From Archaeoglobus sp. JdFR-37 (GTDB lineage Archaea; Halobacteriota; Archaeoglobi; Archaeoglobales; Archaeoglobaceae): 43,738 bases of DNA. Positions within the stretch are counted from its first letter, which is position 1; each line of letters opens with the position of its first letter. Location: the NCBI GenBank assembly GCA_002010215.1, contig MTMY01000024.1, positions 1 through 43,738 on the forward strand. The letters are read 5' to 3'. The notes under the pieces were generated by a model, which did not search any database, was not told the DNA's origin, and saw only the letters and a list, made by a program, of their open reading frames with translations. The position numbers were made by a program, and so were the translations under genes. Of this stretch, positions 1 through 43,738 are shown piece after piece.

Positions 1-2216
1 CTGTTCAAGTTCGCGTGGATGCTGGATTTCATGGCGTTAACGTCGACATGCTTGGGAGCTATTCCTCCGGTGTCGTGGCATGAAACACAGTCTGGTCCGC
101 CTGCAGTTCCTGGATCCAAGCTGTGGGAGAAGTTGAGAGTGGTTAAAGCATAACTTCCATTCAGAGCATGACAGGTGTTACACACACTGTCTGAATAGTC
201 TGTCGATAAAAAGCTCGTATGATCTGTCCAACCCGGCTTTCCTGTATTGTCAACATCAATGAGTGGTGGTATTGGACTGAATCGATCTCCCCTATAATAA
301 ATCGCACCACTGTAATGGCAGTCGGCACACCAATATGTGCTAGCTAGATCTGGACTGTTCTTAACATTGTTGGGGTCGTCCATAAGCCACATTACGTTTC
401 CTAACGCGGTGACATTATGCTTGGTATTTCCATGACAGTAGTCGCATGCTTCGAGTTCGCTTGTCCAGTAATTGCCCCAGATCGTCCCATTTGAAACATT
501 TGATGAGTGCTTAAGCGGGTCGGGTATAATCGGGGCTCCATTGATACCAGAAACAGAGGTTCCGGGCTGATGGCACGATGTACAGTCAACGGCAGAAGCT
601 GGAGAAGTTGTGAATGTACCAAATGCTGTGAGATACTTTACGCCGTGAATATTTCTGTTCTCACCTGTCTCGAAGTGACAGGTTTCACAATTCACAATGC
701 TGCCACCATTGTGGGAACTCTTATCGCCATGACAATTTTGACAATATGTGTCTAACGTTACAATTGGTTTTTGAAGGGTGGACTCATGTATCAGACCAGT
801 ATTGTGGCATGTGGAATTTGTACAAGTAGGAGATGGATAGTTTGTTGCATGATCAGGCACGTTTTTACTCCATATGTCAGACATTGCAACACTGAAAGCG
901 GTTGTGGTGTTCTGGTGGCAGTAGGCACAATTGTCTGATGCGCCACTATCCCATGTTCTCAAATCTGCTCTGCTTTTTCCGTAATGGCTTGGATTTGCAA
1001 AGTTGTTTTCTGCTGCTGTCGGAATGGAGTAGGTATTTTTCATTTCATCAAGGTTATGGCAGAGGGTACAGGACTCGGAATCGGTTGCTGCTGAAATTGC
1101 TGCTTTTATGTCTTGCCCCGACTTGAAATGTTCTGCTACAACGGGGGCTCCTGAGTAAGTTCCATCATGGCATTCGTAGCAGTAATTTGTGTTTGCATCG
1201 GTGGCAACGAAGTCCTTCTCCATGTAGTTAGTTGCGTTGGTGTGGCACTCCATACAGTCCCAGTAAGAGCCGGAGGGGTTGCTGGTGTTGAGGTTGTTGT
1301 GGATGGAAACGTTAAAGGCTGAGAAGTCGACCTCTCCTGGTGAGGCTCCTGAAATGGAGAAATACTTCCATGGGACAGCTGTCTGTTCATCAGAGCTTAC
1401 AACAGTTGCTGAAGCATTATGACATGCTTCACATGCATAGGGTTCCGGTTTTAAGTTGGAAGGAGTTGACCATGTTTTTTTCCCGTTATGACAATTGTTA
1501 CAGCTATGTTCTGGAAGAAAGTCCACGACACCATTGTTATGCCTAGGATCCATGCTGTCAGGATGACAGTGATAACAGCCTACTTCACCGTTTGGCCCAG
1601 GATTGCTATATGATTTCTCTACCGCTTTCCAAGAGTGGGCACTGAACTTGCCTGTCTCTCTTTCCTCGAGGGGCATGAATTCATGGCAGTTGCTGCACGG
1701 CACATAACCTTGCGTTCCAAACCCCCAGTTATCAGGATCATCGCTGGATTGATACCAGCTCCCTTGTGGTGCGTCGTTAAATTTTCCAGTTCCCCAGCTT
1801 AATGTACCGTGATTTTTGTTTGTTATCTCATTTCCAGTCCTCGGATCATATACATGGCAAGTTCCACTACATTTACCGCCATTTACATCCACGCTCATAG
1901 AACTCGTGTCAATAGCATTCGTATTAGCGAGATTTACAGTTATTATTCCATCACCATGGTTCATCCCTGCATGACAGGCTCTGCATTGCAAGAAATTTTT
2001 ATGTGCACCGTGCTTTCCACCAAGCTTGTTCTTTGCATCCAATCCGTGACACATTCCGTTAGCAGAACAATCCTTGATTGGTTGCTTGTTGTTGTTTGAA
2101 TCGATCCAGTACATCTGGGCATCCCTAGCAGCCTCTGCAATTAACGTTACACTAAGAACAATAGCTATAGCTAAAGCTATCATTAGAACGGTTCCTTTTT
2201 TATTTTCCAAACACAT
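1..2216 (-). CDS. Large secreted multiheme c-type cytochrome (partial, runs off the left edge; >=738 aa, >=19 heme motifs)
   Basis: Manual translation from ATG 2216 is open to position 3: MCLENKKGTVLMIALAIAIVLSVTLIAEA-ARDAQ... (signal peptide with AEA cleavage site). Sixteen CxxCH motifs: CRACH, CSNCH, CYHCH, CNNCH, CEACH, CMECH, CYECH, CTLCH, CAYCH, CQNCH, CETCH, CTSCH, CDYCH, CADCH, CNTCH, CVSCH. Also CSANGMCH, CSGTCH and CTNSTCH, plus many spacer His. Absent from the ORF track because there is no stop in the window. Confidence 0.97.
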   Translation of the reverse strand, partial: MCLENKKGTVLMIALAIAIVLSVTLIAEAARDAQMYWIDSNNNKQPIKDCSANGMCHGLDAKNKLGGKHGAHKNFLQCRACHAGMNHGDGIITVNLANTNAIDTSSMSVDVNGGKCSGTCHVYDPRTGNEITNKNHGTLSWGTGKFNDAPQGSWYQSSDDPDNWGFGTQGYVPCSNCHEFMPLEERETGKFSAHSWKAVEKSYSNPGPNGEVGCYHCHPDSMDPRHNNGVVDFLPEHSCNNCHNGKKTWSTPSNLKPEPYACEACHNASATVVSSDEQTAVPWKYFSISGASPGEVDFSAFNVSIHNNLNTSNPSGSYWDCMECHTNATNYMEKDFVATDANTNYCYECHDGTYSGAPVVAEHFKSGQDIKAAISAATDSESCTLCHNLDEMKNTYSIPTAAENNFANPSHYGKSRADLRTWDSGASDNCAYCHQNTTTAFSVAMSDIWSKNVPDHATNYPSPTCTNSTCHNTGLIHESTLQKPIVTLDTYCQNCHGDKSSHNGGSIVNCETCHFETGENRNIHGVKYLTAFGTFTTSPASAVDCTSCHQPGTSVSGINGAPIIPDPLKHSSNVSNGTIWGNYWTSELEACDYCHGNTKHNVTALGNVMWLMDDPNNVKNSPDLASTYWCADCHYSGAIYYRGDRFSPIPPLIDVDNTGKPGWTDHTSFLSTDYSDSVCNTCHALNGSYALTTLNFSHSLDPGTAGGPDCVSCHDTGGIAPKHVDVNAMKSSIHANLN

Positions 2217-2291
2217 TATTCTCCCCCCAACCACCCCCACAAGGGGGGCAATCACTTATTTCACTTCAATTCAAAATTTTTCTCATTAAAC

Positions 2292-2308
2292 TATTTAAAC
2301 TTTATCTC
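2292..2308 (-). promoter_or_regulatory. BRE/TATA promoter of the multiheme cytochrome gene
   Basis: Minus strand reads GAGATAAAG-TTTAAATA, about 75 nt upstream of ATG 2216. This implies a ~50-nt leader containing a G-rich SD region. Confidence 0.6.
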
Positions 2309-2541
2309 ATAACGATTATTATAGATTTAGTTAAGATCTAGCATGAAATAGGTCGTAAAATAATTGTCAGATGATGATCACCTCAATAAAAACATATTGC
2401 AAAGCAACTGTGGAACTTTGGTGGATGTAGGGTTCCAGTGTATTCCATCCCCACCTATAGGAACATAAACCTGCTGGAGCTGTAAAAGATCGGCAGAATT
2501 CCTCTTTCACAACCAAGGCTGTGGGAGTTCTGACTTCCAAT

Positions 2542-3234
2542 TCAATCAACGAGCCTCTTCTTCACAAAAGGATTTCTCTCTGCAATCTCCTTCAACTTTG
2601 CTTCAAAACTGTCAAAAACTGGCTCATTCAGAAAAACACCCGTCCTACCCACCTCTCTCCTTCTTTCAAGAACTCTGAACCTTTCAACCACTATCTCCAT
2701 ACCAACTCCAAGAAGCTTTGATAATTCTGAAGGGCTAATATCGCAGCACGGAATTTCTTTATGCCCATTCTCCGTAGGTATTATCAGCATCAGCCTCTTG
2801 TCAACCCCCATGACTCTTTTTTCCTCCTCAATCCCTCTGAGATCTACAGCACCTCCGAAATTATAGAAATCAAGCTCCCTCTCTCGCATTCTAACCAGAG
2901 GGAAGCTCACAGTTGCGTCACTCAGTATTATTTCTCCTTTAATGGCATAATTTGGAGTTGCCTGAACTAACCTTCTTTCGAGAATTTCAAATTCTGAAAG
3001 GGCGAGTTCTATGCGGTACGATGGGATTTTGATGGGGATGAAGACATCAACATCGCTGTCCTTGTTCACATCCCCCCTTGCAACGCTACCATAAACCATA
3101 CTTGGGATACCACTATTTCTCAACCTTTCCATGACTCTTCTAGCTATCTCACGCTTCTCCTGGAGCAACTTCCACTGCTCTTTGCTGTATACAACCTCCT
3201 TTGGTTCACCGAACGTGGCAGTTCTCCTCCTCAT
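2542..3234 (-). CDS. Predicted archaeal nucleotidyltransferase (Pol-beta superfamily, COG2413-like)
   Basis: Signature YGSVARGDVNKDSDVD; 230 aa. Confidence 0.85.
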   Translation of the reverse strand: MRRRTATFGEPKEVVYSKEQWKLLQEKREIARRVMERLRNSGIPSMVYGSVARGDVNKDSDVDVFIPIKIPSYRIELALSEFEILERRLVQATPNYAIKGEIILSDATVSFPLVRMRERELDFYNFGGAVDLRGIEEEKRVMGVDKRLMLIIPTENGHKEIPCCDISPSELSKLLGVGMEIVVERFRVLERRREVGRTGVFLNEPVFDSFEAKLKEIAERNPFVKKRLVD

Positions 3235-3279
3235 TGCATTATTGCACCATTCTATTGTATTCTTTATACTACACCATCA

Positions 3280-3588
3280 TTATTGTACCGTTTCGTCAAT
3301 CCACTTCAGATACTCACGTAGCCCATCTTCAACGGCAAAGGCACAAATGCATGGGACAGTGTAGCTGTGAATTTCCTTAACCTCCTTCTTTATTTCCTTC
3401 ATTTTTTCGGCTTTAGTTTTAATAATCAAGCCATATTCCTCTGCCTCCTCAATCTTCCCCTCCCACCAGTACATTGAGTGTATAGGAAAGAAATTCACGC
3501 ATGCTGCCAGCTTTTTTTCCAGCAAATACCTTGCAATTCTCTCGGCTTCTTCTTTCGAGGAGGCTGTGACATATACAAAAGTATACAT
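3280..3588 (-). CDS. cutA: Divalent-cation tolerance protein CutA
   Basis: Motifs LAACVN, SMYWWEGKIEE and HSYTVPCI. Confidence 0.95.
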   Translation of the reverse strand: MYTFVYVTASSKEEAERIARYLLEKKLAACVNFFPIHSMYWWEGKIEEAEEYGLIIKTKAEKMKEIKKEVKEIHSYTVPCICAFAVEDGLREYLKWIDETVQ

Positions 3589-3715
3589 GTGAGGAGTTTA
3601 GGAGGAGATGTTGATAAAGCTATTCATGCTATTCATGTCAGTGCTTTCTTTAGAAAGTACAAGTCCAGTTGAAACCCCCCGAAAATCTTAAATCAACAGT
3701 ATGTATATATAGTAT

Positions 3716-3943
3716 ATGGCAAAGACAATTCAGTTGCCCAATGACGTGTACGAGGAGTTAAAGAAATTCAAGAAAGGGCTGTCTTTCTCTGAAACCATCA
3801 ATATTTTGCTGGAAGAGTACAAGAAAAAGAAAAAACTGTCTAAAGACAACTTTTTGGAGCTATTAAATGAACTGGAAACAAGATATGCCGGCAGAGAGAA
3901 GGAGAACGTGAGTGAAAAGATAGATGATGTGCTATGGCGGTAG
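3716..3943 (+). CDS. vapB: VapB-type antitoxin (DUF217-like)
   Basis: KTIQLPNDVYEELKKFKK..SFSETI pattern; overlaps the downstream PIN-domain gene. Confidence 0.85.
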   Translation: MAKTIQLPNDVYEELKKFKKGLSFSETINILLEEYKKKKKLSKDNFLELLNELETRYAGREKENVSEKIDDVLWR

Positions 3944-4308
3944 CAGATTCGTCTTTTCTTGTCGCACTGTTTCTACCATATGACATCAACCACGAAAAAG
4001 CCAAGGAACTGTTCAAAAATACTGATTACGTGATTGTGCCTTACGAAATTTTGATGGAGACTTTGACTGTCCTTTTGCACAAAGAAGACATTGAACTCGT
4101 TAGAACGGTCCACGAACTCATCGAATCCGCGGAGACATTTGTGGTGTATTACAAAGGTGAAAGGTACTCTGACAAAGCGCTGATGCTCTTTCTGAATCAG
4201 AGTGATAAGTTATCTTTCTTCGATTGCGTTGCTATATCTCTGGCAAAGCTGTTAAAACAAGATTTACTGACGTTTGACAGGAATCAACTGAACGAGTTCA
4301 GAAAATAG
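3934..4308 (+). CDS. vapC: VapC PIN-domain toxin
   Basis: PIN motifs VADSSFLVA, E, SFFDC and LLTFD. Confidence 0.9.
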   Translation: MAVADSSFLVALFLPYDINHEKAKELFKNTDYVIVPYEILMETLTVLLHKEDIELVRTVHELIESAETFVVYYKGERYSDKALMLFLNQSDKLSFFDCVAISLAKLLKQDLLTFDRNQLNEFRK

Positions 4309-4448
4309 CTTGATTAAAATTTTTGATTGAAACCGATTCAGACAACATCCTTAAGGGCATTAAAAGATAAAAAGGTGCAGCCGAGGTCTCCCTAATTTCC
4401 AAAATTACCCGTCAGTTTTTAATACCACCTCCTCTAACCCCTCAAACA

Positions 4449-5993
4449 ATGCTGAACACAACCGGAATTGCACTGGCAATCTTCTTCATATACTGGGGAG
4501 CCATAGAATACCTGAAGGCATCTGGAAAACTTGAAAAATACTCCCTATCCTCCTTTGGCCCTATACTCCTAGTAAGAACATCGAAAGGTCTCAGATTTCT
4601 GGACAGAGTATCTAAATTCAAAACCTTCTGGAGGATTTACGCCAACATAGGCATTCCAGCAGTATTTATTGGGATGCTTTTCATGTTCACGCTGGTTTTG
4701 GCAATGGATTACATAATTCTGACCGCCCCACCCCAGCCATCAGAACTCACCCATCCGAGAAGTGCCCTTCTTATTCCGGGTGTGAACCCCTACATCCCCC
4801 TAGTTTGGGGACTGATAGGCCTAGCAGTTACGCTGATCGTGCATGAATTCAGCCATGCAATTCTGTGCAGGGTGGAAGGGGTTAAAGTAAGGGCTCTTGG
4901 TGTTGTGCTGGCCTTGGTGCCAATTGGCGGGTTCGCAGAACCGGATGAGAAGCAATTGCTAGGGAAGGAGTCGAATCTGAGGGCAATCCAGAGGATAAGG
5001 ATATTCTCCGCCGGTGTAGTAAGCAACTTTTTCGTTGCGGCAATAGCCTTTTCCCTCTTCTTCTACCTCCTTTCTTTCCTCTCCCCGGTTGTGACGGTTG
5101 TTGATGTTGAGGAGAACAGTCCAGCCTTCGGGCTTGTTGAGAAAGGCAGTGTTATTACGTCAATAAACGGCATCCCGATTCAGGGGCAGGAAGACGTGGA
5201 GAAAGCTCTGAGAGGTTCAGATAAACCGGATAAAGTACTGATCCAGTTCAAGGACGGTGGAAGTGTAGAATTGCCTAAAATTGCAGGGATAAAAATTGCT
5301 GATACAATTTCCAGCTATCCTGCCGAGGCTGCAGGGTTGCAAAGGGGTATGGTTATCATCTCAGTTAATGGTATCGAAACTCCCACTTTAACAAGTTTCC
5401 AGAAAATAATGAGATCCACAAAACCCGGAGAGACCATTAAGCTGAAAATTTTCAGTGATGGAGAGTTTGATGAGATAAGAGTAACGCTTACAAAAGCCCC
5501 TGAAGGAAATTATGGTTTTCTTGGGGTTAGAATAGAGGGATTGACCTATCTCAGCGGATTAAGGCTGGGCTACTCCAAGCAGATGCTTGAGATGCTCCAA
5601 AGCATTCCCTCCTCACTCACCTCACCGGTGGGATGGCTTACAATAATGTCCATGCCTTTCCTCTTCTTCCCCGGTTTCGGAGGAGATATGCTAAATTATT
5701 TCACACCAACAGGTTTCTGGAGCCAGTTTGGAAATCTGCTCTTTTATGTACTCAACGCCCTTTACTGGACGGCCTGGTTGAACTTCTACGTTGGTCTGTT
5801 CAACTGCCTCCCAGCAGTTCCACTGGATGGTGGAAGAGTATTCAAGGAAGCTCTATCCTCAATCCTTGCCAAGAGATTCGGGGACAGAGGAGAGGCAATC
5901 AGCGAGTTTGCTGTTAAATTCCTAGCTCTTGCAATCTTCAGCTCAATAGCCATATCCATCATAATCCCGAATCTGCCACTGATGGGTCTGTAA
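4449..5993 (+). CDS. Site-2 (M50) intramembrane metalloprotease with PDZ domains
   Basis: HEFSH zinc motif, NCLPAVPLDGG motif, two PDZ-like segments and several TM helices. Confidence 0.95.
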   Translation: MLNTTGIALAIFFIYWGAIEYLKASGKLEKYSLSSFGPILLVRTSKGLRFLDRVSKFKTFWRIYANIGIPAVFIGMLFMFTLVLAMDYIILTAPPQPSELTHPRSALLIPGVNPYIPLVWGLIGLAVTLIVHEFSHAILCRVEGVKVRALGVVLALVPIGGFAEPDEKQLLGKESNLRAIQRIRIFSAGVVSNFFVAAIAFSLFFYLLSFLSPVVTVVDVEENSPAFGLVEKGSVITSINGIPIQGQEDVEKALRGSDKPDKVLIQFKDGGSVELPKIAGIKIADTISSYPAEAAGLQRGMVIISVNGIETPTLTSFQKIMRSTKPGETIKLKIFSDGEFDEIRVTLTKAPEGNYGFLGVRIEGLTYLSGLRLGYSKQMLEMLQSIPSSLTSPVGWLTIMSMPFLFFPGFGGDMLNYFTPTGFWSQFGNLLFYVLNALYWTAWLNFYVGLFNCLPAVPLDGGRVFKEALSSILAKRFGDRGEAISEFAVKFLALAIFSSIAISIIIPNLPLMGL

Positions 5994-6006
5994 AGATGGT
6001 GGATCT

Positions 6007-6903
6007 ATGAAAGGTGGAGAGACTAAAAAGTGCAGAAAGTGCAGAAAAAGGGCTGTTGTGAGCCTCAAAACCTACAAAATTTCCCTCTGCGATACCTGCT
6101 TCCCTCCCTTTTTTGAAAGGCTTGTGGAAAGAGACGTGAAAAAGTACAAAATAATCAAAGAGGATGAGAGAGTTCTTGCTGCCGTTTCTGGCGGGAAAGA
6201 CAGTGTTGCTCTTTTATCAACCCTGAAAGCCATATCATCCAGCCTTAATTTCCATATTGAAGCCCTCCACATAGATTTGGGAATCGGAGAATACTCAAGG
6301 AAATCAACGGAGATTTGCAAGAAACTCTGCCAAGAGCTTGAGATTGAGCTCAACACGGTAAAGCTGGCTGAATATGGCTTCACAATTTCGGATGTTAGTA
6401 CCAAGAAGGTCTGCTCTGTCTGCGGAAATGCCAAGAGATACATATTCAACAGATTCGCCAGAGAGAACGGGTTCGATGTCATTGCCACAGGACATAATGC
6501 TGACGATATTCTGGCCAACTTTTTCAAAAACTGGCTCTCAGGCAACAGATGGTGGATCGAAAAGCAATCACCCCGCACAGAGGGTTTTGACAGAGTGATC
6601 ACCCGTATTCGCCCACTCTTTTTGCGAACGGAGAAAGAGAATGCAATATACGTGCTCACGAGACATCTTCCATTTCTGGCCGATGAGTGCCCCAATGCTC
6701 CACAGGACAGATGGAAGGAGATAATTTACGAGATTGAAGCAAAGATTCCGGGTTTCAAACAGAACTTCGTCAGGAATATGTTTAAAGAGAAAAAGGAGGT
6801 CTCAGATTTCAGATACTGCTCTATCTGCGGGGAGGTTTCCACATCGGAAATATGCCAGTTCTGCAGGAATATCATGAAATACGGAAAAAATAGGGAGGCA
6901 TGA
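6007..6903 (+). CDS. tRNA 2-thiolation protein, TtuA/Ncs6 family (TIGR00269-like)
   Basis: SGGKDS PP-loop, CSVC, TGHNADD, and N- and C-terminal CxxC zinc fingers. Confidence 0.88.
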   Translation: MKGGETKKCRKCRKRAVVSLKTYKISLCDTCFPPFFERLVERDVKKYKIIKEDERVLAAVSGGKDSVALLSTLKAISSSLNFHIEALHIDLGIGEYSRKSTEICKKLCQELEIELNTVKLAEYGFTISDVSTKKVCSVCGNAKRYIFNRFARENGFDVIATGHNADDILANFFKNWLSGNRWWIEKQSPRTEGFDRVITRIRPLFLRTEKENAIYVLTRHLPFLADECPNAPQDRWKEIIYEIEAKIPGFKQNFVRNMFKEKKEVSDFRYCSICGEVSTSEICQFCRNIMKYGKNREA

Positions 6904-6943
6904 TGAAGACAGAGTGACGAAGATACAATCAAAAAAGAGAAAG

Positions 6944-7768
6944 TTAGCTTTCTTCAGTTTGCTCTCCTTTCCCCTCTTCTTCCTCTGATACTTCCTCCTC
7001 TCCGTCAGTCACTTCTTCTGATTTCTTCTCTTCCTCCTTTTTTCTCTCGGCTTCTTTGGTTTCCTCAGTCTCACCAGTTTCTTCTGCTGCCTCTGCTGTT
7101 TCTACTTTCTTCTCGAACTTCTCAACCAGCTCTATCTCCTCCACATCTGTAAGGCGGAAGATGTCGTTGACTGCTGCATACTTCCCGAGCAAAAAGGCCT
7201 GATCCAATGATAAGCCTCTTGGAACCTCTATAACAGCTTTCTTCCCATCCAGCCCTACTGAAACTTCTCGGCCAGTGTGAATCATGAATATGGATTTTAT
7301 CTTTTCTTTAGGGCTTTCTATCTTCTCTTTTATCTCAAAATCGAATGTGATGGTTTTTCCAGCAAGCGGATGGTTAAAATCAACAACAGCCCTTCTACCA
7401 ATTACCCTCTCAATTATCCCAACTCTCTCACCCACCCTCACCCTTGTACCGGGCTCGGGTCTCTCTTTGAAACGGGATATGCTAATAACCTCTTTATTCT
7501 CAGGATCATACTCTCCAAAGGCTTTCTCAGGCGGAACTTCCACACTTCCCTTGAAACCAACTTCCTTGCCCTCCAATGCCTCATCAAGCCCCTTTATGAC
7601 GTGTCCTTCTCCTACCACCACAACGATGTCGCCATATTTGGCGTGCTCCTCGTAAACACCATGTTCCTTCGCTACATCCTCATCTGTGGAATCTATTACT
7701 GTTCCGTCTTCCAGTTTCGCAGTATAGCTGATCCTGACGAAATCTCCCTTCTGAACCGTCATACTCAT
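6944..7768 (-). CDS. Long-type archaeal FKBP peptidyl-prolyl isomerase with acidic tail
   Basis: KGDFVRISY and VDFNHPLAGK motifs; start placed at ATG 7768 behind a GAGGTGA SD; Glu-rich C-terminus. Confidence 0.93.
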   Translation of the reverse strand: MSMTVQKGDFVRISYTAKLEDGTVIDSTDEDVAKEHGVYEEHAKYGDIVVVVGEGHVIKGLDEALEGKEVGFKGSVEVPPEKAFGEYDPENKEVISISRFKERPEPGTRVRVGERVGIIERVIGRRAVVDFNHPLAGKTITFDFEIKEKIESPKEKIKSIFMIHTGREVSVGLDGKKAVIEVPRGLSLDQAFLLGKYAAVNDIFRLTDVEEIELVEKFEKKVETAEAAEETGETEETKEAERKKEEEKKSEEVTDGEEEVSEEEEGKGEQTEES

Positions 7769-7837
7769 GACATCACCTCGGCAAACCTTCAGCAAACTTT
7801 AAGGGCTGGCAACCGGTATAAAAAGGTTGGTGTGAGC

Positions 7838-8353
7838 ATGGAGATCGAAGTGAAATTCAGGTTGGATAGGGACATTAAACACATAATACAGCAGTTCGCC
7901 ACCTTTGAAATTGAGAAAGTGGAAGAGGATATTTACTTCAACTCTCCATCCCGTGATTTTAGGGAGACGGACGAAGCTCTAAGGGTCAGAAAAGATGTTG
8001 AGGGATTTTCCATAACTTACAAGGGGCCCAAGGTGGATTCGGAGACAAAAAGTCGGGAAGAAATAAAGCTCAGAGTAAATGACTTCAATGCGGCAGTGGA
8101 GCTGTTCAAAAAGCTTGGATTCAGAGAAGCCGGCAGAGTTGTAAAGAAGAGGACAATATACAGGGTAGGTAATGCAATAATCTGTTTAGATGACGTGGAA
8201 GGGCTGGGAAAATTTGTGGAAATAGAGGTTGAATGTGATGACCTCGAAAAGGGGAAGCAAGAGATTTTTGAAATAGCGGAAAAGCTAGGGTTTGACAAGG
8301 GAGAGAGCATAAGGAGGTCTTATCTTGAGATGGTGCTTGAGCGGAAAGGATGA
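7838..8353 (+). CDS. cyaB: CYTH-domain class IV adenylate cyclase-like protein
   Basis: True start is MEIEVKF (ExExK) at 7838, with ALRVR, YKGPK and FVEIE motifs. The upstream part of ORF 7277..8353 is antisense to the FKBP gene. Confidence 0.9.
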   Translation: MEIEVKFRLDRDIKHIIQQFATFEIEKVEEDIYFNSPSRDFRETDEALRVRKDVEGFSITYKGPKVDSETKSREEIKLRVNDFNAAVELFKKLGFREAGRVVKKRTIYRVGNAIICLDDVEGLGKFVEIEVECDDLEKGKQEIFEIAEKLGFDKGESIRRSYLEMVLERKG

Positions 8354-8448
8354 GATTTGACCAAGGTAGAGGAGTAGGTAGGATGGGCTAGGTTAATTAA
8401 TTCCAGACAATTATAACCACATAATTACATAAATACATAAACCAAAAC

Positions 8449-9066
8449 TCAAATCTGCTTCAGCTCAGCTTCCTTCTCTTTCAAATCCACAACAGCATAC
8501 CTGCCAGCAGAAACACTGCCAGGATTTACAGCCAGAAATCCTCTTTTCTCAATCCCTCTCGCTTCGTGGATGTGTCCACAGAGAATCACTTCGAACTTCT
8601 CTACTATTTCAGCAATTGCCTTACTTCCAGCTCTTTTTCTGGTGTATGTGAAATCAAGAATCCCTTTAGGCGGACAGTGGGTAACAAGAACGTTGTACTC
8701 TCCAAAGGTGAAGTTCGATGCTGTGGTACTTATCTCATCCTCGCTGTACTCGCTCGGGGTGAAAAAAGGAGTGAGGTTGCTCCCTCCAAGGCCATGGAAG
8801 GTTATGCCATCCAGCTTAACGCTCCTGCCGTGGATAAAGTAAATATCCGAATTTTGAAGGATTGAAACTGCCTCTGGAGGATCGCAGTTCCCGTGAACGG
8901 CTATACACGTGAAATCTGCCACCACTTCCAGAAATTGTAAGATATGATTTGGTGCGAAATCTGTTATGTCGCCACAAACCACTATAACGTCGAAGTTCTC
9001 AGCGAAGATAATCCTCTTCAACCTTCGAAAAGCAGAATGAATATCTGAGACCACTAAGGCCTTCAT
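8449..9066 (-). CDS. Calcineurin-like metallophosphoesterase
   Basis: SDIH, CGD, GNCD, THCPP and GHIHE motifs. Confidence 0.92.
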   Translation of the reverse strand: MKALVVSDIHSAFRRLKRIIFAENFDVIVVCGDITDFAPNHILQFLEVVADFTCIAVHGNCDPPEAVSILQNSDIYFIHGRSVKLDGITFHGLGGSNLTPFFTPSEYSEDEISTTASNFTFGEYNVLVTHCPPKGILDFTYTRKRAGSKAIAEIVEKFEVILCGHIHEARGIEKRGFLAVNPGSVSAGRYAVVDLKEKEAELKQI

Positions 9067-9072
9067 ATAACG

Positions 9073-10296
9073 TCATATCACGTAAACATCGCCGTTCTTG
9101 GGGGCATAGGCTTCTATCCCCACTTCCTCCCTTATCCACTCTGCAAAGGCCTCGGTTTCCTCGCCGTGGACAGCGAAGGCAATTTCTGCCCCCCTGTTGG
9201 CCACTCTTCTGACAACCTCTTTGAGCTGCTTATCGTCGCCATGAGCTGAGAAGTCGTACTGCTCCACCTTCATCTTAAGCTTCACAAGCCTGGTTCCAAG
9301 ATTTATCATGCCCTTCTCAAGGGCCATCTCGCCGTTAGTACCTTCGACCTGATAGCCTGTCAGAATTATCTTGGATTTCTCATCGTTATAAAGGCGGGAG
9401 ATGTAGAATAGAGCCGGTCCACCGTTCAGCATACCGGCAGTTGTGACTATTGCTGCCGGTTCCTTCAGTACTTCTTCTCTCTTACCCCTCTCAACGGGTA
9501 TTGCCTTCTTTATTGCCTTCCTCAGGTGTCTGGCGTTCTTTAGATAATCAGGGTAATTACTTAGAATCCTCCCTACCTCTCTCCCCATTCCGTCAACATA
9601 AGCTGTAACACCGTATTTCTCCAAGATCATCAGAACTTCTTGGGTTCTACCCACAGCAAAGGCAGGGATGATTGCGTGTCCTCCCATATCAAGGGTCTCA
9701 AGAACCGATTCGATAAAGGCCTTTTCCAGCTCCTTTCTGTCAGGATGGTCCACTCCGAAATAGGTGCTTTCCACAATGAGGATGTCTGTCTCTGGGTAGA
9801 AGGTGTCGGCTCCCTCAAGCAAATTCGTGTCTTCAAGCTTGATGTCTCCGGTGTAGAGGATTCTGACATCCTTGCTCATGTGGACTGCTGCACTTCCAGG
9901 GATGTGGCCAGCGTTGTAAAGGGTCACATCCCAGCCTGCAATCTCAAAAGACTCTTCATAATCAACTTCCTGGCTGTTGCTCTCAAACTGCCTGAATTCC
10001 CTCCTGCCGTAGGGCGGCATTTCCATTATGTTCATGGAGTCCTTCAGTAGGATGTGGGAGAGCTCTTTGGTTGGAGGAGTCATGTAAATTGTGGGATCGC
10101 TATCCATGAGATTTGGGGCTACACCTACATGGTCAAGATGGCCATGGCTGATGATAACATGGGTTGGGAAAACACCATTTATCGGGAATTCTGGAGGGTC
10201 AGACGGTTTCATTCCATAATCTAACACAACAGAATCCACCATTATTGCAGATCTTCCTACTTCTCTGCAGCCTCCTAGGAAATTTATTACTGTCAC
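9073..10296 (-). CDS. Beta-CASP metallo-beta-lactamase RNase (archaeal CPSF-like, no KH domains)
   Basis: GGCREVGRS, SHGHLDH, AGHIPGS, YTGD, ESTY, FSAH and VHGE motifs. Confidence 0.92.
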   Translation of the reverse strand: MTVINFLGGCREVGRSAIMVDSVVLDYGMKPSDPPEFPINGVFPTHVIISHGHLDHVGVAPNLMDSDPTIYMTPPTKELSHILLKDSMNIMEMPPYGRREFRQFESNSQEVDYEESFEIAGWDVTLYNAGHIPGSAAVHMSKDVRILYTGDIKLEDTNLLEGADTFYPETDILIVESTYFGVDHPDRKELEKAFIESVLETLDMGGHAIIPAFAVGRTQEVLMILEKYGVTAYVDGMGREVGRILSNYPDYLKNARHLRKAIKKAIPVERGKREEVLKEPAAIVTTAGMLNGGPALFYISRLYNDEKSKIILTGYQVEGTNGEMALEKGMINLGTRLVKLKMKVEQYDFSAHGDDKQLKEVVRRVANRGAEIAFAVHGEETEAFAEWIREEVGIEAYAPKNGDVYVI

Positions 10297-10505
10297 TCCT
10301 GCTACCTTCGGGTGGGCAGAATATATAAATTTCGGTGAAGTTGTTTCGATGTCTCTTTCCTAAGATTGTTTGTATTTATTCATATTTTGTCCCACCCACC
10401 CTGCCCCTCCATCCTCTAGGTTCAGGTTTCCAATCTTCTATTGTTTTATTTATTAATGAATCAATGTCCCTATTAATACACCCAGAGATCAATAACTATA
10501 GTGCA

Positions 10506-11192
10506 TCAGCTAAAGTAACTCAAAAGGGCAAAAAATAGCTGAAAGAAGAGCAGTGAAAGCCCCAGTCTTTTTACAGATATTCTGCCTGCCATAAGCGTGA
10601 TAAATATTGCCAGACCGATAACAGGCAAGAAAACGCGAAGGGGCAGGAGCTCATACATTGCCATGGATAAAATTATCAGGACAATCAAAACACGCCTTGT
10701 TGAGATTAAACTCCATAAATTCCAGTTTTTTCCATTTTCAAAAATTATAGTATCTGCAAGAAGCACAGAATAAAGGGAGATCAGGACTAGAGGTATCCAG
10801 AGATGGAGGAAGTTTCCAATGCTCTCATCCGACATGGCTGCAATCATTGGAAACGGAAAGGTTAGTACCATGGCTCCAAGAATTATATAAACTCTCAGAT
10901 GACTTCTTACAAGAAATTGAAGCATGAACAGCAGTGCATAGGGTACCAAAACCAGTAAAACCTCATCATCTCTGATTGCTATCCCGATTGCCGTAATCGT
11001 AAATAGGGCAGGAAATGCCAGCATCGGACTGGCAACACCCTCCTTCAGAAATCTATGAAGAGGTTGAATGGAAAGGAGGAGCAAAAAGCTCAAGGCTACA
11101 CCATATGGATTGAAGTAATTTATGATTCCCATAAGGGTTGAGGCGAGCCAGATGCTCCAAGAACCGTGCATTGATGGGAGAGCATTTTTCAT
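10506..11192 (-). CDS. Multi-pass membrane protein, possibly YwiC-like
   Basis: About 7-8 hydrophobic segments; N-terminal LPSMHGSW resembles the PxxHGAW start of YwiC-like proteins. Confidence 0.7.
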   Translation of the reverse strand: MKNALPSMHGSWSIWLASTLMGIINYFNPYGVALSFLLLLSIQPLHRFLKEGVASPMLAFPALFTITAIGIAIRDDEVLLVLVPYALLFMLQFLVRSHLRVYIILGAMVLTFPFPMIAAMSDESIGNFLHLWIPLVLISLYSVLLADTIIFENGKNWNLWSLISTRRVLIVLIILSMAMYELLPLRVFLPVIGLAIFITLMAGRISVKRLGLSLLFFQLFFALLSYFS

Positions 11193-11229
11193 GATCTTTT
11201 TTCTGTAGAAGTTCGAATATCTGTTGCCC

Positions 11230-11607
11230 CTAATATATCCGGGAGTACTTCTGGAGAAAACTGTATAGTTCTTCCACCTTCGTTACCTCTTTGCAGGCAA
11301 CAGAGAAAATCCTTCTCCGTATCTCCACGTCAACGTTGCAGTTGAGCTTTTTCATGAGAGACACTGCTGCAATCTCACCTCTCCTGTCCCAGTCAGTCAT
11401 AATCACAACTTTTTCACCCATCAGAGAATCAACGAGCTCAGCATCGCTCAGAACCGATGAAAGTAGGATTTTTCCCCTGATTCCAAGGTTACGGAGAGAT
11501 TCTGCATCTCTCCTACCCTCTACAACTATAATTGCCCCCTTACTGGCTTCATAGATCAAATCCTCTATTGCCTTCCTTATGGCCAGAAACTCCTCTTTAC
11601 CGATCAT
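11230..11607 (-). CDS. Small TOPRIM-domain protein
   Basis: IVVEGRRD and MTDWDRRG TOPRIM motifs. Confidence 0.9.
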   Translation of the reverse strand: MIGKEEFLAIRKAIEDLIYEASKGAIIVVEGRRDAESLRNLGIRGKILLSSVLSDAELVDSLMGEKVVIMTDWDRRGEIAAVSLMKKLNCNVDVEIRRRIFSVACKEVTKVEELYSFLQKYSRIY

Positions 11608-11933
11608 TTTTTACCTTCAGACTCTTTCAACTTTCCTTTTCCAGCTTCCTCCAGCTTCTCCAACACCTCATCAATGGTGGTAGAATATACAATTACTTGT
11701 TTATGGCTGGAAGTTACCCCTTTAACTATCTCAACCTTTCTGCCAAACAGCTTTTCCATCACCTTCACAATCTCTGAATTTGCCTTACCTCTCGATGGGG
11801 GGCTTTTCACCCTCACAACCACGCTTTTCCTCCACTCATTGTAGCCCGCAGGGATTTCCGTCTGTTTTGAGTTAGGAGTGACTTCAAGGGTTATAAGAAC
11901 GCCTTTATCAGTTTGTTTCAGGGCCTCTCTCAT
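11604..11933 (-). CDS. DUF167/YggU-family protein (start uncertain, 11933-11960)
   Basis: VTPNSK, VKSPPSRGKAN and IVKGVTSSHK motifs. Confidence 0.88.
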   Translation of the reverse strand: MREALKQTDKGVLITLEVTPNSKQTEIPAGYNEWRKSVVVRVKSPPSRGKANSEIVKVMEKLFGRKVEIVKGVTSSHKQVIVYSTTIDEVLEKLEEAGKGKLKESEGKK

Positions 11934-12048
11934 CCCACTTTCCTTCATCCCTCTGCACACCCATTACAAGTCATGTTTAGCTTATACTCTAACCAATTGG
12001 CTGACACCAACAAAAAAGGTTATAAAAAATAAAACCTTTCGCTCAACC

Positions 12049-13755
12049 ATGAGTGAAATCATGGAAATGCTGGTGAGAAGGGGCTATTTGTGGCAATCCT
12101 TCGAGATCTACGGCGGAATGGCAGGTTTCATTGATTACGGTCCTCTTGGTAACGGATTGCGCAGAAATCTTGAGGATCTCTGGAGGGACTTTTTCGTAAT
12201 AAATGAGAGGGCTGTTGAGATTGATACCCCCACGATAGGTATTGAGGAAGTTTTCATAGCCTCAGGCCATGCCACAAGCTTCACAGATGTTGCTATAGAA
12301 TGTAACTCATGCGGCAGAATCTTCAGGGCAGATCACTTCATCAAGGAGAAGCTGGACATAGAGGTTGATCCTACCATTGAGGCCGTCAAGGAAGTCATTC
12401 GGGAATATGAACTGAGATGTGAGTGTGAGGGAGAGTTTAAAGACCCAGAGCACATCAACCTGATGTTCGAGACTAAAATAGGACCTGGTAAGGGCAAAAA
12501 AGGATATCTTCGCCCCGAAACAGCCCAAGGTATATTCATCCCCTTCAAGAGGCTATCAGATTATTTTAGAGACAAGCTCCCCTTCGGTGTTACACAGATA
12601 GGAAGAGCATACAGAAACGAAATAAGCCCAAGACAGGGTGTTATAAGACTGAGAGAGTTCAATCAGGCCGAGCTGGAATACTTTGTTGATCCAAGGAATA
12701 AAACCCATCCGAACTTCGATGATGTTGCTGATGATTTTATCACGCTGGTGGATAAATTCGATAGGGAGCATAGGGTTACGCTGAGAGAGGCTGTTGAGAA
12801 GGGTATCATTGCTCATCAGCTCCTTGCATACTTCGTAGGTAAAACAAGGCGTTTTCTGCTGAAAGCTGGCTTGCAGGACGACAAGCTGAGATTTAGGCAG
12901 CACAAGGATGATGAGAGAGCCCATTATGCTGTGGACTGCTGGGATGCCGAAGCGCTAACAAGCTACGGCTGGGTTGAGATCGTTGGTATAGCCGACAGGA
13001 GCGACTACGATCTGAGCAGACATACTCAGTTCAGCGGAGAAGATCTGAGTGTGTTCATACCCTATAAAGAGCCCATAAAGGTGAAAAAGAGAAAAGTAAT
13101 TCCTTCCATGGAGAAACTTGGCCCCGTTTTCAAGGATAAGGCAAAGAAGATTGCCGAAATGCTGGAAAAACTCGAGGATGCAGGAGATTACGTTGAGCTC
13201 GAAGTTGATGGAGAGAAGGTTAAGGTTTCCAGTGAGTACTACGAGGTCAAAGAGGTTGAAGAAGAGGTGCATGGCGAGAAAATCATCCCGCACGTCATCG
13301 AACCATCCTTTGGCCTTGACAGAATTACCTATTCCATCCTAGAGCATGCTTACGATAAGGACGTAGTTGATGGAGAGGAGAGAAGAGTGCTGAGGCTGAA
13401 GAGATGGATGGCTCCAGTGCAGGTTGCGGTTCTTCCACTGCTTTCCAGAGAAGAGTTTGAGAAAGTTGCCTTGGAGATAACAGACGAACTCAAGAAAGCA
13501 GGAATCTTCACCGAATACGACGACTCGGGAAGCATAGGCAGGAGGTACAGGAGATACGATGAGATAGGCACACCATTCTGCGTAACCATCGACCACCAGA
13601 CCCTAGAAGATGGAAGTGTCACAATCAGAGACAGAGATACCACAAAACAGATCAGGGTTAAAAGAGAGGATCTGATTCCCACCCTTAAGGAGTTGCTTAA
13701 CTCTGAAAAGGACATTGAAGAATTCGGAGAAATATTCAGAGCGAACTCTTCTTAA
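12049..13755 (+). CDS. glyS: Glycine--tRNA ligase (alpha2 type)
   Basis: LRPETAQG, RNEISPRQG and VIEPSFG motifs plus anticodon domain. Start moved to ATG 12049, downstream of TATA GGTTATAAAA (~12018-12027). Confidence 0.98.
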   Translation: MSEIMEMLVRRGYLWQSFEIYGGMAGFIDYGPLGNGLRRNLEDLWRDFFVINERAVEIDTPTIGIEEVFIASGHATSFTDVAIECNSCGRIFRADHFIKEKLDIEVDPTIEAVKEVIREYELRCECEGEFKDPEHINLMFETKIGPGKGKKGYLRPETAQGIFIPFKRLSDYFRDKLPFGVTQIGRAYRNEISPRQGVIRLREFNQAELEYFVDPRNKTHPNFDDVADDFITLVDKFDREHRVTLREAVEKGIIAHQLLAYFVGKTRRFLLKAGLQDDKLRFRQHKDDERAHYAVDCWDAEALTSYGWVEIVGIADRSDYDLSRHTQFSGEDLSVFIPYKEPIKVKKRKVIPSMEKLGPVFKDKAKKIAEMLEKLEDAGDYVELEVDGEKVKVSSEYYEVKEVEEEVHGEKIIPHVIEPSFGLDRITYSILEHAYDKDVVDGEERRVLRLKRWMAPVQVAVLPLLSREEFEKVALEITDELKKAGIFTEYDDSGSIGRRYRRYDEIGTPFCVTIDHQTLEDGSVTIRDRDTTKQIRVKREDLIPTLKELLNSEKDIEEFGEIFRANSS

Positions 13756-13844
13756 ATTTTTTATAAACTTTGATATAATCTAGATTCAAAATCAACTGTT
13801 TGGAAAATTATATTACTGCTGAAGTGAAAATTATATTGCTGGCC

Positions 13845-13970
13845 ATGTGGGCAAGAGTGTTTTGTGAGGTTCACAGATACATGAAAAGGTTCGATCTTGA
13901 ATGCTGGTACTGCAAGGAGAACGTGATTAATGGTGGTACGTGCAACCCATTTATCAAAGAAAGAGAGTGA
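13845..13970 (+). CDS. Small Cys/His-rich protein (41 aa, putative zinc-binding); not in ORF track
   Basis: MWARVFCEVHRYMKRFDLECWYCKENVINGGTCNPFIKERE*; fills the glyS-RsmF gap and lies downstream of a duplicated TATA-like element. Confidence 0.6.
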   Translation: MWARVFCEVHRYMKRFDLECWYCKENVINGGTCNPFIKERE

Positions 13971-13981
13971 TGACGAAAAGA

Positions 13982-14398
13982 TTAAGAAATTCTCCGGTTT
14001 TTTGCTACAAAATTCTTTATTTTTTTCCCATCTCCTCTTCCGCAGCCTATGAAAAAATTTCGCCATTTGAGTAAAACATATCCTCTAACTTCTCCAACAT
14101 CTTCAGCTTCGATATCCTCTCCCCTCATCCATCGCTCAGCTTCTCTGTCCCCTACTTCCACAACATTCTTCGTGGCTAGTTTTCCCGCAAGGGCTGCACC
14201 ATCAATGGACAGTCTGAAACCACCTCTCTCAAGGGTTCCGAAATAAATGCCCCGGTGGTGGCTTCCTTCAAAATCGCACGTGAACGCATAAAACCTGCCT
14301 TTTCCCCTCTCTTCCAGCTTGAAGGGTAACTCTTCAATACCAAACTGCTCTTTAAGTAACATCCACACTTCTTCTACCCTTTCGGTTTTAATCCTCAT
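13982..14398 (-). CDS. RsmF C-terminal/NIP7-like PUA-related protein
   Basis: GIYFG..ERGGFRLSIDG, WMRGEDI and GYVLLK..FIGCG motifs; coupled to the m5C methyltransferase gene. Confidence 0.8.
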   Translation of the reverse strand: MRIKTERVEEVWMLLKEQFGIEELPFKLEERGKGRFYAFTCDFEGSHHRGIYFGTLERGGFRLSIDGAALAGKLATKNVVEVGDREAERWMRGEDIEAEDVGEVRGYVLLKWRNFFIGCGRGDGKKIKNFVAKNRRIS

Positions 14399-15359
14399 CC
14401 TTCACCACCTTTGCAACAAAGAAGGCTTCGCTATCGTTGTCCTGAGGGTGAATTCTCAGGCACTTCCTCACTTCTCTGTCATATCTTTTCCCCCTCCATT
14501 CAAGCAGCGGTTTGGTGGAGTGTAACGGCACATCAATTTCCTCAAGCCTAGCGTTGGTGTTTGAGAGGAGATAATCTATAACCTCCTCATTTTCCTCAGG
14601 CTCCAAGGTGCAGGTAGAGTAAACCAGAACCCCACCTGGCTTCAAAGCAGTGTAAGCAGCCATAATGAGGCCTTTCTGCAGCCTAGAGAGACTGTAAACC
14701 TCCCTCTCATTCCAAATCTTCAGGTACTTGAAGTTCTTCCTGATCATCCCCACATTGCTACATGGAGCATCAAGCAAGACCCGATCGAATTTCGAATTGA
14801 AACGTTTAAAGGATCGTCCATCTCTGATTGTCACAACCACATTGGCAGCTCCGCAGCGCTGAATGTTTGAAATTAGGATGTTTATTCTCTCCCATTTGAC
14901 GTCGTTGGCAATTATACACCCTTTATTCTCCATATACTGAGCAATCTGGGTTGTTTTCGCTCCCGGAGACGCAGCCATATCTAAAACAAGTTCTTCTGGC
15001 TTGGGAGAGAGAACAACAGGAGGGAGCATGGATGAGGCTTCTTGGGAGAAAATCAGGCCGAGCTGATGCTCTATGGTATTGCCAATTGTGGCAATTGCTG
15101 TTTCTGTCTCATCTCCCTCTGCCCTGTCACCCTCTACATCAATGAAAAAGCCCTCCCTGCACCAACTTATAGGCTCCAGCCTGTATTTTTCCTGAAGGAG
15201 AGATACAATTTCATCATAATCTCCCTTCAGCGTATTGACCCTGATGCTCTGCCTTAGCGGCTTACAGAGATATTCGTAAAACTCTGCAGAGCCGTCTATC
15301 TCATCGTATCTCTCAACAAAAGCCGGATTGATCCTTTTAAAATCCTCTCTTGCCTTCAT
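14388..15359 (-). CDS. NOL1/NOP2/Sun RNA m5C methyltransferase
   Basis: DMAASPGAKT, DAPCS and YSTCT motifs; ATG 15359 overlaps the gltX stop (ATGA). Confidence 0.95.
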   Translation of the reverse strand: MKAREDFKRINPAFVERYDEIDGSAEFYEYLCKPLRQSIRVNTLKGDYDEIVSLLQEKYRLEPISWCREGFFIDVEGDRAEGDETETAIATIGNTIEHQLGLIFSQEASSMLPPVVLSPKPEELVLDMAASPGAKTTQIAQYMENKGCIIANDVKWERINILISNIQRCGAANVVVTIRDGRSFKRFNSKFDRVLLDAPCSNVGMIRKNFKYLKIWNEREVYSLSRLQKGLIMAAYTALKPGGVLVYSTCTLEPEENEEVIDYLLSNTNARLEEIDVPLHSTKPLLEWRGKRYDREVRKCLRIHPQDNDSEAFFVAKVVKDED

Positions 15360-17044
15360 GGGTGAGTGTAAATACATTTAAGGACTGTGTCCATTTCCTC
15401 TATCCGGCAGAAGGCGAAGCGTTCAAACTGCACAACTTTGCCTATATCGCTGACCGCATTTCGCTCTGCGTAGCCTTCGCAGTCCCTATCTACTCCTTCA
15501 ACCATGCATTTAATGGCTTCACTCACCGGAACCCAGTGGATAATGTTCTTCCCCTTCTTGACCTCGCCCATCTCCCAGGATACAAACCTTACTTTCCCTA
15601 TTCTGCCTTCACCCACCACTTCCACATTGCAGAACTCCTTAAGCCGGAAAATCTCACCTTTCTCAAACCTGTTCCAGTCTGAAGAGGTGATGTATACTTC
15701 CTGCTCGCCCTTCAAAGTTCTGAAAACATCGCTCCCGGGTTTGAGAGGTATCTTTACTTCCCTGACCTCCTCAAGATCCTCTATTACAATCTTGACAGGG
15801 TCTGCAACGAAGAAGTAGCGATTAGCTTCACTATCAACTAACTTCCTGTTTTCTGCGTAGAGGTTCTTCAGACTCACGCTCACATCGTTCTCGCTAACAC
15901 CAAGAGATAGGAAAAACTTCCGTATGGCTTCAGGTCTGAAGCCCCTCCTTCTGAAAGCCTTTATGGTGGGCAGCCTTACGTCGTCCCATCCTCTATACCT
16001 CCCAGCCTCCACTTCCTTCCTCAGCTGACTTGTTGAAAGCTTTCCGAACTCGAAGATGCTCACCTTCCCCCAGAGCTTTGTGATGGGATACTCCCAGCCG
16101 AAGTACTGGTAGATGTACCTCTGCCTTCTTTCTGAGTCCATCAAATCCTTCCCTCTCAGTATGTGGGTTATGCCTAAAACATGGTCTTCAATTGCCGATT
16201 CAAAGTCGAGGGTTGGATAAACGTGGTATGCATCGCCAACAACTGGGTGGGAGGCGTAGATTATCCTAAAGGCGACCCAGTCTCTGATTGCCGGGTCTTT
16301 ATGCCTCATATCTGTCTTTATCCTTACAGCAACCTCTCCTTCCTGATATACGCCTTCAAGCATCTTCTCCCAGATCTCAAGAGAGTCCTCTACAGCAGTA
16401 TTGCGATGTGGACATTCCTGGCCAGAATCCCTGTACTTCTTGAATTCAGCCTGGGAGCAGAAGCAAGGATAGGCTTTCCCCATCTCCAGCAACTTCATCA
16501 GATAATCGTAATACATGGAAATTCGTTTTGAAGCGTAAACAACTTCATCCGGCTTTGCATCCAGCCACTCACAATCCTCAAGATACCAGTCATAAGCTTC
16601 TATCATTGGTCTCTTCGTTCTCGGATCAGTGTCATCAAAGCGGAGAATGAATTTCCCGCCATACATCCTTACGTATTCGCTGTTGACTATGATTCCTCTA
16701 GCAGACCCCAGAGTTGGAGGTCCGTTAGGATTTGGGGCGAAGCGCATAACAACGCCTTTTTCGGCTCTTTCCAGCGGTGGAAGGTGGTGCTCCTTAACGA
16801 CTTTTTTCTCCTCAACTCCCTCCAAAAATCTCTTTTTCTCAGCTTCACTCAAAGCTTCGAATTCCGATATCAGGTTTCTGACAATTTCTATAGCTTCCTT
16901 GGGATTGTCCCTCATCTCTGGAATTTCGGCCATAACTTTACCCATGACTGCCTTGAGGTTGGGCTTCCCATACTTTGCTGCGTTGGCAGCAATTATCCTG
17001 AGAATTTTATCTCTGGTATTGTTTGATTCCGTTGAACTCATCAT
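15356..17044 (-). CDS. gltX: Glutamate--tRNA ligase
   Basis: RFAPNPNG, LRFDDTDP, THILRGKD and QFERFAF motifs. Confidence 0.98.
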   Translation of the reverse strand: MMSSTESNNTRDKILRIIAANAAKYGKPNLKAVMGKVMAEIPEMRDNPKEAIEIVRNLISEFEALSEAEKKRFLEGVEEKKVVKEHHLPPLERAEKGVVMRFAPNPNGPPTLGSARGIIVNSEYVRMYGGKFILRFDDTDPRTKRPMIEAYDWYLEDCEWLDAKPDEVVYASKRISMYYDYLMKLLEMGKAYPCFCSQAEFKKYRDSGQECPHRNTAVEDSLEIWEKMLEGVYQEGEVAVRIKTDMRHKDPAIRDWVAFRIIYASHPVVGDAYHVYPTLDFESAIEDHVLGITHILRGKDLMDSERRQRYIYQYFGWEYPITKLWGKVSIFEFGKLSTSQLRKEVEAGRYRGWDDVRLPTIKAFRRRGFRPEAIRKFFLSLGVSENDVSVSLKNLYAENRKLVDSEANRYFFVADPVKIVIEDLEEVREVKIPLKPGSDVFRTLKGEQEVYITSSDWNRFEKGEIFRLKEFCNVEVVGEGRIGKVRFVSWEMGEVKKGKNIIHWVPVSEAIKCMVEGVDRDCEGYAERNAVSDIGKVVQFERFAFCRIEEMDTVLKCIYTHP

Positions 17045-17104
17045 AATCTATCACTCTTTAATTATTCTTTAATTATCTAATAAATTATCTAATAACTCAC
17101 AACA

Positions 17105-18133
17105 TCAGTGCTCCCTAGTGACGATGTAATCTGCAAGCTGTTCCATCAGCTTTCTGGCATGGGTTTCAGGCAGCACCTTCAGACTCTCCTTTGCCCTCTC
17201 AGCAAACTGCAATGCCTTGCTTTTGGCATATTCTATTGCCCCGCAATCTTCCAGTCTTTTGACTGCTTTCTCAATCTCCTCCAAGCTAGCCTTCCCTTTT
17301 CCGTAGATGTCAATCTCCACTCCCATTTCCATAGCTCTCAACATTATCAGAGTCTTTTTGCCCTCAACAATGTCGCTACCCCAGTCCTTTCCGATTTTCT
17401 CCTTGCCCACAAGATCGAGAATGTCATCCTGAATCTGGAATGCTATGCCGCAATTTATTCCATAATCCCAGAGGGCCTTAACTACTTCTTCCCCTTCGCC
17501 ATAAAGAACCGCTGGAAGGGTTGAAGATGCTGCAAGAAGAGTTGCAGTCTTCTTCTGCACCATTTCAAGATACTCTTCCTCTTTCACACTCTCTCTATCT
17601 TCAAAACTCATGTCCAAGTACTGTCCCTCGCATATTTTCACACACACATCTGCTAGAAGCTTTGAAGCTTTGACAGCATTCTCTGCCTCGACATTACAGC
17701 CTGCAAGAATTTCGAAGGCTTCAGCAAAAAGAGTGTCACCAGCAAGGATGGCAACAGGTTCACCAAATTCAGCATGAACTGTTTTTACGCCTCTCCTCAT
17801 CTCATCTCTGTCCATAATATCATCATGCACAAGAGTAAATGTGTGTATTACCTCTACAGCCAGAGCAGCTGGCAGAATGGGTTTCCAGTCTCTCCCGATT
17901 GCTTCACATGAAATTAGAGTTAACGCAGGGCGAAGTCTTTTCCCGCCAGCATAGAGGAGGTGTCGAGTAGCTTTATACAGGCCTTCAGGTTCTTTAACTG
18001 GAAGATATTCTCTGATGGCTTTCTCGATTATCCCAGCTTTTGCGGCAATTTCCTTTTTGAACTCATCACTCTCGCTCATACCACTACTCTCATCACTCTG
18101 ATTCATTCTATCCATTTCGCTCATTTCACTCAT
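17105..18133 (-). CDS. idsA: Geranylgeranyl diphosphate synthase (polyprenyl synthetase)
   Basis: GGKRLRP, HDDIMD and FQIQDD motifs; ATG 18133 overlaps the fni stop; low-complexity N-terminal extension. Confidence 0.93.
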   Translation of the reverse strand: MSEMSEMDRMNQSDESSGMSESDEFKKEIAAKAGIIEKAIREYLPVKEPEGLYKATRHLLYAGGKRLRPALTLISCEAIGRDWKPILPAALAVEVIHTFTLVHDDIMDRDEMRRGVKTVHAEFGEPVAILAGDTLFAEAFEILAGCNVEAENAVKASKLLADVCVKICEGQYLDMSFEDRESVKEEEYLEMVQKKTATLLAASSTLPAVLYGEGEEVVKALWDYGINCGIAFQIQDDILDLVGKEKIGKDWGSDIVEGKKTLIMLRAMEMGVEIDIYGKGKASLEEIEKAVKRLEDCGAIEYAKSKALQFAERAKESLKVLPETHARKLMEQLADYIVTREH

Positions 18134-19224
18134 CTGCTTAACCCCCTGAACTGCATCCATTCCTTAAGCTTTCCGGTGATGAACACTTCTACATCCTTCA
18201 GCTCATCAATTCTGGAGCAGCCAGTGAGAAACATAGCTGTTTTGAGACCTCTGATGAAGTAATTTATGGTTTTGACTACTTCATCAACGCTTACCGTTGC
18301 AGGATGAAGAAATGGTAGGGCTGATGAAGCCATAGATGCTCCTAGGGCTAAGCTTTTGGCCACGTCAATCCCATTCCTAATCCCACCGGTGGCAATGGTG
18401 GGGAGTATCCTACGTGTCTCCACTACACAAAAGGCTGTTGGAATTCCCCAGTTCCAGAAATCCTTTCCTATATTTTTCGAGACTTCATCATTCAATCGGT
18501 ACACCTCAACCCCGCTCCAGCTGGTTCCACCCTTTCCGCCAACATCCACTGCATCAACACCGCATTCCTTCAGTTTTGCGGCCATATCTCCCGTTATTCC
18601 AGCTCCTGTCTCCTTCACTATTACCGGAACCTTCAACTCCTTACTTGCTTCCTCTATCGCCTTCAAAGCCCCCTTTGCCTTCGTCTCGCCTTCAGGCTGA
18701 ATTGCCTCCTGAAGGAAATTGAGGTGAATCGCAATGGCATCAGCATCAATCATCTCGATGGCTTTCTCGGCTATCTCGACTCCCTTCTCTATCAACTGGG
18801 GAATGCCTATGTTGGCGTATATGAAAGCGTTCGGAGCTTTATCTCTGACAACAGAGAAGGTGTCAACAACACTCTCATCTTCTATTGCAGCTCTCTGACT
18901 TCCAACACCCATACCTATACCCAGCATTTCGGCAGCCTCAGCCAGATTTGCATTTATCACCTTGGTTTCTGGATGGCCACCGGTCATTGAAGCAATAAGA
19001 AGTGGTGCAGAAAAGCCATGATCCAAGAAGGTAACAGATGTATCAACTTCATCCAGATCCACTTCGGGCAGGGAACGATGGATAAGCATGACGTCCTCAA
19101 AGCCCGTATAGCTTGATTCCACATCCTCCTCAATACATATCCTGACATGATCCAGCTTTCTACTTTTAACCCTCTCACCTGTTGCATTTGATGGGTTACC
19201 GTATGATGGTTCCAACCCTCTCAC
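18130..19224 (-). CDS. fni: Type 2 isopentenyl-diphosphate delta-isomerase (start may be TTG 19215)
   Basis: RKLDH, MTGG, GVGSQR, HLNFLQE, KETG and GGTSW motifs. Confidence 0.96.
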   Translation of the reverse strand: MRGLEPSYGNPSNATGERVKSRKLDHVRICIEEDVESSYTGFEDVMLIHRSLPEVDLDEVDTSVTFLDHGFSAPLLIASMTGGHPETKVINANLAEAAEMLGIGMGVGSQRAAIEDESVVDTFSVVRDKAPNAFIYANIGIPQLIEKGVEIAEKAIEMIDADAIAIHLNFLQEAIQPEGETKAKGALKAIEEASKELKVPVIVKETGAGITGDMAAKLKECGVDAVDVGGKGGTSWSGVEVYRLNDEVSKNIGKDFWNWGIPTAFCVVETRRILPTIATGGIRNGIDVAKSLALGASMASSALPFLHPATVSVDEVVKTINYFIRGLKTAMFLTGCSRIDELKDVEVFITGKLKEWMQFRGLSR

Positions 19225-19939
19225 CCCTCAGAAATTTCTCTATAGCTCCCGGATTAGCCTGAAAAACAGCAACTTCACATCCAATCCTGAGTATAGCTTC
19301 TAATTTACCCCTCATGCCCCCGGTCACATCCGATTTATTTCCAGCGTCTCCGATCTTATCAAGGATTTTCTGAAGCTCCTCGCGGCTTAGTTCATCCATA
19401 ACTTTATCCTCAATCAAAAGGGGCGTGTCGGTAGCGAAGCCAACTCTATCCGCTCCAAGCCCATTGGCGAGCATTTCCACTATCTTATCCCCTGATATGA
19501 CCCTATACTGGCCATCTCCTGCCACCATATCACCGTGAAGAACTGGTACCATTCCATTATCCACAAGCTGCTGTATGAGCTCTAAGGGAACTGTGAATCG
19601 ATCATTCTCAATGGAGAAAGCGTTGAATGGGGATACACTTATTGCTGGAACTCCTCTGGCCATCAGCTCTCTGCATATCATCAGATTTAGCTCCCTGCAC
19701 GAAGCATGAGTTTCTGCTAGGCCTAATGGATGAACTCTGTGGAGCAGATCATACTTTTCCACATGAGGGTGACCGAAGGAGCCAACACCGTGAACCAGTA
19801 TGAGCCTGTCGGGAATTCTGGAGATTTCCTCCGCTATTCTTCTGATTTCCTCCATCTTCGCCCTGTTGGTGACTCCTTTGGTCTTATCTGTTATAACTGC
19901 CCCTCCTATCTTGAGTATTCTAAGAGATCTATTGCTCAA
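19196..19939 (-). CDS. ipk: Isopentenyl phosphate kinase
   Basis: LKIGGAVITDK, HGVGSFGH, LHGD, SGD and DVTGGM motifs; located in the mevalonate cluster. Confidence 0.93.
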   Translation of the reverse strand: MSNRSLRILKIGGAVITDKTKGVTNRAKMEEIRRIAEEISRIPDRLILVHGVGSFGHPHVEKYDLLHRVHPLGLAETHASCRELNLMICRELMARGVPAISVSPFNAFSIENDRFTVPLELIQQLVDNGMVPVLHGDMVAGDGQYRVISGDKIVEMLANGLGADRVGFATDTPLLIEDKVMDELSREELQKILDKIGDAGNKSDVTGGMRGKLEAILRIGCEVAVFQANPGAIEKFLRGERVGTIIR

Positions 19940-20807
19940 CTCTAACGCCCTCCTTCTCTGCTCTCACAATCATCCCGCCAAATTTTTGGGCTGCATTCAT
20001 AAGCTTATCCTCTTGGCCAATCCCTATAACGCATCCGCCACCTCCAGCTCCAGTGAGCTTGGCAGCAATGCCGAATTCATCAAGCTTCTCTATTAGCTCC
20101 TCAATTTTCCTGCTGGAAACTCCTATGGCTTTGAGCAGAGCCTGATTTATCCTGAACAGCTCTGGATAATTCTCCTGATTTGACACGTTCTTGATGGCTT
20201 CAATCGACACAACGTCGATGGCATCAAAAATCTTCTCATAAACTTCCGGCATGACCTTTCTTCGTTCTGCAACTCCTCCCACCATTTCCGAGGTTATAGA
20301 TTTCTCCCCTGTATCCACAACCAGAAATTCCATATCGAGACTAATTGGCTTTCTCTCGGGGATTTGCCATGCACCACCGAAGGTTGAAACAAAGGGATCG
20401 GTTCCGCTCCCAACCCCTTGAACGTCAAGTTCCACCTTCCTTGCCAGTTCAAATACATCCTCTTTATCAAGCCCAGCTTCAAATTCAGCATCCAACGCAG
20501 CAAGGGTTGCGACTGTGACAGCAGCAGAACTGCCCAACCCAGATGCGACGGGAATTTCGCTTTCAATCTTTACGTTTACCCCGTTAATCTTTTCAATTTC
20601 AGAAAAGCGCTTGATGGCGAAGCTGACATAGGGGTGCACTTCAAAATCCAGTGAGGTTGTCCCGAGAGGGGAGGTTATCCTGATGCTTGAACCCTTTGAT
20701 ACATCTACATAGCACCTGAGATTTATGGCAGTAACGAGAGCATGCCTGCCATACACCACCGCATGCTCCCCAAACAGAAAGGCCTTCCCCGGAGCTGAGG
20801 CTCTCAT
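19929..20807 (-). CDS. mvk: Mevalonate kinase
   Basis: APGKAFLFGEHAVVYG, GHMP motif PVASGLGSSAA, and KLTGAGGGG. Confidence 0.96.
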   Translation of the reverse strand: MRASAPGKAFLFGEHAVVYGRHALVTAINLRCYVDVSKGSSIRITSPLGTTSLDFEVHPYVSFAIKRFSEIEKINGVNVKIESEIPVASGLGSSAAVTVATLAALDAEFEAGLDKEDVFELARKVELDVQGVGSGTDPFVSTFGGAWQIPERKPISLDMEFLVVDTGEKSITSEMVGGVAERRKVMPEVYEKIFDAIDVVSIEAIKNVSNQENYPELFRINQALLKAIGVSSRKIEELIEKLDEFGIAAKLTGAGGGGCVIGIGQEDKLMNAAQKFGGMIVRAEKEGVRVEQ

Positions 20808-20966
20808 CGTTTTCCGCACTGCAGGGTGATTAATAAATTTTGGGTGGAAGAAGGTTTAATACTATATCTTGAAATTGTTTCACATTCAATCATTCCATTG
20901 TCTAGCTGCTAAATAAGACGAGGAGAGCTTTCAAAGCTTTTTACCCTTGCCACATAACACAAGTGG

Positions 20967-21752
20967 CTAAACCCTAAAGGCTATACCTGCATACCCCACA
21001 ACGCTGCTTCTGTCAGCCACATCACCACTGGTGGAGTAATCCACCAGTTCTGGTCTGGCGTTCTTGTGCTTGGCATAGTACATAGCAACTCCTATCGTCC
21101 CGTATCCACAAACGCTGGCCTGCATATCGTAGATCTTCCTGTAATAAGCTGGGATATCCATCGAGATAATGGCATCTATAACCTCTCCATCCAGCCTCCT
21201 GCACTCATCATCTGGTAGATAATGGTGCATGTCGCTTGATGCAATTACCACAACCCTCTTGCCAGTCTCTTCTTCAGCCTTAATTATCTCATCACAAACA
21301 TCTTTGGCAGTCTCCTGATCCTGTAAGCCCAGACAGATTGGGACGATTTTTATGTCCCCATGCAGAAACTGGAGAAATGGCACTTGCACTTCTAAGCTGT
21401 GCTCGTATCTGTGGGCAGTATCATCAACAACCACACATATCTTCGGCATTGCATCAACAAACTCCTGATCAACCTCTACAACGCCCAGAGGAGTCATCCA
21501 TGAGTCCATACCAACTGCAACCGGAGAGCCGTAACCCGTATGATTGGGGCCGAGAATGACGTAGGTGTCAGCCTTTGGCGTTAAAGAGAGCACTTTGCCG
21601 GCTGTTCTCCCTGAATACATGTATCCTGCATGAGGTGACACGCACGCCACAAGTCTGGAGTCAGGATTTGGTGAAGTGAACTCCTTAAGCATGGCAATCA
21701 GCGATTCAGGGTTCCGGGGATAGAAGGAACCTGCCACTGCGGGACGTCTCAT
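20967..21752 (-). CDS. MEMO1-family protein (AmmeMemoRadiSam protein B-like)
   Basis: RRPAVAGSFYP, PHAGYMYSG, EHSLEVQ and SSDMHH motifs. Confidence 0.95.
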   Translation of the reverse strand: MRRPAVAGSFYPRNPESLIAMLKEFTSPNPDSRLVACVSPHAGYMYSGRTAGKVLSLTPKADTYVILGPNHTGYGSPVAVGMDSWMTPLGVVEVDQEFVDAMPKICVVVDDTAHRYEHSLEVQVPFLQFLHGDIKIVPICLGLQDQETAKDVCDEIIKAEEETGKRVVVIASSDMHHYLPDDECRRLDGEVIDAIISMDIPAYYRKIYDMQASVCGYGTIGVAMYYAKHKNARPELVDYSTSGDVADRSSVVGYAGIAFRV

Positions 21753-21837
21753 GAACAAGAGTTGACAGCAATGTACTTAAGACTGTCGTAGATAGCGTTA
21801 GATAGATTTGAAGGAAGTTAAGGGGGCTGCATACTAC

Positions 21838-22728
21838 ATGAAGCTCGGCGTTGTGGTGAATCCCTTTGCCGGCAGAGGTGTGGATGAAAAGCTTGTGAGG
21901 AGCGTTGTTGAAAAGCTAGGTGAGGCTGTTCTGGCAGGTGAGGAAGAGCTGGGAGAACGCTACGTGAACGCAAAACCTGTCAAAATTCAGCGCAGTTACA
22001 GTGGCAAGGACACCACGCAGCTCGTGAAAGCAATGGATGGAAAGGTGGACGCTATCGTTGTTTTTGGTGGCGACGGGACTGCAAGTGACGCTGCCTCAGC
22101 CATGCCAGAAACTCCACTCCTCTGCATAGGTACTGGCACCACCAATGCGGGATGGCTGATAACCCCACCAGAATTCAATCCAGAGAGGTTGAAAGTTGTT
22201 GAGGTTGACGCTTTGCTGCTAAAGGAGACTGGAAAGCTGGCGTTCAATGATATAGCTGCAGGAAACACCATCTTGACCACCATGGAGGACAGAATAGCCC
22301 ATGTGGATGCTGAAAAGTTCATGAAAGGGGAGAAAGTGCCATGCACTCCGAAAAAGTTCCGTGCCAAGGTGACTATTGATGAAAAGACCATTGAAGGAGT
22401 TTTCGGCAACGTTTTCGTCAACCTCACTTCAGAAAGTTTTCTTGGTAAAGGGACTGCTGGAGGTACAGCTATATCTACCTTTGTCGGCTTCCCTGCTGTT
22501 GTTGGCTGTGTAAGCCACCCTATCGTGGTGGCAGACTACACAAAAGAAGACTTGAGAAAGGTTGAGCCCATAGAAACCGTAACACTCAGCCTAGACTATG
22601 GTGAAGAAGCTGTTATTGAGTGTGATACAGTTATATCAGCAGATGGAAACCCGCAGCTTAAGGGGAGAGCAACGATTAGCGTTATTGAAAAAGCTGTAAG
22701 GGTGATTAAAATCAAGGAGGATATCTGA
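21838..22728 (+). CDS. NAD kinase/AcoX-like (GGDGT) protein
   Basis: VNPFAG, GGDGT, GTTN and FND motifs; substrate unknown. Confidence 0.75.
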   Translation: MKLGVVVNPFAGRGVDEKLVRSVVEKLGEAVLAGEEELGERYVNAKPVKIQRSYSGKDTTQLVKAMDGKVDAIVVFGGDGTASDAASAMPETPLLCIGTGTTNAGWLITPPEFNPERLKVVEVDALLLKETGKLAFNDIAAGNTILTTMEDRIAHVDAEKFMKGEKVPCTPKKFRAKVTIDEKTIEGVFGNVFVNLTSESFLGKGTAGGTAISTFVGFPAVVGCVSHPIVVADYTKEDLRKVEPIETVTLSLDYGEEAVIECDTVISADGNPQLKGRATISVIEKAVRVIKIKEDI

Positions 22729-23731
22729 TGTGGCTGATGTGGCTGGCACGTTTCAGATGCCTCAACACGTCAGATGTTAGATAATCCAGAACGGTTCCCT
22801 TAGCCTCCTTTATGCGAAGCTTTTCCACCACCCAACTGTATTCTCCCCCTTCAATCCCCTCAGCAATTACTGCAGCGCCCTCAGCACTCTGCTTCGCAAC
22901 CCCAAAACCTTCCAGAAGCGTGACTTCATCCTCAAATATCTCAGACAGCTTTTTCGATATTGCTTTAGCCTTACTCCCCGACAAAATAATTCTATCCCAC
23001 TTAATGCTAGGTTCAAGAGCCTTTACACTCTTTGCAGCGAACTCAGCAAGAATTTCGTGGGCCTCCCTTTCACTCAACCCCTCGTCATCGGCGTAACTCT
23101 TAACTCCTCCTGCAAACACCAGACTTTTCTCAAAGCCTCCAAGCAGATAAGCTAATTCGGCATCCATAAAGCCGAGGCTGCTCCAACCTGGGAAGGAAGA
23201 TGTGCCCCCCAGTCCATCAACAACCCTACCCTTATCAACCGCTATGAAGGAGCTGAAACCGTAACCGATTTCTGCGAGAATGAAGTTCTGTTCTGCAAGC
23301 CCCTCAATAGTCGCAAGAGCCAGTGCAACACTGCAGAGCTTGTCAGAGGTTCCCATATCAATGCGGTTCATCTTCCTGTGCTTTGGGACGGTATCGAGAT
23401 GGATGAGGCCAGGTATTGTGTAAATAGGCACATTGCTTCTTCTGGCCACATCTATCAGCGTTCTCAGCCCAAGTGTGGCTTTTCTATCAAGGTTGAGTGT
23501 CATCAGGAAGATCTCATCGTCTGTAAGCTCAGAGAACTTCTTTACGGGCATCCCATAGCCTGAGAGGCCGGCAGCCACATCAACACTCCAGCTTTTCAGA
23601 GCTTCAACAATCGCCCCCGGATTTTCCTTAACTTCTTCCTTTGAAAAGCTGAGTTTAGCTACAGCCTTCCCGTTTTCCATGATGAAGATCTCGTACCCAG
23701 AGGTTCCGGCATCTATTCCTGCCGCTATCAC
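22712..23731 (-). CDS. DUF1464 ASKHA-fold (butyrate kinase-like) protein
   Basis: GIDAGT, SGYGMP, NRIDMGTSDK and VDGLGG motifs. Confidence 0.85.
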   Translation of the reverse strand: MIAAGIDAGTSGYEIFIMENGKAVAKLSFSKEEVKENPGAIVEALKSWSVDVAAGLSGYGMPVKKFSELTDDEIFLMTLNLDRKATLGLRTLIDVARRSNVPIYTIPGLIHLDTVPKHRKMNRIDMGTSDKLCSVALALATIEGLAEQNFILAEIGYGFSSFIAVDKGRVVDGLGGTSSFPGWSSLGFMDAELAYLLGGFEKSLVFAGGVKSYADDEGLSEREAHEILAEFAAKSVKALEPSIKWDRIILSGSKAKAISKKLSEIFEDEVTLLEGFGVAKQSAEGAAVIAEGIEGGEYSWVVEKLRIKEAKGTVLDYLTSDVLRHLKRASHISHIRYPP

Positions 23732-24882
23732 CAGAGCCCACCCTTCAGGTGCCCCTTTATTTTATCTGTGGTGCTCACCATCATCCTTTCGAAGGTCACA
23801 ACGTATTTGCCATCCTTTTCCTCAATATCTCCAAAGACTGCCTCAATCCCCATCCTCCTCACGTGCTCCTTGAAGAGCTTCAGCGTCTCCATGCTGGAAA
23901 AGCTCAGCCTAGTTTTCTCGGTTATCTTCTTACCCTCAGCCACCTCCCTGATGCTTTCAACCATGGGCTGAAGAATTGACATTCCAAGTCTCAAACAGCG
24001 CTCCCTGAATTCTCTTTCATTCTCCTTTAGCTCAAAGCTCTGAAAACCTTCTCGGACAATTCTGGAGAACATAAAGTCCCTTCCATAATCATTGAAGTAA
24101 CGGAATGCGTATCTCAGATCCCCGCAATTCGACTGACTTGATGTGTACTTTATGGGCTCTTTTTTCATCTCAACATCCTTGAAAACTATACCCTCTCTGC
24201 CTTCCTCCCCAAGTTTCTTCACCACCTCAAAGGCTATTTCATGGGCAATCTCCACTTCAACCACATCAAGTATGGGCGCCATGTTTAACGAATATTCCTG
24301 GCAGAGCCTTTCCTTTTCCCTGATGCTCAGAGGCCTGTTGCTTCTCTTCTCCCGGATATCAAAAACGTAGAACTCCAGTTTTACTCCGTAAGTAGCCTTG
24401 GGTACAAAGGGAGACTCCTCTCCGACAGCTTCGCAACACAGCATGAGGTCAGGATGGTCATGAAAAAAAGCAATATCAATTAGCTCTCTTGCTTTCTCAG
24501 TAGTGTAAGGGCATATGTAGCCTCTCCGGGTTATCCCGTAGATGTTCTCTCCCAACAAGGCTATTCTGGCATTATATCCGTTCATTTTTTCTTCCAAAGC
24601 GACTTCTCCACTGAATCGTCTTTTGATGGTGGGATAGAGGGTCAGAGCCCTTCGGATTTTGGGATATCCCCTCACAACTTCCAAGCCGTGTTTTGTCTTT
24701 GCTATGAGTGTTCCCTCTTCATATTCTCCAAATTTCTTCTCCAGTTTGTAAGCTTCGATGACATCCCCAAAAAAAGGGTGTTTAATCAGAGCATTTTTTA
24801 ATATATTTCTTTCCCCCAGCCTTTCTGCAGCAGGGGGCGTTAAATTGAGGGCTTCAGCGACGAACTTCATAAAAATTAGCAC
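23728..24882 (-). CDS. ATP-dependent RNA ligase, Pab1020/Rnl3 family
   Basis: Motif I EKMNGYN, plus TRRGYICP, VFDI, EGIVFK and IKY. Confidence 0.93.
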   Translation of the reverse strand: MLIFMKFVAEALNLTPPAAERLGERNILKNALIKHPFFGDVIEAYKLEKKFGEYEEGTLIAKTKHGLEVVRGYPKIRRALTLYPTIKRRFSGEVALEEKMNGYNARIALLGENIYGITRRGYICPYTTEKARELIDIAFFHDHPDLMLCCEAVGEESPFVPKATYGVKLEFYVFDIREKRSNRPLSIREKERLCQEYSLNMAPILDVVEVEIAHEIAFEVVKKLGEEGREGIVFKDVEMKKEPIKYTSSQSNCGDLRYAFRYFNDYGRDFMFSRIVREGFQSFELKENEREFRERCLRLGMSILQPMVESIREVAEGKKITEKTRLSFSSMETLKLFKEHVRRMGIEAVFGDIEEKDGKYVVTFERMMVSTTDKIKGHLKGGLW

Positions 24883-25820
24883 TTGACTTGGCAGAGAAAT
24901 CTGACAAGGTCCCTCTCAGTTACTATACCTTCCAGATCCTCATCTCCCACAATGAGGGCTGCTCCATGGCCCGTCTCCACCATTTTGTCAACCACTTCGC
25001 TTATGCTGGCATATGGTGGGAATGTAAGGGGTTCCCGGTACTGCAGAACCTTCTCATTGGACAGGATCACTTTGACAGGCTTGTCTATAATTTCCGACAC
25101 ATCTCCAGTAACCAGAAGCTTGAAAGCTTCGCCAGAAGCAAAGTACTGGAGCAGAGTTGTTGAGGTTATCAAACCCATAAGTATGCCGTCTTTTATTATG
25201 GGTAGTCTTCTGATACCTTTTTCCACCATCAGTTTCATAGCATCTCTGATGGTAGTGTCAGGTTCAGCAGTTATCACTCCTCTCGTCATATAGTCTGAAA
25301 CGATTCCATCAAAGTTCTTGTGGGATGAGAGGTAATGCAGGACATCCCTCTCCGTTAGAATTCCGATAACTCTATCCTCTCTATCAACTATCGGCATGCC
25401 TCCAACTCTATTCTTGAGCAAAAGCTCCAGAACATCCTCAAAGCTACTGGTAAAATCTGCTGCAATAACATTCCTTTCCATTATCTCTCTGACTTCCTCA
25501 TTAATTGCCACAAGAAGGTTTCCATCATACCTGTCCTCAACTATTCTGTGCTTCTCTCCACCGCCGAAGAAGTTAACTATGTCCATTCCGGTGATTATTC
25601 CCTCAAGTCTCTTTGTGCCAGGATCGGCAACGGGAAGCCTCCTGAAGCTGTAAGTGATCATACTCTTGACTGCACTCATGATGGTAGAAGTTGGAGGAAT
25701 TGTGATTACATTTTTGGTGGCCACGTTCATCACAGAACCTGGCTTGATGACATTTTTTCCCGATTTACGCTCATCATCACCTATTTTTGCTCCGATAAAG
25801 TCGTTTCGCCTAACTTTCAT
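24876..25820 (-). CDS. Four-CBS-domain protein
   Basis: Repeated CBS patterns (RRLPV, GGMPIV, RRLPII, GIVTERD). Confidence 0.93.
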   Translation of the reverse strand: MKVRRNDFIGAKIGDDERKSGKNVIKPGSVMNVATKNVITIPPTSTIMSAVKSMITYSFRRLPVADPGTKRLEGIITGMDIVNFFGGGEKHRIVEDRYDGNLLVAINEEVREIMERNVIAADFTSSFEDVLELLLKNRVGGMPIVDREDRVIGILTERDVLHYLSSHKNFDGIVSDYMTRGVITAEPDTTIRDAMKLMVEKGIRRLPIIKDGILMGLITSTTLLQYFASGEAFKLLVTGDVSEIIDKPVKVILSNEKVLQYREPLTFPPYASISEVVDKMVETGHGAALIVGDEDLEGIVTERDLVRFLCQVKC

Positions 25821-25860
25821 TAATACACCCCACTATACCTCACTATTTCCACTTTAACCC

Positions 25861-26400
25861 TCACTCTGACTCGTAGCAGTCCTCACAAACCTTCATGCCC
25901 TGAAGGTCAAAAAGGTTCTCGGTAAACTTGCCACATCGCTCACACTTTCCTCCAATTTCCTCCTCAATGTCATAAAACCTGTCAGTTATCAAACCCATGA
26001 ATTCGCCAAGGTCAAGTGAGACAGTAAGGATGTCGGTATCAGTCACTATTCCGAGGAGCCTGTCTCCATCCACAACAGGCAGCCTTCTTATCCCACGTTT
26101 CAGCATTATCTTAGCAGCTTCTCTGAGGCTGTAGGTGGGTTTGATAGTTATTACTGGGTAACTCATTATATCTCCAAGATTTACTTCAGAAGGCACTCTG
26201 TTTCTGGATACCACCTTCTCAAGAATGTCTCTCTCCGTGACGATGCCTACCGGTTTTCCGTCCTCCACAACAACTATACTTCCAACACCATATTCTAGCA
26301 TTCTTCTGGAGGCATTCAGAAGCGATTCATCTTTTTCACCCACACAGACTTCCCTCGTCATTATTTCCTTCACTGGAAGGTCTGTTTCCATTTCCATCAC
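25861..26400 (-). CDS. CBS-pair protein with C-terminal zinc ribbon
   Basis: Two CBS domains followed by CERC...CEDC. Confidence 0.92.
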   Translation of the reverse strand: MMEMETDLPVKEIMTREVCVGEKDESLLNASRRMLEYGVGSIVVVEDGKPVGIVTERDILEKVVSRNRVPSEVNLGDIMSYPVITIKPTYSLREAAKIMLKRGIRRLPVVDGDRLLGIVTDTDILTVSLDLGEFMGLITDRFYDIEEEIGGKCERCGKFTENLFDLQGMKVCEDCYESE

Positions 26401-26510
26401 CAGACAACAGATGATTTCCAGCGGGATTTTAAAGCTTTTTGCCGCAAAGATGAGATTTGAAAAAAGAAATTTCCCATTTCTAATTTCTCCCTTGTCTGAA
26501 ACAATCTCAA

Positions 26511-26990
26511 TTATAAATAATTGAAAAACTGGAAATTGATGAATTTGAAAGCTCCAAACACCCCCATGGATGCTGCGATTACAACAATTCCCGCAATAAT
26601 TACTCCTGCAGCAATATAGATACTTGCCCTAAGTGGCTTCAATCCCAGAATGAATGCCAGAAGACAGCCAGTATAGGCACCGGTAACCGGTAGTGGGATT
26701 GAAACGAAAAGAGCAAGGCCAGGATAGCCGTAACGATCTATGATGTCCCTCTTCTTTTCAGTTCTCAATACCAGCTTCCCAAAAATTCTGGCAGTCATAT
26801 TCCATCGCTGAGCGATTTCAGAGATTTTGTGGAGGGTGAGAAGGAGGAAAGGCACAGGCAGGATATTGCCAAGCACTGAAAGAATATAGGCCTGCAGTGG
26901 TGTAAAACCAGCATATAATGCTAGAGGAATTCCTCCCCTCAACTCGACTATAGGTAGGGCGGAAACGAATACAACTTCATACCATTCCAT
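26511..26990 (-). CDS. COG2426 small multidrug-export-like membrane protein
   Basis: LPIVELRGGIP and IPLPVTGAY motifs. Confidence 0.88.
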   Translation of the reverse strand: MEWYEVVFVSALPIVELRGGIPLALYAGFTPLQAYILSVLGNILPVPFLLLTLHKISEIAQRWNMTARIFGKLVLRTEKKRDIIDRYGYPGLALFVSIPLPVTGAYTGCLLAFILGLKPLRASIYIAAGVIIAGIVVIAASMGVFGAFKFINFQFFNYL

Positions 26991-27864
26991 GAGCTCTTTC
27001 TACCCCCTTTAACATGTTCCACATTATTCTGTTGTACACCACATCCACACCTACCTCTTCACCTTTCGCCACAAAAGCTCCATTTATAAAGTCTATCTCT
27101 GTCCTTTTCCCCTTCTCAATATCCTGAAGCATTGACGAGCGATTGTTGGCAGTTTTGATGACAACCTCTCTTACCACTTCTTTAAGATTTCCTGTTTCAA
27201 AACCCAGAGCATTCAGAACAGCTTCGCACTCTTCAGCAATTTTTTCTGCTATGTCCCAGAGTTCCTTAACCTCAGCAATTTTGCCATTTCTCACTCTGGT
27301 GAGGGCAGTAATTGGATTTATACAGGCGTTGATAGCCGCTTTTACCCATATTCTCCTTCTTATGTCTTCCACCACTTCAACTTCTATGTAGGAATTTTTC
27401 AGGACTTCTTCAACGATCCTAACGTCCTCACTTATCCCACCATCTATTTCTCCAATGTAGGTTATGCCCTTGCCAGCGAAGATTATGTGTCCTGGCTCAA
27501 GCATATTGGCCCCATAGGTTGTTGTGCCGCCGATGACCCTGTTCAGGTGTTGCATGAGTATTTCCTCATTTCCTACGCCGTTCTGCAAACTGCATACAAT
27601 ACCTGGATCAATCTCTGCCAGAGCTTTCGCAGCATTTTCTGTGTCATAGGCTTTAACGGTAACAAAAGTTACATCAGCATCAATAGGTTTTGATGACGTT
27701 TTAACCAAGAACTCCGCCTCCATCAGACCTGAGACCTTCAATCCCTTCTTTAAAGCTTCATACTGCTTTCCCCTGGCTACATAAATCACCTCATAACCGG
27801 CTTGCTGGATTAAGGCGCCAAAAAGGCATCCGAGGGCACCAGCACCCATTATCTGAATTCTCAT
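26977..27864 (-). CDS. panE: Ketopantoate reductase (2-dehydropantoate 2-reductase)
   Basis: GAGALG, VKAYD, LQNG, SSMLQD and TEIDFING motifs. Confidence 0.93.
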   Translation of the reverse strand: MRIQIMGAGALGCLFGALIQQAGYEVIYVARGKQYEALKKGLKVSGLMEAEFLVKTSSKPIDADVTFVTVKAYDTENAAKALAEIDPGIVCSLQNGVGNEEILMQHLNRVIGGTTTYGANMLEPGHIIFAGKGITYIGEIDGGISEDVRIVEEVLKNSYIEVEVVEDIRRRIWVKAAINACINPITALTRVRNGKIAEVKELWDIAEKIAEECEAVLNALGFETGNLKEVVREVVIKTANNRSSMLQDIEKGKRTEIDFINGAFVAKGEEVGVDVVYNRIMWNMLKGVERAHGMV

Positions 27865-28013
27865 CGTGAAGGATTTGCTGCTGAGATTTTAAAATTTGGG
27901 TTGATTCTGGATGCTGCAGCCTATATACTGCACTCTCAACATCCACAGCCAAGAACCTACAAAAGGTTACAAGAGGGTCAAAAGGTTAATAATAGAGGAT
28001 GCCAAGCATTTCC

Positions 28014-28673
28014 ATGGAGTTTCGAATTCTTTCTAGGCCAAGTTACAGCCTTCTAGAACTCAAAATGGAGGATGGAGAGGAAGTGCAGGCCGAAACTGGA
28101 GCCATGGTTTACATGAGAAACGTGGAGCTCAAAACCCAGATGAAAGGGGGGCTGCTGAGTGGTTTCAAGAGAACATTGATGGGTGGCGAGTCCTTTTTCA
28201 TAAACCGCTTCGTTTCGAGGGGAGAAGGGTTGCTAGGGCTGGCTCCCTCATATCAGGGAGACATAGTCCATCTGAATGTGGATGGGAAAATCTACGCTCA
28301 AAGTGGTGCCTTTCTTGCGTCATCCCCTGAGATAGATATTGATACGAAGTGGGGTGGTGCGAAGACGTTTTTTGCCGGAGAAGGACTGTTTCTGCTGAAA
28401 CTTGAAGGACATGGCGATCTCTGGCTCTCATCATTTGGTGGAGTCGAGAACATCGACGTTGATGGCAGGCTGAAAGTGGATACTGGCCATATAGTTGCCT
28501 TCGAGGAGTCTCTGGACTACAGTATAAGCAGAGCAGGAGGACTCAAAGCCACTCTGTTAAGTGGAGAGGGGCTGGTTGCCGAGTTCAAAGGCTCTGGGAA
28601 GGTCTGGATTCAGACGAGGTCCATTGGGGATTACATAGGGTGGCTCTCTTCCCTCATTCCCACAAGAGACTAG
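28014..28673 (+). CDS. AIM24/TIGR00266 family protein
   Basis: AETGAMV, GGESFF, GEGLF and VDTGHIVAF motifs; start at 28014 fits the TATA at ~27984-27992. Confidence 0.9.
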
Positions 28674-28716
28674 CACTAATTGTGAAAAATGCAATGAGAA
28701 GTTAAGGATAAGAAAA

Positions 28717-30066
28717 ATGAAGACCAGGATGAGCTACGAGAAAGGCACCATAAGAATTGATGGGGGTGTCCACATCCCCTTTGCCACCTATGACTCCCGC
28801 TCCAAATGTTACCGAGCGAAAGCAAGCAGGTACAGGGATGTGGTGGAATATCTGGAAAAAGCGGGAATTGAGTTTGAGGATAATGTGCTCAACCCCATAC
28901 CTTGCCCCTTTTTTGAAGCTGAGCTTGAACTTAGAGATTACCAGCAGCAGGCTGTTGAGAGATGGATGTTGGACAGGAGAGGGTGCATCGTTCTACCTAC
29001 CGGTTCGGGGAAGACCTATGTGGCTCTTGAAGTCATAAAGGAGTTATCAGTCCCAACGCTGGTGGTTGTTCCAACTCTCGACTTACTTGACCAGTGGGTA
29101 GAGAAGCTTTCGGTCTTTGGCGAATGGATAGGTGAGTTCAGTGGAAGAAAGAAGGAGCTGAAGCCCATTACTGTTGCAACCTACGATTCTGCTTACATAA
29201 ACGCCGAATTGTTGGGAGATAAATTCGTGCTTCTTGTTTTTGATGAGGTGCACCATCTTCCTTCCCAGTCCTACATACACATAGCCGAGATGTGCGCCGC
29301 TCCTTACCGCCTTGGCCTCACCGCCACTTTTGAGAGAGACGATGGAAAGCACGAGCTTCTGCCAGAGCTTGTAGGTGGAAAAATATTCGAGTTAAAGCCT
29401 TCAGATCTGGCTGGAAAGCATCTTGCAAGCTATGTGGTGAAAAGAATATACGTGCCGCTGACAGAGAAAGAACGAAGGATATACGAAGCTAAGGCGAAAG
29501 TTTTCAGAGAATATGTCAGAAGGAAGGGGATAGTTCTGCGAAGCGTGGAGGATTTCCACAGAGTTATAATGGCCACTGGATACGATGCCAGAGCATATGA
29601 TGCTCTCAGAGCCTGGGATGAGGCCAGAAAGATTGCTTTTAACTCCAGAAACAAGATAAGAAAGCTGAAAGAGCTGTTGGAGAGGCATCGGGGAGACAAG
29701 ATAATCATATTCACCCGGCACAATGAACTTGTTTACACAATATCCAGAGCCTTTCTGATTCCTGCCATAACGCATCGAACTTCGAAGGATGAGAGGAAAA
29801 TTATACTTGATGGATTCCGGAAAGGGAAGTTCAAGGCCATCGTCAGCAGTCAGGTGCTTGATGAGGGAATTGATGTGCCCGATGCCAGCGTTGGAATAAT
29901 CATGAGCGGAAGTGGGAGTGTCAGGGAGTTTATCCAGCGCCTCGGGAGGATTCTCAGGCCGTCTAAAGGGAAGGAGAAGGCCATCCTTTACGAGCTTATC
30001 TCCAGAGAGACTGGGGAGGTGCACACTGCCAGGAGGAGGAGCAATGCTTCCAAAAGATCTCCTTGA
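28717..30066 (+). CDS. xpb: XPB-type SF2 DNA helicase
   Basis: LRDYQ, PTGSGKT, DEVH, GLTAT and QRLGR motifs; adjacent to Bax1. Confidence 0.92.
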
Positions 30067-31576
30067 GGTCAGGAAGTATAAGGGGAAGATGTTCCCGAGA
30101 TTTGCTGGAGAAAGGGAGTACCCTCTGGCTGAGCAGATCATCGGCATTTTTAAGGCCGGGAAAGGGAAGAAGTACGGCTCGATAATGGCAGCTCTGAAAA
30201 AGGTGGAGAATGCCAGAAACTATAGGAAGGTCAGAGGCTTCGTCAGAGTTATTGAGAACTTCTGCATCGAGAAGGTATGCCCTTTTGATGTCTCCCATCT
30301 TGACCCGGTTAAAGTGAGGCTGTACCTCTTTGAGAGGGGGTATGTCACTTCAAAGAAGGACAGGCAGCAGGTTATCGAGCTGGCTGCAAGATACTTTAGG
30401 GTTAGTCCGATGGATGTTGAGAAGGTCATGTTTGCAGACATGGATGAAGAGCTAGTGGTAGCGGAAGTCAGAGAGATTTCACCTGATGAGCTGATCAGAC
30501 TCTACAATCTCTCGCTCCTCCAGACTGCCATTTTTAACTGCCTTCGCCTGACTTTCTGGACTTCTTCAAACCACAAGGAGATATTTCGACGAATAAAGTG
30601 GCTGGGCCTCATGTATGAGCTTTATGAGGAGGAAGGAAAGGATGAGGAAGGTAAAATCCTAATCAGCGTGACAGGAGCAGCATCCATTCTGAAAATGACA
30701 AGAAAGTACGGAACCTCCATTGCCAAGCTGATACCCTCCATATTGAAGGCTGATGAATGGTGGATTCGAGCAGAGATTCTGGATGAAAATACCAATAGAA
30801 TCTACCTGCTGGAGCTAGACTATAGGCAAGGACACCTTTTCCCAGAATATGATGAAAGGATTGAGTTTGACTCTTCCCTTGAGGAGGAGTTTGAGAGGAA
30901 AGTCAGGGCAATAACAGGGGCTGAAGTCATCAGAGAACCGGATGTGATTAAGGCTGGAAGATACGCATTCATACCGGATTTTCTAGTGAGGAGAGGTGAG
31001 AAGGAAGTTTATGTTGAGATAGTGGGTTTCTGGACGGAGGAATATCTCAAGAAGAAGATGGAGAAGATCAGACAGGTAAATGTGCCGCTGATAGTCATTG
31101 CTAGAGAAGAATACGGAAAGGAATATTGCAGCAAAAAACGTGGCATCAAAGCAGATGAAGACGTGATCTTCTTCTCAACCAAGATTCCGTATAACGAGGT
31201 CATCAGGAGAATAAACCTGTATCTGAGGGCCGACATCAGCGAAATGAGTTTTGACATGGAGGAAAAAGAAGTCATACATCTGAAAGAGCTGGCAGAGGAA
31301 TACGGCGTCTCAGTTAATGAAGTAGCTGAAAAGCTCCCCAAAGATTACGTTCTTGCCGGAGCCTTTGCCATCAAAAAGGAGATTCTGGATGAGATTGCCC
31401 AAAAACTAGAGGAAATAAAGCCAGAGAAGCTTGCTGATGCTGCATCAGTGCTGGAGAGATACGGCGTCGGGTATGAGGTTCTTCCGGTTCTGGGATATCG
31501 TATAAAGTGGGTTGGGTTGAGTGAAGAGGATGCGATTGTTGTTAAGGAGCTGGATAAGAGTAGTAGGATTGAGTAA
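30044..31576 (+). CDS. bax1: Bax1 (DUF790) endonuclease, partner of XPB
   Basis: True start is MLPKDLL (30044); [14 protein letters not shown] and PDF...EIVGFWT (PD-(D/E)XK-like) motifs. Confidence 0.9.
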
Positions 31577-31674
31577 GTGTTTAATTGTTTAATCGATGAT
31601 TGAGTTCTCTGAAATTTTTGAATGTGGTTTTTGAGTCCACTCTGTTAAGATCTCAAAATTATAATGTGTTTTTT

Positions 31675-31793
31675 ATCCCGCCCACCCAGCTCCTCCTCCG
31701 TCTCGGAGATTCATTTTAGTTGATTTGGTGAGATTTTGTGAAAATTTTAGAATACTGTCAAAATATGAAGCTTAGGGACGGGTGGGTGGGCAT
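31675..31793. repeat. Imperfect inverted repeat with G-tract ends around an AT-rich core (MITE/REP-like)
   Basis: Left end ATCCCGCCCACCCAGCTCCT and right end AGGGACGGGTGGGTGGGCAT. Related copies at 10391-10410 and 32863-32884, and a degenerate one at 8368-8387. Confidence 0.6.
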
Positions 31794-31954
31794 AGCTATT
31801 AAATTGATAAATTAAATTATTATTGAAATTAAATACTTGATTTTGGCTAGTGGAATAAAAGTAAAAGTTGAATAAATAGAAAGTCAAAACTTTGAAAAGA
31901 AAACCATAAATATTTCCAAGATAGAATTTTCCAAAGGGGCTTTGAGTGAGTTAA

Positions 31955-32391
31955 ATGTTTAATATTTGGGGTGAAAAAGAGGAAAAGAAAAGAAGACAAT
32001 ACATAAGCAAGTCAGAATGGGAAGTAAAGAAGAAACTATTCGGAAATAAATGTGTTATATGCGGTAAGAGTGAGAAAAGCGTTGGAGTGTTGGAAAAAGC
32101 CCATCTAAAAAGCACATTCTAAAGGTGGCTCCCAAGTAGTTCCGATGTATCCAACCTGTCACAAAAAGTATGACAGAGGCTTGTTGACCGAGAAACAACT
32201 GAAAAAACTTGGTATTGACCCAAAAAAGTACAAAAGAATGTTGCCTAAAAAAGTACAAGGAAAGAAGAAGAAAGACCCCGTTCGCTTTAAACGTGCCAGA
32301 ACTTGACATCTCAGACCCATTAGGTGGTAAGAAGAAGAAAGGAGGCAGAAAGAGGATGAAAAAAGATGAATTTGGGTTTGATTTGTTTTAA
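31955..32391 (+). pseudogene. Degenerate HNH endonuclease
   Basis: ATG 31955 gives MFNIWGEK...KCVICG...LEKAHLK. After a +1 shift in the A5 run (32107-32111) it reads AHSKGGSQVVPMYPTCHKKYD, with Y where the CPxCH Cys is expected. A second +1 shift in a C4 run (~32276-32279) is probable. Confidence 0.75.
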
Positions 32392-32417
32392 AGAGAAAAG
32401 CATGTCGGGCGCGGAGA

Positions 32418-32613
32418 ATGAGCAATGAGATTGATAATATACTAGACTGGGCTATTGGTGCAGTGGTCATACTATTCTTTGCATACATATTATGGGTAAT
32501 CGCGATCAATTTTGTGAATTAGATTCAATTTTTGTTCAACTGGTTGGAGTTTGTTTGCTGCATTTATCGCGGGAGCTGTTTTATTCTTAAAATTTGGATG
32601 GAGAAGACGGTGA
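32418..32613 (+). pseudogene. Degenerate small two-TM membrane protein
   Basis: GGAG-preceded ATG 32418 gives MSNEIDNILDWAIGAVVILFFAYILWVIA, which stops early. Other frames give DQFCELDS and FCSTGWSLFAAFIAGAVLFLKFGWRRR*. Confidence 0.5.
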
Positions 32614-32640
32614 AATAGTAAGAGTAATAAAAAACCCCTC

Positions 32641-32660
32641 AAAACACTAAAAAACAAAAA
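32641..32660 (-). terminator. Oligo-T terminator after tRNA-Thr
   Basis: Minus strand reads TTTTTGTTTTTTAGTGTTTT directly after the tRNA 3' end. Confidence 0.6.
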
Positions 32661-32661
32661 G

Positions 32662-32734
32662 AGCCACGGGCGGGATTTGAACCCGCGACCTCGTGCTTAC
32701 CAAGCACGCGCTCTACCGGCTGAGCTACCGTGGC
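32662..32734 (-). tRNA. tRNA-Thr(GGT), intronless, CCA not encoded
   Basis: GCCACGG/CCGTGGC acceptor stem, CGTGC-TTGGTAA-GCACG anticodon arm and GGTTCAAATCC T-arm. Confidence 0.97.
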
Positions 32735-32992
32735 CTGAGAAAGGCTGAGGAGATGAGATTTATGAAGTTTGCGGTCTAAAAATAATTGTGCATTTTCCTG
32801 AGATTGTTTGTTTAACTTTGATGTATAGGCTAATTGCCATAAATGACTTACTCAATTTTTATCCGCCCACCCTGCCCCTCCTCCTTCCTGGAGCTTCATC
32901 TTTGGATTTGATAGAAAAGCTTTCAAAATGAATTTTTTAGTCAGTCATGTCAGTGAAAGGAAATGTATTTCAGAAAACTGCATCGAGAGTGA

Positions 32993-33097
32993 CTATTCCT
33001 TCTTCTCTTCCTTCTTCCCCTCTTCTTTTTCCTCTTTCTTAGCTTTCACTTCCTCCGCCGCATAATAGTAGTATTTTTTCTTTTTCTCTTCAGACAT
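32993..33097 (-). CDS. Small charged peptide (34 aa) with KKKK-YYYY core; not in ORF track
   Basis: MSEEKKKKYYYYAAEEVKAKKEEKEEGKKEEKKE*, preceded by SD GGAGGG; TATA-like ATTATAAA further upstream (~33190-33197). Confidence 0.6.
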   Translation of the reverse strand: MSEEKKKKYYYYAAEEVKAKKEEKEEGKKEEKKE

Positions 33098-33260
33098 CTT
33101 CAAACCCTCCTTTTGAACAATTTGAATTTCTTCCTTTTTAGCTTTTACCTCATTAACCATTTTGAGCTTTCAACAAATATTTTGTAGTTTTATAATTTGT
33201 GCTATCAATTTCCTGTAACCTGCTGCAACCTTTTTAAGTAAGTCTTGTCGAGAAGATACG

Positions 33261-35384
33261 ATGCAAAGTATGATGCACATAACCAAACTCGAACCCCACA
33301 TTTCACGCTTCGCTGTTAAGGTTCTGGAAGAGAATGGCATTAGCTCTCTCTTCCCCCCTCAAGAGGATGCCGTAAAAAAAGGATTGTTTGGCGAGCGCAA
33401 CATGGTGATTGCCATACCAACTGCCAGCGGAAAAACACTCATAGCAGAGCTTGCCATGCTTCACGCCGTTCTTCATGGTGGTAAAGCTCTCTACACAGTT
33501 CCTCTGAGAGCTCTGGCTGCGGAAAAGTTTGAAGATTTCAAGAAGTGGGAGCAGATCGGCCTGAAAATCGGAATGTCTATGGGAGATTATGAAGCAAGAG
33601 ATGAATGGCTTGGAGACTGCGACATAATCGTGACAACCAGCGAGAAAGCTGACTCCCTCATCAGAAACGGAGCGAGATGGATCAAAGACGTGACGTGCTT
33701 AGTTGTGGACGAAATCCACCTGCTGGATTCCGCAAAGCGTGGCGCAGTTCTGGAGGTGCTCATAGCAAAGCTCAGAAAGGTTAATCCTGACATCAGAATT
33801 CTTGCGCTGTCAGCAACAATTCCAAACGCCAGTGAGATTGCTGAGTGGCTGGATGCAGAGCTGATAAAGAGCGAATGGCGCCCAACGCCTCTCTACGAAG
33901 GAGTGATCTGCAGGGGAAGGCTGGAGCTATATAAGGATGGGATTAAAATTGCAGAAAAGAGTCTCAAAGGAGATGCAGTGGCTTCCTTGGTAAAGGATAC
34001 TCTCGAAGATGGCGGTTCCGTCCTCATTTTTGACTCTACTCGAAGAAATGCTGAAGCTACGGCAGTAAAGCTCTCTGCTACAGCCAGGAGATACGCGGAG
34101 TTTGAACGGCCGGAAAATCTAGAGGAGCTGACAGAGCTGGCAAAGGCCATACTTGAAGAGAACGAAGGCGAGATGAGTCAGAAACTGGCAGAATGTGTCA
34201 GACATGGCGTTGCCTTCCACCACGCTGGACTGCTTAACGAGCAGAGAAAGGTTGTTGAGGATGCCTTCAGGCAGGGGATGATCAGAGTGGTTGTGGCAAC
34301 ACCAACGCTGGCTGCCGGAGTGAATCTGCCGGCGAGAAGAGTGATAATTAAGAGCTACCGCCGCTTCGACGGTTACAGCAAGCCAATAAAGGTTCTGGAG
34401 TACAAGCAGATGGCAGGCAGAGCAGGCAGACCAGGGATGGATGAGTGGGGGGAGGCGGTTGTTATAGCCAGAAAAGAATCCGATAAGGACTTTGTGCTGA
34501 ACAATTACGTTCTGGGTGAGCCTGAGAGGGTGGAATCCAAGCTTGGAAGCGAAGCCCATCTGAGATTCCACAGCCTTTCCATAATAGCTGAAGGCTTCGC
34601 CAGAACTCTCGAAGAGCTGGAAGGGTTCTTCTCATCCACCTTCTTTTTCCATCAAAACGAGGTCTCAGCGAGATACGAGCTTGAGAGAATAATCGGACAG
34701 CTTGAGAAGTGGGAAATGGTTGAGTGGGACGGTAATGTCTCTCCAACTGAATTTGGAAGGCTTGTCTCAAGACTCTACATAGACCCCATGACGGGTTTCA
34801 TTTTCAGAGATACGCTTAGCAGATCAGAGGTTTCAGAGATCGGAGCTCTCCATCTGATATGCAGGTCTCCAGACATGGAGCTTCTTTATGTCAGGAGGAG
34901 TGAGGAGTGGATAGAGGAGGAGGCTCTGGCTCTCAAGGAGAGGCTCACCTACGCACCATCTGTCTATTCATCCGACTACGACTGGTTCCTGTCTGAGGTT
35001 AAGACTGCCCTCTGCCTCCATGACTGGATTAACGAGAGGGATGAAGACGTTATATGCGACAAGTTCAGCATCGCTCCAGGTGATCTCAGAAGAGTTGTTG
35101 AAACGGCCCAGTGGCTCATGCATGCGTTGCGAAGAGTTGCAGAGCATCTCGCCCATCCTCAGACTGGATTTTTCGCAGGGCTGGAGGAGAGGCTGAACTA
35201 CGGAGTGAAGGAAGAGCTGCTTGATCTTATCAGGCTCAAGGGAATTGGTCGGGTCAGGGCGAGAAAGCTCTACCGGCATGGAATTAAGAGCGTTGATGAC
35301 ATTATTGCCAGCAAGGACAAATTGCCCATGATAATCGGGAAGGGAATTGCGGAGAAGGTTCTCAGGCAGCTTGGAGTCGAATAA
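33261..35384 (+). CDS. hel308: Ski2-like helicase Hel308
   Basis: PTASGKT, DEIH, SAT, FHHAGL and QMAGRAGR motifs; C-terminal HhH with RVRAR. Confidence 0.96.
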
Positions 35385-35439
35385 GAGTGGAATAAAGTTA
35401 AGGAATTAAGTTTATCTGCCCAGCTGTTTCGCAATAAAT

Positions 35440-36141
35440 GTGAACATTATAGTTGTGGGCACCGCTGGCAGCGGAAAAAGCACCTTCACCCTGAACTTCT
35501 CAGATTATCTTAGGAGAAAGGGATACTTGGTGGGAACAGTAAATCTCGACCCAGCATCGCCCCCCATCTATCAAACAGAGTGGGATATCCGGAAGTTCGT
35601 GAAAGCGGAGGAGGTAATGGAGCAGTTCAATCTGGGAGTCAACGGAGCACTCCTGAAATCCGTTGAAATTGCTCAGCAACACATCACCAAGCTCATACCG
35701 GATGCAGAATACGTGATTATTGACACCCCTGGCCAGATGGAGCTGTTTCTGTATTCTAATTTTGGTGAGAATGTTGTTGAGAGCTTAAATGGATTCAGCA
35801 CCTGCATCTTCATCGTCGACTCCACCAGAGTATCAACTCCAGAGAATTTCATTTCGATTATCGCCCAGAGCGCAGTAGTATCGCTCCGCCTCTCTATTCC
35901 TACGCTGACGGTCTTCAACAAATGTGATATTACCGAAATCCCCGATTTGAATGAAGTAAAGAGAAGGATTGGGGAGGAAGAAGGAGTGTTGGCAGAGCTA
36001 ATGGAGAAGCTTGTAGAGTTTGTAGAGTACACAACGCTGCCTTACAGGCTCATTAGGATGTCCTCAATCACCTCAGCAGGTTTTGATGATGTCTTTTCTG
36101 CCTTAAACGAGCTTTTCTGCGCATGTGGTGACATCAGCTGA
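35440..36141 (+). CDS. GPN-loop GTPase family protein
   Basis: GTAGSGKS, NLDPA, DTPGQME and NKCD motifs; the loop reads GVNG. Confidence 0.88.
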   Translation: MNIIVVGTAGSGKSTFTLNFSDYLRRKGYLVGTVNLDPASPPIYQTEWDIRKFVKAEEVMEQFNLGVNGALLKSVEIAQQHITKLIPDAEYVIIDTPGQMELFLYSNFGENVVESLNGFSTCIFIVDSTRVSTPENFISIIAQSAVVSLRLSIPTLTVFNKCDITEIPDLNEVKRRIGEEEGVLAELMEKLVEFVEYTTLPYRLIRMSSITSAGFDDVFSALNELFCACGDIS

Positions 36142-37639
36142 TGCCAGCCCTTTCAAGTATTCGCTCATATTCCCTCACAAGCCTGCTCTTTTTGTATCCC
36201 ACATCTATGAAATCCCACGGGAGTTGCTGATTTACATCAATCTCCCCCAGATACTTCTCCAGCCCCAGTTTTTTGATGGCAGACAACTTGGGTTTCGTGG
36301 TAAGGAGAGAAGCAACATCCCTTCCACCCCTTGAAAGAACTACCTGAACAGCAAATTTTTCAACGCTTTCAACCTCAGCTTTAACACCCATTCTTGCAAA
36401 TTCCTTTTTCAGAAGTTTCGACTTCTCTTCCAGTTTCTCCAGGTTATCCTGTGGTGATGCTGAGAAGTCCCCTCCATAAGGCATCCACTGAAGGGGTGTA
36501 TGAGGTTTTGGAACCAGTGGATTCACGGAGACGCTCACGGACCCAACTATCTCCTTAACTCTGGAAGTGAGTTCCACAATGGCTTTAACATCCTCCTCAG
36601 TTTCCCCGGGCAGACCGATCATGAAGTACATCTTTATTGAGCTTATACCCTTCTCTTTTGCCATCTCTGCCGCAGAAATGACATCTTTCTCATCTATGCC
36701 TTTCCTGAGACTGTCTCTCATCCTCTCGCTTCCCGCTTCCGGAGCGACGGTGAGGCTTTTCAGTCCTGCTTCTGCAAGAAGCTCCATGAGCTCGGGAGTG
36801 AGCTTGTCTGCTCTGACCGAAGATGGTGAGACCATAAACCCCATTTCCAGAAGCCCTGCTACTATCTCCTTGAATTTCGGGTGGTCAGAGGGGGACGGGG
36901 CAATTATCGCAGCCTTGCTTACAGCTTCTCTGTTAGCTTCGGCCACCGAGAGAATCAGTTCCGCATCTCTCCACCTCAGGGGAGAATAGATTTGCCTGAC
37001 AATGCAGAAAGTGCAGCCCCTCCCACACCCCCTGCCTATCTCCAGCAAAACACATCTGTCGTAAGCCCCTTCTCCCACGATCTGGGTGAGAAGGTGATCC
37101 TCAAGCTTATCTGGCTTCAGTCTTCTGACTTTTCTTTTGACCCTCTCCCCTCCACCTGTATAAATTCCATCTCCTTCAATCTCACCTTTCAGAATTTTTT
37201 CCAGAATATCGCTGTTTTCCACTTCGCCTATCACAAAAACATCAAGGTAATCCAGCAGTGGCTGTGGATTCTCTGTCACACACGGCCCTCCTGCAACCTT
37301 GAGCCCTGAAAACCCACTCTTCCGGATTATTCTGACGGCATTGAAGTAATCTTCCTCGTACTGGAGAGAGAATAGGGCAATATCGAAGTCTTTCAGAGGA
37401 GTTCCGGTCTCTAGACTCCTCAGCCCATCGAAAACGTCAAGGTAGAACCTCTCGCATACAAAGCCATCCATGGAGTTAATCTTTGCATAAATGTACTGGA
37501 GGCCTATGTTGGTTATGCCGCCCACGTATCTGTTAGGGTAGACTAGTGCAACCCTTCCCATCCCTTTCTTCCAGGGTTTGAAGAGGGGGTTGTGCTCCAG
37601 ATTTTGCTTCAAGTTGCGCTGGCTTTTCCTGATATTCAC
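36134..37639 (-). CDS. Radical SAM protein with B12-binding-like N-terminal domain (COG1032)
   Basis: EIGRGCGRGCTFC (CxxxCxxC), APEAGS, YFMIGLPGET and VPKPHTP motifs. Confidence 0.9.
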   Translation of the reverse strand: MNIRKSQRNLKQNLEHNPLFKPWKKGMGRVALVYPNRYVGGITNIGLQYIYAKINSMDGFVCERFYLDVFDGLRSLETGTPLKDFDIALFSLQYEEDYFNAVRIIRKSGFSGLKVAGGPCVTENPQPLLDYLDVFVIGEVENSDILEKILKGEIEGDGIYTGGGERVKRKVRRLKPDKLEDHLLTQIVGEGAYDRCVLLEIGRGCGRGCTFCIVRQIYSPLRWRDAELILSVAEANREAVSKAAIIAPSPSDHPKFKEIVAGLLEMGFMVSPSSVRADKLTPELMELLAEAGLKSLTVAPEAGSERMRDSLRKGIDEKDVISAAEMAKEKGISSIKMYFMIGLPGETEEDVKAIVELTSRVKEIVGSVSVSVNPLVPKPHTPLQWMPYGGDFSASPQDNLEKLEEKSKLLKKEFARMGVKAEVESVEKFAVQVVLSRGGRDVASLLTTKPKLSAIKKLGLEKYLGEIDVNQQLPWDFIDVGYKKSRLVREYERILERAGIS

Positions 37640-37719
37640 TCATTCTTCTTGGCTGAATAGATATTTAAGAAATTTCCACGTGAGCTGAAACTTTTTGTCG
37701 ATTTGTCTAACCTTCAACC

Positions 37720-39453
37720 TTATCCAGATTCAGAACCTACTACAAGAGGTACAATTTTCCTCTCTTTGACCTTCACAATTCCCCTGTTACTCAGTTTGAG
37801 ATCCGGAAGTGTGACAAAGGTCAGGAAGTGAAGCACATTGATGGGCTTTTCGAAGGATACGCCATTATTCCTCAATATCTCCTCAAACTTCAGCAATTTT
37901 TCAGATACGTATTTAGCACCATCCGACATGACGCCGCCATGGGGTAATTGAAGTTCCTCGACAACTTCACCGTTTTCAGAAAATACTATGCCTCCTTTCA
38001 GCTCAATTACTCTATTCACCGCTGCAACAATATCTTCATCATTGCATCCAATAGCAACGATGTTGTATTCGTCAAAACAGACAGTAGATGCTATGGCTCC
38101 ACTCTTCAATCCGAATCCATCCAGCAATGATACCACTGGAGGCCACTTAGCCCTGAACCTCTCCACCAGAACTGCCTTGTGGTAACCCTCAACCCACCCA
38201 TCCTGCACCTTGACCTCCTTCACCACCTCACGATTCACGGTCTCACTTAGGAGTTCGGCAATCCTCAGCTTTGCTCTGTCGTCTACAGGAATTTTAATAT
38301 CGTCGGGCTTCAGCTTTCTTTTCACGTTCATTACGCTTAAGGGTGTCGAGGAGGAATAACTGGATGAATCGCCAAAATCATCCTCCTTATAAATCTGACC
38401 ACCAACAATAACCCTGTCAATCTCAACCTTTTCCAGATCTTTTAACAGAAGCATATCTGCATATCTCGGTGGCGCAAGAATGCCCAAGTCCCTCTCCATG
38501 CCATAGTATCTAGCCGGATTCACTGTAACCATCCTAATGGCATCAATGGGATCGATACCAAGCTCTATGGACTCCCTGACAACCCAGTCCATGTATCCTT
38601 TATTCACAGCATCTGAAGGTTCCACGCCGTCAGAAACAAGGGATATCCAAGACACATCACACTTTTGCACAGCAGGTAGAACATCGTACAAATCTTTTCT
38701 GATGGAGCCGTGCCTCACCATCAAATGTAGCCCATTCCTGAGCTTTTCATAAGCCTGTTCAGTATTTATGGCTTCATGGCAGGAGCTGGCTATAGGAGCG
38801 TAGGCTGCCAGCTTTTGTCTTCTTGCTCCTGCAGTATGGCCAAGAATTTTCAAGTTCTTCTCGACTGCCCACCTTACCTTATTCCTGACACCTTCATCAC
38901 CATTTATAAGTGCACTCCATGCTACAACCTCTCCCATTCCCACAAGAAGCTCTCCAGCAATTTCAGCCAGATCATCCAGATCGATAGGGAAGTTTGCATC
39001 CTCAACTCCCGGATCTTGAGGAGAAATGAACGGAATCAGAACGTAGACTCTAGCATCGCAGCGTTTAGCCCAGTCAACGAAGAGACGGAAGCCATCAATA
39101 CCCATAGCATTGAATGCAGCGTCTGGTTCGGCAAAAAGACAGGTAGTTCCATGCTTTACAGCAATTTTGGCCATCTCGAAGAGGGTGAGATAGTAATCCG
39201 GATGGGCATGGGCGTCGATGAGGCCAGGCACAGCATACCTGCTTTTTGCATCAATTGTTTTAATTGCGGAAATATTGGAAGAGTCTCCTACATAAGCAAT
39301 CCTGTCACCTTTAATGGCTATTGAAGCTTCGTAAATCTCTCCGGTGACAACATCAACCACATTACAGTTCTCAATCATCAAATCTGCCTTTATTCTGCTC
39401 ATTGCGGTGTCTATCAGAGAATCCATTACCTCAGCCAGCCTGCTTCCTATCAT
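37720..39453 (-). CDS. Adenine deaminase-family amidohydrolase (YerA-like variant)
   Basis: PGLIDAHAH, GMGE, GH, HE, SDG and TVNPARYYG motifs, plus an adenine-deaminase C-terminal domain. Confidence 0.88.
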   Translation of the reverse strand: MIGSRLAEVMDSLIDTAMSRIKADLMIENCNVVDVVTGEIYEASIAIKGDRIAYVGDSSNISAIKTIDAKSRYAVPGLIDAHAHPDYYLTLFEMAKIAVKHGTTCLFAEPDAAFNAMGIDGFRLFVDWAKRCDARVYVLIPFISPQDPGVEDANFPIDLDDLAEIAGELLVGMGEVVAWSALINGDEGVRNKVRWAVEKNLKILGHTAGARRQKLAAYAPIASSCHEAINTEQAYEKLRNGLHLMVRHGSIRKDLYDVLPAVQKCDVSWISLVSDGVEPSDAVNKGYMDWVVRESIELGIDPIDAIRMVTVNPARYYGMERDLGILAPPRYADMLLLKDLEKVEIDRVIVGGQIYKEDDFGDSSSYSSSTPLSVMNVKRKLKPDDIKIPVDDRAKLRIAELLSETVNREVVKEVKVQDGWVEGYHKAVLVERFRAKWPPVVSLLDGFGLKSGAIASTVCFDEYNIVAIGCNDEDIVAAVNRVIELKGGIVFSENGEVVEELQLPHGGVMSDGAKYVSEKLLKFEEILRNNGVSFEKPINVLHFLTFVTLPDLKLSNRGIVKVKERKIVPLVVGSESG

Positions 39454-39578
39454 GAGAGATCACTGGAAAGCGAATAATTTTTGAAGATAAATACCTTCTG
39501 GACGGAAGCTGCTTCACTTCCTGCCTTTACTTTCACATCACCCGAAACCCTGAAGTGTTGTTTAGCCAACCCTCATAA

Positions 39579-40634
39579 GTGAGATTCGAGGACATGATAA
39601 GGCTCATTGAAGGAAGTGCCTTCGACATCTGCAATGCGAGATGCAGTTATGACGCTTCAAAGCTTGTTTACAGAGCCAAAACAGGAAAGAAGACGGTCAA
39701 TCTCCTTAAAATACTCATTTCCACCCGTTGTCGTTATGATTGCTCCTACTGCCCTAATCCCTGGAGAAGAGGAATAGAAGCGACGCCTGAACAGATAGCA
39801 GAGCTGTTCAGGGCCATGAAGGAGAAAGGGCTGGTTGAGGGGGCTTTCATAAGCTCCTCCATGAGCAGTGACAGCCATGAAGTCATGGAGAGGATTCTGA
39901 AGTGTGGTGAGCTCATAAGAGAATTCCATAAAGGTTACCTCCACCTGAAAATAGTTCCCGGAGCCGACAGAGACCATATAAAAAGAGCTGTAGAGCTTGC
40001 CTCAAGAGTGAGCATAAACATCGAAACCACTTCTGAATCCCGTCTTGGCGAGTTGAGCAGCGTCAAAAATCTCAAAACCGATATTCTGAAAAGAGAGCGA
40101 TGGATTGCTGATGAAGTGGAGAAAGCAAGGAGAAATGGCCTGAGAAGAGGTCACACAACTCAAGTAATCGTGGGACTTGGAGAAAGCGATGCAGAAATTG
40201 TTAGAGTTATGAACGAGCATTACGAGAAATTTGGTGTTTCGAGATTCTACCTCTCCCCTTTCCGTCCTGTGAGTGGCACACCTTTAGAATCCGAAAGAGC
40301 TGAACGAAGAGAGAGGGTTGCAAGGCTTTATGCAGCAGATGCTCTGATGCGTCTTTATGGCTACGATTTGAAGCTCATCAACCTTGCCCTTGAAGATGGC
40401 TTTATCAGGCGGGACCCAAAAATGGCAATTGCTGAGGCTTTGATGGATAGGGGGTTCGAATTAGGCGAATTAGGCGAGATTAAAGAACCCATATTTCTAC
40501 CAGGAATTGGTTTGAAGTCAGCGCGACTGATTGAGAAAGGTTACAGCCTCATTCAGCTTAAAAAAATGGGCATCAGCCTTAAAAGGACTGCAGCATACAT
40601 GAAAGGACAGACGAGGCTTCAGGAGTTCTTCTGA
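39579..40634 (+). CDS. Radical SAM protein, putative DNA modification/repair family (TIGR03916/COG4277-like)
   Basis: LLKILISTRCRYDCSYC, GYLHLKIVPG, RVSINIE, RLYAADALMRLYG and an HhH-like LPGIGLKSA. Confidence 0.85.
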   Translation: MRFEDMIRLIEGSAFDICNARCSYDASKLVYRAKTGKKTVNLLKILISTRCRYDCSYCPNPWRRGIEATPEQIAELFRAMKEKGLVEGAFISSSMSSDSHEVMERILKCGELIREFHKGYLHLKIVPGADRDHIKRAVELASRVSINIETTSESRLGELSSVKNLKTDILKRERWIADEVEKARRNGLRRGHTTQVIVGLGESDAEIVRVMNEHYEKFGVSRFYLSPFRPVSGTPLESERAERRERVARLYAADALMRLYGYDLKLINLALEDGFIRRDPKMAIAEALMDRGFELGELGEIKEPIFLPGIGLKSARLIEKGYSLIQLKKMGISLKRTAAYMKGQTRLQEFF

Positions 40635-40655
40635 TGTTTGAACGGTTTTAAGATT

Positions 40656-42647
40656 TTAACTATTAAGCTCCAGCCCAGCCTCACTCTTTCCCAAACTCTG
40701 AAAACCTAAAACCTTGTAAATAACCGTTTCACCGCTCTCAAACACCTTTTTCAGCCCACATTTCTCAAAATGATCAGGCTTAACTCCATACATCTCCCTT
40801 TCAAAGGAGCCCACAACCACATACGACACGTTGTATTTCTGAAGGAGAAAAAGCACAACACTGCAATTTCCAGAGGTGTAGATAGCCCTCACCTCTGCTA
40901 TCCTCCTGGCCAGCTCCTCTCCATTTCCTCTCCACTGTACTTCATGGCACTGCCATGCCACAACGGTTTGCTTGGCTGCAAAGGCTGCTATTCTCCCTCC
41001 ATATCCATAGCAGTCTCCAGCTGCTTCGAGAACAATTTTTTGCTCCGCACCCCTCAACCACCTAATTGCCTCATAATCTCCTAGGCTTCTGATCCTGACG
41101 AACTCCATTCCATCAAGGTTAAAATCGGCCTTATAGTGCCTGACAGGCGTTGCTATAGCCGGATAAACCAGCATAAGAGCGAGGATGACTGTCGCCACAG
41201 GCCTCAGGTTTCTGTTTTCCCAGAAGTCTTTAAAGGCCAGAGCAGCTGGTACTGATAAAAGAATCCATGCGGCCAGATAAAACTTGAAGAAGGTATTCAT
41301 TCTGGACTCGATGGCAAAGAATTCCGTGGCTAGAACGATTAATGAGAAGACAAATGCCAGAAGTGAGGGAAAGTCATCCAGACGCCTCAGACTCACCACC
41401 ATCAGCGGGATGAGGAGAGGAGCGATGGGAAGAATTGGGATGAAGAGGATTGAGAAGATAAAAGAAGCCAAAACGATCTTCCACTCCCGCCAGTGGTAGC
41501 AGTATGCTAGCAGCAAATGAAGTCCCCAAAACTGAAAGAATTGCAGAGAATTGCTTCTTTCAGAGATAATGAAGGGTCTGGCTGAGGCAACCTCCATGGT
41601 GGAGAACAGGAGAAGTGAAGCCACAGCAGAGAGACCCAGAATTGCGACTGCAGTTTTAATCTCTTCAAATTTTTTCGGGTTTTTGGTTAATTTAACCACT
41701 TTCTCATCTTTTCTCACCCTGAGCACGGCAACCAGAAACGTCAGCATAAAGAAGATCGGGAAGTCCCAGCTGTTGGATGCAAAGAGGGAGAAAAGGGCTG
41801 GAATCAGGAAGTATCCCTTTTTTCTGTCTTTTAGATACGCATACAGAAGGGCCAAGGTCAGCAGCTTCAGCGGAATAGCAAAAACGTGTGCATGGAGGTC
41901 TGCATGGATGAAGGAGAAGTATGGAAACTCGTTAATGGTTTTGCCGTATGTGGCGTCATCAATTACCCTTGTGGCATTCCAGTAAAACAGAAATCCCGGT
42001 GTCTTTCCAGCCATCAGATTTTCGAAAAATTCCTTTGCAGCGTATAGATTCCCAGAGAACAGCATTATAACCGTTCCTGCTCCAGCGAATTTCCTTGAAT
42101 CCATCAATTCTTTCAGGAGGCCGTAGACTGTGGAAAAACTGAGAGCGGCTATATAAGCCAGACTAATGTTGAAACCAATCTCTGGAGGCGATAATGACAA
42201 CATAGTAGTGACGGCTCCAATAACATACCCGAAATAGTAATAGAAGTTCAGAGTTCCACCGGCAAAGAAAGGATCGGGTGGCGGGAATTTTCCAGCATGT
42301 ATCACGGAGTTCAGAAAGGCAATATCCATCAGCTTTTCTGCTCCTATTGCATCTGGAACAAGCGAGCGGAGGAAAAAGAAGTAGATGAAGAAAATCAGGA
42401 AAACTGCTTCGCTTTCATCAATATAGAGCTTTCTTCTTTTCCACAGCATCACTGCGGCTGTTACCAGCATGAAAACTGAAGAGATTAGAAAGGCTGTTTT
42501 GAACGGCATCAGAAATGAAAGAACAAACGCCAGAAGTGATAAAATGAGAATTGAGAATGGTCGAGATGCATAATACTTCAGCGGGAAAATCTGAGAGATT
42601 ATTATGGAGAATAAAATCAGAAAAACTATCCCCAAAATCCACATCAA
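40656..42647 (-). CDS. DUF2298 (Chlor_Arch_YYY) multi-pass membrane protein, GT-C-like
   Basis: EKLMD, PPPDPFFAG..NFYYYFG, INEFPYFSF..DLHAH, NSWDFP and RMNTFFKFY motifs. Confidence 0.88.
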   Translation of the reverse strand: MMWILGIVFLILFSIIISQIFPLKYYASRPFSILILSLLAFVLSFLMPFKTAFLISSVFMLVTAAVMLWKRRKLYIDESEAVFLIFFIYFFFLRSLVPDAIGAEKLMDIAFLNSVIHAGKFPPPDPFFAGGTLNFYYYFGYVIGAVTTMLSLSPPEIGFNISLAYIAALSFSTVYGLLKELMDSRKFAGAGTVIMLFSGNLYAAKEFFENLMAGKTPGFLFYWNATRVIDDATYGKTINEFPYFSFIHADLHAHVFAIPLKLLTLALLYAYLKDRKKGYFLIPALFSLFASNSWDFPIFFMLTFLVAVLRVRKDEKVVKLTKNPKKFEEIKTAVAILGLSAVASLLLFSTMEVASARPFIISERSNSLQFFQFWGLHLLLAYCYHWREWKIVLASFIFSILFIPILPIAPLLIPLMVVSLRRLDDFPSLLAFVFSLIVLATEFFAIESRMNTFFKFYLAAWILLSVPAALAFKDFWENRNLRPVATVILALMLVYPAIATPVRHYKADFNLDGMEFVRIRSLGDYEAIRWLRGAEQKIVLEAAGDCYGYGGRIAAFAAKQTVVAWQCHEVQWRGNGEELARRIAEVRAIYTSGNCSVVLFLLQKYNVSYVVVGSFEREMYGVKPDHFEKCGLKKVFESGETVIYKVLGFQSLGKSEAGLELNS

Positions 42648-43738
42648 TTTCCAGCCCTCCTGACCTCAGAGAGTTTCATTCCCAGCTTTGCCGAGGAAGC
42701 AACTCCAAGAACCATGGTCACCAAGTTCTTTATGGCATGGTCTATGAGCGCAGCAGCAAAGGCTGATGGTAGAGGAATGCTGAATGAGAGGATTGCAGTC
42801 AGCGACGCCTCATAGGTGCCAATTCCACCAGGCGTGATGGGAAGAATCTTTGCAAGGTTTCCTGCTGACACCGCCAGAGCCGTTAAGGCAATTGGTGCTG
42901 AGACTGAGAAGGCCATCAGAACAAGCTGGCACACCAGAATATCCACTGTCCAGATGACGATGGAGAGGGCAAAGATAATAGGGGAGGTTCGATTTCCCAC
43001 GAGCTCTGTTGCTTTCTTGAAAATCTCCCCGACCACATTTTGAAGCCTTGAGGCTGCATAAACGGCGGCAATGATGAAGATCAGGAAAACCAGACCATAA
43101 TAGGGTGTAGAAGTTGAGATTCCAGAGATCCCAGAGAGCATGAAGAGGGACGTGAATGAGATTAGTACGACAGCAGCGAGGTCGTATATCCTTTCAGCAG
43201 CTAAGGCACTGAAGGATGAGGTGTAAGGAACACCGTTCTTTTTGAACACATATGCCCTAGCTGCATCACCGATCCTCACCGGAGTAATGACGTTCATGGT
43301 CTGACTTATTGCCACACTCTCAGCAGCGAACAAAAGGGTTGACGGGAATCCCAGCTTTTTCAGAATCATTCTATATCTGAAGCCCCTGAGCAGGAAGGTA
43401 GATGAGTAGAGTATGACTGCATAGAAGACGTATGTGGTATTTGCTCTGGAGATGGCATCAATAAGATTGCCAATGCCAGCATATAGGGCCGTAGCAGAAA
43501 GAATTAGAAGAGCTGTCAGAACAGAAAGCAAAATTAGCTTTTTCCCCCTTTTTCCGCTTTCCATCTCGCTTCCTATTCTTCCTATCTCACCATACGCTCC
43601 GTTCTTTATCTCGCCGTACATTTTAATGAGTCTCGAAAGCATATACACCGAATCCCTTCCCAGCTTCACTTTGGTATCCTCGCCTTGCTCCCATGAAACT
43701 GGAATTTCTTTGATGCTCAGGCCTTTGCGCTGGGCAAG
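42644..43738 (-). CDS. AglD-like GT2 glycosyltransferase fused to an LPG-synthase/flippase-like membrane domain (5' partial)
   Basis: The frame stays open to the right edge: LAQRKGLSIKEIPVSWEQGEDTKV (C-terminus of a DPM1-like GT2). It continues into a TM domain with PVRIGD and PITPGGIGTYE. Confidence 0.85.
   Translation of the reverse strand, partial: LAQRKGLSIKEIPVSWEQGEDTKVKLGRDSVYMLSRLIKMYGEIKNGAYGEIGRIGSEMESGKRGKKLILLSVLTALLILSATALYAGIGNLIDAISRANTTYVFYAVILYSSTFLLRGFRYRMILKKLGFPSTLLFAAESVAISQTMNVITPVRIGDAARAYVFKKNGVPYTSSFSALAAERIYDLAAVVLISFTSLFMLSGISGISTSTPYYGLVFLIFIIAAVYAASRLQNVVGEIFKKATELVGNRTSPIIFALSIVIWTVDILVCQLVLMAFSVSAPIALTALAVSAGNLAKILPITPGGIGTYEASLTAILSFSIPLPSAFAAALIDHAIKNLVTMVLGVASSAKLGMKLSEVRRAGN

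Follow-up and report, generated by a model that had tools for sequence, protein, structure and literature searches.

The window analysed here, a stretch of 43,738 nucleotides, is the entire contig C15 of genome G000, a metagenome bin of 1.97 Mb in 52 contigs (94.5% complete, 0.09% contamination), and its position 1 is a contig end, hence an assembly break. At this end, translation of positions 3-2216 on the reverse strand yields 738 residues without a stop codon (protein P0001). The first-pass annotation of this DNA had proposed a 738-codon frame, still open at the window edge, as the beginning of a giant secreted multiheme cytochrome; the frame is confirmed and so is its open end, which coincides with the contig end. 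The frame runs off the edge because the contig stops there, which is probably also why it is missing from the track of open reading frames, and rather than meeting a stop codon or a frameshift just past the edge it goes on in a segment shared with a paralog. An upstream GTG start at position 2255 was considered and dropped for the ATG at 2216, which agrees with the called start of the paralog. The features at this end of the window are the following:

1..101, reverse strand: first 101 bp of a 3,234-bp segment common to this gene and the paralog on contig C27, seen in identical contig ends and a double-depth unitig, with its far end on contigs C10 and C16
3..2216, reverse strand: first 738 codons of the gene for a giant multiheme cytochrome c (P0001), by translation; full length estimated at 1,770 aa with 36 heme motifs
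33..1307, reverse strand: complete 12-heme module (approximately residues 304-728), matching the next module at 36% and placed by window scan and module tree
1437..2129, reverse strand: rare N-terminal head (residues 30-260), in which CX5CH and CX3CH are among the six heme motifs; the next motif, the seventh, is at residue 262
2130..2216, reverse strand: predicted Sec-type signal peptide (residues 1-29), the only hydrophobic segment, with a cleavage site deduced from the alignment with homolog P0006
2292..2299, reverse strand: candidate TATA-like TTTAAATA, which precedes the ATG by about 76 nt, read from the sequence
2542..3588, reverse strand: flanking cutA and a nucleotidyltransferase-like gene (labelled by eye; no NCBIfam match), whose synteny marks the insertion site

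The visible part of P0001 contains 16 CxxCH motifs together with a CX5CH at residue 50, a CX3CH at 116 and a CX4CH at 465, so the 19 heme motifs counted earlier hold if non-canonical spacings are included but not as CxxCH alone. These motifs use 38 of the 39 cysteines, the remaining one being Cys2 in the leader, and in 2,000 shuffles of the protein CxxCH occurred 0.11 times on average and at most twice. The sole hydrophobic segment is N-terminal (19-residue Kyte-Doolittle peak of 2.77 at residue 9), and P0006 becomes alignable to P0001 from about residue 30, past an unrelated leader, which suggests that the signal is cleaved near A29. Hydropathy and the start of this alignment thus both support the Sec-type signal peptide that had been proposed. 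Upstream, the leader and start region of the gene are 74% identical to those of the paralog over 183 bp; a BRE-TATA pattern gave no match at the TATA-like TTTAAATA, and a hairpin in the leader upstream of the start codon was not significant (z -1.3 and -1.1). A terminator scan downstream of the stop codon found none, though the stretch is U-rich.

The continuation of the gene beyond the window could be traced through a repeat. Contig C27 ends within a second giant cytochrome gene, and its final 101 bp are identical to window positions 1-101. In the unique part (705 codons here), P0001 and this paralog have a protein identity of 28%, and the shared segment begins exactly at codon 706 and extends beyond the stop codon. 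Contigs C10 and C16 in turn open with an identical 101 bp, made up of the final 20 codons with their stop and a further 36 nt. Read data were taken from four runs (X1-X4) of 19 listed, of which X1-X3 may be source reads of this DNA while X4 is not so marked. In three of the four (X1, X3 and X4), a 3,234-bp unitig starts at window position 101 and leaves over the edge at about twice the depth of its flanks (162.8 versus 82.6 and 79.5, 90.2 versus 50.2 and 52.9, and 25.8 versus 12.5, respectively). Run X2 gave a unitig of 4,601 bp with a depth of 96 versus 59.8 and 73.6, without a clean twofold fit; this longer unitig may come from an absent exit or from a strain in which the duplication extends further. 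With a segment of 3,234 bp, (3,234-36)/3 gives 1,066 codons including the stop, in frame, which together with the 705 unique codons makes a product of 1,770 aa and, for the paralog, one of 1,794 aa. This latter length was predicted by the segment arithmetic ahead of the match to database protein P0069, which has 1,794 aa, matches the 762 residues of the C27 product without a difference and has the ending seen in C10 and C16. The same tail, with two substitutions, occurs in P0033 (from a 3,283-bp contig), and P0030 spans the junction independently with a body of the P0001 type (67-73%). A second assembly (4 and 6 base differences in 10 kb) breaks at the same repeat, and a pattern scan of the metagenome extended C15 by 26 bases only and did not recover the repeat contig.

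Because the shared unitig, the starts of C10 and C16, and P0069 close in frame, the full P0001 product can be placed within tight bounds at 1,770 aa and 36 hemes, the head being joined to the stop by assembly graph and synteny rather than by a spanning contig or read. The earlier suggestion that the cytochrome is far larger than its visible part is in agreement with this length. Recent duplication or gene conversion is proposed to have given both paralogs their identical last 1,065 codons. That the shared segment is instead an artefact, in which two co-occurring strains with one gene each were merged in one bin, has hardly any probability, although G000 is a metagenome bin and run X2 departs from twofold depth: in X1 and X3 the two entries have about equal depth and the repeat about their sum, the two exits are distinct and each has its own conserved synteny, contamination is 0.09%, and the second, slightly different assembly breaks at the same place.

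The estimated product would consist of a signal (residues 1-29), a 7-heme head (50-262), a first module of 12 hemes (321-710), a second of 12 hemes (755-1149), five further hemes (1187-1307) and 457 heme-free residues. It would carry 32 CxxCH and 4 non-canonical motifs, 36 in all, and weigh about 210 kDa with hemes. The heme region has 39 spare histidines for 36 hemes, many of them conserved across 25 aligned sequences, a supply that would suffice for bis-His ligation throughout.

Synteny assigns the two exits of the repeat to the two genes, no read spanning it. In G068, cutA, the nucleotidyltransferase-like gene, an MFS gene and lysS are adjacent, and in G019 and G065 the nucleotidyltransferase-like gene runs directly into lysS (14 loci were inspected, most others differing in their neighbours). 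In G000, cutA and the nucleotidyltransferase-like gene lie upstream of the cytochrome gene in the window, and MFS-lysS open contig C10. Since relatives join these flank genes directly, the P0001 gene is most simply read as a second, stand-alone copy inserted between the nucleotidyltransferase-like gene and MFS-lysS; in G001, of the same genus, both relevant contigs end nearby in other contexts and do not fix the insertion site. The flanks on the cutA side and on the MFS-lysS side bear out the location among housekeeping genes noted earlier, and further into the window, positions 17105-20819 (reverse strand) hold an ordinary isoprenoid cluster with genes for mevalonate kinase, an isopentenyl phosphate kinase-like protein, type 2 IPP isomerase and prenyl diphosphate synthase. 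The C27 paralog and the G019 gene have the same genes upstream, and the small-cytochrome cluster that follows on C16 is similar too; by synteny, the cluster of ECN type would thus go to the paralog and MFS-lysS to the P0001 copy. The paralog itself (G000:C27:3-2288 plus G000:C16:1-3306; 1,794 aa) has 33 motifs and an MG2-type head. Past the repeat, C16 carries an AvECN-like tetraheme gene, a second tetraheme gene and a decaheme gene, in an order similar to that of Geoglobus acetivorans; the first of them matches PDB 8E5G (E 8e-50), which is AvECN (PMC12954529). A 5'-truncated cytochrome gene of the ECN-cluster type also stands at the start of another contig (G000:C30:1-960), its DNA 80% like part of the C16 decaheme gene, and marks another assembly break at similar cytochrome genes.

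P0001 belongs to a family of which 19 homologs were found, with 1,327-3,521 aa and 20-71 CxxCH motifs, some of them in ANME and Methanoperedens. Within the class, family matches occur in 6 of 96 genomes, G000 included, G001 (230 contigs) having none, and a scan of genome contigs for relatives returned nothing beyond one distant Methanosarcinaceae locus. In 4 of the 5 other genomes the family gene lies beside tetraheme ECN-like genes (homology scored for G066 only), G068 being broken there. Strong ECN homologs are found in G067 and G007, which have no giant of this family; the giant is therefore not needed for filaments. Residues 262-738 of P0001 match at 58% a 1,732-aa, 33-CxxCH protein of Ferroglobus placidus, labelled here Ferp_0670 by counting accessions, as was a 1,642-aa protein (Ferp_0672) of the same cluster beside Ferp_0668. 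The family is not new and belongs with the known giants of F. placidus and G. acetivorans. Among the carriers that the first-pass annotation had named, Geoglobus, Ferroglobus and ANME stand, whereas A. veneficus is credited with three cytochromes of more than five hemes in the available part of PMC4600277. The portion of PMC9012536 at hand assigns giant cytochromes to ANME and otherwise only to Geoglobus and Ferroglobus. The 33-CxxCH protein had been noted in PMC4429474, which in its accessible text proposes large cytochromes with beta-sandwich chains as extracellular conductors, and a subseafloor Archaeoglobi genome lacking dsrAB is described, in the excerpt available, with cytochromes of up to 31 hemes, one of them homologous to a large G. 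acetivorans protein (bioRxiv 10.1101/390617).

Like the Ferroglobus and Geoglobus giants, P0001 combines a signal peptide, modules of about 420 aa with 12 hemes, and more than 20 motifs in one secreted chain with a heme-free beta-sandwich tail (about 460 aa) and no C-terminal anchor. The G. acetivorans protein WP_048092876.1 matches the shared half at 70%, and G. acetivorans carries the ortholog of the paralog. In contrast to the giants of both species, P0001 has a rare 7-heme head instead of an MG2/Ig-type one and occupies what is by synteny a stand-alone locus, and unlike P0001 and its paralog, with 1,065 codons in common, the F. placidus paralogs diverge, their tails matching P0033 at 33% and 29%. 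The large multiheme cytochromes of ANME and Methanoperedens, divided into types A, B and C with 20-80 hemes and proposed as surface conduits (PMC9012536, as far as its text was accessible), resemble P0001 in being many-heme, secreted and built of homologous modules, and G000 shares with these organisms a duplicated CcmF. However, types A and B have an S-layer domain or C-terminal helix and type C a pectin-lyase-like N-terminus, and P0001 has neither. AvECN (PDB 8E5G) is a polymerising 4-heme subunit whereas P0001 would be one 36-heme chain, both being extracellular heme chains (predicted so for P0001); a comparison of P0001 with PDB sequences gave no match, AvECN included.

Beside the shared 3' half, which is the most unusual feature and lies outside the window except for its first 101 bp, the protein has a rare head. 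The only relative found for this head is P0006 (52%, one database protein), and it was found in none of the 95 other genomes of the class (0/95). A profile search with the head against 1.84 billion representatives returned two matches that lack a heme motif and were discarded as spurious. Atlas feature matches of 0.90-0.92 link it to clusters carrying PF09698, while TIGR01904 did not match P0001 and gave P0006 16 bits, below the cut-off of 27; the resemblance to the Geobacter CxxxxCH...CxxCH type (TIGR01904/PF09698) is therefore taken as a lead only. From sequence comparison, P0001 is a mosaic. In a window scan, residues 31-230 resemble P0006 alone (54-57%), residues 231-430 have P0006 as best match (65-72%), residues 431-630 are like P0030 and, at 64-69%, the 1,732-aa protein of F. 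placidus, and the remainder is of the G. acetivorans type. The 12-heme module itself is composite, its first part P0006-like and residues 416-705 like the 1,732-aa F. placidus protein (64%), with an SH-aLRT of 100 in a quick module tree. A further tree was computed for the C-terminal 625 residues, using 11 rows, without two long rows of the module tree and with a group picked after earlier comparisons had been seen. In it, the P0006 tail groups with P0031 (100/99), which has the other head type, and forcing it together with the tail used by P0001 is rejected (p-AU 0.0003). Tails thus group by lineage and not by head type, and because this tree splits the P0006 tail from the P0001-type tail, the same head would sit on two lineage-specific tails. 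A further pair, P0032 and P0070, is about 94% identical over 1,071 residues, P0070 having a third head type, and could be paralogs with a partly homogenised tail.

The second copy could be a redundant, near-neutral recombination product whose shared tail reflects a recent accident or dosage and whose head has no special role; module number does vary freely (P0006 is short of 12 hemes, and the F. placidus counterpart of a G066 protein exceeds it by 413 aa) and the head is seen in one other protein only. Nevertheless, the 705 unique codons are intact, with all cysteines paired and just 28% identity to the paralog, and P0006 carries the same head on the tail of another lineage, which makes redundancy quite unlikely. 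A more far-reaching reading, which we put forward tentatively and consider possible rather than probable, is that the paralogs have a constant base and a variable tip, being kept alike in base and tail by gene conversion while their N-terminal heads are swapped. Through repeated conversion, neither the 18-heme base nor the Ig/CBM tail used for docking would drift apart, so that all paralogs would attach at one common surface site, be it S-layer glycan or an ECN filament, and the swapped heads, one of them bacterial CxxxxCH-like, would reach different minerals or partner cells. A comparable arrangement is known from Geobacter sulfurreducens, where the ombB-omaB-omcB set and the ombC-omaC-omcC set have identical inner parts (100%) and a diverged terminal cytochrome (71%) (PMC4589669, from its available part). 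There, the duplication involves separate tandem genes with a porin, whereas here each of two separate loci encodes the constant and the variable part in a single polypeptide, an analogy and not a homology. If the constant-base reading is true, the repeat shared by the paralogs also causes the loss of the tail from short-read assemblies, and such systems are undercounted. The G068 bin likewise breaks within its giant cytochrome gene (G068:C21:1-2991, equal to P0031 residues 1-995), the tail missing, and heme counts from such bins are too low because the shared half is missing from G000 and the tail from G068. A full-text literature search, its coverage leaving out most subscription papers, returned no report on gene conversion of archaeal multiheme-cytochrome genes or on Archaeoglobaceae multiheme cytochromes with carbohydrate-binding domains. 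Already known are the family, the 12-heme module and the proposed role; new, as far as searched, are the occurrence of one 1,065-codon 3' end in two paralogs at separate loci, the rare head moving between tails, and the resulting loss of tails in bins.

The most plausible means of holding such a protein at the cell surface lies in its C-terminal domains. The heme-free tail (457 aa, 63% to G. acetivorans), whose sequence lies outside the window and is taken from P0069 and P0033, is modelled in P0033 with pLDDT mostly above 80, the heme region staying mostly below 60; a single-sequence AlphaFold model of P0001 was unusable (mean pLDDT 31). In the aligned P0033 model, the tail contains a predicted Ig-like domain (Z 12.2, rmsd 2.2, 102 aligned residues) and a CBM-type jelly roll (Z 17.5, rmsd 2.5, 133 aligned residues), the latter a likeness of fold that is separate from glycan binding. 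A third beta domain is modelled, which the fold search barely probed, and the top Foldseek matches were multi-domain with TM-scores near 0.1, informative for the CBM-like domains alone. The product therefore appears to end in an Ig-like domain and one or two carbohydrate-binding-like domains. As for the C-terminal anchor looked for (TM segment, PGF-CTERM or S-layer domain), none was found: the shared half has no TM segment (maximum hydropathy 1.08), no PGF-CTERM was found at the product end, and no S-layer Pfam occurs in the G. acetivorans ortholog or P0006, nor in the precomputed domains of P0033.

Taken together, the product of the P0001 gene is probably a surface conduit for extracellular electron transfer, a prediction based on its sequence. 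In this model, the protein would be exported by Sec and then loaded with heme by Ccm system I, most hemes being bis-His ligated, and signal cleavage would free it from the membrane. Retention at the surface would be non-covalent, most plausibly through C-terminal domains that bind surface glycan or cytochrome filaments. From there, the protein would connect an outside partner, for which Fe(III) minerals are the likeliest choice, with ECN-type filaments or with membrane cytochrome complexes, of which C29 and C42 carry candidates, and would pass electrons between the two sides. As the last 1,065 codons are common to P0001 and its paralog, the cell would have a pair of wires that differ at the tip but not in the base. 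The lack of a membrane anchor once the signal is cleaved also fits an electron store (capacitor) that is shed or loosely attached, or a soluble shuttle, rather than a conduit, but the conserved, predicted binding-type tail makes this very improbable, as does the fact that in 4 of 5 other genomes the family neighbours filament-type cytochrome genes. The physiological role of ECN-type filaments is given as unresolved in PMC13748539 (available text), direct mineral contact is required in these genera according to the summary given in PMC8280799, and the cited literature, in the parts available, contains no tested function for any family member.

The first-pass annotation had made its reading depend on a cytochrome c maturation system, and genes of one are present in G000 alongside the export signal, namely CcmC, CcmE and two CcmF. 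The two ccmF paralogs (G000:C3:17492-19612 and C17:35708-37339) stand apart, and one of them might serve CX3-5CH motifs or giant apoproteins. Eighteen frames in G000 have at least three CxxCH motifs. A large cluster of cytochrome genes, which spans two contigs overlapping by 62 bp (G000:C42:720-7564 plus C29:17567-21410), contains Rieske-, cytochrome b-, NrfD- and ferredoxin-like genes and genes for 4-, 5-, 10- and 12-heme proteins (labels by eye), and is likely the membrane end of the pathway. NarG is above the cut-off, DsrA and McrA were not found in this 94.5% complete bin, and AprA is below the cut-off. The comparison of Fe(III)- with sulfate-grown cells suggested earlier is thus ill-suited to this organism, whose respiratory profile resembles that of F. 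placidus as described in the accessible part of PMC4600277.

This profile also bears on the direction of electron flow. The same anatomy could serve electron uptake (oxidation of Fe(II) or minerals with nitrate) or transfer to a partner cell: NarG is above the cut-off, F. placidus oxidises Fe(II) with nitrate and also reduces Fe(III) (PMC4429474, available part), and ANME and Methanoperedens, in which giants have been proposed to serve interspecies transfer (PMC9012536, same limits), have homologs. However, the ortholog of the paralog is found in G. acetivorans, and Geoglobus uses only Fe(III) among the acceptors tabulated in the accessible text of PMC4600277, and an inward or cell-to-cell use seems rather unlikely. 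As natural variants that share the base and differ in the tip, the two proteins would represent a built-in comparison of the effect of the tip, and the same pair could show what keeps a 36-heme protein without an anchor attached to the cell. Both have a bearing on how hyperthermophilic archaea move electrons across the S-layer to minerals.

Two small contigs of G000 are recorded here as separate observations. Contig C49 (3,893 bp) contains a CRISPR-like array with one 30-bp repeat present 55 times, and in contig C51 (3,507 bp) the last 101 bp recur at positions 146-246; either a tandem repeat or a small circular element could explain this.
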